Part shown: one piece after another, positions 1 to 64,000 of the stretch
How the letters are laid out: the number at the start of each line of letters is the position of its first letter
How positions within the stretch are numbered: the stretch's first letter is position 1
NCBI GenBank assembly: GCA_963745035.1
Contig: CAVUVW010000013.1
Span: 960,001-1,024,000 of the forward strand
Reading direction: 5' to 3'
Source: an uncultured delta proteobacterium
GTDB lineage: Bacteria; Desulfobacterota; Binatia; UBA9968
DNA length: 64,000 nucleotides
The notes under the pieces: generated by a model
Told to the model about the DNA's origin: nothing
The model's database searches: none
Seen by the model: the letters and a program-made list of their open reading frames with translations, nothing else
Made by a program: the position numbers and the translations under genes

Positions 1-1823
1 GGATGCGGATCGCCGTTTTGAAAATAGAAGATTCTTGCGTGCTCGAGGTAGCGATCGACGATCGAGATCACGCGAATGCGTTCGGAGAGGCCGGCGACAC
101 CGGGCCGCAGGCTGCACATGCCACGGACGAGGAGGTCGACCCCCACACCCGCCTGGCTGGCTTCGTAAAGCTTGCCGATAACTGGACGGTCAATGAGACT
201 GTTGACTTTGGCGATGATGTGCGCCGGACGGCCGGCAAGCGCGTGCTCGGTTTCGCGCTCGATCATGCGGATGAAATGCTCGCGCAATTTCATCGGCGCC
301 ATCAGCACGTGACGGAACCGCTGCGGGCGCGTATAGCCGGTCAAAAGATTGAAGACCTCGGTGAGGTCCTCGCCGAATTCCGCTCGGGAAGTAAACAGCC
401 CAAGATCGCTGTAGATCGCGCTGGTGCGGACGTTATAGTTGCCCGTCGACAAATGGCAGTAGCGCCGGATGCCGTCGGACTCCTGGCGCACGACCAGGCA
501 GACTTTGCAGTGGGTCTTGTAGCCGATCAGCCCGTAGACCACATGCGCGCCGACTTCCTCCAGAGCGCGCGCCCAGGTGATGTTGGCCTCCTCATCGAAG
601 CGCGCCTGGAGTTCGACCAGAACGGACACTTCCTTTCCCGCTTCGGCGGCCCGGGCGAGCGCCTGCGCGATCGGCGAATTGGAGCTGACCCGATAGAGCG
701 TCATTTTGATCGCCAACACCTTCGGATCCTTGGCGGCCTCTTCGACGAAGTGAGTTACGGCGTCGAACGACTGGTAGGGATGAAAGATCATGACATCGCC
801 GCTTCGTATGGCGTTCCATAAGTCATGACCTCGCTCAAAACAGGAAAAGGACAACGGCACCTGCGCGCGGTCCTTGAGCTTCGGGAGATTGATGCTTTGA
901 TACAGTTGAAACAGATCGGTAAACGCGGTGAACCCTCTGCCGGGATACAAATCGGCGCCGCTCAATTCGAGCTCTTCAACCAGTTGGTTCAACAGCTCCC
1001 TGGGTAAATCGGGATCGTATTGCAGGCGCACGGCGTCGCCCATCCGGCGCTCGCGCACGCCCTGCTCGATGGTCATCAACAAGTCTTCATTGCGCCGCCG
1101 CACGACGCCGAACTCGGCATCGCGGGTAACCCGCACCGCGTGGGCGGAAAGAATATCGAAACCCTGGTAGAGGCGAGGCAGAAAGCGACGAAGCACGTGC
1201 TCCAGCAGAATAAACGCGTATTGGCCTTCCTTCGCGGGCAGTTGAATGAACCGCGGCACCACGTGACCGGGAAGATGCAAGATCGATACTTCGGAATGGG
1301 GCAAGGGAGAGGCGGTTTTTGCTCGCAGCGAAACCACCAGCGACAGCGACCGGTTGGCGAGATACGGAAACGGGTGACCCGGGTCCACGGCCAGCGGCGT
1401 GACGATCGGATAGAGCGTTCGTTGAAAAAATTCGTCGAGAAACTCATGCTGCGCGCCGGCCAACTCCTCAGGATGGACGAGATGAATATCCTGTGCCGTC
1501 AGGTGCGGCAGAACCTGATCCAGAAAGCAGGCGTGCTGTTCTTCGGTGAGGTCATGGACCTTTTGCGAAATCGCCGCCAATACCGCCGCCGGATCGTCGC
1601 CGTCGGAATCAGGCTCGATTGCTTCATTTTCGACCCGCCGCTTGAGGCCGGCCACGCGCACCATGAAAAATTCGTCGAGGTTGGAGCTGAAGATCGCCAG
1701 GAATTTTAGTCTTTCGAGCAGCGGAACACGCGCGTCCTTGGCCTCCTCCAATACTCGGCGATTGAACTCGAGCCAGGACAAGTCGCGATTGAGCAGCGGA
1801 ATGCCCGCGTCCTCCGAAGTCAT
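1..1823 (-). CDS. ppk1: Polyphosphate kinase 1 (3' end runs off the window)
   Basis: Manual minus-strand translation from ATG at 1823: MTSEDAGIPLLNRDLSWLEFNRRVLEEA...LLERLKFLAIFSSNLDEFFMVRVAGLK, the Ppk1 N-terminal signature. Absent from the ORF track because no stop lies in the window. Confidence 0.95.
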   Translation of the reverse strand, partial: MTSEDAGIPLLNRDLSWLEFNRRVLEEAKDARVPLLERLKFLAIFSSNLDEFFMVRVAGLKRRVENEAIEPDSDGDDPAAVLAAISQKVHDLTEEQHACFLDQVLPHLTAQDIHLVHPEELAGAQHEFLDEFFQRTLYPIVTPLAVDPGHPFPYLANRSLSLVVSLRAKTASPLPHSEVSILHLPGHVVPRFIQLPAKEGQYAFILLEHVLRRFLPRLYQGFDILSAHAVRVTRDAEFGVVRRRNEDLLMTIEQGVRERRMGDAVRLQYDPDLPRELLNQLVEELELSGADLYPGRGFTAFTDLFQLYQSINLPKLKDRAQVPLSFSCFERGHDLWNAIRSGDVMIFHPYQSFDAVTHFVEEAAKDPKVLAIKMTLYRVSSNSPIAQALARAAEAGKEVSVLVELQARFDEEANITWARALEEVGAHVVYGLIGYKTHCKVCLVVRQESDGIRRYCHLSTGNYNVRTSAIYSDLGLFTSRAEFGEDLTEVFNLLTGYTRPQRFRHVLMAPMKLREHFIRMIERETEHALAGRPAHIIAKVNSLIDRPVIGKLYEASQAGVGVDLLVRGMCSLRPGVAGLSERIRVISIVDRYLEHARIFYFQNGDPH

Positions 1824-1974
1824 CAAAATTGAGTTTAACGCATAAGCGCGACCGAACAATAGGTTTGCAGAAAATACCGTTCGGCGGCGCCGCGGCGCCG
1901 CACCGATTGCGTCTCTTTTCATTCGCCGCGCCTGGATATCGCCGCCTGAAAGATCGATATTGTAACGACGTTGT

Positions 1975-2712
1975 ATGATTTCCTCCCGCGGCACGCTTCG
2001 CGTTGGAACTTCCGGTTTCCACTACAATCACTGGCGGGGCATTTTTTATCCGCGCGATTTAGCCCAATCGGCATGGTTCGGCCATTACGCGCAGCGCTTC
2101 GATACCGTGGAGATCAACAATACGTTCTACCATCTGCCGTCCGCCTCGGCCTTCGACTCTTGGAAGCGACAAGCCCCGGCGGATTTCATTTACGCCCTCA
2201 AGTTCAATCGCTACGGCTCGCACTGGATGCGCCTCAAAAATCCCCGGGCGACCATCGGCAACTTCTTGAAAGCGGCGAGAAGGCTGGGCGGATTTCTTGG
2301 CCCGATTCTCGTGCAGCTGCCGCCGCATTGGAGCGTAAACGCCGCGCGATTGGATGACTTTCTCGCCGCCGCACCGCGCGCGCTTCGCTGGGCGGTTGAA
2401 TTCCGCAACCCGAGCTGGCTCTGCGACGAGGTTTACAACGTTCTTGAGCGCTATAAAGCCGCTCTCTGCATCCACGACATGATCAAGAATCATCCGCGCA
2501 TTCTGACGGCGGACTGGACCTATTTGCGCTACCACGGAGAGCGCTACTCCGGGAGCTATTCGCACCAGAAACTGGCGGCCAAGGCGGGATGGATTCGGCG
2601 GCAGCTCGCGACCGGCAAGGACGTGTTCGCCTACTTCAACAACGACGCTCAAGGATTCGCGGTGAGCAATGCGGCTGACCTAAGTCGATATGTTTTGAGA
2701 GGCAAAAGTTAA
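1975..2712 (+). CDS. DUF72 family protein
   Basis: VGTSGFHY-HWRGIFYP, FDTVEINNTFY, LVQLPP, AVEFRNPSW, YLRYHG and YFNND motifs. Confidence 0.9.
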   Translation: MISSRGTLRVGTSGFHYNHWRGIFYPRDLAQSAWFGHYAQRFDTVEINNTFYHLPSASAFDSWKRQAPADFIYALKFNRYGSHWMRLKNPRATIGNFLKAARRLGGFLGPILVQLPPHWSVNAARLDDFLAAAPRALRWAVEFRNPSWLCDEVYNVLERYKAALCIHDMIKNHPRILTADWTYLRYHGERYSGSYSHQKLAAKAGWIRRQLATGKDVFAYFNNDAQGFAVSNAADLSRYVLRGKS

Positions 2713-2779
2713 ACGTTCGCGGCGGGGATCGGGAGCGCCGGCTGCAAGGAAAGTCTCTCTGCGAGCTCAGGAGACCTTG

Positions 2780-3040
2780 TTACTGCTCGTTGTCTTCCTT
2801 GGCCAGTCCCGCCAATTCCTTGAGCTCGAGCTTTCCCTCTTTGTCGCGCACCAGCATCTCGATCTTCTTTTCGACGTCGTTGAGTTTCTGATTGCAGAAG
2901 CGCACCAGTCCGACGCCATTCTCGAAGGCGGACAGCGAATCTTCCAAGCTCAACTCGCCGGATTCGAGCTGTTCGACGATCTGCTCCAACTCTTCGAGCG
3001 CCGCTTCGAACTTTTTGTCCGCGGGATCTTTTCGCGCCAT
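2780..3040 (-). CDS. xseB: Exodeoxyribonuclease VII small subunit
   Basis: MARKDPADKKFEAALEELEQIVEQLESGELSLEDSLSAFENG...; 3' part of ORF 2780..3529; near xseA. Confidence 0.93.
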   Translation of the reverse strand: MARKDPADKKFEAALEELEQIVEQLESGELSLEDSLSAFENGVGLVRFCNQKLNDVEKKIEMLVRDKEGKLELKELAGLAKEDNEQ

Positions 3041-3041
3041 A

Positions 3042-3965
3042 CTATTTCTCCCCGTCGTTCGCCAAAGGCGCCGCTTGTGCAGCCGGCGGCCAATGGCCGG
3101 AAATCTTTTTGAGCAACTCGAGCGGATCGATTCTGGCGTTCGCCAGCCGCGCGCCCCAGTGCAGGTGAGCGCCGGTGACTCTCCCGGTCGCGCCCGATAG
3201 GCCCAGAACATCGCCCCTGCGCACCATCGTTCCCTCTCCGAACCGCAACTCGGAGAGGTGAAAATACATCGTAAACAGCCCGCCGCCGTGATCCAACACC
3301 ACGCTGCCGCCGGCAAAGAAGAAGTCTCCCGCCAGGGCCACGCGTCCGTGATTGGTCGCGGCCACTTCGGTCCCGGCCGGCGATGATAGATCCGTTCCGC
3401 TATGCGGCGCGCGCGGCTTGCCGTTGATGATCCGGCGCGAGCCGAACGACGAAGCCGACGCTTCGTGCGGCACGGGGCGGAGAAACGGCGCATCCCAGAA
3501 TCGCTCCGCCGCCGGCGTCGCAAAGACATGCGCGAAGGCCGCCTGCTCGCGGCGAATTTCTTCGAGGTTTTCCGGCGTCATCCGATCGAAGCCCGGCGGC
3601 ACGTTGAAAGATTCCTGGCGAAAGGATTTGGCTTTGATTTTGATCGGAACGTCGGCGTGAACCGCGGGGCCGGACTGGGTGCGCGCGCTCAAGCGGAGCT
3701 TTGACGAGGCCGGCTTTGCGTCCACGTCCGCGCCGACGATGGCGCTGAACGTCGCCGGGCCGACCGCGTAAAAAACAATTTTCTCCTTGCCGAGGGCGCC
3801 CTCGAGCGCCGCGATCCGCGCGTCCGATACGCGGACCTCGACCAACTCGCCTTGAAAAACTTCTATCGACTTGGGCCAGGCGATCGGATTGTCGCCCGCG
3901 CCGAAGGCAGGCTCGAACCGAAGCAACAACGCGAGCGCGCTCGCCAGCCACACTGAGGACCGCAT
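3042..3965 (-). CDS. M23 family metallopeptidase, exported
   Basis: Signal peptide; HSGTD, YFHLS and TGRVTGAHLHW M23 motifs. Confidence 0.9.
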   Translation of the reverse strand: MRSSVWLASALALLLRFEPAFGAGDNPIAWPKSIEVFQGELVEVRVSDARIAALEGALGKEKIVFYAVGPATFSAIVGADVDAKPASSKLRLSARTQSGPAVHADVPIKIKAKSFRQESFNVPPGFDRMTPENLEEIRREQAAFAHVFATPAAERFWDAPFLRPVPHEASASSFGSRRIINGKPRAPHSGTDLSSPAGTEVAATNHGRVALAGDFFFAGGSVVLDHGGGLFTMYFHLSELRFGEGTMVRRGDVLGLSGATGRVTGAHLHWGARLANARIDPLELLKKISGHWPPAAQAAPLANDGEK

Positions 3966-3966
3966 C

Positions 3967-5229
3967 TCATTCCTTTTCTTCCACTCGGCAAAGCGCCTTT
4001 CCCAGCGCGAAACTGACGCGCAACAGATCGCCCGCGGCCAACGTCGCCGCGTCCTTGACGATGCGCTCTTCGGGCAGCTTATGGGCGATGCTGTAGCCGC
4101 GCTCCAGCACCGCCAGCGGGCTCAAGGCCGCCAGCCGCCCGCTCTGGCGCGCCAGATGATCGCGGCACTTGCGCACGCGCTCCTGAAAGCGGCGCAAGAG
4201 ACTGATAGAGAGCTCGTCCACGCGCTGCTGGTCCTCGCGCAGCCTACGGCCCGGATCGGCGAGGCGCTTGACCCATATCTGCAAATCTTCCCGTGCCGCG
4301 TCGAGCTTTGCTTCCACGCATCTTTGCAGTTGCAGCTCGATCGCCTCGACCCGTTCGAGGAGATCCGCGCGGCGCGGCACGATCATCTCGGCCGCCGCAG
4401 TCGGGGTGGGCGCGCGCTGGTCGGCGACAAAATCGGCGATGGTAAAATCGACTTCATGGCCGACCGCGGAAACCACCGGAATCCTGGACCCATGGATCGC
4501 CCGCGCGACGATTTCTTCGTTGAACGCCCAGAGATCTTCCAGCGATCCGCCGCCGCGCCCGGCGATGATCACGTCGACGCCGCCCAGGCGATTCAAATCC
4601 GCGATCCCCGCAGCGATCTCCCACGCGGCGCCGTCGCCCTGCACTTTCACCGCGCGCACGACGATCCGGCGCTGGGGAAAACGGTCGCCGAAGATTCGCA
4701 ACATATCGTGCAGCGCCGCACCGCGCTCGGAAGTCACGATGCCGATGGTCTGCGGCAAAAAAGGCAGCGGCCGCTTTCGCTCGCGCGCAAACAAACCCTC
4801 GGTCGCGAGCTTTTTCTTGAGCTGCTCGAAGGCGAGATAGAGCGCCCCCTGCCCTTGCGGCTCCATGTCTTCGACGTAGAGCTGCAAGTCGCCCCGCGCC
4901 GAGTACACCGACACTCGCCCATAGCACAAGAGCGCCATGCCGTTTTCCGGCACGAAGCGCAGGCGCATGCCTTGGCGACGAAACATGACTGCGCAGATTT
5001 GGCTACGGTCGTCTTTGAGAGTGAAATAGTAATGGCCCGACGGCGGCACGCGCAAGTTGGATACCTCGCCCTGCACCCATAAAGCCTCCAGGCGCGATTC
5101 CAGCGTGCCCTTGATGAGCTCGTTCAATTCGCTGATGGTCAGGAACTTGCGGCTCGCTGCCGCGCTGAACAGCGGCAGCTCAGAATCTTGTTCGACGGCT
5201 CGAGACACTTTGTCGCTCGTCTTTCGCAC
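3967..5229 (-). CDS. xseA: Exodeoxyribonuclease VII large subunit
   Basis: GEVSN...SGHYYFTLKD, RGGGSLEDLWAFNEE, SAVGHEVD, RAPTPTAAAE; exact start uncertain. Confidence 0.95.
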   Translation of the reverse strand: MRKTSDKVSRAVEQDSELPLFSAAASRKFLTISELNELIKGTLESRLEALWVQGEVSNLRVPPSGHYYFTLKDDRSQICAVMFRRQGMRLRFVPENGMALLCYGRVSVYSARGDLQLYVEDMEPQGQGALYLAFEQLKKKLATEGLFARERKRPLPFLPQTIGIVTSERGAALHDMLRIFGDRFPQRRIVVRAVKVQGDGAAWEIAAGIADLNRLGGVDVIIAGRGGGSLEDLWAFNEEIVARAIHGSRIPVVSAVGHEVDFTIADFVADQRAPTPTAAAEMIVPRRADLLERVEAIELQLQRCVEAKLDAAREDLQIWVKRLADPGRRLREDQQRVDELSISLLRRFQERVRKCRDHLARQSGRLAALSPLAVLERGYSIAHKLPEERIVKDAATLAAGDLLRVSFALGKALCRVEEKE

Positions 5230-5267
5230 AAAAAAATTAGCCCTCCACGGGGAGGGCTAATAAAAAA
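5230..5267. terminator. Intrinsic terminator, likely bidirectional
   Basis: TTAGCCCTCC-acgg-GGAGGGCTAA stem flanked by A runs, just downstream of the S41 protease stop. Confidence 0.75.
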
Positions 5268-5285
5268 TCTCCGCCGCGCTCGAAG

Positions 5286-6647
5286 CTAGGCGGCCTTTTT
5301 CTGCACCACCTGCTTGAAGACATCCCAGCTCTTCAACAAATCGAGGGCCCGTTTGAGCTGCGCGTCTTTGTCGATCGTGTCGTCGCCGGTCGGCGCCGAG
5401 GACGGGATCTGCTTTTCCCGCTCCTGGTCGGTTTGGTTTAATTGCGGCGCGGGTGTCTGCTGCGGATTATTCAAATGTCCCGGGAGATTTTCTTCGCGAA
5501 TCCCCGGCCGCCGCGCCGGCTGCTCGGGTTTACCGTCCGCGGGAGCATTGTCTAAGACAATATCGGGCACGATCCCCGTCGCTTGAATCGAGCGGCCGCC
5601 CGGCGTGAAATAGCGCGCCGTGGTCAAGCGCAGCGCCGAGCTGTCGTCCAACGGCAAGATCGTCTGCACCGAACCTTTGCCGAAGGTTTTGGTTCCGAGC
5701 ACGACCGCGCGTTTATGGTCCTGCAATGCGCCGGCGACGATCTCCGACGCGCTCGCGCTGCCGCCGTTCACCAGCACGACGATCGGGAATTCCATCCACG
5801 TGCCATCCTTTTGCGCGAAATATTTTTGCCGCTGCGCCTCGATGCGGCCTTCGGTATAGACGATCATCCCCGACTCCAGGAACAAATCCGAAATGCGGAC
5901 GGCCTGGGTCAACAGCCCGCCCGGATTGTTGCGTAGATCGAGCACCAGCCCGCGGATGCCGGTTTTCTCCGCGGCAAACTTTTCCAGCGCGCGCTGCAGA
6001 TCGCGATCGCTGCGCTCCTGAAACTGCGCCAGCCGGACATAGGCATAGCCGGGCTCGAGGCTACGGCTTCGTACGCTCTGCACGCGGATGATGTCGCGCA
6101 CCAGGGTGAATTCGACAAGGTCGGTGACGCCATCGCGCTTGATCGTCAGATTGATCTTGGTGCCTTTCAGGCCGCGCATTTTTTTCACCGCGTCGACCAG
6201 TGACATGTCCTTGGTAAACTCGTCTTCGATCTTGAAAATTTGATCGCCGGGCTTGATGCCCGCTTTGGCCGCAGGGGTGTCTTCGATCGGCGAGACCACG
6301 GTCAAGATTCCGCCCTTCACGGTGATCTCAATTCCCAGCCCGCCGAAGCGTCCCTGGGTGTCGCTCTGCAATTCCTTGTAAAGATCGGGAGTCAGATACG
6401 CGCTGTGCGGATCGAGGGAGTTGAGCATGCCGTTGATCGCGCCATTGACCAGGTTTTTGGTCTCGACGTCTTCGACGTAGTTCTTTCTGACGATCGACAA
6501 GATGTTGCTGAACGCCTCCAGGCTCTCGTAGTCCTGCCGGCCCACCGCCGCAACGTTCGGCACCCAATGGGCGGAGAGAAAAAGTCCCAAAGCCATACCG
6601 ACAAACAAAAGCAGAAACGGCGTTCCGTGTTTTCGCACCATGCGCAT
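5286..6647 (-). CDS. S41 carboxyl-terminal processing protease (CtpA-like)
   Basis: LDPHS, PDZ GGLGIEI, DLRNNPGGLL, SASASEIVAGALQD, TFGKGSVQ. Confidence 0.95.
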   Translation of the reverse strand: MRMVRKHGTPFLLLFVGMALGLFLSAHWVPNVAAVGRQDYESLEAFSNILSIVRKNYVEDVETKNLVNGAINGMLNSLDPHSAYLTPDLYKELQSDTQGRFGGLGIEITVKGGILTVVSPIEDTPAAKAGIKPGDQIFKIEDEFTKDMSLVDAVKKMRGLKGTKINLTIKRDGVTDLVEFTLVRDIIRVQSVRSRSLEPGYAYVRLAQFQERSDRDLQRALEKFAAEKTGIRGLVLDLRNNPGGLLTQAVRISDLFLESGMIVYTEGRIEAQRQKYFAQKDGTWMEFPIVVLVNGGSASASEIVAGALQDHKRAVVLGTKTFGKGSVQTILPLDDSSALRLTTARYFTPGGRSIQATGIVPDIVLDNAPADGKPEQPARRPGIREENLPGHLNNPQQTPAPQLNQTDQEREKQIPSSAPTGDDTIDKDAQLKRALDLLKSWDVFKQVVQKKAA

Positions 6648-6713
6648 TTGGCGTCTCCTCGATGGATTTTCAGGTTCGACTTGAGCGAGTCTATCCCAAC
6701 CAAAATAAAATAT

Positions 6714-7874
6714 CTAATGCTTTCCAAGCCACGGCACGGGGTCGAGGGAATGACCGTCCTTGCGCATCTCGAAATAGAGCTTCGCGGTCGTTGGCGAGTC
6801 GCCCTCACCGGCCCGGCCAAGGGCTTCCCCACGGCTGATCATATCTCCATTTTTCTTAATGATTTCAGAAAGATGGCCGTAAATTGTATAGTAACGCTCA
6901 CCATGATCAACGATCACCATTTTACCGTAGCCGGAGAACTGATCGGCGTACACCACCCGGCCTTTTTCCACCGCCTTGACCGCCTCGCCCGCAGCCGCCT
7001 CGATATCGATGCCCTTGCGCACGATCTCGGCGGCGAACTCGGGATGTTTGAACTTGCCGAACGGCGCGGTCACCTGACCGCGCACCGGCCACTGCAGGCG
7101 GCCGCGCAGCGCCGCCAAGCCGCTGCCCGGCGACGGCGCTGACGGCAAATCTCTGGGTTTGACCAAGGCTCGCCGCGCGATGTCGTCCAGCATTTTTTCC
7201 AGCCGCCTGGCGGCGGCCTCCATCTGCTGCAGGGCGCGCAGCCGGGTCTGTTTTTCCCGGCGCAAGCTGGTCAACAGCAACTGCTTTTTCTGCGCTTCGC
7301 GGCGCATCTCCTCGCGCGCCGTGCCGATCGCCTGCCTTTGCTCCGCCAGCTCTTCGTGTTTGTGCGCGAGCTCCTGGCGCAGCTCATGGTGCTCCTCGGT
7401 TTCCTGCTCGAGCTTGGCCAACAGCTCGCGGTCGAAGGAAAGCGCCGCGGTGAGATAGCGCTGCCGCCGCATCAAGCTGCTCAACGACCCGTCGCCGCTG
7501 AGAATCATGAGCGGGCTGCCGGCGCGCTGCCAGCGATACAAGGCCGCGGCGCGTTTTTCGAAGAGTGCGAGGCGCGCGGCGGTGGACTCGGCGAGCCGGT
7601 CCGCCTCGGCCTGCTTGGCCCGCAGCTCGCCGGCGATCGAAGACAGCTTGGCGTTGGCGCGCTGGATCTCCTGGTTGCGTTTTTCGAGCTCGCTTTGGAT
7701 CTTGCCGAGCGAATCGGCGGTCGAGCTCTCTTTGGCCCCCAATTGAGACAAGCCGCGCTTCTCGGTCTCGATTTTTTTCTTCATGCCCTCCAGCTCGCGG
7801 TCGGTCGCCGCCGCGCCCGCCAGCAGCGGGCCGGCGACAAAAACCAGCAGAATTACGCTCGCGCGGCGCGCCAT
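6714..7874 (-). CDS. envC: Murein hydrolase activator EnvC
   Basis: Starts MARRASVILLVFVAG; long coiled coil followed by degenerate M23 (WPVRG, GIDI, LYFEMRKDG); follows ftsEX. Confidence 0.85.
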   Translation of the reverse strand: MARRASVILLVFVAGPLLAGAAATDRELEGMKKKIETEKRGLSQLGAKESSTADSLGKIQSELEKRNQEIQRANAKLSSIAGELRAKQAEADRLAESTAARLALFEKRAAALYRWQRAGSPLMILSGDGSLSSLMRRQRYLTAALSFDRELLAKLEQETEEHHELRQELAHKHEELAEQRQAIGTAREEMRREAQKKQLLLTSLRREKQTRLRALQQMEAAARRLEKMLDDIARRALVKPRDLPSAPSPGSGLAALRGRLQWPVRGQVTAPFGKFKHPEFAAEIVRKGIDIEAAAGEAVKAVEKGRVVYADQFSGYGKMVIVDHGERYYTIYGHLSEIIKKNGDMISRGEALGRAGEGDSPTTAKLYFEMRKDGHSLDPVPWLGKH

Positions 7875-8770
7875 GTTTTTATAAACCTCCTGAGCGCAAC
7901 CACACTGCCGGCCGCGCCGAGAAACAGGCCGATCGCCGCGAGCAGCAAAACGCCGCGCAGATCGAGAAACTGCGGCTCGCCAAGCGGCGCGAGCAAACCG
8001 CCGGCCGGAGCCGCTTCCCGCTGCACGAGAAAAAACGCCGCGGCCAATCCGACGAGGGCGAGCGCCGCGCCCACCAAGCCTTGGAGCATGCCTTCGATCA
8101 CGAACGGCGCCTGGATCAGCTCTTCGGAGGCGCCGACCAGTTGCATGATCTCGACTTCGTCCTTGCGCGCCAGAGCCGCCAGCTTGACCGTGCTGCCGAC
8201 GATAAAAAAAGTCGCCAGAAAGAGCGCTCCGGCCAAAAACCACTTGATCCATCCGACCGCGAGCACAACCAGTCCGAGCCGTTCCACCCATTCCAGCGGA
8301 TACTCGACGCTGGCGATTTCGCTTTCCCGCCTCAGGCGCTCGGCCAACGCTTCCACCGTCGGCGCATCGCGATCGGCGGGCTTGAGCGAAATCTCGATGG
8401 ACGCGGGGAGCGCTTCGCGGGGCAGGCCGTCGAGCAGTCCCGACTGCGCGCCGAGGGCCGCTTGAAAATCGCGCCAGGCCTGCTCGCGGCTGATGTGCCG
8501 CGCCTGTTCCACCTCGGCCATCGTGCGCACGCGTTGAAGCAGCGCCGCGACGTCGTCCGCGGCTGCGTCTTCGCTCAGATACGCGGTGATCTGAATCTGC
8601 TCGCCCCAACCCTTCAGCATTTTTTCCAGGTTGATCTCGACCAGCATAAACGCGCCCAAGACAAACAAGGTCAGCGCCATGATTCCGGCGGTCAGCACAT
8701 GAGCCCAGAAAAGCTGCCGAAGATTGTCGCGCACCCGGCGCAGCACAAAGCCGAGCAGGGAAAATTTCAC
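7853..8770 (-). CDS. ftsX: Cell division permease FtsX
   Basis: 4 TM segments, LPASIEI, EVEIMQLVGAS...APFVIEG; coupled to ftsE. Confidence 0.9.
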   Translation of the reverse strand: MKFSLLGFVLRRVRDNLRQLFWAHVLTAGIMALTLFVLGAFMLVEINLEKMLKGWGEQIQITAYLSEDAAADDVAALLQRVRTMAEVEQARHISREQAWRDFQAALGAQSGLLDGLPREALPASIEISLKPADRDAPTVEALAERLRRESEIASVEYPLEWVERLGLVVLAVGWIKWFLAGALFLATFFIVGSTVKLAALARKDEVEIMQLVGASEELIQAPFVIEGMLQGLVGAALALVGLAAAFFLVQREAAPAGGLLAPLGEPQFLDLRGVLLLAAIGLFLGAAGSVVALRRFIKTWRAARA

Positions 8771-9456
8771 CGCGCGATGCTCCCGCCCGACGGCCACTCG
8801 GCGTCGTCGCTCAACACTCCGCGATGCAGCGACAACACGCGCATGCCGTAGCGATCGATGATCGCAAGATCGTGGGTCGCGACGATCACCGTCGCGCCGC
8901 GATCGCGCGTGCGCAGCAGCAGGTGCATGATTTCGTCGGCGGTTTCGGCGTCGAGGTTGCCGGTCGGCTCGTCGGCCAAGACGAGCCGCGGCTCGTTGAT
9001 CAAAGCGCGCGCGATCGCGACCCGCTGCTGCTCGCCCGCCGAAAGCGCCGACGCCTTGGCGTCGTAGCGTTCGCGCAGGCCGAGATCCCGCAGCAACTGG
9101 TAGGCTTTGATGCGGCTCGTTTTCTTGGAGGCGCCGATCACTTCAGCCGCCAGCGCGACGTTTTGCAGCGCCGTCAAACCGTCCAGGAGCTTGCATTCCT
9201 GAAATACCAGACCGATCGTCCGGCGCAAGCGGGCAACGCCGCGGCGATTGAGGCGCGCGAGGTTTTTGCCGTCGATCAAGATCTGCCCCGCGCTCGGCTC
9301 CTCCTCGCGAAACAACAGCTTGAGCAACGTCGACTTGCCGGCGCCGCTGGCGCCGGCGACGAAAACCAGCTCGCCCCTGGCGATTTCCACTGTGATGTCG
9401 GTCAACGCACGGCGGCTCGGCTCATAGGTTTTCGAGACGTGCAAAAGCTGGATCAT
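8767..9456 (-). CDS. ftsE: Cell division ATP-binding protein FtsE
   Basis: [33 protein letters not shown]; upstream of ftsX-envC. Confidence 0.9.
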
Positions 9457-9616
9457 CGAAACTGAAAATCCGCTGCCAGAATCGCTATTTATCGTGGAAA
9501 CTATCTTGACATGCAGGTAGGCGGTTGTTAGAGTTGTCGGACTTGACCGTCTGCGGCTATCTATAAAGAATGCCGCGCCAAGTTACAAGCACTCGCAGCC
9601 GGAGGCAACCGAACCG

Positions 9617-11824
9617 ATGCTGGAGCACATCAAGAAATTTCATATCGTCTTGATCAAGCCGTCGAAGTACGACGATGACGGTTACGTGATCCGTTTCTGG
9701 AAAGGCGTGCTGCCGAGCAACACGCTGAATGTGTTGCATGGCCTCACCGAGGACATCAAGGCGCGCGAATTTTTCGGCAGTCTGCCGATCGAAGTCACGA
9801 CCTTCGATGAGACCGCGGAAAAGGTGCCGCTTGCCAAGATTATCCGCTGGAGCAAAGAGCCGGGCACCAAGCTGCTGATCTGCCTTGTCGGCGTGCAAAC
9901 CAATCAGTTTCCCCGAGCCATGGACATGGCGAAAACGTTCAGGAGCGAAGGCCTGACCGTCATCATGGGCGGCTTTCACACGAGCGGCACGATCAACATG
10001 CTGAGCGACCAGGAGCCCGACATCCAGGAGCTTTACCGCGCGGGAATCTGCATCGTTTCCGGTGAAGTCGAAGGAAAATGGGAAGGGATTCTCGCAGATT
10101 ATTTGAACGGCCAGCTAAAGCCGCTCTATAGCTTCGCCCAGGATCTGCAAAATCTCGTCGACATCGACGACGCGCCGCTGCCGCGAACCAGCGCGAAGAC
10201 GATGAAGCACTTTGCCTACCCGAGCTTTGCTACCGCCGACACATCGCGCGGCTGCCCGTTCGCCTGCACTTTCTGCACGATCATCAACGTCCAGGGTCGC
10301 AAAATGCGCGAGCGCAGCCCGCAGAGCATCGCCGCCATGATGCGCCGGAACTATCTCGATCACGGTTTGTCCTTTTACTTTTTCACCGACGATAACTTCG
10401 CGCGCAAGAAACTCTGGCGCGAAACTTTCGAGGAAATCATCAAGCTGCGCGAGGAAGGCCTCGACGTGTCTTTCATGATGCAGGTCGACTTGGCGAAAAA
10501 GCCCAAGGACTTCGTGCCGCTGGCGGCGCGCGCCGGCTGCACGCAAGTTTTTATTGGCATGGAAAGCGTCAATCCGCAAAATCTCGAGGCCGAAGGCAAA
10601 AAGCAAAATAAGGTCGAGGAATACCGCAGTATCATCAAGGAATGGCACGACGCGGGCGTGCTTGTGCACACCGGATACATCATCGGTCTGCCCTGGGATT
10701 CGACCGAACAGGTCGACGCGGACGTGCGGTTTCTCATGGACGAGGTCGGACCCGACCAAGCTTCGTTTTTCATGCTGACTCCGCTGCCCGGCTCACACGA
10801 TCATCGCGAGATGAAAAAACGCGGCGATTGGATGGACCCGGATTTTAACAAGCGCGATTCATTCCACGCTACCATCAAGCACCCCCTGATGACTGCCGAG
10901 GAATGGACCGATGCCTATGAAAAAGCGTGGCGGGAATTTTACAGCAAAGAGAATATGATTCGGAATTTGTCACGCTGGACGAACAGTCCAAATAATTACT
11001 GGAACTTGATGTCGATTTTCTTCTGGTACAAGAACGCCGCTTTGATCGAAAAGCAGCACCCCATGGTGGCCGGGTTCTTTCGTCTGAAAGACCGCAAAGC
11101 CCGCCGCGCGGGCTATGCCGTCGACTCGATCCCCGTGCATGTCTGGAAGCGGACAAAGGAAATCACCAGCCTGCTGATCACCTGGGCCAAGTTCGTCAAG
11201 GAAATGGAAGAGGTCTGGCTGCAAACGCGCAAAAAGACCGAAACCGAGGAGCGCTGGCTGGAGCAGATTCAAAAACTGCAAACGGATATTTGGCAGGCGC
11301 TGCGCGTCGCCGACGTCCAAAAGCTTTACGGCAACGCGAAAGAGAGCCTGTCGGAACGCGCGCGCGCCATCCTCGAGCCGCTCGAAGATCTATCCTCGCG
11401 GGTGGTCTCCGATCGCAACGACCTGCGGCGCTTTTTGCGGCAATGGGACAACCTACGGGAAAAAATCCAGGAGCTGCGTTCGCGCGAAGGCGAGGCGGCA
11501 CGCCGCGTGCTCGACGAGATTCACGGCATTCAGATCGGGATTCGTCTCGGCGATCGTATTCAGGAATGGCAGGATGCCTATGCGCGCTTGCGGGTACATC
11601 TGCCGTCGCGGCCCAAGTTGCGCCTGGCCCGGTTCGATGCGATCAACAACCGCGTGGTCTACTCGCGCCAGGAGCTGCAGCGCGTCTGGGCGCAGACCCT
11701 ATGCAATGTGCGCGAGTTCAATTGGCTGAAAATCCGCCCCTGGCGCTTCGCCCGCGCGATGATCCAGGATTTCTCCTTGACCACTTCGTTCGCCAGCAGC
11801 TTTCGGGAATTTTCCAAGCAATAG
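9617..11824 (+). CDS. B12-binding radical SAM protein with long helical C-terminal extension
   Basis: SRGCPFACTFC (CxxxCxxC), FFTDDNF, FIGMES, N-terminal cobalamin-binding-type domain. Confidence 0.85.
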   Translation: MLEHIKKFHIVLIKPSKYDDDGYVIRFWKGVLPSNTLNVLHGLTEDIKAREFFGSLPIEVTTFDETAEKVPLAKIIRWSKEPGTKLLICLVGVQTNQFPRAMDMAKTFRSEGLTVIMGGFHTSGTINMLSDQEPDIQELYRAGICIVSGEVEGKWEGILADYLNGQLKPLYSFAQDLQNLVDIDDAPLPRTSAKTMKHFAYPSFATADTSRGCPFACTFCTIINVQGRKMRERSPQSIAAMMRRNYLDHGLSFYFFTDDNFARKKLWRETFEEIIKLREEGLDVSFMMQVDLAKKPKDFVPLAARAGCTQVFIGMESVNPQNLEAEGKKQNKVEEYRSIIKEWHDAGVLVHTGYIIGLPWDSTEQVDADVRFLMDEVGPDQASFFMLTPLPGSHDHREMKKRGDWMDPDFNKRDSFHATIKHPLMTAEEWTDAYEKAWREFYSKENMIRNLSRWTNSPNNYWNLMSIFFWYKNAALIEKQHPMVAGFFRLKDRKARRAGYAVDSIPVHVWKRTKEITSLLITWAKFVKEMEEVWLQTRKKTETEERWLEQIQKLQTDIWQALRVADVQKLYGNAKESLSERARAILEPLEDLSSRVVSDRNDLRRFLRQWDNLREKIQELRSREGEAARRVLDEIHGIQIGIRLGDRIQEWQDAYARLRVHLPSRPKLRLARFDAINNRVVYSRQELQRVWAQTLCNVREFNWLKIRPWRFARAMIQDFSLTTSFASSFREFSKQ

Positions 11825-11844
11825 CGACGGCCGGTCGGCCGGCG

Positions 11845-12678
11845 CTAGTGAATCAGCGTAACCTGCTTCGCCAGGCTCACCACTTGCTCGCGAATCGCCG
11901 CGGCGTCCTTGGCCTCCGGCGCCAGTCGCAGATACCCTTCGAAATCCGCGCGCGCCTGCGCGAAGTACTCCAGCCTGAGATAAACGCCGGCGCGGTCGCG
12001 GATGTGCTCCGCGGCGCCGGGATCGAGAATGAGAGTGAGATCGAGCACCGACAATAATCGCACCAGATCGTTCGCCTTGGCGTAGATTGCCTTGAGATTG
12101 CCGAGCATGCGCTTGAGAATTTCCTTCTTGCCCGCCGCGCGGAGAAACTCGCTCCGCAGCTCGACAGCGCCGCCGTACAGGCTCGCGAGCAGGCCGCGTA
12201 AATCTTCGCGCGACCGGATCGCGCCCCGGCGGAACGGATCGATCACGATCTCGACGCCATCGGGGAGCGCGTGCTTGACGAGAAAATGGCCGGGGAATCC
12301 GACGCCGTCGAGAACCAGCCCGATGCGCTGCGCCACTTCCATATAGAGAACCGAGAGCGTGATCGGAATGCCGGTTTTGCGCTCCAGGACCTCGTTCAGA
12401 AAACTATTTTTCGGGTTGTAATAGTCGTCGCGGTTGCCGTGAAAGCCGTGCCGCTCGAACAGCACGTAGTTGAGCGCGTCCAGCGATTGCTCGACGGTGC
12501 CGCCGTCGCAGCGCTTGGCGGTCTCGACGGCGAGCTCGTCGATGCGTCCGAGATACGCCGCGACATCGAGCTCGGGATAATCGGGGAGCGCCATCGCGAG
12601 GGCCGCGCGACCGAGGTCGATTTTTTCATCGACGCGGTCGACGGCCTGGCGAAACTCGCGGTAGGGATCGTGGACCAA
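11845..12678 (-). CDS. SirB1/transglutaminase-like protein with TPR
   Basis: GFHGNRDDYYNPKNSFLNEVLERKTGIPITLS, GVGFPGHFL, C-terminal TPR; TTG start inferred. Confidence 0.88.
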   Translation of the reverse strand: MVHDPYREFRQAVDRVDEKIDLGRAALAMALPDYPELDVAAYLGRIDELAVETAKRCDGGTVEQSLDALNYVLFERHGFHGNRDDYYNPKNSFLNEVLERKTGIPITLSVLYMEVAQRIGLVLDGVGFPGHFLVKHALPDGVEIVIDPFRRGAIRSREDLRGLLASLYGGAVELRSEFLRAAGKKEILKRMLGNLKAIYAKANDLVRLLSVLDLTLILDPGAAEHIRDRAGVYLRLEYFAQARADFEGYLRLAPEAKDAAAIREQVVSLAKQVTLIH

Positions 12679-12689
12679 TGTCGGCGAGT

Positions 12690-14460
12690 CTAGCGCGGCT
12701 CGGCGATCACGTCGACGAGATACGGCAGCTGCTTTTCCTTCACATACTTGAGCCCGCGCTCGATCGCCGGACGCAAGTCGGCGGGGTTGCGCACCGGCCC
12801 TTCGCCGTTGACTCCGAACGACTTTGCCATGATCGCGAAATCGATCTCCGGATCGTCGACGTGGGTGCCGATCCCGGCGTTTTCCACCGGGCGATTGCGG
12901 AACTTGGCGACTTCGATGCCGTGCTCTTCGGAATTGTAGTAGGACTGGTTGTTGTGCATGACCATCAGCAGGGGAATGCGGTGCTTGGCCGCGGTCCAGA
13001 GCGCGCTCGAAGTCATCAGCATATCGCCGTCCGACTGGATCGCCACGGCCACATTTCCGGAGCCCTTGAGCGCCAAGGCGGCGCCGATCGAAGCGCCCGG
13101 CCCATAGCCCAAGCCGGCGCCGCCGCTGCCGCCGAGCGACTGATTCGGCTTGGTGAAATCCCAGAGACGGCGCGTCCAGCCGTTGGACGTGCCGTTCACC
13201 AGCACCCACGGCTCGCGCCGCACCGCTTCGCCCACTTCGAGACCCAGCCAAGCGGTGGAAATTTCTTTCTGCGATCCTTTGGCTTCAGCGTCCGCGCGCC
13301 ATTTCGCGCGGCGCGCCTTGTGCTTGTCGGCCAATTCCTTTTGGCGTGCCTCGATGGCCGATTTTTTCTTGGCGTCATTGCCGAGCAGCTCGCGGCAGAG
13401 CCGGGTCAATTCCGGGATCGCCACCGCCGGTATCGGCGGTCATCGGCACGTCGATCGCCTGGAGCGCCTGATAGTCGTTGGCCCAGGAATGGACCAGCAT
13501 GTCGTTCATCGAAATGCTGATAATTTTTACCGCGCCGGAAGTGACGTATTCCGAATTGCGCGTCTGTTTGCTCACGGTGGTCAGCGAGCCGAACAGATCG
13601 CCCACATCGAGCGCCAGAATCACGTCTGCCTTTTGCAGAATCTCGCGCGCGCCGTCCGTTGCATCCAAGGGATGGACCGACGGGAAGTTGAAGCGCGACC
13701 CTTTATCGACGACGGGAATGGCGAGTAATTCGGCGAGTTCGATCAGCGCCGGCACGGCTTTGGGATTGCGCCCGACTTGATCGGCGACGATCAGCGGCGT
13801 TTGCGCATTCACCAGCATCTCGGCCGCGCGGCGCAGGGCTTCAGGGTTCGCCTGCGTCGGCGCCGGCGTCGAGTAGCGCCGCACGTCGGGCACATCCATG
13901 ATGCTCGTGAGCGCGTCCTCCTGGATATCGGCGTCGTAGTTGATATAGACCGGCGCCATCGGATCGGTGGTGGCGATGCGGTAGCCGCGGATGAAGGAAT
14001 CCGGCACGTCGGCCAACGAATAGGGCTGATCGTCCCATTTGACGTAGTCTCGAACCTGGTTGCCCTGGACGAGCGCGGTGTGGATCCAGTCGATGCGCGG
14101 GCGCCGGCGCTTGGAGTTCATCGGGCCGGTGCCGCCGAGCACCATGATCGGCACGCGGTCGATGTAGGCGTTGAAGATCGCCATGCTGGCATGCTGCAAG
14201 CCGACCATGTTGTGCGTGATGGCGATCATCGGTTTGTTCTTGGCCTTGGCGTAGCCGTGGGCGATCGCCACCGAGATCTCTTCGTGGTGGCAGAAGATCA
14301 CCTCCGGCTTGTAGTTGCCGCCGTAGTTGACGATCGAATCGTGAATGCCGCGAAACGTGGCGCCGGGGTTGAACGCCGCGTATTCGATATCGAAGGCTTT
14401 CATCATGTCGACGACGACGTCGGAACCGTATTGCGGTTGTTTTTTTTCTACTCGGGACAC
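12690..14460 (-). CDS. Thiamine pyrophosphate-dependent enzyme, split by a frameshift near 13420
   Basis: N-terminal NPGATFRG/HEEISVAIAHGYAK in ORF 13375..14460; C-terminal GLGYG..SDGDML..MHNN in ORF 12690..13424. Confidence 0.88.
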
Positions 14461-14539
14461 GGGTCTAATCCTCCTGGGATTTCATGTTCTGCACTCCATA
14501 CCAAGAAACCGGCTCCGTGGCTAGGGGCAGCGCCGAGAA

Positions 14540-15442
14540 TTAGCGTTTTTTGGCATCGAGCCGCAGCAATCCCTGGCGATAAAAAAGCTCCAGGGTCTCC
14601 TGCAAATCGCCCTGGCGCGCGCCGCTGTCCGAAGCCTGCCCGGTCTCCAAAGCGGCGATAGATTCCAAAACTCGTTGCGCCGCCGGCGCCATGAAAGAAT
14701 CCATGCCGTGGTGCTGGAACGTGCGCTTGAGCTCGTCCATCTCCTCGGCGCGCCGCTCGGCGTGGATGCGCAGGCCGACGATGCTCGACGAGACCTTGTC
14801 GATCAAACCGGGAAAACTCTCCTCGTATTGAGCTGTCACCTCTTTGAGCAGGCCGAAGCGCCGAGCGCCCATGAAGAGCTCGCAAAACAGTCCCTGCAGC
14901 CCCTTGGTGAGCCCCGCGTAAACGACTTTAAACGCCGATGCCTGGTTGGTGCTCGGCCCCAGGGTTTTCACCGGAATTTGGAACGACTCCAGCGCCGCAA
15001 GCTTGTCTGCCTGCGGTCCCGACACGTAGACGATCGTGCCCTTGCCCATTTTGGCGGCCGAGCCGATGATGCAGCCGTCGACAAAGTGGACTCCGGCTGG
15101 AGTCAAGACCGCCGTGATGTCATCGGCGGTCATCGGCGAGATCGCGTTGGCGTCGAGAAACAACAAGTCCTTTCGCCCCGACTCTTTCACCGCCGCCGCG
15201 ACGGCTTCGGCTACTCGTTTCGCCGCGGACGGGACCACGATGGACACGATCAGCTCGGAATCTTGTACCAGCTCGGCCATGGAAGCCGTGGCTTTGACGC
15301 CGGCGTTTTGTCCGCGTTTGCGGCTCACCTCGCCGCGATCTTTGTCGTAGGTGAGCGCTTCCACTCCATGACTCTTGAGCAGCTTGGCCCAGTGAAAGCC
15401 CATCTCGCCGATGCTGAGAATGCCGATGGTTCGAAAAGACAC
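14540..15442 (-). CDS. NAD(P)-dependent oxidoreductase (6PGDH/HIBADH-like, DUF1932)
   Basis: IGILSIGEMG Rossmann motif, DANAISP, ASAFKVVYAGLTKG, HAERRAEEM. Confidence 0.85.
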   Translation of the reverse strand: MSFRTIGILSIGEMGFHWAKLLKSHGVEALTYDKDRGEVSRKRGQNAGVKATASMAELVQDSELIVSIVVPSAAKRVAEAVAAAVKESGRKDLLFLDANAISPMTADDITAVLTPAGVHFVDGCIIGSAAKMGKGTIVYVSGPQADKLAALESFQIPVKTLGPSTNQASAFKVVYAGLTKGLQGLFCELFMGARRFGLLKEVTAQYEESFPGLIDKVSSSIVGLRIHAERRAEEMDELKRTFQHHGMDSFMAPAAQRVLESIAALETGQASDSGARQGDLQETLELFYRQGLLRLDAKKR

Positions 15443-15580
15443 GGTAGGCTCCTTGGCTTTGGTTGATTGCTTGGAACGTCCTCGGCGCGATCCGCCGCGA
15501 CGCCGTTTCTCTATGACACAACGATCGCAGTTTTAAAAGTCGAGGACTCGCGCCCCGCGAAGATAATGGACCGCGGCGTT

Positions 15581-16378
15581 CTATCTCAAGCCGAACAGTT
15601 TTTTTGCATTGCGTGAAAGGATGTTTTCCTTGTCTTCGTCGCTGATCTTGGCGGTCTTGATCTCGTCGATGGTCGCGCAATGTTCGTAGCTCGCCGGATG
15701 AGAGTAAAACAGGCTGCCGAAAATAAGCCTGTGTGAGCCGGCGGCCTCGACGAACTGACGCACGTAGGACGCGCCCCGCACGTGCGCCGTATCGAAGAGG
15801 ATGTTCGGCGTGCGTTTGGCGATATCGAGAGCGAGCTGGCTGTTGGTATTGGTCGTCAACGCGTCGAGCGAGACGAAAGTGAGCTCGGGAAACTCGACGG
15901 CGAGACGCTCCAAGCGCCAGACCGCTTCCAGATTGGATTCCGCGTTGGTGTGGATCAGGGGCACGAGCTTCAGCTCGCTTACCTTTTTTAAGAGCGGCCG
16001 CATGAGCTGGTGATCGACGGCCACGCCCTGAAATCGGCTGTGCCACACCACGCCGTCGAGCCTGAGCTCGTGCTTGATGCGCTCCAGCTCGCCGAGCGAG
16101 CGCGGGCCGTGCAGCGGCTCGACGATCCCGCAGGCCGCCGGAAAGCGCTTCGGATCGCGGCTTCGATACGCGGCCACGGTGTCGTTGCAGCGCATCGTGT
16201 CTTTGATTCCATCGGCTTGGATGTAGCCGGTGGCCGCCAGGATAGCCGAGGCGCTGACGCCGTTGGCTTGCATGATGCGCACGCGATTCTGGTAGTCGCG
16301 CTCCTGCCAGCCCTCCCCTTCCTGCAGGCTTCCGCCGGTCAGCGAGCCGAGATGATGATGAATATCAAAAATCTCCAT
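15581..16378 (-). CDS. Amidohydrolase_2 family protein
   Basis: DIHHH metal motif, LIHT, FDTA, LIFGS, NILSRNAKKL. Confidence 0.85.
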   Translation of the reverse strand: MEIFDIHHHLGSLTGGSLQEGEGWQERDYQNRVRIMQANGVSASAILAATGYIQADGIKDTMRCNDTVAAYRSRDPKRFPAACGIVEPLHGPRSLGELERIKHELRLDGVVWHSRFQGVAVDHQLMRPLLKKVSELKLVPLIHTNAESNLEAVWRLERLAVEFPELTFVSLDALTTNTNSQLALDIAKRTPNILFDTAHVRGASYVRQFVEAAGSHRLIFGSLFYSHPASYEHCATIDEIKTAKISDEDKENILSRNAKKLFGLR

Positions 16379-16396
16379 GACACCCCCTTTGATTAA

Positions 16397-17581
16397 TCAA
16401 CCCGGGTTAAAACCTATACTCGTCCGGGCCGGCGCCGTGCGCTGCGCGCCGGTGGTGACAAACCACGCGCCGAACTCTACCGCGTCGTGATAGTACTCGG
16501 CCCAATGCTCGCCGGCGACAATCCGCTCGGGCGCGCGGTCCGCGCGGAAGACCACGGCCAAGAGTTTGTCTCTTGAATCGCGGAAATTTTCCAACGCGGC
16601 AAAATTCTTCCCCAGCGCCTCCGCCAAAGCTGTCCGTTTGCCATCCGGCGGTGCGGGCTTGCCCGGCGGCATTAAAAGAATCAGCCGCTCATAAAGTTTC
16701 GAATCCATGACCACCTTGAGCTCCCAAAGCAGACCCGGCGTGTCATCGACGACGATCACGATGATTGCCGCCAAAGACAGCAGCTCGCGCACCCGGCTTT
16801 GCCAATCGTCGCCGACGTATTCGCGCAGGGCGCCCAGCGGCGGCAGCTCTTCGCCAGGCCGGCCTATCGCGACCACCGGACCGTACCGGCTGAGCGGACC
16901 GGTGGCCACTTCTTCGAAAGTCAGAGGAACCTCTCGATCGATGATGTTCTCGGCGTCTCTTTCATCGATCTGAAAAGAGCGCAGCCAGACCACCGGCCGG
17001 CGGAGATCCTGGGCGAGCGCTTCGCGCGCCGGCGCCGCGAAATATTTCAGCCGCTCGCGGCCAAGCCTCCGGCTGATGTAGACAAGCTTCCACATGGCGC
17101 TGGCTCCGGCGGCGGGTCCGCCGATGACGAGCCCGATGCTGGCCCACTTGTTCTCGACGTAAAGACCGCAAACCGCCGCGATCAAGCCCGCTGCAAGCGC
17201 CGCCAAAGCCAAAAGCTGACAGCCTCGATAGCGGCACCAGGCCATCAGCGCGCCCTTCCGCCGCCCCTTGGCGCGGTAGCGCCGCGCGCCAAAGAACAAA
17301 TTGCGGCCGAGCCAACGAAGCCGCCATGGCAGGCCGCCTTGAATGCGATCGTTTTCGAAACGCACGCCGCGCAGGCGCGCCACGCGGCTGAGCGCCCACG
17401 CGTACGCTCCCGCAGCCAAGAGAACGAGGAGGGTGGCGCTGAAAAGAAAACCGAAGGCGTCGGTCAACCACGGCGGGGCCTTGAACCAGAGGCCCACGAT
17501 AATACTGAGGATCAGCAGGCCCAGCCAAGTCTCAACTCCCCCACCCTTTGCCATGCTAGCAACGCTCCCCGTCCAACGCAT
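16397..17581 (-). CDS. Membrane protein with C-terminal alpha/beta domain
   Basis: About 4 N-terminal TM helices; PVVWLRSF, GPVVAIGRPGE.LPPLGA, W...V..L...A.II...TPGLLWE. Confidence 0.7.
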   Translation of the reverse strand: MRWTGSVASMAKGGGVETWLGLLILSIIVGLWFKAPPWLTDAFGFLFSATLLVLLAAGAYAWALSRVARLRGVRFENDRIQGGLPWRLRWLGRNLFFGARRYRAKGRRKGALMAWCRYRGCQLLALAALAAGLIAAVCGLYVENKWASIGLVIGGPAAGASAMWKLVYISRRLGRERLKYFAAPAREALAQDLRRPVVWLRSFQIDERDAENIIDREVPLTFEEVATGPLSRYGPVVAIGRPGEELPPLGALREYVGDDWQSRVRELLSLAAIIVIVVDDTPGLLWELKVVMDSKLYERLILLMPPGKPAPPDGKRTALAEALGKNFAALENFRDSRDKLLAVVFRADRAPERIVAGEHWAEYYHDAVEFGAWFVTTGAQRTAPARTSIGFNPG

Positions 17582-18324
17582 GCTGCGCCCATGATCTCGA
17601 GTAAATCAAGAAGCGCCATCGATCTCGCGCCAAGGGCATGTCACGATGGCGCTTCGGTTGGCGACGCTCAGGAATTTTTCGCCGGCGCGCTAGCCGGCCG
17701 CGGCCGCTTGCCGATCTGCTCTCCGTTCGGCAACTGCTCGTATTTCAAATCGAGCCGCTTATCCATCGCCGCATAGATTTTCGCCCAGTCCGTCTGCTTC
17801 ATTGCCAACTCCTTTACCTTCGCCGTTCCACACCATGCGCCGAATTTCGCATCGCCACCGCGGCATGTCAAAGGCCACCACCCGAGCGAGACCGCGCGTG
17901 TATCAAACACTTTCGGATTCGCAGCGCCATGCTCGGCGCGATGGGCATGCAAGCGCCGCCGGGTAAAAAATTTTGTTGATGATTTTTCCGTCTGAGAGAT
18001 GCCGATCACAGCGTCCCGAAACCGCCACGGCCCGAGTCGCTGTGGAACAATTGTCGAAGAAGCGCTACGCAATGTTAGAGAGCACAGCGTTCGAAAAGAG
18101 CATTTTCATGGGTCAAGCGAAAAAGAAATTGATCGCCGCGGACGCGCTGGTCGCGTCGCCGAATCGTAAACGAAGTTTCCTCTAGATATATTTGCTTCTC
18201 ATTCTGCAAAAATCTCGACCTGAGTATCCCTTTCAACTGGCGTCTCCGCTCGCAAGATTGCCAACCTCGGCGATTTGCGCTAACGACCTGTGCCGTGCCT
18301 GAAAGAACGCACGGAGGCGAAGAA

Positions 18325-19398
18325 ATGGACATCGACTTTGTCACCAACCAGGAAATTATCGTCGCGGCGCGGCGCAACCTGACCGACAACGTCTGGCACT
18401 ATCTCACCGGCGGCGCCGAATCCGAAACCACCATGCGGCGCAATCGCTACGGCTTCGACAGCCTAGCTTTTCGTCCGCGCGTGCTCGTCGATGTTTCCAA
18501 AACTAATTCCTCGACCAGTTTTCTCGGCCACAAGCTAAAGATTCCCGTCATGCTCGCGCCCATCGGCTCGCTCCAATCGATCACGCCGGAAGGCGGGGTC
18601 GCCGTTGCGAGAGCCGCCGAGGAATGCGGCACGATCAATTTCGTCAGCTCGGTCACCCAACCGAGTTTGGAAGAGATCGCCGGCGCCGGCGGCAGCCCAA
18701 AAATATTTCAACTCTACGTGCAGGGCGATCTGACCTGGGTGGAAAATCTCTTGTCGCGGGTCAAGCGCGCCGGCTATGCGGCGCTCTGCCTTACCGTTGA
18801 CACTGCGCACTATGGACATCGTGAGCGGCAAATGATGGATCGCTGGCTGCCACCGAGCCGGCGCGGCGCCGGGTACGAGTATCGCGCGGCCCTCACCTGG
18901 GAGATCCTCGATGCGATCAAAGAAATGGCCGGGCTGCCTTTCATTTTAAAAGGGGTCGCCACTGCGGAAGATGCGGCCCTTGCAGTGGCGCACGGCGTCA
19001 ACGCGATTTACGTCTCCAATCACGGCGGCCGCCAGCTCGATCACGGGCGCGCGACCATCGACACGCTGCCGGAGATTATCGCCGCCGTTGACGGCAAAGC
19101 GGAAATAATCCTGGACGGTGGTATCACGCGCGGCAGCGACGTGCTTAAAGCCATTGCACTGGGCGCGCGCGCCGTCGCCATCGGCAAGCTGCAAGGATGG
19201 GGCTTGGCCGCCAATGGACAAGCAGGTTTAGTGCGCGTTCTGGAAATTCTCGAAAGTGAAATTGTGACAACGATGGGTCTACTCGGCGTCACGCGCCTGG
19301 ATCAACTTAACCCGGCCTATCTGTCCAAAGTGCAGCCGGTGACGCCGGCCCATGAGATGAGCGCGTTCCCACACCTGCCCGGCGGCCGCTTGTTGTGA
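18325..19398 (+). CDS. FMN-dependent alpha-hydroxy acid oxidase/dehydrogenase
   Basis: FRPRVL, LAPIG, LTVD, SNHGGRQLD, DGGITRGSDVLKAIALGA; GGAGG RBS before ATG 18325. Confidence 0.93.
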   Translation: MDIDFVTNQEIIVAARRNLTDNVWHYLTGGAESETTMRRNRYGFDSLAFRPRVLVDVSKTNSSTSFLGHKLKIPVMLAPIGSLQSITPEGGVAVARAAEECGTINFVSSVTQPSLEEIAGAGGSPKIFQLYVQGDLTWVENLLSRVKRAGYAALCLTVDTAHYGHRERQMMDRWLPPSRRGAGYEYRAALTWEILDAIKEMAGLPFILKGVATAEDAALAVAHGVNAIYVSNHGGRQLDHGRATIDTLPEIIAAVDGKAEIILDGGITRGSDVLKAIALGARAVAIGKLQGWGLAANGQAGLVRVLEILESEIVTTMGLLGVTRLDQLNPAYLSKVQPVTPAHEMSAFPHLPGGRLL

Positions 19399-19437
19399 AA
19401 CTGCGGCAAGCACCAAAGCCCTTGCGAACTTCTTCGG

Positions 19438-19496
19438 TGGTGCCCGGAGCCGGACTCGAACCGGCACAGACCTTTCGGTCCGAGGGATTTTAAGTC
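19438..19496 (-). repeat. att copy: duplicate of the 3' 59 nt of tRNA-Leu(TAA)
   Basis: TGGTGCCCGGAGCCGGACTCGAACCGGCACAGACCTTTCGGTCCGAGGGATTTTAAGTC is identical to 29399..29457. Confidence 0.97.
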
Positions 19497-19604
19497 AGGG
19501 AAACATTCTCGCCAAAATGCATCAACTGACATCAAGGCGCATTATCGCAGCAGTTTCGTGCTGCCGGCAGTGCGGTTTGGTGTCGGTTGGTGTCAGTTAG
19601 TACG

Positions 19605-19813
19605 GCTACAGCGTAAGCTACACACCGCGATAAGCTACAGATCAGCTACAGCCGCGGCGCGTTCAATCGGCGCGCAATCGATCACTCAAACCCGCAGCGA
19701 AAATCACGGCAGAGACGGTAGCGCACGCCATGGCCGCGGGATTCTAGATCCCGTGTACCGCCCTAAATATCGTATCAGAAAAGGTTTTTTGTTCGCTGTA
19801 GCCTAACTGTAAC
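19605..19813. repeat. Clustered GCTACA repeats, possible integrase arm-type or other protein-binding sites
   Basis: GCTACA at 19605, 19617, 19634 and 19645; inverted TGTAGC at 19797 and TGTAAC at 19808. Confidence 0.55.
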
Positions 19814-19823
19814 TAACGATTCA

Positions 19824-20327
19824 ATGTCTGACGAAGCAACGGCAATCCAGAAAGCAGAGCACAAAGGCCCAGGCGGTGCACGTGCCGGCGCCGGTGCGCC
19901 CAAGGGCAACGGCAACCGCCGAACGCACGGCCTTAGATCATTACAGAAGGCATGGTCACAGCTTGGCAACCGGGTGATCGATGGGCGATCCCCCGCGGCC
20001 GTGGCGCTTCGGAAGTGGCGCGCGAATGTGATTGAGGATCTTGGTGGCCGGGAAGCGATCAGCACGCAACAAGAAGCGCTGATAGACCTGGCGTGCAAGA
20101 GCAAACTGCTACTGGATAGCGTCGACGCCTGGCTGATGACTCAGCCAAGGCTGGTTAATGCGCGCAAGCGTTCTCTCATCCACGTAGTTCTTCAGCGCCA
20201 GACCCTTGCCGATGGTCTTGCGCGTTATCTTTCGCAGCTTGGACTTGAGCGCCGGCGCAAAGTGAAAACCATCACCGACCTGCTCAACGGCGATACCGAG
20301 CAGCCGCAAGGCGACACCCGCCAATGA
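19824..20327 (+). CDS. Putative terminase small subunit
   Basis: GGARAGAGAPKGNGNRRTHG resembles the phage TerS GAPxGNxNxxxHG motif; helical body; upstream of TerL. Confidence 0.6.
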   Translation: MSDEATAIQKAEHKGPGGARAGAGAPKGNGNRRTHGLRSLQKAWSQLGNRVIDGRSPAAVALRKWRANVIEDLGGREAISTQQEALIDLACKSKLLLDSVDAWLMTQPRLVNARKRSLIHVVLQRQTLADGLARYLSQLGLERRRKVKTITDLLNGDTEQPQGDTRQ

Positions 20328-20332
20328 CCGCG

Positions 20333-20668
20333 TTAACGGAGAAAACGCATCCTGGGCAGATTGGGACGGGAGCTGTATGGAACGGTTACATGTGGCAAAA
20401 CGGAGAGCTTTTCCAAGTAGATAGTTCCGCTCCGGCACCTCACGTACACCGCCTGGCAGGTTGCACACACAAGCGCACTTTCAAGCGCTCTTTTCCGGAG
20501 AAATATGAGTGCTCCTTGGGTGTGGCTGGAAAGTCGAGAATATTCCGATCTTTCAAGCGGCCTTTGGATTCCGTCTTTACAATTGCTCGGGCATCTACTT
20601 TTCATATCGGCCTTCAGTTTTTGTACGTTCGTACTTTCTCCGCAATCGCGGGGGCAATCCTTTCTCAT
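20333..20668 (-). CDS. Cys-rich hypothetical protein between 16-bp direct repeats
   Basis: CxxxC..CxxxC..CxxC pattern; AT-rich block. The overlapping + ORF 20324..20713 is an alternative reading. Confidence 0.35.
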   Translation of the reverse strand: MRKDCPRDCGESTNVQKLKADMKSRCPSNCKDGIQRPLERSEYSRLSSHTQGALIFLRKRALESALVCATCQAVYVRCRSGTIYLEKLSVLPHVTVPYSSRPNLPRMRFLR

Positions 20669-20709
20669 AAAGCCGGTGACGAATCAAGCCCACGTTGGAG
20701 CACACACGA

Positions 20710-21063
20710 ATGACCGCGTTAACGCAGCCGGTTGACGAGACCGGCCCTGTCACAGGCGCAAAGCGCACAGAAGGCGTCAATCTAGTCGTTACGACTAGCA
20801 GGGAGCATTTTGAGCAATGTGCTAACCCGTTTTGCAGGACCGCTATCCACTCCCTGAACTCGGGACGCTGGCGACGGACCCGGCGGCGCTTCTGTTCTGA
20901 CATCTGCAAGTATGACTTTCACGCGTTGAAGCGCATCAAGCCGTTACTCGCCAAGGTTGGCGTGATCCGGTTTCACGAACTGCTGGACGAATTTGGGAAG
21001 GCCACGGCGTCACGGCGCTCAGAGCACGGAGAACCGCCAAGAATCAACGCACAACGCCGATGA
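20710..21063 (+). CDS. Putative zinc-finger protein
   Basis: CANPFC...RRFCSDIC treble-clef-like pattern; GGAG RBS before ATG 20710. Confidence 0.55.
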   Translation: MTALTQPVDETGPVTGAKRTEGVNLVVTTSREHFEQCANPFCRTAIHSLNSGRWRRTRRRFCSDICKYDFHALKRIKPLLAKVGVIRFHELLDEFGKATASRRSEHGEPPRINAQRR

Positions 21064-21081
21064 AGGGGTTAGGTCCGGTCA

Positions 21082-21252
21082 ATGACGTTTATCCGCCCCA
21101 CGCTGGAAGATGGCCGACATGTGCTTATCCGGGCTGATCTTATCCAGCAGGTAAGGCAACGCGAGACCGGCGCCGAGATATGGCTACCCACCGCCGTTGT
21201 GGCCGTAGTCGACACCATCGACCAAATACAGGCCATGCTGAGGGACTTATGA
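21082..21252 (+). CDS. Small phage-type hypothetical protein (56 aa)
   Basis: Manual translation MTFIRPTLEDGRHVLIRADLIQQVRQRETGAEIWLPTAVVAVVDTIDQIQAMLRDL. Confidence 0.5.
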   Translation: MTFIRPTLEDGRHVLIRADLIQQVRQRETGAEIWLPTAVVAVVDTIDQIQAMLRDL

Positions 21253-21333
21253 CCGACGCCAACGTCAAGCGCCTGTTTCCCCGCTCAGCGGTTGGCCAGC
21301 ATCAAGGCGCGCGCAGAGAAAAAAGGCATCCCG

Positions 21334-21540
21334 CTATGAGCGAATCAGCAACCAAAGAAGATGCAAAAATCCACGTCCCCAAGTGCCGTTTGGACTTACC
21401 CAATAGCGGGAGTTGCAATCACGGCAGGCAATTAGCTGTGCATTTATGAGGCTGCTCAACAAGAGTTCCCAGCGGCTGCGATGAGAGCGCTCGAAGCTAT
21501 GACTGCGGCAATGCGGGCATGAATACAACACAGTGACCAC
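21334..21540 (-). CDS. Small zinc-ribbon protein
   Basis: CPHC...SHRSRWE...CRDC.SRYW. Confidence 0.5.
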   Translation of the reverse strand: MVTVLYSCPHCRSHSFERSHRSRWELLLSSLINAQLIACRDCNSRYWVSPNGTWGRGFLHLLWLLIRS

Positions 21541-21560
21541 CGATTATCACACAGGATCCA

Positions 21561-23038
21561 ATGGCCATGACCAAACTGATTAACCCTATCACCTTCATCG
21601 ACAAGCTGGTTAAGAAAAACGAGCTTGGCCAGCCCTTCACGCTCAGCGATCACCAGCGGGAAATCCTGCGACTTGCCTTCGCCTTCGGTCCAGATGGCCA
21701 CCTTCAATACGACACGGTCGTTTACAGCTGCCCCAAGAAGAGCGGCAAAACCCTCGTGAACGCCGCGGTAACGCTCGCCTGGGCCTTCACTCAGGAAGCG
21801 CCGAACGAAATACTAATCCTCGCCAATGACATGGAGCAGTCCTTGGCGCGCGTCTTCCGCACTATGGAAGGCATCATCCAGCACAACCCCGAGCTACGGC
21901 GGGAAGCCGAAGTACAGGCCAAAACGATCTATCTCGCCAACGGCACGATCTTGACGGCCATTAGCGGCGATTACCAGGGCGCCGCGGGCAGCAATCACGG
22001 CTTTGTGAGCTATGACGAGCTTTGGGGTTACACGTCTGAAGCATCCATCCGGCTATGGGAAGAGTTAACGCCGGTTCCCACACGCAAAAACTCTATCCGG
22101 TTCATCACGACCTATGCCGGTTTTGAAGGCGAGTCGAAATTGCTTTGGGACCTATACCGCCAGGTGATGAGCCTCGATGAGCACCCGGAGGGACAAGGCG
22201 AGCGCCTTCACCCCGATTTGCCGATCTTCGGTAACCGCGAAGCCCGGATCTTCGCCTACTGGGACCATGAACCGCGCATGCCGTGGCAGACAGAGGCTTA
22301 CTACGCGAGCCAGAAACGCGTTCTCCGCCCCGGTACGTATCTCCGCCTGCACGAAAACAAGTGGGCGAGCGCGGAAGAGATTTTTATTTCCGGCAATCTT
22401 TGGGACCCATGCATCGTCCGCACTCCGCTGCCGGCCTTTACGGGCCCTGTGCAGCAGATTGTGGCCGACCCCTATCAGCTGCACAGATCGATCACGACGC
22501 TCAAGAACGCCAGCATTCCGATCAAGGAATTTCCCCAGACGCAAGCGAACTGCACGCTCATGGGGCAAACCCTCTTCGACCTGCTCAACGCAATCTGGTG
22601 ATGTATCCGGCCGATGATCTACGGAGCCAGGCGCTAAGCACCATTGCCGTCGAGCATCCCCGCGGCTGGAGAATCGCGAAGGAAAAGGCATCGAAGAAGA
22701 TCGACGCCATTGTCGCCTTGGCCATGGCGTGCTGTGCCGCAATCGAGCGCGGCAAGACACCCGGGCTTTTCGTCGGTGTGGATGCCGGCATCAAGCATGA
22801 CTGCGCGGCCGTGGTTGCCGTGGCGTGGGGCAAAGAGGCGGACAAATTGTATTTGGTGAGTCATAAAATCTGGAAGCCCACGCCGGAGAACCCGCTGGAT
22901 ATTGAGAACACAATTGAGTGGTATCTCCGCCAGCTCTACACCCAACACCATCACGGGCTCACGGGTGTCGGGAAAGTCCAAACCGACTACGACCCGTTTG
23001 AAAGAGCGAAGGAGCAAGAGCGGAGGCTCGATGGCTGA
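21561..23038 (+). CDS. Terminase large subunit (1-nt frameshift near 22590; permuted nuclease domain)
   Basis: Walker A CPKKSGKT, Walker B SYDELWG, ITTYAG coupling motif, RLHENKW; nuclease motifs DPYQL, KIDAIVALAMA and LFVGVDAG. Confidence 0.88.
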
Positions 23039-23222
23039 GTGCCAAGCCGAGAAGTGCCCGATGGGCAGAGTAGCTAACCGCCACGATGGGATGGACCCGT
23101 ACTGCTTTTGGGTGTGCGGTTTACGGCCGCCTGAGCCAGCCAAAATCGTGGCCATTACCGAAGGGGTGCGGGAATCGGAAAACGTTGCTAGCGAATACGA
23201 CCCGTATCGCGAAAGGTGGTGA
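23031..23222 (+). CDS. Small Cys-containing hypothetical protein (63 aa)
   Basis: GGAGG RBS; overlaps the TerL stop; MAECQAEKCPMG...SEYDPYRERW. Confidence 0.5.
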   Translation: MAECQAEKCPMGRVANRHDGMDPYCFWVCGLRPPEPAKIVAITEGVRESENVASEYDPYRERW

Positions 23223-23283
23223 GAGCATAGCTAAGTATCAAACCGAAGTGACCGCCTATTAACCCACAACCAAAGAGGGAAAA

Positions 23284-23721
23284 ATGATCTTCGACAAACA
23301 AAATAGCTTCGATGAAAACGCGGCAATCACCGTGACGCGGGACTCGACCAACATTATTGACCTCGGTGTGGCCACACCGAATATTGCCGGGAGCGTGGTC
23401 GGGACACTAGATATAGCGATCATCGTGACAGAGACCTTCACCGCCGATGGTGCGGCAACGCTCCAGATATGCTCAGCGACGGCCGATAATGAGTCTCTGG
23501 ATACGCCGACGCTTCTGGATCGGGTGACGTTGGCTCTCGCGGATTTAGCCGTAGGCCGTCCTCCAATCGTCCTTCAACTTCCGCAAGCGACGATCCAGCG
23601 CTATCTCGGCCTTATCTACACCGTCGCCACCGGTCCGATGACCGCCGGAAAGATCACGGCCAGGATCGCGGCTGATGTGCAGTTGAGCCACGCGTACCCA
23701 AAAAACTTCGTGGCTGTCTGA
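23284..23721 (+). CDS. Bbp16-like capsid cement/decoration protein
   Basis: MIFDKQNSF..AAIT...STNIIDLG, V.E.F..GAATLQ, RYLGLIYTVATGPMTAGKITA, a pattern recalled for Bordetella phage BPP-1 Bbp16 homologues; GAGGG RBS. Confidence 0.8.
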   Translation: MIFDKQNSFDENAAITVTRDSTNIIDLGVATPNIAGSVVGTLDIAIIVTETFTADGAATLQICSATADNESLDTPTLLDRVTLALADLAVGRPPIVLQLPQATIQRYLGLIYTVATGPMTAGKITARIAADVQLSHAYPKNFVAV

Positions 23722-23762
23722 GGTTCTACTAACCTACAAACTCAAAGAAGGAGAAAACGACC

Positions 23763-23975
23763 ATGGATCAATCAGAAATCTACCGCGAGCAGCGCAAGCG
23801 CGACGATGAAATTCTTGCGGGCGTGCAGCCGCGAATGAAGGCACCGGCGGGTTGCAAGCACCCTGAAGATTGTCAGCTGGCGAAATTGCGAAACCAGTGC
23901 GGCGCCAGCTTTCCGTCATTCTGTTACTCGAATTGCCAGCTGCCGGGCGCGATCAACGATCCGGCGAGGAAGTAG
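23763..23975 (+). CDS. Small Cys-rich hypothetical protein
   Basis: AAGGAG RBS; C-x4-C...C...C-x3-C pattern. Confidence 0.55.
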   Translation: MDQSEIYREQRKRDDEILAGVQPRMKAPAGCKHPEDCQLAKLRNQCGASFPSFCYSNCQLPGAINDPARK

Positions 23976-23981
23976 GCTACC

Positions 23982-24614
23982 ATGGAAACACCAGAACGAA
24001 GCATCGCGGATATACTGTATCCGTCGCAGAATCAGGATCGGCCGGCAGCTCAGCCAGGTGCAGCAGAGCGCACGGTTGCGGAAGTGCTGTACGGGAAGGA
24101 ACCCGCCAAGGAACCCGCGAAGGAAGCGCCAAAGGCCGAGCAGCCCAAGAGCGACAAGGCAGACGGCAAAAATTACCTTGACAAACTGGCCGAGGATGCG
24201 GTCGCCGCGGATCGCTACGATTTGAAGCTTCCCGATGGGGTCCTTGTCGACGAGCCGTTGATGCGTGATTTTAACAAGCTTGCGCGCGAGCACGGGTTCA
24301 ACAACGACCAGGCGCAGCGCTGGGCGGACTTGCACCTTCGCGCCATTGGAGACGTGCACCGGCAGGTCGCCGAATACGAACAGGTCAGCGAGGACCGTTA
24401 CACCGAGGTCAAAGGCTGGGAGACGGAATTTCAAAACGATCCGGAGTTTGGCGGCGCTAATGCCAAGGAGACGATAGCGCAGGCGCGCCAGGCGCTCGAA
24501 TCATTCGGCACACCCGAAGAAGTCGCGCGGCTAACAAAAGAGCTTGAGCGCACCGGGCTCGGCAATCATCCGATTCTCATCAAGGGATTGGCAAAGTTAG
24601 CCCAATATCTTTGA
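23982..24614 (+). CDS. Podovirus (BPP-1/epsilon15-like) scaffold-type head assembly protein
   Basis: Pro/Ala/Glu-rich N-terminus, YDLKLPDG..D, A.E.G...QAQ, W....DPEFGG, FG.PE, TGLGNHP.LIK. Confidence 0.7.
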   Translation: METPERSIADILYPSQNQDRPAAQPGAAERTVAEVLYGKEPAKEPAKEAPKAEQPKSDKADGKNYLDKLAEDAVAADRYDLKLPDGVLVDEPLMRDFNKLAREHGFNNDQAQRWADLHLRAIGDVHRQVAEYEQVSEDRYTEVKGWETEFQNDPEFGGANAKETIAQARQALESFGTPEEVARLTKELERTGLGNHPILIKGLAKLAQYL

Positions 24615-24652
24615 GAGCATCGGCGACGGCCGCATCCGTCACGGCGGGCCGC

Positions 24653-24750
24653 CTGACTTTGAGACCTTGAAAAACCTGCCGCCGATAACGACCAAATCGG
24701 ATTTTGACTGTCGGGCGGCACCGTGGGGAAATTGGGACCCGCGGCGCCGG
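24653..24750. repeat. Diverged ~98-bp direct repeat, copy 1
   Basis: 48 of the first 56 nt identical to the copy at 25554 by manual alignment. Confidence 0.8.
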
Positions 24751-24837
24751 GTATGGTGCGATGCTGGTGGAGGCTAGGAGAGATGGCGCCTGGCGGGTGA
24801 ACTAGCACTTCGCCCTGAGTGGAGAGTCGCAACGACC

Positions 24838-25167
24838 CTACGCCCTCAACGCAGCTCGACAAATAGCCAACGGGACAGTGGAGGCCTCGGCCCTTATTTT
24901 TTTACCAAACGCGCAGTAAAAACCGCCATCGGGCAGACGGCGCAACTCAAAGCATAAAGTGCCCTGCAATCTGTCCACTACCTCCCAGGCGACAGCGATG
25001 TCGGTGGAAGGGCAAAACTCAGACTTACGGCGATACCCACTGTCAGTAGCCCACGGAATTATGCCGTCAATCCATGTACCCGTAGCATTTCGCCACCCCA
25101 TCACTTTTCCGGCAATCAACGCATCTAGTTTTCGCCCGGCTCTCATTTCATCAGTATCCATGTCCAT
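24838..25167 (-). CDS. Phage ABA-sandwich/BC1872-like protein
   Basis: AGRKLDALIA.KVMGW, FCPSTDIAVAWEVVDRL, TVPLAICRAAL. Confidence 0.75.
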   Translation of the reverse strand: MDMDTDEMRAGRKLDALIAGKVMGWRNATGTWIDGIIPWATDSGYRRKSEFCPSTDIAVAWEVVDRLQGTLCFELRRLPDGGFYCAFGKKIRAEASTVPLAICRAALRA

Positions 25168-25351
25168 GCGTCTCCAAATTCTGGCTCCTACACCCAAACG
25201 CAAACCCGTGCGGCTTCACGCTTCGACGTGGTCCAGCTCTGGATGACCAATACGTCCCAGACCAGGGCACCGTGCAAAAGATGTGGTGAGGAATTATGAC
25301 TGTACCATGCCCGAAGAAGAAACAGTACCTTCCGTGATTTTTGGTAGTGTC

Positions 25352-25468
25352 TCAAAACGCCAGCGGTGCCGAGTCCAGGGCGGCCAGGACGCTCATCGCA
25401 ATCGTTGTTGAATAAAAACAGAGCAAAAATGTAAGGCTGGCTAGGACAGCTTTGCAGAAGGTTTTCAT
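25352..25468 (-). CDS. 38-aa hydrophobic peptide
   Basis: GGGAGG RBS; MKTFCKAVLASLTFLLCFYSTTIAMSVLAALDSAPLAF. Confidence 0.45.
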   Translation of the reverse strand: MKTFCKAVLASLTFLLCFYSTTIAMSVLAALDSAPLAF

Positions 25469-25553
25469 GGTGCGCCCTCCCCGTTGTCGGTAACTGGAAG
25501 CGGCGCTGCTATACTCTCATTCGGGATTCAGGGCAAACACCATTTTAGGCCCT

Positions 25554-25651
25554 CTGACTTTGAGAGGTTAAAAAACCTGTCTCCGATAACGACCAACCAG
25601 GATTTTGACGTGCGCCGATTGGCCGGGACGTGGGGAGATCCGCGGCGGCGG
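25554..25651. repeat. Diverged ~98-bp direct repeat, copy 2
   Basis: CTGACTTTGAGA..AAAAACCTG..CCGATAACGACCAA..GGATTTTGAC shared with the copy at 24653. Confidence 0.8.
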
Positions 25652-25678
25652 TGATGCAGAAACCGACCACGCTTAGCA

Positions 25679-25969
25679 CTAAAGCTCCAGGCCGCCAATG
25701 TCTTCGATGGACCGTCCAACGTGGGATTTCAAGAATACTGAGAAACGATGACAGAAGCGGGAGTTGTCAAAAATCAACCTGCCGAGATACGGAAGATCGT
25801 TGCTTGTAATGTAAATATAGAGGGCACGGGCTGACTTCGGGTCGTTGGCAACGTGTGTTAGAACCCCGATTTCGCCGGTCAGAGTTGTCTCGCCATATCT
25901 TTCCTTCCAGGCTGGCGGCCAAATTCGCCCCTTGGTGTTGCTCATTAGCGGATGATGCCGAACTTTCAT
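25679..25969 (-). CDS. Hypothetical protein
   Basis: Globular-looking 96 aa (HPLM..WPP.W..GEIGVL..Y.G.L.FD..FC). Confidence 0.65.
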   Translation of the reverse strand: MKVRHHPLMSNTKGRIWPPAWKERYGETTLTGEIGVLTHVANDPKSARALYIYITSNDLPYLGRLIFDNSRFCHRFSVFLKSHVGRSIEDIGGLEL

Positions 25970-26116
25970 TGAGAAACCCTTATCACGTCGGTTCGCTGGC
26001 GTATATCTCTCTCATCTGCGCTAACAAATGTTTTTCGGCTGACGATGGGCATCCGATAAAGTACGAAATTACACTGGGTCTATTTTGAAAAAAGCTTGAC
26101 TCAAGGGGATTCGGTT

Positions 26117-26290
26117 TTAAGTGAAACCGGTGATGTGATGCCAAGGCACGGTTTCACCGTCTGGCTTATTCTGGCAGTGTGGGCAAGCTGCTTCTCTGGC
26201 GTATTGGATGATTCTTTCGCCGGGCTTCAATTCAACCTCGAAAGTCTCCCGGCACTTCTGGCATCTCAATGTCCATATCCCCCGGTCCAT
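26117..26290 (-). CDS. Small zinc-ribbon protein
   Basis: GGAGG RBS; CQKC...CPHC. Confidence 0.6.
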   Translation of the reverse strand: MDRGIWTLRCQKCRETFEVELKPGERIIQYAREAACPHCQNKPDGETVPWHHITGFT

Positions 26291-26395
26291 AGCTTTATTG
26301 TCCCCTCCGCGCGTAAGAGCCGTCGAGTACGCAAGAATCCGAAGCAAGTGTCAACGGGAACTTTGCAATGTCCGTAAGACGACAAATAAAGTCGT

Positions 26396-26548
26396 CTATC
26401 TTTTACCCTCTCGCGATTTTTGTTTGCTGACTTTTTCGAGAGCCTTCTGGATTTCGAGGATTAGTTTTTCCTGTTTCTCTGAAAGCTTTTTGGACTGCTC
26501 TAACAGCCTGCGACTACTTTCTAACAGCTGCTCTACTTCCTTCGGCAT
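26396..26548 (-). CDS. Small coiled-coil protein (50 aa)
   Basis: Manual translation MPKEVEQLLESSRRLLEQSKKLSEKQEKLILEIQKALEKVSKQKSREGKR. Confidence 0.5.
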   Translation of the reverse strand: MPKEVEQLLESSRRLLEQSKKLSEKQEKLILEIQKALEKVSKQKSREGKR

Positions 26549-26762
26549 TCGGACATGATACTATCTCGGGTTTGGTCAGCCAAGTATGTTGTTAGAAGAA
26601 TGCACGAGACTAGAAGTCGAGATGTTCCGAGAAAACAAATAGAACTGCACCACTACTTCTTCTCCCCCGCAAGAAGCGCCGGACCCTTTCGAGCCCGGCC
26701 CCCTTATGCAAAACCAGTTAAACTTGCGCCGCGGTTCTCTTCCCGTGTAAGAAATATTCCCG

Positions 26763-27479
26763 ATGTACGGGCACGAAACATCCATAGAGCGGCGCTACAA
26801 AGGCTTTCGCATCTACGGCGACGCGCGTAGCGTGCACAATGAGTCGCCGCGATGGTTCGCGGTCGGCCAAGTTTTTGTCGACATGCCGAACGGCTCGCTC
26901 TATGGCGTCGAAAACTTCTCGGACCCATCTTTGGCCTATGAGGACGAGGAGCTGGCGGCGTGGTTTGGCCTAGGCCTGGCGGAAATCGTGGTGGATCACC
27001 TGGTGCCGCCAGCGGAGTACTACTTGACGCCGATGAATCCGGCATGGGCGGTGGATCTGCTGCGCCGCGGGGCGCGGGACGTGGGCAAGCTCCAGTTGGT
27101 GAAACTTTACGAGGGGATGAAGTATCTGGAAAAGTCGCTCGACGAAAGCCGTGGCTGGTGCGCCGCTATCGCCGCACGCTGGAGGGCGACACCCGCAACG
27201 AGAGCGACGAAAAACGGAATCGCCGTCGGCTCGGCCTCATGGCGCGGGAGATTGAGCGCGTTTGCGTGGAAAAAATCGTCGGCGGAAATGAACGAATCGG
27301 CGCGCCGCTACCGCGAGAACAAGCGCAAAATCGACTGGCTCCGGCGCGTGCTGGAGCTGGTGCGCGCGCCAGTGAGTCATTCGCGCACTACCCGGTGCGC
27401 TTCTTTATCCTCTCGCAAACCTGCAAAGCTTGAATGCCTGAGATGGCCGTCGGGCGTCCACTCGGTAAACTCGATCTGA
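26763..27479 (+). CDS. Hypothetical protein, probably frameshifted near 27150-27290
   Basis: Protein-like N-terminal ~130 aa; the coding-like frame switches to ORF 26960..27433 (KPWLVRRYRR...) and back. Confidence 0.5.
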   Translation: MYGHETSIERRYKGFRIYGDARSVHNESPRWFAVGQVFVDMPNGSLYGVENFSDPSLAYEDEELAAWFGLGLAEIVVDHLVPPAEYYLTPMNPAWAVDLLRRGARDVGKLQLVKLYEGMKYLEKSLDESRGWCAAIAARWRATPATRATKNGIAVGSASWRGRLSAFAWKKSSAEMNESARRYRENKRKIDWLRRVLELVRAPVSHSRTTRCASLSSRKPAKLECLRWPSGVHSVNSI

Positions 27480-27692
27480 GCGACGAGCGCCACCGGTTAA
27501 CGCTCCAGCGGCGCGCCCGCGCTTAGCTCGCCTCCAACTACTACGGAATGGGTTCTTACCTGTGGGTCTGCGATCTGCTCGACGTTGAGCCGTCATGGAT
27601 TCGCCGGCGCATGATCCGAGTGTTGAACACTGGCGAGGTGGGCAAGCAGGGCGACGGCGCATTCAGCGTGGCGCGGCTGGCGGCGATTGTGA

Positions 27693-27968
27693 TCAGAGGC
27701 GGGAACTGCTTTCCATTCTTCGGTCTTCAATGCTTAAACCGTCCGGCCGACAGCGAATTTGAGCGAGAAAATCTGGACGAATCGCGAACATATGTTTGAG
27801 CAAGTCTAATTTCTCGGCTCCACAGAGGATGCGAACAACAACGGCACCATTCTCATCATAAACGACGATGCCGTTTTTCAACAAAGAGTATTGGGGTGAC
27901 CGCCGGGTAAATTTCGCGACGCAACGTAAGTAAATCGCGATGGGAATTTCAACGATAAATTCTTGCAT
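27693..27968 (-). CDS. Hypothetical protein
   Basis: 91-aa ORF, globular composition. Confidence 0.5.
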   Translation of the reverse strand: MQEFIVEIPIAIYLRCVAKFTRRSPQYSLLKNGIVVYDENGAVVVRILCGAEKLDLLKHMFAIRPDFLAQIRCRPDGLSIEDRRMESSSRL

Positions 27969-28262
27969 AACTTATCCCCCCAAAGCGTGCCGTTAATAGC
28001 ACTATACGTAGTAAAGTCCAACCTCTTTTTTAGCGGCGACGTAAAAGATGTGCCTCCTGCACTTCAAGCCGCAGCATACGGCTATCCTTGCGAACTATGC
28101 ACCATTTTTGTGAATTATGCACCATTTTTGCCGATGTGGTCTCTCTTTCAAACAGTTGTTTGTGCTCCAGAAAGTCCTAGAAACTCCTTAATCCTACGCT
28201 TCGAGGTTACGGCAAAATCTTTGCTTTCAACTCTTCTGATCGAGGTTGGTTGATATAACACA

Positions 28263-28622
28263 GTGATCCTACTCGTTGAAGACAATGCGATAAGCAGGCA
28301 TGCGCTTGCTGCGATCCTTGTTAGATGGGGGCACGAGGTTATCCAGGTATCAGACGGCGAGCACGCGATTACCACGCTCGCAGAAGGGCACCCGATCACA
28401 CTAGTGATCACGGATTTGGCAATGCCCAAAATGACGGGTTTCGGTGTGCTCACCCATATCCATCAAAGATGGCCAAACCTTCCGGTAATCTTGACTACGG
28501 GTTACCTCTCGCCCCAAGTGGCAGAGTCAATCCTGAATGAGAATGTTAAATTCCTTTCTAAGCCGATAGACTTGAATGAGCTGCTCACCACTATTGAAGG
28601 ATTCACCGCTCCCAGTGTTTAG
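28263..28622 (+). CDS. Single-domain response regulator
   Basis: ILLVEDN, VITDLAMPKMTG, LTTGY, LSKP. Confidence 0.9.
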   Translation: MILLVEDNAISRHALAAILVRWGHEVIQVSDGEHAITTLAEGHPITLVITDLAMPKMTGFGVLTHIHQRWPNLPVILTTGYLSPQVAESILNENVKFLSKPIDLNELLTTIEGFTAPSV

Positions 28623-28685
28623 CGCAAAGAATGTCTGGGGATGAGCTACGTCTGGTGCTCGTGTTCCCCAGCGGCTTTTGGACCT

Positions 28686-29102
28686 ATGTCACACGCTAAA
28701 GCCCTACGAGTGATCGGGCAGACACTCGATACTGCCGGGATAACGACGTTCAAGTTGCACAAATGTGCGGAGTTTTACCGCTTATGGACCGCCGAGTATG
28801 TGTTCTGCTTCGCGGCAAATGATATTTGCCGTCTCGATAGCAAGGCGCAAAAGAGACGAAAAAACAATTCAACGCCAATCCGATCAACATTGCTCTCTCA
28901 TCAGCTGCGGGCTTTGGGCGATTATCTTGATAGAAGGGAAGTAACCACGTTTCGCATCGTGTGGACGGCTGATTCTGCTCTTTTAGATTACGAACAACTT
29001 GACGGAGACCGAACAAGTAAGGCTTTTACACCTGAAGAATTGCGACAGCTGGGTCTACACCGAAGTTTGTTCCGCTCCAGCCAGTATCTTCTGCATCCCT
29101 GA
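28686..29102 (+). CDS. Hypothetical protein with internal duplication
   Basis: LRVIGQTLDTAGITTFKL and LRALGDYLDRREVTTFRI. Confidence 0.6.
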   Translation: MSHAKALRVIGQTLDTAGITTFKLHKCAEFYRLWTAEYVFCFAANDICRLDSKAQKRRKNNSTPIRSTLLSHQLRALGDYLDRREVTTFRIVWTADSALLDYEQLDGDRTSKAFTPEELRQLGLHRSLFRSSQYLLHP

Positions 29103-29360
29103 TAGTATTCGCATCGCGGACGACCGGTTGATTTTTTAGCTGCCCAATCACTCTCTGCTTACCTCAAGCTTGAAGACTACGCGGGCCGCTGATAATTGGT
29201 TTTTTTCTTGTTGCCTGCAATACTGCCAGCAGAGACGCCTACCTCATTCAGATCAGGCAGATCGATGAAGCCTATCGAAATCAGGAAATTTCTAAGGCCG
29301 AGTATCTTAGCCTCAAAATGCAAGCGGAGAACGCTTATCTGCAAAGAAAAACAACAATCG

Positions 29361-29389
29361 CAGCGGGGGGCAATCTCTTCCCCTCGCTG
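29361..29389 (-). terminator. GC hairpin downstream of tRNA-Leu
   Basis: CAGCGGGGGG-loop-CCCCTCGCTG followed by a T-rich tract on the minus strand. Confidence 0.45.
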
Positions 29390-29398
29390 ACGAAATCT

Positions 29399-29487
29399 TG
29401 GTGCCCGGAGCCGGACTCGAACCGGCACAGACCTTTCGGTCCGAGGGATTTTAAGTCCCTTGTGTCTACCTATTCCACCATCCGGGC
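29399..29487 (-). tRNA. tRNA-Leu (anticodon TAA), CCA encoded
   Basis: GCCCGGATGGTGGAATAGGTAGACACAAGGGACTTAAAATCCCTCGGACCGAAAGGTCTGTGCCGGTTCGAGTCCGGCTCCGGGCACCA; long variable arm. Confidence 0.97.
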
Positions 29488-29594
29488 GCAAAGGAATTCC
29501 ATAACTTGGGGAACCGGCGTTTTCAACCAGTTCGTCTTTCAGCCGAAAAGCAATTCGAGTGGCCCGAGGGCGGCGAATGCAGAGGGTCTACAGG

Positions 29595-29807
29595 TCAGAC
29601 AGATTTTTGCTCAGAGCGGAATTGGTCAAACTCAAGCTTGGGGATACCGAGGGCGCGCAGCGTATAGTAAGTCTCGCCCTCATGCGCCCGATCCAACACA
29701 GTTAGGACAAGCTCCTCCAAGAGCGCTTTGGATTTTCCATTGTCGTAACGCTTCGGAAAGTGTTCGGCCCAGAGTTCTTTAATTTGCCAGCTACTCAGAT
29801 TGTCCAT
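29595..29807 (-). CDS. Hypothetical protein
   Basis: 70-aa helical ORF between hppA and the tRNA. Confidence 0.5.
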   Translation of the reverse strand: MDNLSSWQIKELWAEHFPKRYDNGKSKALLEELVLTVLDRAHEGETYYTLRALGIPKLEFDQFRSEQKSV

Positions 29808-29914
29808 TGAACGCTGCCGGGCTGAACCGGCCGAAGTCGCAGCACGATGCGCGAGGCCAGACAGCTTACGTCTGGCACATCATGTTGATCGCCTGGCTTA
29901 ACACGCGGCCCCGC

Positions 29915-32038
29915 CTACACAAACAACGGCGCGAGCACCAGCGTGATCGTCGCCAGAAGCTTGATCAACACGTGCAGGCTCGGACCTGCGGTGTCTTTGA
30001 ACGGATCGCCGACCGTATCGCCGACCACCGCGGCTTTATGCGTATCGGAGCCCTTGCCGCCGTACGCGCCGGACTCGATAAATTTCTTGGCGTTGTCCCA
30101 AGCGCCGCCGCTGTTGTTGAGGAACGTCGCCACCAAAATCCCGGCGATGGTGCCGACCATCAGAAAAGCCGCCACCGCTTCTGCGCCGACGCCGAACATG
30201 CGGAAGATCAGCCCCACCGCGACCGGCGTGAGAACCGCGATGGCCCCCGGAAGGATCATCTGTTTAAGCGCGCCGACGGTGACGATGTCGACGCAACGCG
30301 CGTAGTCCGGCTTAACGGTGCCCTGGAGTATGCCGGGATTTTCTTTGAATTGCCGTCTGACCTCATTGATAACATAATAGGCGGCTTTGCCCACAGCGCG
30401 AATCGCCAAAGCGGAAAACAAAAATACTAGAGTTGCACCCAGCAGGCCGCCGACGAAAATCTCCGGCTTGGCGATATTGACCCCCTCCAGTTTGGCACCG
30501 TAGTGATGCACTTCGTCGAGGTAAGCGGAAAAGAGCAGAAACGCGGCGAGCGCCGCCGAGCCGATAGCATAGCCTTTCGTGAGCGCTTTTGTGGTGTTGC
30601 CGACCGCGTCCAAGCGATCGGTCTTGTGCCGCACCTCCTCGGGTTGCCCGCTCATCTCGATGATGCCGCCGGCGTTGTCGGTGATCGGTCCGAAGGTATC
30701 CATTGCGAGGATGTATGCCGCGGTTCCCAACATTCCCATGGTCGCCACCGCGGTGCCGAATAAGCCAGCGTTGGGCACGCCGCTCGCGGAGCCGAGAAAA
30801 TATGCGCCGAGAATGGCGATCGAAATTACGATGACCGGGGGGAACGTACATTCGAGACCGACCGCGATGCCGGTGATAATATTGGTCGCCGGGCCGGTCT
30901 GGGAAGCTTCGGCGATCTCTCTCACCGGGCGGTATTTGTATTCGGTGTAGTACTGCGTGATGTAAACAAACGCTTGCGCCATCAAGATGCCGATGACACC
31001 GCACAGGAAAAAGTAGAACCACGCCGAAGTCGCCTCGGGATGGGCGGCCGGGTCCACGGCAAGGAGCCACTTGGCCGAAAAGAAAAATCCGACGATGGCG
31101 AGCGCGCTGGTCACGTAGTAGCCGCGGTTGAGCGCGTTCATCGGGTCTTCGTCTTCCCGGCATTTAACGATCATGACGCCGACGATCGAGGCCAACAGAC
31201 CGAAGGCGCGCGCAACCAGCGGGAAGAGAATTCCCTTCAGGCCGAAAAACGGGTACAGACCGACGCCGAGAATCATCGCGCCGATATTCTCGGCAGCGGT
31301 GGATTCGAACAAATCCGCGCCGCGGCCGGCGCAATCGCCGACGTTGTCGCCGACGAGATCGGCGATGACCGCCGGATTGCGCGGATCGTCTTCCGGTATG
31401 CCGGCTTCGACCTTGCCGACCAAGTCGGCGCCGACGTCGGCCGCTTTGGTGTAGATGCCGCCGCCCAATTGGGCGAACAGGGCGACAAAAGACGCGCCGA
31501 AGCCGTAGCCGACGATGGTAAACGGAATTTTTTGCGGATCGTGGCCGAGGGTTTCCAAAAGCGCATACAAGCCGCCGACTCCGAGTAGGCTCATGGCGAC
31601 GACGAACAGACCGGACACGGCGCCGCCGCGCATGGCGATCTGCAGGCCTTCGTTGAGACTTGACCGAACAGCCGATGCCGTTCGAATGTTAGCGCGGATC
31701 GATACCCACATGCCGACGTAACCGGCGACCACTGAACAAGCTGCCCCTAGGGCGAAAGATAACGTCGTCCAAAAGGCCATCTGCACCGGCGGCACCGGAT
31801 CCGCCGGACTGGGCGTGCGGAAATAGGCGTAGAGAATAAAAATCAGCACCGCCAGAACGGCGGAGTAACTCACAATCGTGCGATTTTGCCGCGACAGGAA
31901 CGCCTCCGCGCCCTCTCTAATCGCGTTGGAAATCTCCTGCATTTTAGGTGTACCGGTGTCGCGCTGCATCACGTAGCGGGCCAAATAGACCGCAAAGGCC
32001 AACGACAGAAAGCTAATCACAATCACAAACGAGATCAT
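29915..32038 (-). CDS. hppA: Membrane-integral pyrophosphatase, probably K+-independent H+-pumping
   Basis: GGGIYTKAADVGADLVGKVE, DLVGDNVGD, GNTTKA (Lys determinant of K+ independence), GDTVGDPFKDTAGP. Confidence 0.95.
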   Translation of the reverse strand: MISFVIVISFLSLAFAVYLARYVMQRDTGTPKMQEISNAIREGAEAFLSRQNRTIVSYSAVLAVLIFILYAYFRTPSPADPVPPVQMAFWTTLSFALGAACSVVAGYVGMWVSIRANIRTASAVRSSLNEGLQIAMRGGAVSGLFVVAMSLLGVGGLYALLETLGHDPQKIPFTIVGYGFGASFVALFAQLGGGIYTKAADVGADLVGKVEAGIPEDDPRNPAVIADLVGDNVGDCAGRGADLFESTAAENIGAMILGVGLYPFFGLKGILFPLVARAFGLLASIVGVMIVKCREDEDPMNALNRGYYVTSALAIVGFFFSAKWLLAVDPAAHPEATSAWFYFFLCGVIGILMAQAFVYITQYYTEYKYRPVREIAEASQTGPATNIITGIAVGLECTFPPVIVISIAILGAYFLGSASGVPNAGLFGTAVATMGMLGTAAYILAMDTFGPITDNAGGIIEMSGQPEEVRHKTDRLDAVGNTTKALTKGYAIGSAALAAFLLFSAYLDEVHHYGAKLEGVNIAKPEIFVGGLLGATLVFLFSALAIRAVGKAAYYVINEVRRQFKENPGILQGTVKPDYARCVDIVTVGALKQMILPGAIAVLTPVAVGLIFRMFGVGAEAVAAFLMVGTIAGILVATFLNNSGGAWDNAKKFIESGAYGGKGSDTHKAAVVGDTVGDPFKDTAGPSLHVLIKLLATITLVLAPLFV

Positions 32039-32067
32039 TACTCCTCCTCATCCCTTTACGTTCCATG

Positions 32068-32796
32068 TCATTCTGGTCTGCGCCAAATATACGCGATGCC
32101 GATGCTGAGCACGTAGAGAAGCATCATCGGAACAGCGAGCAGGCTCTGGTTGATCACATCGGGCGTCGGCGTCAGCATCGCTGCGATGACAAAAATGACG
32201 ACCAGAGCATAGCGAAACGACCGCAGCATAAAGCGGTAGTCCCAGATACCGGCCCGCACCAAAAAAAATGTAAAAACAGGCAGCTCGAACGTCGCACTAA
32301 AGGCCAAAACCATACGAAAGAAAAAACTAAAATATTCGCCGATCCGGATCGCGGGACTGACTCCCATGCTTTCGTACTGCTCGATGAAATACTTGAACGC
32401 GACCGGCAAAACGAATCGATAGCAAAAAAACGCGCCGCACACGAAAAAAAACGTGGCGCAAAATACGAATGGAAGAACCCACATCTTCTCCCGGCCCGAC
32501 AGCCCCGGCGCGATAAAGCGCCAGATCTGGTAAAAGATGACCGGCGAGGAAAACAGCACCCCCGCGGCGAGGGCGACTTTGATCTCGACAAAGAATGCTT
32601 CGGTGACGCTGGTGCCGATGAGATTCTGGCCCGGCTGCAGATTTTGCCGCAGCGGCGCGACGACAAAGGCGAAAATCGCGTCGGCAAAAAAATAACTGAC
32701 ACCCGAGGCGAGAACGATAGCCAAAATGGATTTCAGAATGCACCAGCGGAGCTCTTCGAGGTGCTCCGCCAGAGTCATATTGGAATCGCTCGCCAC
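32068..32796 (-). CDS. tatC: Twin-arginine translocase TatC
   Basis: MTLAEHLEELR, YQIWRFIAPGL, FELPV, LTPTPD. Confidence 0.95.
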   Translation of the reverse strand: MASDSNMTLAEHLEELRWCILKSILAIVLASGVSYFFADAIFAFVVAPLRQNLQPGQNLIGTSVTEAFFVEIKVALAAGVLFSSPVIFYQIWRFIAPGLSGREKMWVLPFVFCATFFFVCGAFFCYRFVLPVAFKYFIEQYESMGVSPAIRIGEYFSFFFRMVLAFSATFELPVFTFFLVRAGIWDYRFMLRSFRYALVVIFVIAAMLTPTPDVINQSLLAVPMMLLYVLSIGIAYIWRRPE

Positions 32797-32831
32797 AATC
32801 CACTACCACAGACCGAACAAGAAAATTGCAA

Positions 32832-32862
32832 AAAAGGGGAAGGATACGATCCCTTCCCCTTT
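32832..32862. terminator. Intrinsic terminator
   Basis: AAAGGGGAAGGAT-acg-ATCC(C)TTCCCCTTT with flanking A/T runs. Confidence 0.7.
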
Positions 32863-32897
32863 CTTGCTGGCTAAAACTCGGTAACGCCGAATCGACT

Positions 32898-33122
32898 TTA
32901 CTTGGTTTTCGCCTCGTCTTTCTTCTCAGCAGGCTTGTCCGGCATTGGAGCCGCATCCTTTGCAGGCTCGCTCGGCGTTGCAGGGGGAGCCGGTTCCGCA
33001 GGTGCTGCTGGAGCAGGCGGTGGCGGCGGCGGTGCTGGTTCTTCCTTCTTACCGCACCCTACGAATGTTAGCGTAAAAGCGAAAAGCGTAATGGCCGACA
33101 ATGAAACAAACTTCTTTCCCAT
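32898..33122 (-). CDS. Small Pro/Ala-rich lipoprotein
   Basis: GGAGG RBS; signal ending FVG-C; PAPPPPPPAPAAP. Confidence 0.7.
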   Translation of the reverse strand: MGKKFVSLSAITLFAFTLTFVGCGKKEEPAPPPPPPAPAAPAEPAPPATPSEPAKDAAPMPDKPAEKKDEAKTK

Positions 33123-33425
33123 CACTGATTCACCTCCTTTCCCGTCACTTGTACTTTGCCCGTTAAGAATTTTGTATCGCACAACTGAATGGGATATTCA
33201 AGCGGTATGAACACGATATCGGCGCGCCATGGCGGCATTTTTCGCGGCGCGAATCCGAGCACCTGACGAACTTTCGGCGGCCGCGGGACATCGGCAAAAG
33301 CAAATTTTTTTTGTTGCGTCCATGCCACGACTCGGGAAAATTTATCCGCCGTCAAAAAACAATCGACGCCGTCGTGCGATTTTCTCGTGACCTTCGGATC
33401 AAACGCTTTCGATCCTCACCGCGAA

Positions 33426-33445
33426 TGTGCATAAGTTGTGGATAA
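33426..33445. promoter_or_regulatory. Tandem DnaA boxes
   Basis: TGTGCATAA (33426, one mismatch) and TGTGGATAA (33437, reverse complement of consensus TTATCCACA). Confidence 0.55.
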
Positions 33446-33829
33446 CTGAATGCACGCATGGCCCGCAAGGCGAAAAATAGCGTACCTCAGCGAATTGCCT
33501 AATTTCTTGGCTAGCGAAATCATATAAAAACGAGCACTTGAAAATTTCGCTATATTCTCGCCGGCGATTTACCGTAGTAATTGCCGCCGTCGGCCGGCGA
33601 TTTCGAACCGCTGTAATCGTGAGATGGTGTTCGGGTCTTCGCGCGAGAAAATTCACCGGCGCCCATCATGCTCGCCGCGGAGCGGCGTTCGGCTATTTTC
33701 GATTCGCGCCGCGCTGTGTGATGCGCAAACATACAACCGCGGTGGTTGCGGATGAAACCCGCGCGCCGACGCGTTGACTCCGCCGGCGGTCGATGGTAGA
33801 AAACTGAAAGTTTACGCGAGGAGGATTTC

Positions 33830-34102
33830 TTGATCACCCACAAGTCAGCCATCAAGAGGCATCGTCAAAGCCTCAAGAAGCGGGCGCGAAACATCGAGAC
33901 CAAGTCCAAGCTGAGAACTCTGATTAAAAGGGCGCGCTCGGCAATCGAAGCGAAAAATCAGGTGAACGCCACCACTCAAGTTCAGGCCGTCAACAAAGCG
34001 TTGGGTAAGGCCGTGCGCAAGGGCGTGATCAAGAGCAACACCGCTTCGCGCTGGCTGGCGCGTCTGGCGCGCTCGGCGGCGCGCATCTCCGCGGCCGGCT
34101 AG
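33830..34102 (+). CDS. rpsT: 30S ribosomal protein S20
   Basis: HKSAIKRHRQSLKKRARN...KGVIKSNTASR; GGAGGA RBS. Confidence 0.95.
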   Translation: MITHKSAIKRHRQSLKKRARNIETKSKLRTLIKRARSAIEAKNQVNATTQVQAVNKALGKAVRKGVIKSNTASRWLARLARSAARISAAG

Positions 34103-34146
34103 GCCGCGCCACAAGTCATCCCCGCAGCGCCGGCATCACTCCGCTC

Positions 34147-34758
34147 CTAGAACATCTCCATCACGCGCTGGTAAAGCTCCTGGGCGAAGCGCTCCATCAA
34201 CTGATCCTGCATCATCCGGGTCTCGATTTCGGTCAACTGGATATCGGTGAACCGACGCACGTCCGTGGAATTCAACGTGCCGGTGCGAAACTCCGACGAG
34301 GTCGTGACTACCGCGGCGCGCGAGCCGGCGTAGATTTCGGTCAGAAGAACCCCTTGGCCGCGCCACAGGATCTCGTCGGGTTGGCGCCGCCGGAGAGTTA
34401 CATCCAGAGTGAGCGTGGATTCGTACTGCAGAACTTCATCGTCGCGGTTGACCGAAGCGACGGTGCTTTCCAGCGAGCGGATCACGCCACTAAGGATCAC
34501 GTCGGCCTGCTCGGAGTGATCGACCATTTTGAGATTGCTGCGCCGGTAAATTTCGCCGCGCAAAGCCGTAGCCAGCTCTTTGTCCAAGCCGACCACGCGG
34601 CTGCGATTCACGAAGGTTTCCACGTAAATCGTCTTGGCGTCCGGTGGCAGCAGCGAGGTCTCGCCGACGAATTGATAACCACAGCCGTTCAACGCTACGA
34701 AGAGCGCGACGGCCAGCACCGCCGTGAGGCGAGAGCACACAAGATTTTTAACGCGCAT
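34147..34758 (-). CDS. lptE: LPS assembly lipoprotein LptE
   Basis: LNG-CGYQF lipobox; conserved position after leuS. Confidence 0.8.
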   Translation of the reverse strand: MRVKNLVCSRLTAVLAVALFVALNGCGYQFVGETSLLPPDAKTIYVETFVNRSRVVGLDKELATALRGEIYRRSNLKMVDHSEQADVILSGVIRSLESTVASVNRDDEVLQYESTLTLDVTLRRRQPDEILWRGQGVLLTEIYAGSRAAVVTTSSEFRTGTLNSTDVRRFTDIQLTEIETRMMQDQLMERFAQELYQRVMEMF

Positions 34759-34761
34759 AGA

Positions 34762-37368
34762 TCAACCCTCTAAGACGATATTCACCAGGCGGCGCGGCAC
34801 GTAGACCACACGGCGGACTTTCTTGCCGTCAAGTAGGCCGGCGACCTTCGGATCGCTCAATGCGTCGGTCTCGATCCGCTCCTGCGTCATGTCCGCGGGC
34901 ACCGTGATCTTGCCCCGGACTTTGCCGTTCACTTGCACGATGATCAAGAGCTGTTCCTCTTCGAGCGCTGCCGCGGAGTATGCCGGCCAGGCGATCTGAT
35001 CGATCCGATCGCCGTGACCGAGCTCCTGCCAAAGCTCGCTTGCCACGTGCGGCACGAACGGCGCCAACAGCAGGACCACGGTTTCCAGTCCGTGTCGACG
35101 AACCGCTGCGCTCGCGCTCGAGCGGTCACCGCGCTGGGCGGCCGCGCTGAGCGCGTTAAAAAGCTCCATGATCGCGGCGATCGCGGTGTTAAAATGAAAC
35201 CGTTGCTCGATGTCCTCGGAAACCTTTTTGATCGTACGATGCACGGCCCGCCGGAGATCGCGCAACTCGGTGGAGAGCTCTCCGTCTTCACTCGCCGCGC
35301 CGACGTTCTCCCATATCGGTCGCTCCTGAACGATCAGCCGCCACAGCCGCGAAAGAAATCGGTACGCGCCTTCGACGCCTTGATCGCTCCACTCGAGATC
35401 TTTTTCGGGCGGCGCCGCGAAAAGCGTGAACAAGCGCGCGGTATCGGCGCCGTAGCGGCTGATGAGATCTTCGGGATCGATGATGTTCTTTTTCGACTTG
35501 GACATCTTTTCGACCCGGCCGATGGTGACCGGCCGGCTGCACTGGGCGCATTGCCAGCCGTCCTTTTCCGAACCGATGAGATCGCCGGGAAACAGCCAAC
35601 CATGCTCCGGACAACGATAGGTCTCCTTCGAAACCATGCCCTGGGTGAGCAGGTTGGTGAACGGCTCATCGACTTTGGTCAGCCCCAAATCACGCAGCGC
35701 CTTGGTGAAAAAGCGCGCGTAGAGCAAGTGCAGCACGGCATGCTCGACGCCGCCGATATACTGATCGACGGGCATCCATCGATCCGCCTGCGCGGGATCG
35801 AAGGGCGCCCGGTCAAAGCGCGCGGAAGTGTAGCGGAGAAAATACCAGGACGAATCGACGAACGTGTCCATGGTATCGGTCTCGCGGCGGGCGGGGCCGC
35901 CGCATTGCGGGCACGAAACCGCAGAGAAAGTCTTGCTCTCGCGCAAAGGCGACCCGCCTTTGCCGGTAAACGGCACATCCGTCGGCAGCTCGACCGGCAG
36001 CTCGGCTTCCGGCACCGGCACGGCGCCGCATTTTTCGCAGTAGATGATCGGGATCGGCGTGCCCCAGTAGCGCTGACGCGAGACGCCCCAGTCGCGCAGC
36101 CGGTAGCGAATTTCCTTTTTGCCCCACCCTTTCGTCTCCGCGTGCGCGGCGATTTTTTCCTTGCCGGCGCTGTTTGACAAGCCCGAGAACTCGCCGCTTT
36201 CGGCCATCACGCCGTCATCGACATAGGCCTCGGTCATGGCGGCCGGCGTCAACGCGCGCTCCGCCGGCTGGATCACCACGCGGATGGGCAAATTATATTT
36301 TCTTGCAAACTCAAAATCGCGCTGATCGTGCGCCGGCACCGCCATGACGGCGCCGGTGCCGTACTCCATGAGAACGAAATTGGCGAGGTAGATCGGAATG
36401 TTCTCGCCGGTGAACGGATTGCGGCAGTAGGCCCCGGTAAACACACCCTCTTTTTCCGCCTCGTCTTCACCGCGGCGCGCCTGGCTGATTTTACCGATGC
36501 GCTCGATGAAGTCCGCCACCGCCCGCTCCTGCGCCGTGCCGCGCGCAAGCTCCGGCGCCAGCGGATGCTCGACGGCGAGCGAAACGAAGGTCGCTCCGAA
36601 GATGGTATCGGCTCGGGTCGTAAAAATCCTGAGCGCGCCCGCGTGGCCGACTAGCGGAAAATCGATTTCCGCGCCCGTCGACTTGCCGATCCAGTTGCGC
36701 TGCATGATGAGAACTTTTTCCGGCCAGCCGGTGAGCTTATCGAGATTCTGAAGCAGTTCCTCGGCGTAATCGGTAATGCGAAAAAACCATTGCTCCAGCT
36801 CTTTCTGCACGACCACGCTGTCGCAGCGCCAGCAGGCGCCGTCCACCACCTGCTCGTTGGCGAGCACGGTCTCGCACGACGGGCACCAGTTGACGAAGGA
36901 GTTTTTCTTGTAGGCAAGCCCCTTTTTGTAGAACTGCAAAAAGATCCACTGGTTCCAGCGGTAATATTCGGGATCGCAGGTGGCGATCTCGCGCTCCCAG
37001 TCGTAGGACAGCCCCATGCGCCGGAGCTGAGTCTTCATGTAGAGAATATTTTCCCGCGTCCAGACTTCCGGATGGACTTCGCGCTCGATGGCGGCGTTTT
37101 CCGCCGGCAGGCCGAAGGCGTCCCAACCCATCGGATGAAGCACATCGAAGCCGCGCATGCGCTTGTAGCGCGCCACCACGTCGCCGATCGAATAATTGCG
37201 CACGTGGCCCATGTGGATGCGCCCGGACGGATAGGGAAACATTTCCAAAACGTAATATTTCGGCTTGGCGGAATCCTCGCCGGCGCGAAACGCCTCGCGC
37301 TCCGCCCAAAAGCGCTGCCATTTCTCTTCGATCGCCGCGGGCCGGTAACGTTCTTCCATGACGGTCAC
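34762..37368 (-). CDS. leuS: Leucine--tRNA ligase
   Basis: [18 protein letters not shown], editing domain [15 protein letters not shown]. Confidence 0.98.
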
Positions 37369-37853
37369 GTCGCCGATTTCGCGCTCTGCGCCACTTGATC
37401 GAGGACGCCGTTGATAAACGGCGCGGAGTCGGCGCTGCCGAAGCGCTTGCCGATCTCGATCGCTTCATCGAGGCTCACCGTGGTTGGAATATCCGGGCAG
37501 AAAATCAGCTCATAAGTCGCCACGCGCAAGATCACCAGATCCACCTTGGCGAGGCGCGCAAGCTTCCAGTTCTCGGTGCTTTGCTCAATCGCCTGGTCGA
37601 TCGCGGGGCGCTGGCTGACAACGCCCGACACCAACCGGCGTGCAAATTCCTTGGCTTTGGCATTGCCTTCGAAGTGTTCGAGAAAAAGGTCCACCGCCCG
37701 CACCGATGGGTCGCCGGTAATCTCAATCTGGTAAAGCGCCTGGAGCGCCAGCTCGCGCCCTTTACGGCGCGTGCCTTTGACCGTGTGCTCGGAGCGCGGT
37801 TCCTGTGGATTGTCTGACAATGTGCTCTCTGGAATGGCTGGGACAATCGACAC
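37365..37853 (-). CDS. nusB: Transcription antitermination factor NusB
   Basis: [32 protein letters not shown]. Confidence 0.95.
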
Positions 37854-37857
37854 GAAG

Positions 37858-38326
37858 TCACGACAAGGCGCGCATCACGTGGATCAATTCGACCGCCGTG
37901 AGCAGCGCCTCATAACCTTTGTTGGCGTCCTTGATACCGGATCGCTCCATTGCTTGCTGGACGTCGTCGGTGGTCAAAACGCCGAAGCCGATGGGAATTT
38001 TATATGTTTGCACGGCGTCGCCGACGCCGCGCGTCACCGCGTCACAGACATAATCGAAATGCGGGGTATCGCCGCGGATGACTGCGCCGAGGCAAACCAG
38101 CGCATCGTATTTACCGCTTGCCGCCATCCTGTCGATCGCCAGAGGGATCTCAAAGGCACCCGGCACACGAACTACGGTCAGATCGTCCTCGACGCCGCCG
38201 TGGCTTAGAAACCCATCGATGGCGCCCTCGAGCAGCTTCTCCGTGACGAAATGGTTAAAGCGGCTCACGCACGATGCCGATCTTCAGACCGTGCGCGTCC
38301 TTCTTCCCTTCGAGAACGTTTGGCAT
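37858..38326 (-). CDS. ribH: Lumazine synthase (extra base near 38269)
   Basis: MPNVLEGKKDAHGLKIGIV + SRFN...VPGAFEIP, GAVIRGDTPHFDYV. Confidence 0.93.
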
Positions 38327-38350
38327 GGATGCTGTGCGCGGCGCAAAAGA

Positions 38351-39577
38351 TCAGTGCTTGACCGACTTGCTTTCGAGGTTGGAGAACAGGTGGCCGAGCT
38401 TGCGCTGTTTGGTGCGCAGGTAGTGAATATTGGTGTCGCGTGGCGCCACTTCGAGCGGCACGCGCTCGACGATCTTGATGCCGTATCCTTCCAGGCCCGT
38501 GATCTTGCGTGGGTTGTTGGTCAGCAGAGAAATCTTTTTGACCCGCAAATCACGCAAGATCTGCGCGCTGATGCCGTAATCGCGCAAATCCTCCTTGAAG
38601 CCCAACTCAATATTGGCTTCTACCGTATCGCGCCCCTGATCCTGCAACGCGTAGGCCCGGATCTTGTTGGTCAGACCGATGCCGCGCCCTTCCTGGTGCA
38701 TGTAGATCAACACACCCTTGCCTTGCTGGTCGATCAGGCGCAGCGATTGGCGGATCTGATCGCCGCAGTCGCAGCGCTCCGAGCCGAACACGTCCCCCGT
38801 CAGACACTCGGAATGGACGCGTACCAGAGTCTTATCACCGCTGTCGATGTCGCCTTTCACCAGCGCCATGTGCTCGACGCCGTCGACTTCGTTGCGATAA
38901 ATGATCGCGCGGTACATGCCGCCGTGGATCGTCGGGAACTCCTGTTCGGCGACCCGCTTGACCAGACTTTCGTTGCGCAGCCGATAGGCGATCAGGTTCG
39001 CTACCGAGACGATCTTGAGATGCTCGCGCTCGGCCAATCCCTGCAGCGCCGGCAGCAGCGCCACCGCGCCGTCATCATCCAAAATCTGGCAAATGACGCC
39101 CGCCGGTTTGAAGCCGGCGAGCCGGGCAAGATCCACCGATGCGTCCGTGCGGCCTGAGCGCGCCAACACTCCCCCGCTGCGCGCCTGAAGCGGCTGCACG
39201 TGGCCCGGAATCACCAGGTCCTCGTGTCTGGTCTGCTCGGCGATCGACGCCTGAATGGTATGCGCGCGCCCGTGGGCCGAAACTCCGTGCACGCCTTCCA
39301 GGGCGATGGAGAACGACGCGCCGCAGATCAGCCCCGCAAGCGAGCTGTTCGCCTCCGGGATCATCGGAATGCCGATCTCGCGAATGCGCTCGTCGGTGAG
39401 GGTCACGTAGATGATGCCGCGTCCCTGGCGCGCCATGTAATTGACGCTTTGCGCCGTCACTTTTTCCGCCGCCAGGCAGAAAAATCCATTGCTTTCCGGG
39501 GCGTCTTCGTCGACCAGAATGACCATCCGGCCGTTACGAATCTCTTCCACGCCCTCTTCGATGGTGGAAATCGCCAT
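38351..39577 (-). CDS. ribBA: RibBA fusion: degenerate DHBP synthase domain plus intact GTP cyclohydrolase II
   Basis: [34 protein letters not shown]; N-terminal RibB-like domain with altered catalytic motifs. Confidence 0.9.
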
Positions 39578-39581
39578 GCGG

Positions 39582-40187
39582 CTAAAACGACTTGCGGCGG
39601 CGCTTCGGCATGAAGCTGCGCACGTATTTTCCGATCAGATCAGTTTCGATGTTGACCTTATCACCAACCCCGCGGGCGCGCAAATTAGTGTGGCGCAGCG
39701 TGAATGGGATGATCGCGACGGAAAAGCGCTCCCGCCGGCATTCATTGACGGTCAAGCTGATGCCGTCCACGGCCACCGATCCTTTCGATACCAACAACGC
39801 TCCGAGCGCCGGCGGCACGCGAAATTGGAATACGGTAAAATCGCCTTCTTTCATGATCGCCGCAATCGCGCCGACACCGTCGACATGGCCGGTCACCAAA
39901 TGGCCGCCGAGGCGCTCCTCAAGCCGCATGGGCTGCTCGAGATTGACCAGAGCGCCCACCCCCAAGCGATCGAGATTTGTCCGCCTGAGAGTTTCCGGCG
40001 ACACGTCGACGGTAAACGCTCCCTTGGCCTTTTTCACCACCGTCAAGCACGCGCCGTTGACGGCGATGCTCGCGCCAAGCGCCATCGAGCGGACGGCGAG
40101 TTTCGTCCGCACCGTCAGCGCCGCCGCGCCGTTTTTCCGGCGCAAGGCGGCGATGACGCCGACGTCTTCGATCAGTCCGGTGAACAT
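39582..40187 (-). CDS. ribE: Riboflavin synthase
   Basis: [27 protein letters not shown]. Confidence 0.95.
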
Positions 40188-40233
40188 GATCTCACTTTTC
40201 AGCGCGGCGCAGCGCCTCCGAAGTAGCTCCCAT

Positions 40234-41337
40234 TCATAGACTTCCCGCCACCATGAGATCATCGCCCGAGGGCATGATCCGGAGATTTTTCACGGCGACG
40301 GCTTGCTTGACGCGGCGCAATCCCAAAGCCTCGATCATCGGCAGGCCGTCGCCCCCCAAAATTTTCGGGGCGAAAAAAAATAAAATTTTGTCTATGATCT
40401 TTTCCTTGATGGCCGAGGCGGCGACCGCCGCGCCGCCTTCGATCATCACGCTCACGACGCCGTCGGCGGCAAGTCTCCTGAGCAGCGGCCGCCACGCGAT
40501 CCGGCCGGCGCGCAGCGGCAATCGCCAAACTTGAATTCCGCGCGCCTCGAAGGCTCGAACGCGCGCCGGCGAAACGTCGGCGCCAACCGCAATGATGGTT
40601 TTCTCCGCGTCCGGCAGGCGCAGCAGCTTGGCCGAAAGCGGAATTCGCAGGCGGCTATCCAAAATCACTCGGCGCGGGTTGCGCCCGCCGGCAATCCTGC
40701 AGGTGAGCTGCGGATCGTCGGCGGCGACGGTGCCGAGCCCGACGATAACGGCGTCGACTTCATTGCGCAGCCGGTGCGCCGCCGCGCGCGATTTCGCGCC
40801 GCTGATCCAGCGCGCGTCGCCGCTCTCGGCGGCGATCCGGCCGTCGAGGCTCGCCGCGAGCTTGAGAGTCACCAGCGGCGCTCCACGCGTGATGAATTTG
40901 GCGAACGCTTCGATCAGAGCGCGGCACTCTTTTTCGAGCACGCCGGTGCGGACTTTGATGCCGGCGCGCCTGAGCTGGCGAAAGCCGCTGCCGGCGACCA
41001 GCGGATTGGGATCGCGCACGCCGCACACGACTTCCTTGACGCCGGCGCGAATCAACGCGCCGGTGCAGGGCGGCGTGCGCCCCTGGTGGCTGCACGGCTC
41101 CAAGGTGATATACAGAGTCGCGCCGCGCGCGCGTGCGCCGGCGCGCTTGAGCGCGGCGATCTCGGCGTGATCACCGCCGGCGAATTTATGATAGCCGGTG
41201 CCGACGATTCTTCCGCGCTTCACGAGCACCGCCCCGACCTGGGGATTGGGGCTGGTGCGGCCGGCGGCTTTGCGCGCCAGCCGGCAAGCGATGCGCAAAA
41301 ATTTTTCGTCTTGGACGCGCGCGCGAGCTTCGGCCAA
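40234..41337 (-). CDS. ribD: Riboflavin deaminase/reductase
   Basis: TSPNP.VG, HAE, TLEPCSHQGRTPPC, KLAASLDG, IEGG; start approximate. Confidence 0.93.
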   Translation of the reverse strand: MAEARARVQDEKFLRIACRLARKAAGRTSPNPQVGAVLVKRGRIVGTGYHKFAGGDHAEIAALKRAGARARGATLYITLEPCSHQGRTPPCTGALIRAGVKEVVCGVRDPNPLVAGSGFRQLRRAGIKVRTGVLEKECRALIEAFAKFITRGAPLVTLKLAASLDGRIAAESGDARWISGAKSRAAAHRLRNEVDAVIVGLGTVAADDPQLTCRIAGGRNPRRVILDSRLRIPLSAKLLRLPDAEKTIIAVGADVSPARVRAFEARGIQVWRLPLRAGRIAWRPLLRRLAADGVVSVMIEGGAAVAASAIKEKIIDKILFFFAPKILGGDGLPMIEALGLRRVKQAVAVKNLRIMPSGDDLMVAGSL

Positions 41338-41342
41338 AGAGG

Positions 41343-41846
41343 CTATTCTCTTTTCTGCCGAATCTCGGCTAACTTCGGGGTCGGCCCGCCCTTGCGCTCC
41401 TTGAGCAACTCTTCGAGCTCCACCATGAATTCGCTGATGTCTTTGAACGAGCGGTACACCGAAGCGAAGCGCACGTATGCCACCGGATCGGTGTCGTGCA
41501 GCTCGCGCATGAGGGTTTCGCCGATGACTGAGCTCGGGATCTCCTTTTCGCCGCGCTCCTGCACCGCGCGCTCGATGCGGTCGGTGATCGCCTCGATGGT
41601 GTTGATGCTGACCGGCCGCTTTTCGCAGGCGCGCTTGAGGCCGTTGATGATCTTCACGCGGTCGTAGCTCTCGCGCCGCCCGTCTTTCTTGACCACCAGC
41701 GGCATCATCTCTTCGACCCGCTCGTAGGTCGTAAAGCGCCGGCTGCAGCGCTCGCACTCGCGCCGGCGGCGGATCATGTTGCTGTCCTTGCTCAACCGGG
41801 AATCGATGACGCGATTGTCGGTCTCGTGGCAAAAGGGGCACTTCAT
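41343..41846 (-). CDS. nrdR: Transcriptional repressor NrdR
   Basis: MKCPFC, RRRREC, ATP cone, [10 protein letters not shown]. Confidence 0.97.
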
Positions 41847-41852
41847 GGCGCT

Positions 41853-41945
41853 AATCGAAAATCGCGGACGGAGGATCGCGGATCGCGCGATCTTCGATCC
41901 TCCATCTTTCTATCCTCGATCCTCCATCCTCAATCCTCGACTATC
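41853..41945. repeat. Heptamer-periodic imperfect inverted repeat
   Basis: ATCGCGG/ACGGAGG units followed by ATCCTCG/ATCCTCC units, between glyA and nrdR. Confidence 0.7.
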
Positions 41946-41958
41946 TTTCCCACTCCGA

Positions 41959-43213
41959 CTACGCCTTACCGAGCCGATGCGGATACACGGGAAACTTTCT
42001 GCACAGCTCGCCTACCTCCGCCGCCACCGCTCTCAGCGCGGCCTCATCGTTGACGTGGCCGAGCGCGCGGGCGATCAAGTCGGCGATGATCGCCATCTCG
42101 GCTTCTTTCAAACCGCGCGTGGTCACCGCCGGCGTGCCGATACGGATGCCGCTTGTGACGAACGGCGAGCGCGTGTCGAACGGCACGGCGTTGCGATTGA
42201 CCGTGATGCGCGCCTTGTCGAGCGTCTCCTGCGCGACCTTGCCGGTCAGCTCCGAGTTGCGCAGGTCAACCAGCATCAAATGATTATCGGTGCCGTCGGA
42301 AGTCAAGCGAAAGGCTTTGGCGATGAGCGCTTGGGCGAGCACGCGGGCGTTCTTGACGATCTGCTGCTGGTAAATTTTAAATTCCGGACTCAACGCTTCT
42401 TTGAGCGCCACGGCCTTGGCCGCGATCACGTGCATCAACGGCCCGCCCTGCATGCCGGGAAAGACCCGGCTGTCGACGGTTTTGGCATGCTCCGCTTTGC
42501 ACAGCACCAAGCCACCGCGCGGGCCGCGCAAGGTTTTATGGGTCGTCGTCGTGACGAAGTCGGCGTACGGCACGGGGCTCGGATGAAGCCCGGCGGCGAC
42601 CAAACCGGCGATATGCGCCATGTCGACCATGAACAGCGCGCCGACCTCGTCGGCGATTGTGCGAAAGCGGCGGTAGTCGATGATCCGCGGATAGGCGCTG
42701 GCGCCGGCGACGATCAATTTGGGCCGGTGCTCTTTGGCCAGCCGCTCGACTTCGTCGTAGTCGATGGTTTCGCTTTTCTCCGACACGCCGTAGGGAATCA
42801 CTTTGTAGATGAAGCCGGAAAAATTGACGGGGCTGCCCATCGACAGATGGCCGCCGTGGGCCAGGTTCATGCCCAGGTACGTGTCGCCCGGCTTCAGCAC
42901 GGATAAATATACCGTCATGTTGGCTTGCGAGCCCGAATGCGGCTGGACGTTGGCGTGGTCGGCGCCGAACAGTTCCTTGGCGCGCGCGATGGCAAGCGAC
43001 TCGACGATGTCGACGTACTCGCAGCCGCCGTAGTAGCGCTTGCCGGGATAGCCTTCGGCGTATTTGTTGGTCATCACGCGAGCCCTGCGCTTCGAGCACC
43101 GCCTCGCTCACGACGTTTTCCGATGCGATCAGCTCCAGGTTGTCCTCGAGTCGGCGCGTTTCTTTTTGGATCGCAGCGAAAACTTCCGGGTCGGTAGTTT
43201 CAAGAAATGACAT
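41959..43213 (-). CDS. glyA: Serine hydroxymethyltransferase (frameshift near 43080)
   Basis: LELIASEN + [30 protein letters not shown]. Confidence 0.95.
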
Positions 43214-43214
43214 G

Positions 43215-43706
43215 CTACTTCCTCGGTTCGATTTCTTGACGGGCTTCCGCGCCGGCGAGGCGCATCCCGAGGTCGCTCTCGGTCTGGCTGATCTTGTCGA
43301 TCCGGCGCTGGTGGCGCCCGCCGCCGAACGGCGTCGCCAGCCAAGTCTCGATGATCTGCCGGGCGAGCGCCGCTTCGGTCTTGGCGCCGCTCAACACCAG
43401 AATATTGGCGTCGTTGTGCTCGCGGCTCGAACGCGCGCCGTCGAGATCGTGCACCAGGGCGGCGCGCACGCCGGGAAATTTATTGGCGATGATCGACATG
43501 CCGATGCCGCTCGTGCAGACCAGCACGCCGCGCTCGGCCCGGCTTTCGGACACGCAGCGGGAAACCTCCCTGCCGAAGTCGGGATAATCGACCGACTCGC
43601 GCCCGTGAGTGCCGAAGTCGCAAACCTCCGCGCCCCTGGAGCGCAGGTAACCGAGCAGATCGTCCTTGAGGTCGACGCCGCCGTGGTCGCAGCCAAAAGC
43701 GATCAT
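43215..43706 (-). CDS. rpiB: Ribose-5-phosphate isomerase B
   Basis: [35 protein letters not shown]. Confidence 0.95.
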
Positions 43707-43877
43707 ATTGAAACTCGATTCATGCGCGGTCCGCGGCGAGAACAATGCGTGACGGATAAAGAAAATCGCAGGGCCGTGGTTTTCAACCGCCACCTCCCCC
43801 TGCGATTTGCAAAATTCTTTTGGGACAAAAGTCTAAACGATCAACCGGCCCCGCTTCGACGCAGGCGCTCGGAAAAA

Positions 43878-44120
43878 CTAGCGATGGGCTTCGATATAGG
43901 TGATGACGTCTTGGACGGTCTTGATCTTTTCCGCGTCCTCGTCCGAGATCTCCATCTCATACTCTTCTTCCAGCGCCATCACGAGCTCGACGATGTCCAG
44001 CGAGTCAGCCCCCAGATCTTCGATAAAGGAGGCCTCGGGGGTCACTTCTTCCGCGCTTACTCCCAGTTGTTCGCAGACGATTTCCTTCACCCTGGCCTGA
44101 ACAGATGCCGCCATCTTCAC
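43878..44120 (-). CDS. acpP: Acyl carrier protein
   Basis: [19 protein letters not shown]. Confidence 0.97.
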
Positions 44121-44141
44121 ATACCTCCTGCTACAAATTCT

Positions 44142-44885
44142 TCACATGTACAGCCCGCCATTGACGTTGAACACTTGGCCGGTGATATACCCGGCCCCCG
44201 CTCCAGCGAGGAATACAATCATTTCGGCCACTTCAGCGCAAGTGCCAAAACGACCCAAGGGGATCTGCTTGAGAAACTCCTCGCGCAGCTTTTCCGGCAG
44301 CTTCGCGGTCATGTCGGTTTCGATGAATCCCGGCGCCACCGCATTGACGGTTACGCCGCGCGTCGCACATTCCCTAGCGACGGTCTTGGTAAATCCGATG
44401 ATCCCCGCCTTCGACGCGGCGTAGAGCGACTGCCCGACGTTGCCCATTTGCCCCACCACCGAGGAGATATTGATGATCCGGCCATAACGCTGGCCAATCA
44501 TGTAGCGAGAAACGATTTTAGTGCAGAGAACGGTGCCCTTGAGATTGGTGCCGATGACTTGGTCCCAATCGGCCGGCTTCACCCGAATCAAGAGATTATC
44601 GGCGGTTACGCCGGCATTGTTGACGAGAATATCAATTTTTTTCTGCCCGTCAACGATTTTCTTCATGGCGGCTTCGACCTGATCCTCGGCGGCGATGTCG
44701 AATTGGGAAAGCTCCCCTTGCCCGCCCGCCTCGACGATCGCGGCCAATGATTGTTCCGCGGCGGCTTGGTTGCCGCGGTAGTTGACGACGACGTAGGCGC
44801 CCGCTTGTCCGAGAGACAACGCCGCCGCTCGGCCGATGCCGCGGCTGGCGCCGGTCACCAGTGCGATCTGTCCGGAAAGTGTCAT
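44142..44885 (-). CDS. fabG: 3-oxoacyl-ACP reductase
   Basis: TGASRGIG, NNAG, YAASK; fab operon context. Confidence 0.95.
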   Translation of the reverse strand: MTLSGQIALVTGASRGIGRAAALSLGQAGAYVVVNYRGNQAAAEQSLAAIVEAGGQGELSQFDIAAEDQVEAAMKKIVDGQKKIDILVNNAGVTADNLLIRVKPADWDQVIGTNLKGTVLCTKIVSRYMIGQRYGRIINISSVVGQMGNVGQSLYAASKAGIIGFTKTVARECATRGVTVNAVAPGFIETDMTAKLPEKLREEFLKQIPLGRFGTCAEVAEMIVFLAGAGAGYITGQVFNVNGGLYM

Positions 44886-44888
44886 CGT

Positions 44889-45828
44889 CTATGCCACCGC
44901 CATTCTCGAAAGATCCGCCGGCGCTTTCGAAGTTATCGACTTCCAGAGCGGGCACGATGCGCTTCATCAAACCTTTCAAGACTTTGCCGGGGCCGATCTC
45001 GATCGCGCGGCCGCAGCCCAACGCCGCGAGTTTTTTTACCGACTCTTCCCAGCGCACCGGACGATACCGCTTGCTCGACCAGCAGCGCTTTCACCCGATC
45101 GGGCGCCAGATTGACGTCGGCTTCGACGTTGGTCACGACGCCGACGGCGAATGGGTCGGACGGAAATATCGGCGAGAGCGCGCCGTCAAGCCATCCGCCG
45201 CCGGCCGCATGAGCTGGCAGTGAAACGGCGCGCTCACCGGCAAATCCAAAACCCGCTTCGCGCCCCGCTCTTTGGCCAACGCGGCGCGCGCGCCACGGCC
45301 TGCTTGGCGCCGGCGATGACCACTTGACCCGGAGCCGTTGAAGTTCGCCGGCGATACCACTTCGCCCTGCGCGGCGTCGGCGCAGAGCCGCTGCACATCG
45401 TCCATCTCCAGACCCAGCACCACCGCCATGGCGCCTTCGCCCGTCGGAACCGCCTGCTGCATCAAGCGCCCGCGCTCGTGCACGAGCTTTACCGCATCGC
45501 GAAACTGAAGCGCGCCGACGGCGACCAGCGCACTGTATTCGCCGAGGCTATGGCCGGCGACCAGCGCAGGTTCGACGGACGCCTCGGTCTGGAGCACGCG
45601 CAGCGCGGCGATCGATGCGGTGAGGATCGCCGGCTGGGTATTTTCGGTCAACTTGAGATCCGCTTCCGGACCGGAAAAACAAAGCTCGCTCAAACGAAAA
45701 CCGAGAGCGTCGTCCGCCTCGGCGAAAGTTTCTTTGGCCGCGGGAAACTGTCCGCAAAGCTCTTTTCCCATGCCGACGTATTGCGATCCCTGCCCCGGGA
45801 ACACGAACGCAACCCGACTACTCGTCAC
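44889..45828 (-). CDS. fabD: Malonyl-CoA:ACP transacylase (several frameshifts)
   Basis: FPGQGSQ, GHSLGEY, VSAPFHC, VRWEES, EIGPGKVL spread over several frames. Confidence 0.9.
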
Positions 45829-46934
45829 CGCCCCTCCGTTCTCCTGGCCCGCCCGGCACGGGGCCCTTCTCGCCAAGCGACTCGATCTTCGATTTGAAGC
45901 GCTCCCAGAGCTTGCGCGGCAGGCCTTCCTTCTTCGCTCCCGCGCCGTCTCCGTCGCTCAACGTTTCGGCGATATGGCGATTCATTTCTTGATTCACCGC
46001 GTCGCGCGCCGCGCGAATGGCGTTCTTGATCGCCCGCGGGTTGGAGCCGCCGTGGGCGATGATCGCGACGCCGTCGAGACCGATCAGCGGCGCGCCGCCA
46101 TACTCGGCATAGTCCAAGCGCCGGTATGCCTCGGACAACGACTTGCGGCTGAGCAAATAACCTACTTTGGCTGGAGATATTTTTTCGAAAGGCGCTCTTT
46201 AACACTTCGCCGGCGAAGCTCGCCACCCCTTCCATCGACTTGAGCGCGATGTTGCCGGTAAAACCGTCGCAGACGACGACGTCGACTTTGCCGTTGAAGA
46301 TGTCCCTGCCTTCGACGTAGCCGATGTAGTTGAGCGCGGTGGCCGCGAGCTGCTCGCTCGCCGCGCGGGTCAAGTCGTTGCCTTTGCTTTCCTCTTCGCC
46401 GTTGCTCAGAACGCCGACCCGCGGCTGGGAAATGCCGAGCACCCGGTCGGCGTAGATCGCGCCCATGAGGCCGAACTGGACCAGATGGCGCGGCTTGCAA
46501 TCGACGTTCGCGCCTGCGTCGACGATCACCGTGCCTCGTCCCAGGCTCGGCACGACGACCAGAATCGCCGGCCGGGCGACATGCGCCAGCGTGCCCATGA
46601 CGAACATGCCGATCGCCATCATCGCGCCCGAGTTGCCCGCGCTCACCACCGCGTCGACTTCGCCGCGCCGCATCATCTCGAAAGCAACCGCGATCGATGA
46701 ATCTTTTTTCCGCAGCGCAGCGCTCGGCGACTCGTGCATCGGCACGACATGGGAGGCTGCGACGATCTCGAACCGCGGCGCACCGTGATGCTTGGCGAGC
46801 TCGCGCTCGATGGCTTCGCGCTCGCCCACCAGAATCACTTCGGCGGCGAAGTCCCGGACCGCCAGCAAAGCGCCTTCGATGACGGCTTGGGGGGCGTGGT
46901 CTCCGCCCATCGCATCGACGGCGACTTTCGGCAT
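45818..46934 (-). CDS. plsX: Phosphate acyltransferase PlsX (frameshift near 46160)
   Basis: AVDAMGGDHAP, SAGNSGA, DAGANVD, CDGFTGN, YGGAPLIG..IAHG. Confidence 0.93.
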
Positions 46935-46952
46935 AGGACGTGGGTCGCTCAA

Positions 46953-47135
46953 TCAGCTTTCTTGAGTTTGAATGACGGCGCGGCCGCGATAAAAGCCGCA
47001 GTGCGCGCAAGCGCGGTGGGGCAAAACGGTTTCGCCGCAATTGGCGCAGGTGCTCCATTGCGGCTTGGTCAGGCCGTCGTGAGCGCGGCGCTGGTTCTTG
47101 ACTCGCTTCGAGGTTCTTCGCTTCGGTACCGGCAT
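46953..47135 (-). CDS. rpmF: 50S ribosomal protein L32
   Basis: MPVPKRRTSK...CANCG..PHRACAHCGFYRG. Confidence 0.96.
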   Translation of the reverse strand: MPVPKRRTSKRVKNQRRAHDGLTKPQWSTCANCGETVLPHRACAHCGFYRGRAVIQTQES

Positions 47136-47195
47136 GGATTCAGTCCTGTCTTTCTCCGCGTCGCCGCGGCCGCAAGTCGCGCGGTTTAGTTTGAT

Positions 47196-47732
47196 TTAAC
47201 GGCCGACTTTGAGGGTGCGGAAAATCGCCATTCGCGGATCGCCGCTCGCAGCGGCGCAGTCGCAGCTCTCGCCATTGAGGTTGGCGCCGCACCCTTCGCA
47301 CAAGCCCCGGCAATCCTCCGCGCATAGCGGGCGGGTGGGCAGCGCCAACATCACTTGTTCGATGATCAGCGGCGTCAGATCGATCTCATCGCCCGAGTAG
47401 TAGCTCAAACCAAGCTCGCCGCCGCGCAACTCCTCCGCCCCGCGTTCCGATTTGGCGGGCTCCGGCGTCAATACAAAAGCAAAATCCTGGTCCAATGTAA
47501 AACTGTACTGCTCCAAGCAACGGCCGCAATAACCGGTAAACTGGCCGCGAAAGCTGCCGTCGAAAAAAAGTTCCGCGCCGGAGCGGTAGTAGGTCAGATC
47601 CACGTCGAGAGACGGTGGAAAGCCGAAATCCGGATTTTTGCTCCGGCGATAGATTTCGTTGAGTTCCTCAATCTTCTCGGAGAAGGCGATCTCTTTGGGG
47701 GATTGAGGAATCTCGTCTACGGGGATTTTCAT
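47196..47732 (-). CDS. YceD/DUF177 protein
   Basis: CGRCL, LALPTRPLCAEDCRGLC, DPR; upstream of rpmF. Confidence 0.9.
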   Translation of the reverse strand: MKIPVDEIPQSPKEIAFSEKIEELNEIYRRSKNPDFGFPPSLDVDLTYYRSGAELFFDGSFRGQFTGYCGRCLEQYSFTLDQDFAFVLTPEPAKSERGAEELRGGELGLSYYSGDEIDLTPLIIEQVMLALPTRPLCAEDCRGLCEGCGANLNGESCDCAAASGDPRMAIFRTLKVGR

Positions 47733-47942
47733 CACCATCGAGCGGGGGCCGTTAACGTTCTCTGAATATAGACAATTCACCTCCGTTGTCAAGTTTGGCC
47801 GAATCGATGCGAGCGCGAAAAGGTCATGATTTATTCGAGACTTCCGTAGCACCATCATGATGCTTCGGCACGGTTCATCGGCAGCCGCGCTGCGCCTTGA
47901 GAATCGCCGGGCTTTTTGTTAACCATTTTTTTGACTCGAGTC

Positions 47943-48947
47943 ATGAATTTCCCGACATCGCTAAGAAATCACTGGGGCGGCAAGCGCTTCAATTCGTACA
48001 ACCGCGCGCTCCGGGAAATTTTCGGCGCGCGGGTTTATAAAATCGGTTTGCGGCTCGATTTTACCTGTCCCAATCGCGACGGCACAGTCGCCGTCGGCGG
48101 CTGCATTTACTGCAACAACGCGAGCCACACGCCGAAAGACTACCGCCCACACGCCACGGTGACCGAACAACTGGAGAAGGGCGCACAGGCGATCGGCAGG
48201 CGCCACAAGGCGGAAAAATTCATCGCCTACTTTCAGAGCTACACGAACACTTACGACAGCGCCGCGAAATTGGAAAAACTCTATCGCGAAGCTTTGGATT
48301 TTCCCGGCGTGGTCGGGCTGGCGGTGGCGACGCGGCCGGATTGCCTGCCTGAGGACACTCTCGATTTGATCGGCGCGCTCTCGAAGCAGACGTATCTTTG
48401 GCTCGAGCTCGGCTTGGAATCCATGTACGACCGGACCCTCGCCTGGGTAAATCGCGGCCACGATTTGCGCGCCTACGTCGACGCCGTAGAGCGCGCTAAA
48501 CGGCGCGACCTGCGTCTTTGCACCCATCTCATCCTCGGCTTTCCCGGCGAAAGCCGCGCGGAAATGTTGGCGACAACCGATTTGCTCAATCGCCTCGAAA
48601 TCGACGGGGTGAAGCTCCACAACCTTCACGTCATCAAGAATACCGCGCTGGAGAAGCTTTACCTGCGGGGACAGGTGCCGCTTTTCAGCCGCGCGGAGTA
48701 TGTCGCGCTCGTGGTCGATTTTCTCGAGCGCTTGAACCCGCGCATGATCGTGCACCGTCTTTCCGGCGAGACTTATCGCGCCATCACCGTCGCGCCCGAT
48801 TGGTCGGTCGATAAAATCGGCGTCCATAACGCCATCTACAAAGCTCTCGAAGAGCGCGACGCCTGGCAGGGGCGGCTTTTTTTACGCGCCGAGCCGAGAG
48901 ACTTCGAGCGGGAACTGTCCGCCTGCGCTGAAGGAGCGGCAAGTTGA
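47943..48947 (+). CDS. TIGR01212 (YhcC-like) radical SAM protein
   Basis: FTCPNRDG..GGCIYC, YFQSYTNTY, ATRPDC, ELGLES, VKLHNL. Confidence 0.92.
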   Translation: MNFPTSLRNHWGGKRFNSYNRALREIFGARVYKIGLRLDFTCPNRDGTVAVGGCIYCNNASHTPKDYRPHATVTEQLEKGAQAIGRRHKAEKFIAYFQSYTNTYDSAAKLEKLYREALDFPGVVGLAVATRPDCLPEDTLDLIGALSKQTYLWLELGLESMYDRTLAWVNRGHDLRAYVDAVERAKRRDLRLCTHLILGFPGESRAEMLATTDLLNRLEIDGVKLHNLHVIKNTALEKLYLRGQVPLFSRAEYVALVVDFLERLNPRMIVHRLSGETYRAITVAPDWSVDKIGVHNAIYKALEERDAWQGRLFLRAEPRDFERELSACAEGAAS

Positions 48948-49846
48948 ACGGTCACATCGGTTTGATTCACTCGATCCTGCCCGCCACGGTGGATCTCAAC
49001 GTGACGATCCCCGAAAGCCATCCCTCGGCGCGCAATCTGGGCTCGGAGCGCGTCGGCTCCGGTACCATCGTCGACCCCGACGGCTACATACTGACGGTTC
49101 ATTACGTGACCATCGGCGCCTCGTCGATCACCGTCACTTTACCCGACGGCGAGCAATACCCCGGGCAGATCGCGGCGCAGGATCAAGAAACCGGGCTGTC
49201 TTTGGTGAAAATTGCCGCGCGCGATCTGCCCTGCTTGAAACTGGCCGCGCCGGACTCGGCGGCGCTCGGTCAGTCGGTGGTCATGATCGCAAGCAGCGGG
49301 CAGACCGGCCGGCGGGTGAGCGGCGGCTACATTTCTTCCCTCGAAGGTTACGACGGGCAATGGGAGTACATGATCGACAAGACCATTCGTGTAACCACGT
49401 TCAACCCCGGTTTCGGCGGAGGCACGCTCGCCAACTTTCGCGGCGAGCTGCTCGGCGTGGTTTCGCTGAATTTGAATGAAGTGGGAAAATTTTCCCTGGC
49501 GATTCCGGTCGACTACTACCGAGCCTACGAGCGCGAGTTAAAGCAATACGGCCAAGTGCGCAGCCGCCCGCAGCGTCCATGGCTCGGGATCTATCCGCAG
49601 GCTATGGCCGGCCACGTGGTCATCGGCGGCGTCGTGCCCAACGGACCGGCCGCCAAGTTTGGCTTGCAGCAAGGCGACATCGTTCTCACCGTGGAAAAAA
49701 AAGAGATCCGCACCCGCCAGGAGCTTTACCAGGAAATGTGGAAAAAGCGTCCGGGAGAGCGGATCTCTTTGAGAATCCTTCGCGACGATCAGTCGTTTGA
49801 CTTGGATATCGTCGGCGGCGATCGCGCCGATCGCTACCGCACCTAG
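48944..49846 (+). CDS. Trypsin-like (S1C) protein with PDZ, lacking the catalytic Ser
   Basis: GSGTIV..GYILTVHYV; NPGFGGG in place of NPGNSGG; RPWLG PDZ. Confidence 0.8.
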   Translation: MNGHIGLIHSILPATVDLNVTIPESHPSARNLGSERVGSGTIVDPDGYILTVHYVTIGASSITVTLPDGEQYPGQIAAQDQETGLSLVKIAARDLPCLKLAAPDSAALGQSVVMIASSGQTGRRVSGGYISSLEGYDGQWEYMIDKTIRVTTFNPGFGGGTLANFRGELLGVVSLNLNEVGKFSLAIPVDYYRAYERELKQYGQVRSRPQRPWLGIYPQAMAGHVVIGGVVPNGPAAKFGLQQGDIVLTVEKKEIRTRQELYQEMWKKRPGERISLRILRDDQSFDLDIVGGDRADRYRT

Positions 49847-50277
49847 TCGTCGCCTCCCACTTTTTGCAGCTTGCCCTTGCCGGTGACTTTGATGCCGATC
49901 GCCGGCGTGTAGGCCTCCGGCTCATAGTTGATCAGCGCCTGATCCGATTCCTGCAAGTCGCGCAATTTCACGTTGGCGCCGCCCTTTTCGATCTTCGTCT
50001 TGTCGTCCACGCCCACGACTTCTTCGCGCACTTTGCCTTTGCGCTCCATTTGAAAAGTAATCGTGCGCTGGCCCACCGCGCTGATGACTCCTTCCACCTC
50101 TACGGCTTTGGTCTTGGCGGCTTTCGCCGGCTCGTCTTTGGCCGCCGCGGGCGGCGGCGCCGCCGGCGCTGCGGGTTTCGCCGCCGGTTTGTCGTCTACC
50201 GAGCTGCACGCAGCCACAAACGCGCTTGCGACAAACAGCGCCGCCGAAAAAGCCGCATACTTCACAAAACTATTCAT
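49843..50277 (-). CDS. Lipoprotein with OB-like domain
   Basis: VAA-C lipobox, PA-rich linker, EG.I..V...VDDKTKI..L.DL. Confidence 0.7.
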   Translation of the reverse strand: MNSFVKYAAFSAALFVASAFVAACSSVDDKPAAKPAAPAAPPPAAAKDEPAKAAKTKAVEVEGVISAVGQRTITFQMERKGKVREEVVGVDDKTKIEKGGANVKLRDLQESDQALINYEPEAYTPAIGIKVTGKGKLQKVGGDD

Positions 50278-50622
50278 TCCTGGTCCTCCTTGGATCTCAC
50301 AAACGATGAACGACGAGCGTCGCCATGATGAAAATATTTTTCATCCGCTTAAATCATAATTGAGTTTCGCTTGTCAAGGCGAGGTCGAGCACAGACAGCC
50401 CTCGTGTATTCCCGCGGTCCGGGTCCGTTCAAGTGACACGCGCCGTCTCAATCGAGAAGCTGTCTCGTTTCGGCGACGAAGCTCGCGTCGGCGGCCATTT
50501 TTAAAAGCGTTGCAAGATTTCCACCCGCTCGCGATTTCTTCGAACGAACGAGCAGCGAATCGAGATTTTCGTGTCCCGCCCGATCCGTTGAGATTCAGTA
50601 GGAAACACACTACAAACGGACG

Positions 50623-51048
50623 ATGAGTGCCGCGCCTGCGAAAATCGTCAACGTCACTTTCTACCGTGTCATCTACGGCGATACCGACCAGATGGGTGTG
50701 GTTTACTATGCGAATTATCTGCGCTGGTTCGAAAAGGGGCGGTCGGAATTTCTTCGCCAAATCGGCTTGCCGTATGCATCGATCGAACAGCAGGGCTTCA
50801 ATTTTCCTGTCGTGGAAGTGACCTGCCGCTATACGCAGTCGGCGCGCTACGATGATGTCGTGCGCATCGAAACGGAATTGGTCGAGCTGGGGCGCGCGTC
50901 GCTCTCATTTCAATATCGCATCATGCGCGATGCCGATGATTGCCTGCTCGCCAACGGATCGACCAAGCACGCGTGTCTCGACGGCGCCGGCCGGTTGAGC
51001 GGCGTCCCCAAAACCTTGCAAGCAGCGATCGCCGCAGCCGCGCGCTAG
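50623..51048 (+). CDS. YbgC/4HBT-family acyl-CoA thioesterase
   Basis: YGDTDQMGVVYYANYLRWFE.GR. Confidence 0.92.
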   Translation: MSAAPAKIVNVTFYRVIYGDTDQMGVVYYANYLRWFEKGRSEFLRQIGLPYASIEQQGFNFPVVEVTCRYTQSARYDDVVRIETELVELGRASLSFQYRIMRDADDCLLANGSTKHACLDGAGRLSGVPKTLQAAIAAAAR

Positions 51049-52200
51049 TGGGCCGCAGTCCCTTCTTTGCTCTCCGCGCGCGAGCGCATCGGCGATCTCG
51101 GCGCGCACTTCGTCGTCGCTTTCGATAACCCGGCGCTTCTCCAACGCGCGCACCGCGGGCAGGGAGCCGATCTCACCCAGAGCCCAGGCAGCGTGGCCGC
51201 GCACCAATGGCTCTTCGTCGTCGAGCAGACGAATCAATTCAGGCACGGCTTCCAAAGATTTGAGATTCCCCAGAGCGACCGCGACATTGCGCAAAAAGCC
51301 GCGCCGCTTGGCGCGCAAGATCGGACTGCCTTTAAACCGCCGGCGAAATTCATCGCGATCGAGCGACAGCAGCGGGATCAGTTGCGGCGCGTGCAAGCCG
51401 GCGCGCGGCTGGTAGGCGTTCTCGGGACTCGCTTCCGCCTTCACGTTATACGGGCAGACTTCCTGGCAGATGTCGCAGCCGAAAACATGGTTGCCGATCA
51501 ACGGGCGCAGATGGCGCGGCATCCAGCCTTTGAGCTCGATGGTCAGATAGGAAATGCAGCGGCGCGCGTCGAGCACGTAGGGCCCGACAAAGGCGCCGGT
51601 CGGACAGGCTTTGAGACACAGCTCGCAGCGACCGCAGCGATCGCCGATCGGGCGGTCGTAGTCGAGCGGCAGGTCGAGAAACAACTCGCCCAGAAAAAAC
51701 CACGAGCCTTTTTTGGGAGAGATCAGATGGGTGTTCTTGCCGATCCAGCCGAGCCCGGCCACGCCGGCGATGTCTCTTTCCAGCACCGGACCGGAATCGA
51801 CGAAAACTCTGCCTTGCACGGGCGCGCCGTGTAGCTCGTTCACTCGATCCAGCAGCGCTTCGAGTTTCTCTCGCATCACGTCGTGATAATCGTCGCCCCA
51901 CGCGTAGCGCGATATCCAACCTTGGGCGTCGTCGACCGGCTCGGGACGCGGAAATTCGGTGTAATAATTCATACCCACGGAAATGACCGAAACCGCCCAG
52001 GGCACCAGCGCCCGCGGATCGCGCCGCGTGTCTTCGCTCCGCTTCATGTACTCCAATTCGCCCGCCATGCCTTGGCGCAGCCAGCGCGAGAACGACTCCG
52101 CGTGCGGCGGCGCGCCGACCGGCGAAATGCCCACTAGAAAAAACCCGAGTTGCTGCGCTGCTTCCTTGATGCGGGCCGATAGACTGAAACGGTCGTTCAT
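50905..52200 (-). CDS. queG: Epoxyqueuosine reductase
   Basis: ISRYAWGDDYH, VDSGPVLER, GWIGKN, CGRCELC..ACP, RCISYLTIE, GCDICQEVCP; true 3' end may be near 51050. Confidence 0.93.
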   Translation of the reverse strand: MNDRFSLSARIKEAAQQLGFFLVGISPVGAPPHAESFSRWLRQGMAGELEYMKRSEDTRRDPRALVPWAVSVISVGMNYYTEFPRPEPVDDAQGWISRYAWGDDYHDVMREKLEALLDRVNELHGAPVQGRVFVDSGPVLERDIAGVAGLGWIGKNTHLISPKKGSWFFLGELFLDLPLDYDRPIGDRCGRCELCLKACPTGAFVGPYVLDARRCISYLTIELKGWMPRHLRPLIGNHVFGCDICQEVCPYNVKAEASPENAYQPRAGLHAPQLIPLLSLDRDEFRRRFKGSPILRAKRRGFLRNVAVALGNLKSLEAVPELIRLLDDEEPLVRGHAAWALGEIGSLPAVRALEKRRVIESDDEVRAEIADALARGEQRRDCGPLARGCGDRCLQGFGDAAQPAGAVETRVLGRSVGEQAIIGIAHDAILK

Positions 52201-52261
52201 GAGGAAAATCTACTTGGGGTGCGCCTGAAGCGCGGGAATAGACGAGATCTTCGCGAGCCGA

Positions 52262-52712
52262 TCAGTGGTACGAAGTTTCGTCTTCCGGGTCGGCATCGCC
52301 ATCGTCGAGCAGCGGCTTGCGCCCGGCGAAACCATCCTCGATTCCATGCCAGAAGCCGACGTTCGGTTCGCCGAGCTGCCAGCAAAGAAACACCACCTCG
52401 GCGCCGAGCATGCACGGAAAGTCGATCAGTCCCTGCTCCACGCCCTTGCACACGCAGCCGTGGGCGTTGATTTCCTCGACCCAGCTCTGTACCTGGCCGA
52501 TGAGCTTGGCGATCTCGGCATCGTCGGCGCAGATGTTCCATCAGATCGGGCGCGTCGGCGTCGAGCTGTTCCCTGCGAATCACGGTTTCGCTGGCGCTCT
52601 TCAGGCGCCGGATATTCTCCAGAATCTGTTCCACCAACGGCCGCAGCTTGGGCAGCAGCTCGTTGGCTTCATTGACCGTAAACAAGCGGGAATAGTTTCC
52701 CGTCGAATCCAT
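52262..52712 (-). CDS. DUF2203 family protein (frameshift near 52530)
   Basis: FTVNEANELLP + KGVEQGLIDFP...FLCWQLGE..FWH.IEDGFAGRKPL. Confidence 0.85.
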
Positions 52713-52752
52713 GAGTTTTATTCCACGACGTTTTCCACGCGCACGACAGCGG

Positions 52753-54048
52753 TTAGAGATTCATGCCGCTGCGAATTTGCCGGAGCAAAGCGATGTTGTC
52801 CGAGTGGCCGGTCATCGACGCGGAGATCGCGCCGCGGATCGGCCGCCCGAGCAGATAGAAATCGCCGAGAATGTCGAGAATCTTGTGGCGCGCGAATTCG
52901 TTGGGATAGCGCAAATCGGTGTTGATGATCTTGTCGTCGCCGATGATGATGCAGTTGTTGAGCTTGCCGCCGCCGGCGAGGCCCATGGTTTGGAGCTTCT
53001 CGATATCGCGGAGAAACCCGAAGGTGCGCGCCGGCGCGATCTCGTTTTTGAAAAACTCCGGCCCGCCGTACACGTAGGTATGTTCCTGCTCGCCCACCGG
53101 CTCCGGATAGCGCAGCCGATAATGAACCGACAACGATTCCGCCGGAGTGATGCTGATCGACTCGCCGTCTTTCGCCTCGATCCGGTATTGCCGGTCGATG
53201 ACGATCTCCGAAGAATCTTCGACCTGCTCCTCGACGCCGGCTTCCTCGATGGCCTGGCAGAACTCCACGGCGGAGCCGTCCATGATCGGCACCTCGCCCT
53301 GCACCTTGACGAGGAGATTGGTGATGCCGTAGCTGTGCATCACCGCGAGGAAATGCTCGACGGTGCCGATGGCAAAGCCCTTGGAGCGAAGCGAGGTCGC
53401 ATAGCCGGTGGAGCCGACATAGTCGAGATGGGCCGGCAACGTGACGTCGCCGGAGATTCCCGCGAATAGGATGCCGCGGTTGGCCGGCAGCGGGTGAAGA
53501 ATCAACCCGGTCTTCACTCCCGAGTGCAGTCCCTGCCCCGAGAGCACCACGCTTTTTTGCAGCGTCTTCTGCTTACGCGTTTGCAGCGCGTCGCCGTTTT
53601 TCAACGCGGCCGCCGACTTGGCGGCGCGCGCTTTGTGCGCGCCGGCGGCGGATTTCTGCGCGCCGCTTGCCGCCTCGCCGAGCGCGCGCTGCACCGTCAG
53701 CAGCAATCCATCCAAGGTAACCGGCTTCTCGATGAAGTCGAAGGCGCCGAACTTGGTCGCAGTGACGGCGGTGTGAATATTGCCGTGGCCGGAAACCATC
53801 ACCACGGGAATGTCCGGCTCCTGGCTCTTGATCTCTTTCAGTAAACCGATGCCGTCGACCTGGGGCATCCAGATATCGAGCAGCACCAGCTCGGGCTTCT
53901 CCTCCCGGATCATCCTGAGAACCTGAGTGCCGTCCGCAGTGTCGAGCACGCGGTAGCCCTCGTCGGTCAATACCTCGCGCACCGACTCGCGCACGCCGTC
54001 CTCGTCGTCGACGATGAGAATAGTTTTCTGGTTGGCTGACTCTTCCAC
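52753..54048 (-). CDS. lpxC: Receiver domain fused to UDP-3-O-acyl-GlcNAc deacetylase (REC-LpxC)
   Basis: REC: ILIVDD, LLDIWMP, VSGHG, FIEKP. LpxC: KQKTL..G.GLHSG, TVEH, EVPIMDGSA, EIAPARTFGF, RHKILD.LGD, GH. AGGAGG RBS before GTG 54048. Confidence 0.92.
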   Translation of the reverse strand: MEESANQKTILIVDDEDGVRESVREVLTDEGYRVLDTADGTQVLRMIREEKPELVLLDIWMPQVDGIGLLKEIKSQEPDIPVVMVSGHGNIHTAVTATKFGAFDFIEKPVTLDGLLLTVQRALGEAASGAQKSAAGAHKARAAKSAAALKNGDALQTRKQKTLQKSVVLSGQGLHSGVKTGLILHPLPANRGILFAGISGDVTLPAHLDYVGSTGYATSLRSKGFAIGTVEHFLAVMHSYGITNLLVKVQGEVPIMDGSAVEFCQAIEEAGVEEQVEDSSEIVIDRQYRIEAKDGESISITPAESLSVHYRLRYPEPVGEQEHTYVYGGPEFFKNEIAPARTFGFLRDIEKLQTMGLAGGGKLNNCIIIGDDKIINTDLRYPNEFARHKILDILGDFYLLGRPIRGAISASMTGHSDNIALLRQIRSGMNL

Positions 54049-54069
54049 TCGCCCCTCCTGCAAAACCTG

Positions 54070-56301
54070 CTAAGAATAGACCGCCCGTTTGGCGGCGTCC
54101 TCCGCCGCAGCGGTGGCGCTCACGGGAAACTCGATGATAAAGCGGGTTCCCTTCGGTTCGTTGGGCCATGCGCGGATATAGCCGCGGTGGTCTTCGACGA
54201 TTTGGCTCACGATAGTCAATCCCAAACCGGTGCCGTTCTCCTTGGTGGAGAAATACGGCTCGAAGATTTTCGTGCGGATTTCCGCCGGCAGCCCGCAGCC
54301 GTTGTCGGCGACCTCCAAAGTCACCACGCCGCGCGCCGGATCGTGGATCGTCGCCAGCCTGACTTCGCCCTCGCCTTCCACCGCCGCCACCGCATTATCG
54401 AGGAGATTGATCAGCATGCGGTTGATCTGCTCGCGGTCGAGATCCAGAGCCGGAATCACGCCGCCGCGAAAATGAAAATGAATTCCAAGATGGCCTTCCT
54501 TGAACAAAACCAGCGCCTCGCCGACGACCTGGTTGAGATCGGCCGGGGCGAGCCGGGCCGAAGGCAGGCGCGCGAATTGAGAGAACTCGTTGACGAGGTT
54601 CTTGAGCTCGACGACCTGCTGGATGATCGTGCTCGTGCACTTGTCGAGAATCGCGCCGTCGCCTTCGAGCATTTTGGCGTAGCGTTTGCGCAGCCGCTCC
54701 GCTGAAAGTTGAATCGGCGTGAGCGGATTTTTGATTTCATGCGCGATTCGGCGCGCGACTTCGCGCCATGCCTCCATGCGCTGTACCTGCTGGATCTGGG
54801 TAATGTCCTCGAGAAACAGCATCACGCCCAAAATCGAACCGTCGTCGTCGCGCAAAGTCGCCGCGTTGACCATCACCGTCAACAGACGATCGCTGAGCGA
54901 AAGGCGGATCTCGCGCTCGACGCTCTCGCGCCCCATGACGCTGTCGAGTATGGCGCGCAGCTCGGCCAGAGCTTCGGTATGAAAAACTTCCTGGTAGTTT
55001 CTTCCGACCGCGCGGTCGGCCGCGACCGCGAGGATCTTCTCCGCGGCCTTGTTCCAGGTGGTGATCTTTCCTGCCGGATCCACCGACACCACGCCCGCGG
55101 CGATGTTCGCCAGCAAGGTCTCCACCACCGTGCCGCGGCGCTCGAGCTCGAGCTTGATCTGCTTTAAATCGCCGGTCATCTGGTTGAAGGAATTCATCAG
55201 CACGCCGATTTCATCGTCGCCGCCGGCCTCGATGCGGTAGTCCCAATTGCCCTGAGCCACCTCGTGGGTGCCTTCGGCGAGCTTTTGAATCGGCACGGTA
55301 ATGCTCCGGGAAATATACATGCCGCACCAGGTCGCGGCGAAAATCACCACCAACGTGATCAGCAGCAAAGTCAGAAGATAGCTGTTTTTCACCGGCGTCT
55401 TTAAAAACGTCAGATACTTGTACTGCTCGTAGGATTGGGAAATTTCCACGGCGCGCTTGGAAATGCTCTTGGGCACGTAATAATCGACCACCACTACGCC
55501 GCGAATGCGCCGGTCCGAGCTGTAAAGCGGCACGCCGCCGCGGATCACGTCGGCGTCGCCCAGGATTTCCGTGCGCGTCACTTCGAGACCGCGCAAAGCG
55601 CGCTGCAGAAACTCTCCCTCCACTTTGACCACTCCGCCCGTCGGCACCTGCTCGTTGACCGCGACGATCAGCGGCTCGCCGTCGGGCGCGATGATTTCCA
55701 CGGTGCCGAGGTTGTACTCGCGCTGCTTCATCTGCACGAAAGCCTTGAGGTCCGCGGCGTTCTGCTTGTCGGCCAAGCCCTCGGCGGTGAGCCGCTGGCT
55801 CAATTGGCGAGCGTAGAAAATCGCGTTGTTCGCCGAATTTTGATAGTAGGTTTGGCCGATTTCCAAGGAGCCCTGCAGCGCGCTGTCGACTTTGGAATCG
55901 AACCAGCGGTCGAAGGAGCGGGTCAAAAGCCCGCCGGCGATCGTGAACAGCAGCACGCTCGGTACCAGCGACAGCGACACGAAGGCCAGCACGAGGCGCC
56001 CCTGGAGGCGCGAGCCGAGAATCCGCCGACGCCGCTCGACGATCAGCTTGATCAGATTGCGCACCACCAGAAACACCAGCAGCCCGAGCAGGATGATGTT
56101 GACGTTGATCAGGAGAAAAAAAACGATGTTGCTGGCAATGGACGATTCCGCCGAGACGTCGGGCAGCTGCACTTCGAAATAGACCAGCGCCGCGACCATC
56201 AGCGCGGTGATCAGAATGACGATCCCTTCACGCTTGCGGCGCTTGGTTTCCTCGCGCTTGAGAGTTTCCGCGCGAGAGATCGCGGGACTGGCGGCTTCCA
56301 T
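54070..56301 (-). CDS. NtrY-like sensor histidine kinase
   Basis: TM helices, periplasmic domain, [52 protein letters not shown]. Confidence 0.92.
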
Positions 56302-56345
56302 CGGGCTCTACCCGGGACTAAGCGCCCGGAAGATTAACGAAAAGA

Positions 56346-56558
56346 TTACCTTCTAAAGAAATAAAGGACAAGCGAGATGAGCACGCTGATGAGAATGCAG
56401 GTGGTGATCGGAAAATAGAATGAAAAGCGCTCGCGCTGGATCGTTATGTCGCCGGGCAAATTTCCCAACCAGGGCAACTTGCCCGCAAACGATAACACCA
56501 CCCCGACGACCACGAGAATCAGTCCAAAAAAAACCAGTGTCTTGCCGAATTCCGACAT
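56346..56558 (-). CDS. DUF2905 membrane protein
   Basis: WLGNLPGDI, FYFPITTCILIS. Confidence 0.88.
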   Translation of the reverse strand: MSEFGKTLVFFGLILVVVGVVLSFAGKLPWLGNLPGDITIQRERFSFYFPITTCILISVLISLVLYFFRR

Positions 56559-56592
56559 AGCGCACCGCCTTCATATCGGGCGTGCCCCGCGG

Positions 56593-57622
56593 TTAAAATA
56601 GCGAGGGTTGCTTCTTGGCGGCGCCGCCGCTAGCCAGGGCGCTCTGTTCCCGGCCGAAATGATCGAACGCCAGGACGGTGGCGACCCGGCCGCGCGGCGT
56701 GCGTTGGACAAAGCCCGCCTGGATCAGAAACGGCTCATAGACGTCCTCGATGGTGTCTTTCTCCTCGCCGATGGCCGCCGCCAGGGTTTCGACACCCACG
56801 GGACCGCCGCCAAACTTGTCAATCAGCGTAAGCAGCAGCATGGTATCCATCTTGTCCAGCCCCAGCCGATCGACTTCGAGCATCTTGAGCGCCTCGTCGG
56901 TGATCGACTTCGTGATCATGCCGTCGCCTTTGACCTGCGCGTAGTCGCGCACCCGGCGCAGCAAGCGATTGGCGATGCGCGGCGTGCCGCGCGAGCGCGC
57001 GGCAATCTCGGCAATGCCGTCGCTCTGCTTCGCGCACGCCGAGGATCGCCGCCGAGCGCTTGAGGATGCGCGCCAGCGCCGCGGTGTCGTAGAAATCCAA
57101 ACGGTGAATATGGCCGAACCGATCGCGCAGCGGCGACGTCAACAGGCCCGAACGGGTAGTGGCGCCGATCAGCGTGAAGCGCTTCAGATCGAGCTTGATC
57201 GATCGCGCCGACGGGCCCTGACCGATCATGATGTCGATCTGATAGTCTTCCATCGCCGGATAGAGCACTTCCTCGACGATGTGATTCAGGCGATGAATTT
57301 CGTCGATGAAAAGCACGTCGCCTTGCTCGAGGTTGGTCAGCAGCGCGGCGAGATCGCCGGGCCGCTCCACCACCGGCCCCGAAGTCGCCCTGATGTTGAC
57401 GCCCATTTCCCGGGCGATGATGTAGGCGAGCGAGGTCTTGCCCAATCCCGGCGGGCCATGAAACAGCATATGATCGAGGACGTCGCCGCGCCCGCGCGCT
57501 GCCGCGATCGCCACCCGCAGATTGGCCTTGACCTGCTCCTGGCCGACGTATTCGTCGAAGCCGCGCGGCCGTAGATTGACCTCGTAGTTCAGGTCTTCGT
57601 CGTTTTTGTCAGCGCTTAGCAT
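56593..57622 (-). CDS. ruvB: Holliday junction helicase RuvB (frameshift near 57020)
   Basis: [49 protein letters not shown]. Confidence 0.95.
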
Positions 57623-57717
57623 GGTCGCAGGAGTATTACCGGCACATCATATCGACGGTGATCCGAGGCCCTATCCACGCCTAATCGTCAGCAGCCGTCC
57701 TCGATTCTTGGTGAAGC

Positions 57718-58307
57718 TCAGCTCATGCGCCGGAGCGTTTCCTTGATCACGTCCTCCAATGAGCGTTCGCCTTTCTTGAGCACCTCGCGAACCAGTTTTT
57801 CCGCCTCGGGTCTTTTATATCCCAGATTGACCAAAGCGCGAAACCGCGTCGAGCAAAAGTTGCGATCCACCGTCGGTCTTGGCGCTTTCCTGCCCGGGCG
57901 GCGCCAGAGTGGCGAACTTGTCCTTCAACTCGACGATCATCCGCTCGGCGAGTTTTCTGCCCACTCCGGGAATCGCGACCAGACGCACTTGGTCGGCTTC
58001 CTTCAACGCGCGCGCCAACTCGTCGGCCGCGATGCCGGAAAGAATGTTGATGGCGAGCTTGGGTCCGATTCCCGAGACGCCGATCAGCAGCAAGAAGAGC
58101 TGTTTTTCTTCCGGATCTTGAAAACCGAAAAGCTGAAGCGCGTCCTCGCGAACGTGGGTGTGGATTTGCAAGCTCACCGCAGCGCCGATTTCCGGCAGGC
58201 GATAAAAGACATTGAGCGGAATAAAGATCTGATAGCCGACTCCGCCAACGTCGACCACCGCCTCGCCGGGCATCTTTTGCGCTAGAGTTCCGCTGATTGG
58301 CGATCAG
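57718..58307 (-). CDS. ruvA: RuvA (frameshifts near both ends)
   Basis: DVGGVGY, HVREDALQLFGF, GIGPKLA, PGVGRKLAERMIVELKDK. Confidence 0.92.
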
Positions 58308-58925
58308 TCGCTAATCACAAGAGGCCGGCTCCAGCGCTTGGCGGCAAGCTCGACGCAGTCGCGCCAGCTCGTCCGGCCGGAGGCTCCGTTGCGCGACGGC
58401 GCCAACGTAATTTGGAAAGTCTCGCGATGAACGTGACAGATCGCCGCCGCCAGCGCATCGGCGGCGTCCGCGCGCATGGCGCCACGCACGAGGAGCAATG
58501 CGCCGACCATTTTTTGCACCTGCTCCTTGGTCGCGCGGCCGTAGCCGACCACCGCGACTTTGATTTCCGCCGCCGAATACTCGGCGATATGCAGCCGATG
58601 CTCTGCCGCCGCCAACAAAGCGACGCCGCGCGCTTGCCCGAGCTTCAGCGCGCTTTGCGCATTGCGCGAGAAGAATACCTTTTCCAAACTGACGGCAGTC
58701 GGACGACAATCTTCGATGATTTCGTGGAGCCCGCGGTAGATGTGGCTCAAGCGCTCGGCCAGCCCGAGTGCGGCGGATGTGGCGATGATTCCGTGCGAGC
58801 GGCAGCGCAGTTTGATTGGCTTCCACTTCGACGATTCCCCAGCCGGTCACAAGCGAACCGGGGTCGATGCCAAGAATGATTTCCCGACCGAGCCGCCTGG
58901 CGCTGCTCTTGAGCGTCGGCGCCAC
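58304..58925 (-). CDS. ruvC: RuvC resolvase (frameshift near 58800)
   Basis: ILGIDPG..TGWG + E.VF..N.QSALKLGQARG, K.AVVGYG.A.KEQV, DAADALAAAICH. Confidence 0.92.
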
Positions 58926-58929
58926 CGCT

Positions 58930-59676
58930 TCAGCTCGCCTTGTCCATCAGCTCGGAAGGAATGTTGAAATTGGCCGACACGCTCTGCACGTCGTCGTGGT
59001 CTTCGAGCTCTTCGGTGAGCTTGAGAATCTGCTCGACGTGCTTGGCGTCGACGTCGACGGTGTTCTTCGGCACCAAAGTCACCTGCGCGCTGGCCACCGC
59101 GATCTTTTCCTGATCCAGGCGCTCCTTCACCGCGGCGAAATCCTCCGGCAAGGTCACGACTTCGAAAATCTCGTCTTCGTCGCGCACGTCTTCGGCGCCG
59201 GCGTCGAGCACGATGCCCATCAAGCGGTCTTCATCGACCTGGACTTTTTCGACGGCGATCACGCCCTTCTTGTCGAACATCCAGGACACGCAGCCGGTCT
59301 CCCCCAGGTTGCCGCCGTGTTTGGTGAATAGCCGGCGGATCTCCGATACGGTGCGGTTTTTATTGTCGGTCAAGACCTGCGCGATGATCGCGGCGCCGCC
59401 GGGACCGTAACCTTCGTACTGGATTTCTTCGTAGGTAACCCCTTCGAGCTCGCCGGTGCCCTTCTTGATCGCCCGATCGATATTCTCGTTCGGCATGCTG
59501 TTGCTGCGCGCGGTCAACACCGCCGTGCGGAGACGCGGATTGGCATTGATATCGCCGCCGCCCATGCGCGCGGCGACGGTAATTTCCTTGATGAGCTTGG
59601 TGAAGATCTTGCCGCGCTTGGCGTCCTTGGCAGCCTTCTTGTGCTTGATCGTGCTCCACTTCGAATGACCGGACAT
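58930..59676 (-). CDS. YebC/PmpR family protein
   Basis: [29 protein letters not shown]. Confidence 0.96.
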
Positions 59677-59930
59677 AAATGTGACCTTCCGTTAAATTCG
59701 CTCGTAACCTAACACAATCGCCCCACCGGGTAAACCAGACTATCGCGATCGCCCGCCGCGCGGTCCAGGCGGTTCAGAGCGCATCTTCGCAGGCCGATGA
59801 ACCGTTTGTCTTGTCTTCACCGAAGGATTGCGCCACGGAGATCCTAAGCGCCGATTTCGGCATGAGTGCGGCAGCAAATCCGCGCCGCGCGCTTTTTTCC
59901 CGAAGAGTTCTTCGCTATACTCCGGCCACG

Positions 59931-60629
59931 ATGAGCCCGAACATGTTGCTGCGTCCCATCGGCTCATGGCTACCGGCGCGTCCTAAGAACGCGCCGTTGT
60001 TTTTTGCGCTGGCGCTGGCGCTCGGCTGCTCCGTGCCGCCAAGCAAGGTACGCGTACCGGAGCCGCCGTCCACCGGCGGCCTCAGCCAAACCGGCATCGC
60101 TTCCTGGTACGGCCCCGGCTTTCACGGCAAAGCCACCGCGAGCGGCGCGATCTACAACCAGAACGATTTCACCGCGGCGCATCAAACCTTGCCCCTCGGC
60201 ACGCGCGTGATGGTGACCAATTTGGAAAACGGCAGCACCACGGAGGTGACGATCAACGATCGCGGCCCGTTTGCCAAGGGCCGGATCATCGATCTTTCGC
60301 ACTCCGCGGCGCGGCTGCTCGACATGGTGGGCCCAGGCACCGCGCTGGTGCGCGTCGACGTGCTCGAAAGCCCGGTCAAACTGCAAAGCATTCGCACCGC
60401 TTTGAACTACACTCTGCAACTGGGATCGTTCACGCAAATGGACAACGCCCGACAGCTTCGCGATCGCGCGGCAAGGACGTTTCCCGACGTGACCATCGCG
60501 CCGCTCCATTCCCAAGACGCCACCTACTATCGAGTGCATCTCGGCACGTTCTCGAACCGGACCGACGCCGAAGCGCAAGCCCGGCAGGTGACCCAGGCAG
60601 GCTATTCGGTCATCATCATGGAGAAATAG
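59931..60629 (+). CDS. rlpA: Septal ring lytic transglycosylase RlpA
   Basis: ALG-C lipobox, GIASWYG, TAAHQTLP, INDRGPF..RIIDLS, SPOR domain. Confidence 0.93.
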   Translation: MSPNMLLRPIGSWLPARPKNAPLFFALALALGCSVPPSKVRVPEPPSTGGLSQTGIASWYGPGFHGKATASGAIYNQNDFTAAHQTLPLGTRVMVTNLENGSTTEVTINDRGPFAKGRIIDLSHSAARLLDMVGPGTALVRVDVLESPVKLQSIRTALNYTLQLGSFTQMDNARQLRDRAARTFPDVTIAPLHSQDATYYRVHLGTFSNRTDAEAQARQVTQAGYSVIIMEK

Positions 60630-61925
60630 GTGGATGAGCCCCCTTCGCTGACTCTTTGCGCGCGAAGGCGCGTGCCGCGCGCCGGTTTTTTTCTGTTCGC
60701 CGCCGTGCTGTCCGCTTGCGCATCTGCGGCGCCCCAGGTCGCTCCCCCGCCGGCCGCAAAGTTTGGGGAAATCGTCACGAGCGTCTCACAAACGCGCGGC
60801 CTCGAATGGAAGCAGGAAATCACCCTGGCGCCAGCCGCCGCGAGCAATTCCGCGGACCTCCAAAGCGAGTTTTACAATGGCGCGCCGCTCGCGGCCGTCG
60901 AACAGGCGTACAAAGCCATCGGCTTGTTGGCCGGCGCCGACGATTTGAAGAAGTCACTGGCGGACTTGGTCCGACTCGAATCCCTCATCGGCTATGATCG
61001 CAAGCGCGCAAGCGCGACCTGGTCGCCGGCCGCCGCGCAGCTCGGCGCCCCCTTGGCCAACCTCGATGCCGACAAGGCGCGCGATCTCGCGCCGGTGCTC
61101 GCGGCGATGCGGGCGCTCCAGGAGCAGCACTTCCAATCGCCTGCCGCCATCGATCGAACAGCGATCGAAGACCGCCGCTCGGCGCTCGCCGCCGTCGCGG
61201 CCGGCGACGCGCTGTTGACGTTCATGATGCGGGGGTTGCAAAAGGAAGCGCCGAATCTGGAAATCGCCGACCAAATCGCCGCAACGCTGGAGCGCTTGGC
61301 CGGCGACTTGCCGGATTTCCTGCGTCGTCGTTTGACCTTTCCCTACCGCCACGGCAGCCGCTTTGTGTATTGGGCCTTCAAAGCCAAAGGCTGGCAAGGA
61401 GTCAACGGCATTTACGCCGATCCGCCGCGTGCCACCACGGAGATTATTCATCCGGAAAAATACTTCATCGAGCGCGAGCCGCCGCTGCTTTTGTTTCCAC
61501 CGCACTTGCTGCGCCGGTTCAAGCAGCCGGCGGCGATCGAGCAAACGCTGGGCGAAGACGCCATTGCCGGTTTGCTCACCGGGGCGAGTCGCGCGCAGGC
61601 AGCCGAAGAGATCGCCGCCGGTTGGCGCGGCGATCAGCTATTCCATTTCGCCGAAAACGGCGGTGCCGCAACTCTTTGGTTCACCTCCTGGCGAACGGAA
61701 AAACAAGCCGGTGAGTTTTTTCGCGCCTACTGGGCGGCCCTCGAGACACGCCACCGCGTGCGCTTCGAAATGGCCGCACCGAACGCGCCTGCCCTGGCCG
61801 TCGCGCGCGAGCGCGGCTGGCTGCTGCAGCGAATCGGAGACTTAGTGCTGCTGGTCAGCGCCTCGCCGGCGAGCGCTTTGCGCTCAGCTTGCCGCGGAGG
61901 CCTGGAAGGATTTGGAGGTCGATAA
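60630..61925 (+). CDS. Hypothetical lipoprotein, possibly a degenerate zincin-like fold
   Basis: LSA-C lipobox, RGL, ALQEQHF, GDA, FPY..G..FV, P..T.EIIHPEKY, GWRGD; no HExxH. Confidence 0.65.
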   Translation: MDEPPSLTLCARRRVPRAGFFLFAAVLSACASAAPQVAPPPAAKFGEIVTSVSQTRGLEWKQEITLAPAAASNSADLQSEFYNGAPLAAVEQAYKAIGLLAGADDLKKSLADLVRLESLIGYDRKRASATWSPAAAQLGAPLANLDADKARDLAPVLAAMRALQEQHFQSPAAIDRTAIEDRRSALAAVAAGDALLTFMMRGLQKEAPNLEIADQIAATLERLAGDLPDFLRRRLTFPYRHGSRFVYWAFKAKGWQGVNGIYADPPRATTEIIHPEKYFIEREPPLLLFPPHLLRRFKQPAAIEQTLGEDAIAGLLTGASRAQAAEEIAAGWRGDQLFHFAENGGAATLWFTSWRTEKQAGEFFRAYWAALETRHRVRFEMAAPNAPALAVARERGWLLQRIGDLVLLVSASPASALRSACRGGLEGFGGR

Positions 61926-61967
61926 GGAAACGGACGAGTTGCGCTTCGACTCGGCCCACGCTCCGGC

Positions 61968-62778
61968 TCAGTTTCCGCCCAGGAGCAGATAGCGGCCGTT
62001 TTCCATTTTGGCCCGCCCCTCGCGCGCGAGCTTTTCCAGGTGCGCCTGCACGGAAAATTCCGCCACCCGCTGGAGCGCTGCCGAGACGTCTTTATAGATG
62101 AGGTGCGTGATGTCCCCGATGGTTTGGTGCCCAGCCCGCAACGCCGCCAAAACCTGCTGCTCCCGCTCCATGCGATGTTTGATGTATTCTCTGATTTTCG
62201 CTTCGGGCTTGCCGACCAGCGGACCGTGGCCGGGCAGGATCAAGCTGATTTCGAAGCCGAGCAACCGCTCCAGCGAATGCAGATAATCGGTCATGTTGCC
62301 GTCCGGCGGACGAATCACCGCCGTGCCGAAGCCGAGAATGTTGTCGCCGCTGAACAGCACCCTGTCGCCGTTTTCGTAAAAGCAGCAGTGCCCCGACTCG
62401 TGGCCCGGCGTGTGCAGCACGTGCAGTTCGCCGCCGCCGAAGGAAATCCGGTCATTGTCGTCGTACTGAAAATCTTCGCCGCCGAGATAACCCTTGCGCG
62501 AGCGGTGAATGCCGAGCTTGGCGCCGCAACGCTTGCGCAGCGCCAGCGCGCCGCCGCAATGATCGCTGTGGATGTGGGTGAGCAGGATCTTTTCGATCTT
62601 CTTTGCGCCCATCGCCTCCACCTGCTCGATGATGCCGTCGAGGTTCGAGTCGGCGCTCAAGCGCCACGTCGATGACGATGACGCTCTCCTTGCCGACGAC
62701 GTATTGGTTGGTTCCCTGCAGCGTCATGATGCCGGGGTTGTCGGCCGTGAATTTTCCGATGAAATCCGGTGTCGCCAT
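61968..62778 (-). CDS. MBL-fold metallo-hydrolase (frameshift near 62660)
   Basis: ADNPG.MTLQGTNQY + LTHIHSDH, HTPGH, FSGD, PGHGP; possible upstream TRRxAL Tat-like leader to about 62890. Confidence 0.88.
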
Positions 62779-62889
62779 GATCGTCCCTTCGGCGGCGTTG
62801 CTCTCGCCGCGAAAAACTGCGTCGGCCAAAAAAAACGCCAGCGAGGTCTTTGCCAATCTCGCCAGCGCTTTGCGTCTGGTAAGCAGAGC

Positions 62890-62953
62890 TTCTAGTTCCT
62901 TGTTTCTGGTTTCCGGTTGCTCACTAGGAACGAGAAACTCGAACCAGAAACTC
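62890..62953. repeat. Heptamer-periodic imperfect inverted repeat
   Basis: TTCCTTG/TTTCTGG/TTTCCGG followed by AACGAGA/AACTCG/AACCAGA. Confidence 0.6.
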
Positions 62954-62960
62954 CCTGACA

Positions 62961-64000
62961 TCAATTCTGCAGAAGCTGCCGCAGCACATATTCCAAAATG
63001 CCGCCGTGCCGGTAGTAGTCGAGCTCCGCCGGCGTATCGATGCGGCAGGTGACCTTGAACTCGGTGACTTTGCCGTCGTCCGCCGTCGCTTTCACGGTCA
63101 GCTCCTGGCGCAGCTTGAGGCCGGGGCCGATGCCGAGAATGTCGAACTTCTCAAACCCGGTGAGATTGTGCGTCTTGAGATTTTCTCCCGGCTTGAAGAC
63201 CAGCGGCACGATCCCCATGCCGATCAGGTTGCTGCGATGAATACGCTCGAAGCTCTCGGCGATGGCGGCCTTGATGCCGAGCAGGCGCGGCCCTTTGGCC
63301 GCCCAGTCGCGCGAGGAGCCGGTGCCGTACTCTTTGCCGGCGATGACGATCAGCGGCGTGCCTTCTTTCTGATATTGCATCGCCGCGTCGTAGATCGACA
63401 TCTGCTTTTTGTCGGGCAGATGCACCGTGACGCCGCCTTCGGTACCGGGCGCGAGAATATTTTTCAAGCGAATGTTGGCGAACGTGCCGCGCATCATCAC
63501 TTCGTGATTGCCGCGCCGCGCGCCGTACTGGTTGTAGTCTTTGGGCAGCACGTCGTGATTGGTTAGATAGCGCGCCGCCGGGCCGTTTTTCTCGATGGCG
63601 CCCGCCGGCGAAATATGGTCCGTGGTGACCGAATCGCCGAGCAGGGCGAGAACGCGCGCGCCGGTAATCGGCTGCGGCTCGCCGGGCGTCTTGCCCATGC
63701 CGTCGAAATAGGGCGCTTCACGCACGTAGGTCGACTGCGGATCCCACTGGAACAGTTCGCCTTCGGGCACCGGCATGCTCTTCCACTGCTCGTCGCCCTC
63801 GGTCGCCTTGCTGTATTCTTTATGAAACATCTCCTGGCGCACCGACTTGCGCATGGTCTCGTTGACCTCCTGGGGCGACGGCCAGATGTCTTTTAAATAA
63901 ACCGGCTTGCCCTGGGAATCGTTGCCCAGCGGATCGTTGTAGAGATCGACGTTCATGCTGCCGGCGAGGGCGTAAGCGACCACCAGCGGCGGCGAGGCGA
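62961..64000 (-). CDS. acnA: Aconitate hydratase A (5' part outside the window)
   Basis: GDSVTTDHISPAG, RRGNHEVMMRGTFAN, YGTGSSRDWAAKG, SFERIHRSNL. Confidence 0.96.
   Translation of the reverse strand, partial: ASPPLVVAYALAGSMNVDLYNDPLGNDSQGKPVYLKDIWPSPQEVNETMRKSVRQEMFHKEYSKATEGDEQWKSMPVPEGELFQWDPQSTYVREAPYFDGMGKTPGEPQPITGARVLALLGDSVTTDHISPAGAIEKNGPAARYLTNHDVLPKDYNQYGARRGNHEVMMRGTFANIRLKNILAPGTEGGVTVHLPDKKQMSIYDAAMQYQKEGTPLIVIAGKEYGTGSSRDWAAKGPRLLGIKAAIAESFERIHRSNLIGMGIVPLVFKPGENLKTHNLTGFEKFDILGIGPGLKLRQELTVKATADDGKVTEFKVTCRIDTPAELDYYRHGGILEYVLRQLLQN

Follow-up and report, generated by a model that had tools for sequence, protein, structure and literature searches.

The window analysed here, 64,000 nt from the genome of a soil bacterium, contains a 10-kb insertion in a leucine tRNA gene, probably the stranded and damaged remnant of a PICI-like island. 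Intact relatives of this island would load helper procapsids with a terminase of their own. Integrase, xis and primase are gone from the window copy together with one arm region, and its TerL is frameshifted. Its value, the copy being dead, lies in pointing to an island family and to a terminase nuclease that is circularly permuted.

The element in tRNA-Leu and its gene content

The element is bounded by a 59-nt direct repeat (19438-19496 and 29399-29457, 100% identity), confirming the exact att duplication of the initial annotation. The repeat spans the 3' part of tRNA-Leu(TAA), from 4 nt ahead of the anticodon to CCA. Its proximal copy lies in the intact tRNA-Leu(TAA) gene (29399-29487, minus strand), which is the sole tRNA of the window and the only match of an Rfam scan. 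The distal copy (19438-19496) has no counterpart in four genomes of the genus (G005, G015, G018 and G045), where the site is empty and holds a single copy. At 10.0 kb and flanked by direct att repeats at one defined site, the element corresponds to PICIs in size and att arrangement. Three AGCTACA repeats (19616-19650, plus strand), the sole such cluster in the 7.4-Mb genome, are likely integrase arm-type sites. Pairs of this repeat are found at both ends of the related, integrase-bearing elements occupying the same tRNA-Leu site in two genomes of the genus, G012 and G024, and the repeats on the tRNA side are gone from the window copy. Both relatives carry an integrase-xis-primase block before the tRNA that is missing in the window (order in G024: TerL of 690 aa, cargo, primase of 687 aa, scaffold-like ORF, xis, integrase, tRNA-Leu). 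Promoter predictions stayed at chance level (6 versus 5.2).

The left half carries the block of TerS-like, TerL, Bbp16-like cement and scaffold-like genes that had been annotated initially, and profile searches (phrog_9, PF21190 and phrog_458) bear out the last three. The TerS-like ORF (19824-20327, plus strand, 167 aa) had no PHROG or Pfam match; its assignment is tentative and relies on its position, which precedes TerL in relatives as well, and on a lead from the ESM Atlas (0.91), pointing to a cluster with Terminase_4 in 28%. Two distant island ORFs at the same position gave small-terminase Pfam matches below cut-off. The dN/dS of the TerS-like ORF is 0.23 with dS near saturation; this and all further dN/dS values derive from one sequence pair, the window and the C26 copy of the same genome. 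Three ORFs follow ahead of terL: one of 129 codons and uncertain coding status (20324-20713, plus strand; five genomic sites, no family match), a Cys-rich zinc-finger-like ORF (20695-21063, plus strand; no family match) whose position between TerS and TerL is kept in L001, L003, L005 and L297, and an inserted antisense zinc-ribbon ORF of 68 aa (21334-21540, minus strand; eight genomic sites, weak Zn-ribbon matches). A Cys-containing ORF of 63 aa (23031-23222, plus strand; also in the C26 copy, no family match) overlaps the terL stop.

The right half (24.6-29.4 kb) is made up largely of small cargo genes that recur elsewhere in the genome. Repeat and family searches revealed a 62-nt imperfect repeat (24647-24708 and 25548-25609) flanking a Phage_ABA_S ORF (24838-25203, minus strand). 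The region 25679-29102 comprises small genes with multi-site matches in the genome, encoding products of 96 aa (25679-25969, 28 sites), 238 aa (26763-27479), 91 aa (27693-27968) and 153 aa (28641-29102, 14 sites) as well as a Zn-ribbon (26117-26347) and a receiver domain (28263-28622). Contig joints skipping 24706-25625 were rejected as signs of excision, being explained by a paralogous repeat on C26. The multi-copy nature of the cargo had escaped the initial annotation, as had the TerL frameshift, the permuted nuclease, the placement of cement before scaffold and the antisense ORF.

In agreement with the initial annotation, no capsid, portal, tail, primase or integrase was recognisable in PHROG and Pfam profile searches of the window ORFs. 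An integrase HMM detected no remnant in the element, no AlpA/MerR/Stl-type regulator was found in it, and the P4 genes (Sid, Psu, Delta and alpha primase) were without PHROG or Pfam match among the window ORFs scanned. Apart from the two pieces of TerL and a cargo frame of 242 codons, no frame stays free of stops over 240 codons or more, so that there is no room for an HK97-type capsid gene.

TerL and the chain order of its nuclease

The terL gene is split near 22590 by a frameshift, a 4-bp deletion relative to the C26 paralogue in the assembled sequence. Its 5' piece (21561-22601, plus strand; phrog_9, E 1e-22) encodes the ATPase domain, with Walker A at 21735 and Walker B at 22011, followed directly by nuclease strands 4-5 (DPYQ at 22467). 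The 3' piece (22589-23038, plus strand) encodes the remaining nuclease core (KIDA at 22697) and then a relocated segment (22763-22945, plus strand) with strands 1-3 and helix A (GVD at 22775). The 3' piece is 97% identical to the C26 copy, with a dN/dS of 0.08 over 149 codons, and the relocated segment alone likewise gives about 0.08 (dN 0.021, dS 0.27). The chain of the TerL nuclease shows a circular permutation, in which strands 1-3 and helix A stand after the last helix, at the C-terminus, in a non-canonical order that relatives share and that is new here. We found it in 7 of the 120 closest TerL homologues and in ten database proteins (JGI/ENA records) with 60-75% identity to the homologue P0059. 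None of the 150 best 50%-cluster representatives has it, and the permutation therefore looks narrow. The locus L033 was rejected as a further case because its hit order, which mimicked a permutation, reflects a local inversion. Intact TerL as a single query had no match among viral contigs.

The GVD, DPYQ and KIDA motifs, whose aspartates we take to be the catalytic residues of the nuclease, are retained in the window and nearly invariant across 11 aligned homologues; Walker A and B and all three aspartates are conserved, permuted forms included. AlphaFold folded the moved piece (pLDDT 91.5), and the relocated segment reached pLDDT 88-98 in a model of P0059 built on a 52-row alignment, which supersedes a model from 11 rows with an unfolded ATPase and no Foldseek match. 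The best match in sequence and structure is the HK97 large terminase (PDB 6Z6D; sequence E 9e-5, Foldseek E 2.5e-15, Z 25.2), from which the TerL differs in nuclease chain order: alignments to terminases in chain order end at model residue 392-400, ahead of the relocated segment (401-460). The permuted nuclease is predicted to retain the RNase H sheet together with the three acidic residues, and to remain active in intact homologues.

Both permuted copies in the source genome, window and C26, are broken, the homologues P0121 and P0132 are apparently frameshifted in the tail, and the intact permuted TerLs come as single database proteins rather than in a genomic context, all of which would fit an assembly artefact or a dead rearrangement. 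We consider this highly improbable. The artefact reading is already contradicted, and the alternative as a whole is opposed by the ten JGI/ENA proteins of the same order, by a 581-nt contig of run X5 (~94% identical) that is colinear across the joint of core and moved segment, and by the low dN/dS and confident predicted fold of that segment.

Head genes, relatives and helpers

Downstream of terL lie the Bbp16-like cement (capsid decoration) gene (23284-23721, plus strand, 145 aa; PF21190, E 1.5e-22), a 70-aa ORF of unknown function found only in the window and the C26 copy (23763-23975, plus strand; dN/dS 0.57, not significant) and a scaffold-like gene (23982-24614, plus strand, 210 aa; phrog_458, E 2e-29). 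PHROG labels phrog_458 as 'protease', and its scaffold role is deduced from gene position, as members of the family immediately precede the capsid gene in BPP-1-like phages. That the capsid gene of such phages accompanies scaffold and cement, as stated initially, proved correct: it lies between them in all 61 evaluable loci. The window and C26 share the swapped order cement-ORF-scaffold, and a cement-scaffold pair in this order without the intervening capsid gene is new here. Neutral evolution of the retained genes, named at the outset as an observation that would speak against a satellite, was not seen (cement dN/dS 0.40, Fisher p 8e-4; scaffold-like 0.42, p 9e-5). As Bbp16 was found in the source genome alone among the 401 class genomes, cement is not a core gene of the island family. 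The window scaffold resembles a 171-aa ORF of G024 weakly (E 0.035; HMM E 0.027 among 11,768 ORFs; Atlas 0.86).

A search for homologous capsid-less elements, proposed in the initial annotation, yielded 11 further att-bounded islands of 11-17 kb carrying this TerL family, seven of them with an unbroken TerL frame. Profile searches of selected ORFs matched no capsid or portal in these islands (0 of 12 with the window element), which makes it likely that the ancestor was a PICI-like island equipped with a full terminase of its own rather than a prophage. Whether inserted at this site or in other tRNA genes, the relatives retain integrase, primase/helicase and terminase; xis and a MerR-like HTH were found as well. 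The window element and all relatives examined have their own TerL, the relatives having been collected with TerL as query. The TerLs of the genus islands form one clade (SH-aLRT 99, 42 rows) containing none of the six portal-bearing phage rows. Genes for head or tail assembly are frequent in an accessory slot: scaffold-like in G018 and G024, protease/scaffold in L183 and the unbounded L207, and tape-measure-like in L183 and L205. Several ORFs in the islands, 200-350 aa in length, are without annotation and differ between islands. No terminal repeats occurred in 160 loci, and many copies across the genus are broken. A separate structural-gene search with 10 queries missed most viral loci and was given no weight.

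The initial annotation had offered a remnant of a satellite as one option, which these relatives support, and a heavily deleted prophage as the null hypothesis, in which chance or biased deletion spared the genes near integrase and terminase, while a lost head module left cement and scaffold behind. TerL kin at 44-54% identity occur in portal-bearing phages (L040, L041, L042, L058, L083 and L169), the source genome holds at least eight other decayed copies, and structural genes (tape-measure-like, protease) are scattered over some islands, as such deletion would predict. We nevertheless regard a deleted prophage as unlikely. Size and core are alike in two families of the class and at many different tRNAs, none of the 12 bounded islands gave a capsid or portal match, cement and scaffold are swapped and come from a phage lineage other than that of TerL, and two copies already missing the capsid gene diverged under purifying selection. 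It is very improbable, too, that the intact relatives are cf-PICIs with capsid and portal too diverged for the profiles used. TerL is indeed a defining gene of cf-PICIs (PMC10085698), and the unannotated ORFs could be candidates; yet these vary from island to island, PHROGs usually detect portals and did so in the six phage loci, and the window has no sufficiently long free frame.

For the preferred reading, a PICI-like island, the initial annotation had named a BPP-1/epsilon15-like podovirus as helper. Cement and scaffold agree with such an origin; the absence of a detected helper, the single Bbp16 genome and the HK97-like TerL do not. No BPP-1-like helper prophage was found in the source genome (92.6% complete): PF20911 and PF12236 had no match, though control profiles matched nowhere either, and seven phage capsid and portal queries gave none. 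PF20911, the GP7-type capsid, was absent from all 31 genomes of the genus and weakly matched in 3 of the 401 class genomes. With an HK97-type TerL beside podoviral cement and scaffold, a fit to the helper portal cannot be taken for granted, and a podophage helper is a plausible candidate. Mobilisation in trans, as first suggested, is unlikely for the window copy, which is probably immobile, because its TerL is broken, its tRNA-side arm repeats are lost and no integrase of the genome comes closer than 41% identity to the enzyme serving this site in a relative. Neither an excised circle nor an attP/attB joint appeared among the joints listed for the contigs of four runs. A loose end at 19436 in run X5 was rejected as an att joint, having no match to the right end of the island.

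In an intact island, helper infection would trigger excision and replication, TerS would select the packaging site of the island itself, and the island TerL would dock onto the helper portal. Scaffold and cement, presumably captured from a BPP-1/epsilon15-like podovirus, may shape and stabilise the helper heads, possibly small ones. Terminase, scaffold and cement might instead mainly interfere, poisoning or titrating head assembly and packaging of incoming phages while the island spreads otherwise or rarely. The mismatch between TerL and head proteins and the variable accessory genes would suit this role, and known satellites reportedly deploy scaffolds and packaging inhibitors against helpers (PMC10945586; 10.1101/2024.04.22.590561). 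We judge it quite unlikely, since the conserved Walker motifs and nuclease aspartates, kept even in permuted forms, are needless for a decoy, integrase, xis and primase indicate a mobile life cycle, and PADLOC found no match in 20 ORFs scanned, nor in 13 window ORFs scanned.

Comparison with known satellites and phages

Neither capsid-less TerL islands nor a permuted terminase nuclease were described in the openly accessible literature searched. Tentatively, the islands may represent a satellite class absent from that literature, which combines a complete terminase with helper-matched head genes (here podoviral scaffold and cement), has neither capsid nor portal and loads foreign procapsids with its own motor. 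In one lineage, a terminase nuclease domain that would be the first known to be circularly permuted in nature would move the portal-facing C-terminus and might retune portal choice.

P4 is a satellite that provides a scaffold (Sid) and a decoration protein (Psu) for helper capsids. Sid and the TcaP of Vibrio PLE are satellite-specific scaffolds, whereas the window genes are ordinary homologues of head genes in podophages; neither P4 nor PLE is known to carry TerL. TcaP reportedly serves as a scaffold for helper capsids (PMC10945586). The head module of BPP-1 and epsilon15 (PMC3863775) shares the Bbp16 and upstream scaffold families with the window, which differs in lacking capsid gene and portal and in the swapped order. 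PICIs as defined in the SatelliteFinder model (de Sousa et al. 2023, PMC10085698) resemble the intact relatives in size (~10-15 kb) and in having att at a tRNA 3' end. Further common ground is an integrase, regulator/xis, a primase, TerS (TerS-like in the relatives), a gene for head morphogenesis and cargo; the window copy differs by its missing integrase and primase, and reliance on a helper TerL is not shared by the window element or its relatives. PICI-like tycheposons and marine VEIMEs are tRNA-integrated or virion-borne with integrase, primase/helicase and TerS (10.1101/2020.12.28.424599; PMC9618062); they carry TerS or a capsid protein, and their large terminase is presumed to be helper-supplied (Eppley et al.), in contrast to the TerL encoded here. 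The cf-PICIs (PMC10085698; 10.1101/2022.09.08.507074) are likewise small integrative elements with their own TerS (TerS-like here) and HK97-type TerL; their definition requires capsid, portal and head-tail connectors (de Sousa et al. 2023, PMC10085698), none of which was detected in the islands.

The permutant indicates that a terminase nuclease tolerates reopening between helix A and strand 4, and it offers a ready construct to probe how the TerL C-terminus acts when the enzyme docks on the portal and cleaves. Satellites known so far depend on the helper TerL (PICI, P4, PLE) or build a whole head (cf-PICI). Headless islands with their own TerL would bridge the two strategies and allow a test of whether TerL and portal are compatible between unrelated viruses.

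The tRNA-Leu element and its site in related genomes

The element (19438..29457) is bounded by a 59-nt direct repeat that proved exact, as the initial annotation had stated, and that matches the 3' end of tRNA-Leu(TAA); its GC content is 54.9% versus 59–60% in the flanks. Scans of hand-picked ORFs (21 against PHROGs, 23 against Pfam) matched TerL, Bbp16, phrog_458, a Phage_ABA_S domain and a receiver domain, and returned no capsid, portal, tail, primase or integrase. A six-frame search with a profile from eight island integrases found no integrase remnant, and the window holds no capsid-sized unassigned frame, which upholds the originally proposed set of packaging, cement and scaffold genes lacking those functions. 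The source genome (G000; 7.4 Mb) is 92.6% complete. Two small-protein cargo families (25679-25969 and 28641-29102), neither with a Pfam or PHROG match, recur in it at 28 and 14 sites. A repeat of 62–110 nt, perhaps a fragment of coding sequence or a cis-site, recurs in four locations, of which at least three are island DNA (window 24647-24708 and 25548-25609; source-genome contigs C13:354229-354343 and C26:175293-175441). Host DNA left of the element encodes a 394-aa membrane-protein-like ORF (16397-17581, minus strand) without a Pfam match.

The att region was matched in 21 of 31 genomes of the genus, and the site itself was fetched from seven of these (eight stretches). Empty sites occur in relatives: four genomes (G005, G015, G018, G045) have a single att copy within the stretch fetched, three of them with the pyrophosphatase gene after the tRNA as in the window. 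In G003 the site is occupied by an integrase relic of 3 kb. G012 and G024 carry a related element, each divided between two contigs, one with the distal att, AGCTACA repeats, a TerS-like ORF and a zinc-finger ORF, the other with xis, integrase, AGCTACA repeats and the tRNA; the G024 contig also encodes an unbroken TerL (690 aa), cargo, a primase (687 aa) and four small ORFs. The window copy has kept the distal AGCTACA repeats, the sole such cluster in its genome, and has lost the integrase-side block with its repeats, and so arose by deletion. In its terL, 4 bp present in the C26 paralogue are deleted, a difference that independent reads do not confirm; the C26 terL is interrupted too, a few bases from the deletion site, by a 403-aa transposase that we take to be of IS110 type. 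Assembly errors could account for single-base frameshifts in relatives.

TerL islands in the genus and class

Of 31 genomes of the genus, 7 contain TerL relatives, as do 27 of 401 in the class (23 of the 27 in one other family), and the source genome has at least eight other, decayed loci. Direct repeats delimit 11 further islands of 11–17 kb: G003:C32, G018:C42, G000:C6, two on G000:C26 and L183, together with L205, L206, L208, L209 and L210 among eight loci fetched from the other family. The smaller relics L031, L036 and L037 (7–9 kb), barely scanned, are not counted here. Among the ORFs selected for PHROG and Pfam scans, integrase and primase/helicase are present in most of the 11 islands and capsid or portal matches in none, and we consider it very improbable that these are capsid-forming PICIs whose capsid escaped detection. 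The TerL frame is unbroken in seven, no TerS-like ORF was identified in L209, and accessory genes differ among islands. More distant TerLs (44–54%) belong to true phages with portals (six loci); in a quick IQ-TREE analysis of the ATPase part (99 rows, other-family loci not included), the genus island TerLs form one 42-row clade (SH-aLRT 99) in which those portal-bearing phage rows do not appear.

Prohead protease or Mu gpI-like ORFs were seen in L183, L207 and L166, and tape-measure-like ORFs in the capsid-less elements L183 (12722-14779), L205 (12193-14031) and L039 (9861-13471), the last also with a tail-assembly gene. A scaffold-like ORF in G018 matches phrog_3742 (E 3e-4), as does the window scaffold (3e-7). 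In scaffold-like ORFs of intact islands (L004:9550-10062; L003:19593-20066) an HPxH-type motif seems to lie at the N-terminus with the scaffold core after it, the opposite of the order in podophage scaffolds, and possibly a second permutation. LigD-like ATP-dependent DNA ligase fragments are repeated cargo (L001:13857-14835; L003:15334-16313; L006:12014-12691). A subgroup of TerLs of about 670–690 aa (L001:9998-12064, on G003:C32; database proteins P0012-P0027) extends about 200 aa past the nuclease; this extra domain opens with a PVFIGQ strand and is possibly another RNase H-like domain, in degenerate form. Four viral contigs (L068, L072, L078, L080) have a related TerL (48–50%) with large ORFs downstream; of these, the two that were scanned (635 aa in L068, 488 aa in L078) gave no PHROG match and no recognisable portal.

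A circularly permuted terminase nuclease

Canonical relatives carry two segments after the ATPase, first B (FVGVD...KHD; three strands plus a helix) and next C (DPYQ...KIDAIVALAMA), whereas in the window and C26 TerLs B is absent from its usual place and comes after C. A search with an unpermuted query shows this order in 7 of its 120 best homologues; with two permuted-query searches added, the count is 10 of 309 proteins. Of the others, 268 are canonical, B was not detected in 13, and 18 lack C. The tail appears frameshifted in two of the ten permuted proteins. A run X5 contig, about 94% identical, is colinear through the C-to-B joint, and the relocated segment differs between window and C26 by dN 0.021 and dS 0.27.

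An AlphaFold model of one homologue, P0059 (52 rows; mean pLDDT 91.5, pTM 0.81), places three strands and a helix at residues 401-460 (pLDDT 88–98; 11 rows cover those columns). HK97 TerL is its top structure-search match, and sequential alignments to terminases stop at residue 392-400. An earlier model, confident in the nuclease alone, gave sequence-order alignments of residues 290-465 with Maf, CinA, ITPase and the anticodon-binding domains of tRNA synthetases, at middling Z of 5–7.5. Since we take the strand order of these folds to be an RNase H sheet with strands 1-3 shifted to the end, the modelled matches are consistent with an intact permuted sheet. Permuted forms nearly group on the nuclease-segment tree (nine plus two canonical rows, support 0.80) and are scattered on the ATPase tree, a pattern suggestive of one or two origins with later recombination. 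In L177 (1926-4425) the 3' part of terL is tandemly duplicated, with two ATPase-end/B/C sets, and such duplications could seed permutation; a terL relic in L033 (2182-2692; G041:C111) contains a local inversion. Because the HK97 nuclease domain is placed adjacent to the portal in the accessible part of a terminase review (PMC7617512), the permutation would by analogy touch the portal-docking face.

The cement-scaffold module and comparison with known satellites

The cement query retrieved 80 viral loci, and the 61 that extend far enough upstream all have the order scaffold, capsid, cement. In the window and on C26, cement comes first, then a 70-aa ORF and scaffold, with no capsid, an order that a single deletion cannot produce. 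We consider it unlikely that the islands are deleted prophages. The island TerL had no match within the flanks of any of the 80 cement loci, nor did cement or scaffold in any of 160 TerL loci (viral and metagenome scans), so that on this sequence comparison the module is a mosaic. Neutral dN/dS in the retained genes, named beforehand as evidence against a satellite, was not seen (window versus C26: cement 0.40, scaffold 0.42), and purifying selection has acted on both genes since the two copies diverged. BPP-1 needs Bbp16 to make infectious particles (PMC3863775). Bbp16 was detected in 1 of 401 class genomes, the source genome, which speaks against cement as a general family trait.

We favour, with some confidence, a PICI-like satellite with its own complete terminase that fills helper procapsids: the island terminase would load island DNA into procapsids of a helper phage, and in the window lineage scaffold and cement would match the island to a hypothetical BPP-1/epsilon15-like podovirus. 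The satellite part of the initial proposal is thus favoured, and its podovirus part is suggested by cement and scaffold. Interference in place of self-packaging seems quite unlikely.

In the sections available, PICIs are listed with TerS, and TerL is a cf-PICI marker alongside capsid genes (de Sousa et al., PMC10085698); a preprint describes TerS or capsid in tycheposons, and marine satellites are presumed users of helper TerL (PMC9618062). The parts of the satellite literature examined contain no description of a TerL-without-capsid class, and neither such islands nor a permuted terminase nuclease turned up in a literature search that covered few subscription journals and no supplements. The element would work as a PICI does, yet it belongs neither to the PICIs nor to the cf-PICIs; what is new here is its permuted TerL, together with the module of cement and scaffold.

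Follow-up and report, generated by a model that had tools for sequence, protein, structure and literature searches.

LpxC is the committing enzyme of lipid A synthesis, and only for E. coli and its close relatives is there a good understanding of how its activity is matched to envelope growth. The available text of a 2025 review (PMC12444477) describes proteolytic and transcriptional modes of LpxC control only. A 64,000-nucleotide stretch of DNA (the window) from an uncultured soil bacterium of the Binatia, a class that appears as Candidatus Binatia in NCBI titles, contains a gene for an NtrY-type sensor kinase followed by a gene in which a receiver domain (REC) is joined to LpxC. The locus raises the question of whether phosphorylation can act on LpxC itself.

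Organisation of the kinase and fusion genes

A preliminary description of this locus gave coordinates that stand, with the correction that the kinase and fusion genes are both on the minus strand. The features are listed below. Residue numbers of the fusion protein count throughout from TTG 54063, the start of the mechanically called ORF (436 aa).

54070..56301, minus strand: NtrY-type sensor histidine kinase gene, 743 aa
55399..55920, minus strand: kinase residues ~128-301, predicted to form a periplasmic sensor domain with a PDC/single-Cache-like fold (AlphaFold2 and VIA-align)
54739..54741, minus strand: codon of H521, the predicted phospho-accepting His in the motif HEIKNP (motif scan)
54049..54069, minus strand: 21-nt intergenic spacer with AGGAGG, running from the kinase stop to the probable GTG start (read from the sequence)
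52753..54048, minus strand: REC-LpxC fusion gene, 431 aa from GTG 54048
53692..54021, minus strand: receiver (REC), residues 15-124, Pfam Response_reg E 8.8e-32; D63 codon GAT at 53877-53875
53584..53682, minus strand: inter-domain linker, residues 128-160, Ala/Lys/Gly-rich, predicted disordered
52774..53571, minus strand: LpxC domain, residues 165-430, UDP-3-O-acyl-GlcNAc deacetylase, Pfam E 1.5e-81

The kinase gene ends with a TAG codon at 54072-54070. GTG 54048 is favoured as the start of the fusion gene because AGGAGG precedes it and the N-termini of homologues (MEE.../VEEL...) agree; these homologues are 429-434 aa long, with N-termini equivalent to the GTG start. The fusion thus has its own ribosome-binding site and begins 21 nt past the kinase stop, close to the ~20 nt first described. 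In most related loci the end of the kinase gene lies between -8 and +53 nt from the fusion start.

The fusion is conserved across the class

The neighbouring genes are DUF2203, queG and ruvABC. Four neighbours show frame changes in this assembly when compared with intact orthologues (DUF2203 at ~52523, ruvB at ~57030, ruvA at ~57838 and ruvC at ~58806), which lends some weight to the idea that a lost stop codon or an indel artificially joined two genes. The junction itself, however, is crossed by contigs of three runs from three independent studies, with a continuous frame and no insertion or deletion at this point, and neither a start codon nor a ribosome-binding site was found at the REC/LpxC boundary, as the preliminary description had stated. 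That description had left the junction, and the occurrence of Response_reg plus LpxC architectures elsewhere, to be checked. Both Pfam domains are present in all of the best 120 database homologues. The frame is intact in 47 of 50 species-level loci of the short fusion (REC-LpxC), and a single match spans both domains in 114 of the 121 sampled class genomes, a tally that includes one unpublished genome, G282. An assembly artefact was rejected on these grounds, as far as sequences can decide the matter, its probability being negligible. A match is present in 119 of the 121 genomes, once per genome apart from G302, in which it is split in two. Frame changes or a stop occur within the gene in three of the 50 short-fusion loci and in a few class genomes, and are probably assembly errors.

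The link between the fusion and ntrY, a further point raised at the outset, is similarly conserved class-wide: the kinase gene is directly upstream in 41 of the 43 short-fusion loci with at least 2300 nt of upstream sequence. One lineage, comprising L047 and its relative L052, has the fusion without an adjacent kinase. No description of a receiver-LpxC fusion was found in the literature searched.

The receiver is NtrX-like and retains its phospho-site

The receiver matches PF00072 at 110 bits (cut-off 30.2) over 110 of 111 profile positions, and is predicted to adopt the (beta-alpha)5 fold with pLDDT >90 for most residues. All of the canonical residues named previously were located: D19/D20, D63 (in LLDIWMP), S91 (VSGHG) and K113 (FIEKP). 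Across 45 short fusions, ranging down to 31% identity, D20, W65, D70, G71, S91, E112, K113 and P114 are invariant, while D63 is retained in at least 90%.

The NtrX-like nature of the receiver is borne out by both the best family match and the best solved-structure matches. The closest solved structures are the NtrX entries 4d6x (E 1.7e-31) and 5m7n, and among NCBIfam families the receiver matches NtrX best (NF051870, profile positions 3-151), at 143 bits against a cut-off of 600. The fusion protein is an NtrX derivative and not a member of NtrX. The nearest receiver paralogue in the genome is 42% identical, compared with 56% for the receiver of a Nitrospinota fusion, and tblastn found no NtrX orthologue in the window's genome.

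The linker had been described as an Ala/Lys segment of ~30 residues; we count ~33, indeed Ala/Lys-rich, with AlphaFold2 pLDDT <50 for residues 133-159. In 45 homologues it spans 24-62 residues, variable in sequence and constant in composition. The linker is perhaps a remnant of the NtrX REC-AAA+ linker, since the alignment to the NtrX model of NCBIfam extends as far as residue 163. Pfam gives no match in the fusion protein to AAA+ (Sigma54_activat) or to HTH/HTH_8, in line with the absence of both domains reported before.

The LpxC domain is complete

The Pfam LpxC profile is covered from position 1 to 266 of 268, and the domain is complete from its own N-terminal K-Q-K-T-L motif. TIGR00325 (NCBIfam lpxC) scores 242.8 bits against a cut-off of 187.25, and alignment to solved LpxC chains is full-length (e.g. 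6moo, E 1.4e-51). The preliminary claim of a complete LpxC with zinc and catalytic motifs is upheld by this full-length match and by the location of every named residue: E236/H237 in TVEH, H393/K394/D397 in HKILD, and H420. E236, H237, H393, D397 and H420, together with K394, D401, T347 and F348, align with the solved chains, and are kept in all 46 fused rows examined, save that T347 is Ser in one. In E. coli LpxC the zinc ligands and the catalytic Glu/His are E78, H79, H238, D242 and H265. All 24 short and all 17 long fusions retain the residues that align with the published ligands of zinc and with the catalytic residues.

Whether this is the only lpxC in the genome had been asked at the outset. 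Both the profile search and tblastn gave a single LpxC match in the genome, which is 92.6% complete. Elsewhere it carries lipid A pathway genes for LpxA (two matches), LpxB and LpxK, with LpxB, LpxK and one of the LpxA matches on contig C21. On gene content, the cell depends on the fusion protein for LpxC. The AlphaFold2 model of the two domains has a pTM of 0.82 although the larger domain makes up 63% of the residues, a weak hint that suggests some confidence in the relative placement of REC and LpxC.

Natural LpxC fusions to a functionally linked partner are also known from the bifunctional LpxC-FabZ/FabA proteins (NF009667), which the available text of a preprint (bioRxiv 10.1101/2025.10.16.682753) mentions. 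There the partner is a C-terminal metabolic enzyme, whereas here it is an N-terminal signalling domain; NF009667 scores 210 bits on the fusion against a cut-off of 465.

Alignment with the solved Pseudomonas chain stops six residues short of the end of the fusion, and that chain continues for ~25 more residues; an E. coli-type C-terminal tail is absent from the fusion in the alignment to solved chains. This bears on a reading in which the receiver steers LpxC stability, its phospho-state exposing or hiding a degron or recruiting ClpXP, Lon or FtsH. Such regulated proteolysis would share the logic of E. coli FtsH/LapB control with a different trigger, and without the tail it would need a different handle. 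Proteolysis is the published control of LpxC in E. coli and, possibly through Lon, in some alphaproteobacteria, as far as the available text of the review goes (PMC12444477). Receivers that steer proteolysis exist, and one of them, RssB, is also among the family matches of the present receiver; the disordered Ala/Lys-rich linker could in addition serve as an initiation site. However, the analysis identified neither a degron motif nor an adaptor gene, the neighbours DUF2203, queG and ruvABC hint at no protease, and the linker is variable in sequence among homologues. We consider control of stability unlikely. LapB-type control is possible given a Zn_ribbon_LapB match in the genome, to an unspecific model that matches 10 of 14 control genomes.

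The kinase has the NtrY layout and a predicted Cache-like sensor

The kinase contains five Pfam families in the NtrY layout, all above their cut-offs, which confirms its assignment as NtrY-like: NtrY_N (27-238; 41.3 bits against a cut-off of 23.2), HAMP (330-380), PAS (394-500), HisKA (512-580) and HATPase_c (622-727). This layout is common to the NtrY kinases of the alphaproteobacterial NtrY/NtrX systems (Rhodobacter sphaeroides, Caulobacter, Brucella). In Brucella NtrY the PAS domain is reportedly haem-binding and redox-sensing. A motif scan of the translation located the N, G1 and G2 boxes and an H-box, HEIKNP, at H521; its H-E-x-x-N presumably represents a combined kinase/phosphatase motif.

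There are four hydrophobic segments, at residues 23-47, 53-90, 99-127 and 302-332. An AlphaFold2 model of residues 1-330 reaches pLDDT 78-92 over ~150-280, and VIA-align matches the putative sensor to that of CitA (8bgb; Z 13.6, rmsd 2.8, 121/130 aligned), with further matches to the extracellular domain of WalK (4ywz, Z 13.3) and to CitA 2j80 (Z 13.3). The genome encodes a single NtrY-type kinase, the next tblastn match being 27.5% identical over the kinase core.

Longer relatives point to a whole regulator fused to LpxC

Longer relatives from Nitrospinota and other groups have the architecture REC-AAA+-(HTH)-LpxC, the HTH being HTH_8. The Walker B Glu and the Arg-finger motif are missing in all 17 long forms examined, and Walker A is retained in 15 of these. 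HTH_8 is intact in P0125, P0126, P0136, P0137 and P0139, while P0131, which is REC-HTH_8-LpxC, is sister to a full long form with 99% support.

An unrooted LpxC tree was obtained by a quick search of the 150 best-scoring representatives, with SH-aLRT support only. Among these sampled representatives, the fused LpxC domains lie on one side of a branch with 100% SH-aLRT support, apart from 58 unfused LpxCs. The window's clade nests among long forms of 704 and 734 aa, and the starred branches force at least seven changes of the REC-LpxC label. As the tree is unrooted and the sample limited, the case for the direction of domain loss is built on decay and parsimony, not on the tree itself. Argued in this way, the sequences indicate that an NtrX-type regulator was fused whole to LpxC, and that its AAA+ and HTH regions decayed and were then lost more than once. 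The preliminary description had the output domain replaced by the enzyme. A simple swap does not hold, as the relatives show LpxC first appended to a whole regulator.

Unfused counterparts were found in 12 Desulfobacterales-type loci, where a pair of ntrY-like and ntrX-like genes lies just downstream of lpxC; the order in the one inspected, L057, is lpxC, DUF4390, kinase, regulator. A similar layout is published for S. fumaroxidans, with lpxC directly upstream of the operon orthologous to that of Desulfovibrio vulgaris. In the latter, lpxC is the one target mapped for the NtrC-family regulator DVU2934, whose kinase is DVU2931 (Rajeev et al. 2011, PMC3333781, as described in the available text). 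The DVU pair and the module described here are alike in joining a kinase to a receiver regulator dedicated to lpxC. The DVU regulator is a separate DNA-binding protein exerting transcriptional control, whereas here the receiver is covalently joined to LpxC and AAA+/HTH are gone. An NtrY/NtrX-type pair controlling lpxC by transcription would be the ancestor of the module. Its regulator gene would have been fused to lpxC, the AAA+ ATPase would have lost its catalytic residues, and AAA+ and HTH would then have been deleted.

The long forms also bear on two further readings. In one, phosphorylation drives receiver dimerisation or partner binding, so that LpxC is assembled, or moves to another site such as the membrane or the other enzymes of lipid A synthesis, with catalysis unchanged. 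Receivers of the NtrC/NtrX type commonly dimerise via the alpha4-beta5-alpha5 face, and the persistence of Walker A in an AAA+ oligomerisation module stripped of catalytic residues suggests that assembly rather than ATP hydrolysis mattered. In N. meningitidis, a LapB homologue is proposed to localise LpxC to the inner membrane, according to the available review text (PMC12444477). The repeated loss of AAA+ over the tree nevertheless indicates that higher-order assembly is dispensable, and we hold this reading to be improbable.

In the other, the fusion serves co-expression only, or the receiver acts as a phosphate sink or feedback sensor; phosphorylation would then be without effect, or LpxC substrate occupancy would alter receiver phosphorylation. 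Neighbouring genes with linked functions can fuse, and the fusion can become fixed, without any new regulation arising; in long forms with an intact HTH_8, LpxC could be the ligand-sensing module of a DNA-binding regulator. The short form, by contrast, has no other output domain and keeps every phospho-site residue, and there is no orthologous free NtrX left in the genome to take the signal. The receiver is also more conserved than the enzyme: its identity equals or exceeds that of LpxC in 38 of 42 related loci (median identities 80.4% for the receiver, 74.6% for LpxC and 72.9% for the kinase), and the kinase is retained next to it. With its catalytic residues intact in the sole LpxC of the cell, the protein is an enzyme first. 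Hence, we give little credence to a fusion without regulatory effect or to a feedback sensor.

Proposed control of LpxC by phosphorylation

We favour a signalling module of two genes that has an enzyme, not a transcription factor, as its output, and in which receiver phosphorylation would set LpxC activity post-translationally. By analogy with known systems and from the conservation described, we give this a probability of roughly 0.6. The membrane-bound NtrY-type kinase, with its periplasmic PDC/Cache-like sensor and cytoplasmic PAS domain, would autophosphorylate on H521 and pass the phosphoryl group to D63 of the receiver, which the flexible linker joins to the sole LpxC of the cell. How much LpxC activity there is would then depend, after translation, on the phospho-state of the receiver. 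Our preferred version acts in cis, with one receiver state packing against, or releasing, the catalytic domain of LpxC; CheB is the model, its receiver blocking the methylesterase until phosphorylated.

This proposal is supported by the scores of both domains, far above family cut-offs, and by the presence of every phospho-site and catalytic residue. Cognate pairing is supported by the upstream kinase and by the lack of a second NtrY-type kinase or an NtrX orthologue in the genome, the adjacency being a circumstantial sign of kinase-to-receiver phosphorylation. Counting against it, descriptions of LpxC present it as a monomer and, to our knowledge, report no allosteric site, and the long, variable linker, predicted to be disordered, fits a loose tether as well as a docking switch.

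An N-terminal receiver, flexible linker and C-terminal catalytic domain with a histidine kinase partner are likewise found in CheB, in the REC-GGDEF proteins PleD/WspR and in the REC-HD-GYP protein RpfG. CheB-type outputs are signalling enzymes, whereas LpxC, the output here, is a zinc amidase belonging to an essential biosynthetic pathway. NtrX itself (REC-AAA+-HTH) acts on many genes via DNA binding, while the fusion, lacking AAA+ and HTH, has the enzyme as its only output. NtrYX reportedly reduces both lpxC transcription and the amount of LPS (PMC7240162; PMC12444477). Loss of NtrYX in R. sphaeroides raised lpxC mRNA 8.8-fold and increased LPS, and no NtrX site was found at lpxC, going by the available text of that study (PMC7240162). 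Post-translational control of the committed lipid A step by envelope state, the role proposed here, is performed in E. coli by FtsH/LapB(YciM)/YejM(PbgA). That system uses proteolysis via the C-terminal tail and no phosphorylation, and the fusion has no such tail.

More tentatively, and with more doubt than confidence, the module may be a class-wide LpxC homeostat that replaces protease-based control. The Cache-type kinase would read the envelope, its cue possibly being LPS or intermediates of lipid A synthesis at the inner membrane, and switch the sole LpxC directly via its fused receiver, with the longer form in parts of Nitrospinota and other phyla.

The position of the fusion next to a membrane sensor kinase suggests that a signal acts as a direct switch on outer-membrane lipid synthesis. 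A receiver-LpxC that is the sole LpxC class-wide, with an adjacent kinase and conserved phospho-site residues, points to a third mode of LpxC control, direct phospho-control, and the kinase and fusion form a compact two-protein system for in vitro work. An envelope role has been reported for the NtrYX of alphaproteobacteria, and the link implied here between an NtrYX-type system and lipid A supports it. The relatives record the stepwise capture of a regulator by its target enzyme, from a separate regulator gene beside lpxC, through a full regulator-LpxC fusion and an AAA+ without catalytic residues, to the loss of AAA+/HTH. If this is true, two-component phosphorylation would here, for the first time, act on a lipid A synthesis enzyme directly, and a transcription factor would have become fused to the product of its own target, turning transcriptional into post-translational control.

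A receiver-LpxC fusion follows an NtrY-type kinase

The preliminary description had reported an NtrY-type kinase next to a fusion of a receiver domain (REC) with LpxC, and this observation was confirmed, both genes lying on the minus strand. The kinase ends at a TAG stop codon (54072-54070), which is followed by AGGAGG and then by the GTG at 54048 that opens the fusion gene. The mechanical ORF begins at TTG 54063, five codons 5' of the GTG, and the numbering from this codon is kept here (436 aa); fusion homologues are 429-434 aa long and start at the equivalent of the GTG.

Features of the locus; frame changes are relative to the intact orthologues in L002, a locus of a related genome
50905-52200: queG (epoxyqueuosine reductase), no frame change
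52197-52739 (also given as 52197-52712), minus strand: DUF2203 gene, one frame change near 52523
52753-54048, minus strand: fusion gene, no frame change; receiver domain at residues 15-124 (Pfam E 8.8e-32), LpxC domain at residues 165-430 (Pfam E 1.5e-81)
54070-56301, minus strand: NtrY-type histidine kinase, 743 aa, no frame change; Pfam NtrY_N, HAMP, PAS, HisKA and HATPase_c, each above cut-off
56593-57625, minus strand: ruvB, one frame change near 57030
57721-58330, minus strand: ruvA, one frame change near 57838
58334-58946, minus strand: ruvC, one frame change near 58806

The DUF2203 gene lies directly 3' of the fusion gene and is followed by queG; DUF2203 takes the same position in the relatives inspected (L002:7322-7801 and L044). 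Located 5' of the kinase are ruvB, ruvA, ruvC and a YebC-like gene.

The four frame-changed neighbours look like assembly indel errors rather than four pseudogenes, and the fusion junction hence needs independent support. This was provided by contigs from three public runs belonging to three studies, none of which shows an indel at the junction. The X1 contig spans 52719-54180 gap-free with 5 differences, that of X6 spans 53394-53736 with zero differences, and that of X9 spans 53362-54400 with 12 differences; indels in these comparisons occur only at 52714 and 54072, off the junction. Contigs from an RNA library (X15) cover 52749-53002, 53660-53810 and 54203-54400 with 1-2 differences each, with DNA carry-over as a possible source.

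All receiver and LpxC residues named in the preliminary description were found in the fusion protein. It scores above the cut-off of the NCBIfam lpxC equivalog, while the top family of its receiver is NtrX. The solved structures closest to the receiver are likewise NtrX entries (4d6x and 5m7n), and solved LpxC chains align with the LpxC part end to end. An AlphaFold2 model based on 45 aligned fusions has a mean pLDDT of 88.3 and a pTM of 0.82, with disorder predicted only for residues 1-9 and for the linker (133-159). This pTM is a weak hint that receiver and LpxC domain may adopt a fixed position relative to each other. A two-chain complex prediction of receiver (10-132) and LpxC (160-436), run without controls, scored 0.01 against a mark of 0.32, a value that speaks neither for nor against docking.

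The fusion is the only LpxC of the genome

The genome (7.43 Mb, 28 contigs, 92.6% complete) yielded a single LpxC match by profile and a single match by tblastn, in both cases the fusion. Of the other lipid A enzymes, LpxA gave two matches, and LpxB and LpxK were also detected. LpxA, LpxB and LpxK are grouped on a different contig (G000:C21:385400-392724), and the fused lpxC thus stands apart from the remaining lipid A genes. The second LpxA-type match is located at G000:C14:142881-143123.

An alternative to catalytic control is that the receiver governs regulated proteolysis of LpxC, which we consider unlikely. Under that reading the protease would need another handle, as the fusion does not have the long C-terminal tail of the Pseudomonas/E. 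coli LpxC type. The Zn_ribbon_LapB profile has a single match in the genome (G000:C15:352241-352324), within a 468-aa frame that could encode a LapB/YciM-like protein; this profile is unspecific, matching 10 of 14 control genomes including Gram-positives.

Fusion and kinase are conserved across the class

Both Pfam domains are present in each of the best 120 database homologues (120/120, 75-97% identity), bearing out the fusion in relatives. A scan of species-representative genomes retained 78 loci, 50 of which carry the short fusion (REC-LpxC). The frame is intact in 47 of these 50, with frame changes in L044, L049 and L052; three of the 47 had seemed broken merely from extraction beginning 5' of the GTG, at the kinase stop. 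The kinase lies directly 5' of the short fusion in 41 of the 43 loci having at least 2300 nt upstream, the exceptions being L047 and its relative L052. L047, from a bin labelled Thermodesulfobacteriota, encodes a divergent REC-LpxC (L047:2379-3722, 447 aa, ~50% identity) with a radical-SAM-like gene in place of the kinase upstream; its genome holds a second LpxC match, a partial one, within a 181-aa frame.

The sample of Candidatus Binatia comprised 121 genomes, counting the unpublished G282, and covered 19 families and 65 genera. At a threshold of E <=1e-40, a match was obtained in 119 of them, one each save for G302 (two pieces). Matches covering both domains number 114 (47-78% identity), five of which contain one stop (G219, G263, G266, G267 and G286). 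Matches to the LpxC part only were seen in G214 and G259; inspection of G214 revealed the same fusion gene, distributed across three frames, and a likewise shifted kinase.

The receiver residues D20, W65, D70, G71, S91, E112, K113 and P114 are invariant in the 45 short fusions compared, whose identity falls as low as 31%, and so are E236, H237, H393, K394, D397, D401 and H420 of LpxC; D63 and T347 are retained in at least 90%. The linker varies between 24 and 62 residues and is conserved in composition alone. In 38 of the 42 loci compared, the receiver reaches at least the identity of LpxC, with median identities of 80.4% for the receiver, 74.6% for LpxC and 72.9% for the kinase. Judged from these data, the receiver is under strong constraint and the adjacent kinase is conserved. 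Set against this pattern, a neutral fusion, or one that signals in reverse, is regarded as improbable.

Longer fusions carry parts of an NtrX-type regulator

A search of 1.84 billion cluster representatives returned 2028 proteins at E <=1e-30, the best 150 of which were classed by BLAST against domain segments.

Architectures among the best 150 of 2028 proteins
REC-LpxC: 47 (412-505 aa when full-length; a large share of the rows fragmentary)
REC-AAA+-LpxC, no HTH segment match: 14 (650-736 aa)
REC-AAA+-HTH-LpxC: 1 (734 aa)
AAA+-LpxC, probably N-terminally truncated: 5 (402-592 aa)
AAA+-HTH-LpxC: 1 (615 aa)
LpxC alone: 73
Multi-receiver, receiver-only or duplicated-LpxC: remaining 9

Pfam adds an HTH_8 domain in five long forms (representatives P0125, P0126, P0136, P0137 and P0139) and assigns P0131 (491 aa) as REC-HTH_8-LpxC, with the HTH retained and the AAA+ absent. 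According to the names of cluster members, the long forms belong to Nitrospinota and 'Deltaproteobacteria' metagenome bins, one source naming them NtrX, and P0131 to Candidatus Entotheonellia. Among the 150 listed matches of an LpxC search of 201 genomes, the frame measures 731-746 aa in G035, G141 and G172, while shorter ones (453-473 aa) occur in G156 and G186.

Two Nitrospinota loci, L054 and L060, encode a single REC-AAA+-LpxC frame (691 and 697 aa, respectively) directly 3' of an NtrY-like kinase, and the long fusion is the sole LpxC match in two of the three Nitrospinota genomes examined. The Nitrospinota genome G316, a carrier of the long fusion, holds three short LpxC pieces in differing frames, in 733-aa ORFs (G316:C31:90834-91406), which may reflect strain contamination or another copy of the long form that is frame-shifted. 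The AAA+ domain of the aligned long forms is missing both the Walker B Glu and its Arg-finger motif in 17 of 17 cases, and keeps Walker A in 15 of 17. Catalytic residues of LpxC are preserved throughout the short (24/24), long (17/17) and AAA+-LpxC (5/5) forms.

An LpxC-domain tree of 109 rows was obtained by a quick IQ-TREE search (unrooted, SH-aLRT support only). A branch with 100% support has 58 unfused LpxCs on one side and 51 rows on the other, the latter consisting of 24 REC-LpxC, 17 REC-AAA+-LpxC, 5 AAA+-LpxC and 5 proteins without a detected N-terminal domain. The fusion of the window pairs with P0121 (98%), within a set (97%) that holds the long forms P0127 and P0123. P0131 is sister to P0136 (99%), a 735-aa REC-AAA+-HTH-LpxC. 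To accommodate the starred branches, the REC-LpxC label has to change 7 or more times. An unrooted tree is itself blind to gain versus loss; the economical reading is a fused NtrX-type ancestor whose descendants lost parts repeatedly, which is favoured by the kept regulator domain order, the AAA+ devoid of catalytic residues and the HTH-only intermediate. On this computational evidence, the short fusion is a descendant of a regulator fusion.

In 12 Desulfobacterales-type loci (L055, L057, L058, L059, L061-L065, L067, L069 and L071, by position), an unfused lpxC stands just 5' of two co-oriented genes, one for an ntrY-like kinase and one for an NtrX-like regulator, a set of loci caught with patterns from either fusion domain and so no measure of how frequent the layout is. 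The gene order inspected in L057 (3625-8958) is lpxC, DUF4390, kinase, regulator. The L057 regulator retains Walker A and B, and its GAFTGA motif is absent. DUF4390 of L057, used as the one query, gave no tblastn match in the genome of the window.

The kinase is predicted to contain a periplasmic sensor

The kinase has four hydrophobic segments (23-47, 53-90, 99-127 and 302-332), an H-box reading HEIKNP at H521, and the N, G1 and G2 boxes. Residues 1-330 were modelled with AlphaFold2 from an alignment of 33 orthologues, with pLDDT 78-92 over about 150-280. In structure comparison, this region resembles extracytoplasmic sensors of the PDC/Cache type, namely those of CitA (8bgb; Z 13.6, rmsd 2.8, 121/130 aligned) and WalK (4ywz; Z 13.3), as well as further ones. 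The model thus points to a small periplasmic sensor domain in the kinase (about residues 128-301), in addition to the cytoplasmic PAS domain. With a PDC-type sensor domain, the signal read by the kinase could be periplasmic.

Proposed control of LpxC and relation to known systems

We infer that the kinase phosphorylates D63 of the receiver, and that this would change LpxC output after translation. The favoured mode is CheB-like, with the receiver acting on LpxC in cis: LpxC is single-chain, the receiver alone among the regulator parts has persisted throughout, and the AAA+, an oligomerising module, could be dispensed with. Receiver-driven dimerisation or recruitment of LpxC would offer another route to control, to which we assign little probability. 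The proposal that kinase and fusion form a direct phospho-switch on lipid A synthesis is supported as far as sequence can show and is putative in its functional core.

Transcriptional links between such regulators and lpxC are on record. According to Rajeev et al. 2011 (PMC3333781), lpxC is the single mapped target of the D. vulgaris regulator DVU2934, which shares an operon with the kinase DVU2931, and in S. fumaroxidans lpxC lies directly 5' of the orthologous operon. R. sphaeroides without NtrYX shows an 8.8-fold increase of lpxC mRNA and increased LPS, according to the accessible part of Lemmer et al. 2020 (PMC7240162), where an LpxC fusion is not mentioned. On lipid A regulation, the accessible text of a JBC review from 2025 (PMC12444477) treats NtrYX solely as a transcriptional input and nowhere uses 'fused', 'fusion' or 'response regulator'. 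LpxC-FabA is the only LpxC fusion mentioned in the accessible part of bioRxiv 10.1101/2025.10.16.682753. Within the literature searched, which leaves out the Galperin response-regulator censuses, no paper was found that describes LpxC fused to a receiver or to NtrX. A response regulator with enzymatic output is a known kind of system; LpxC as such an output, and a regulator captured by its own target, appear to lack a published description.
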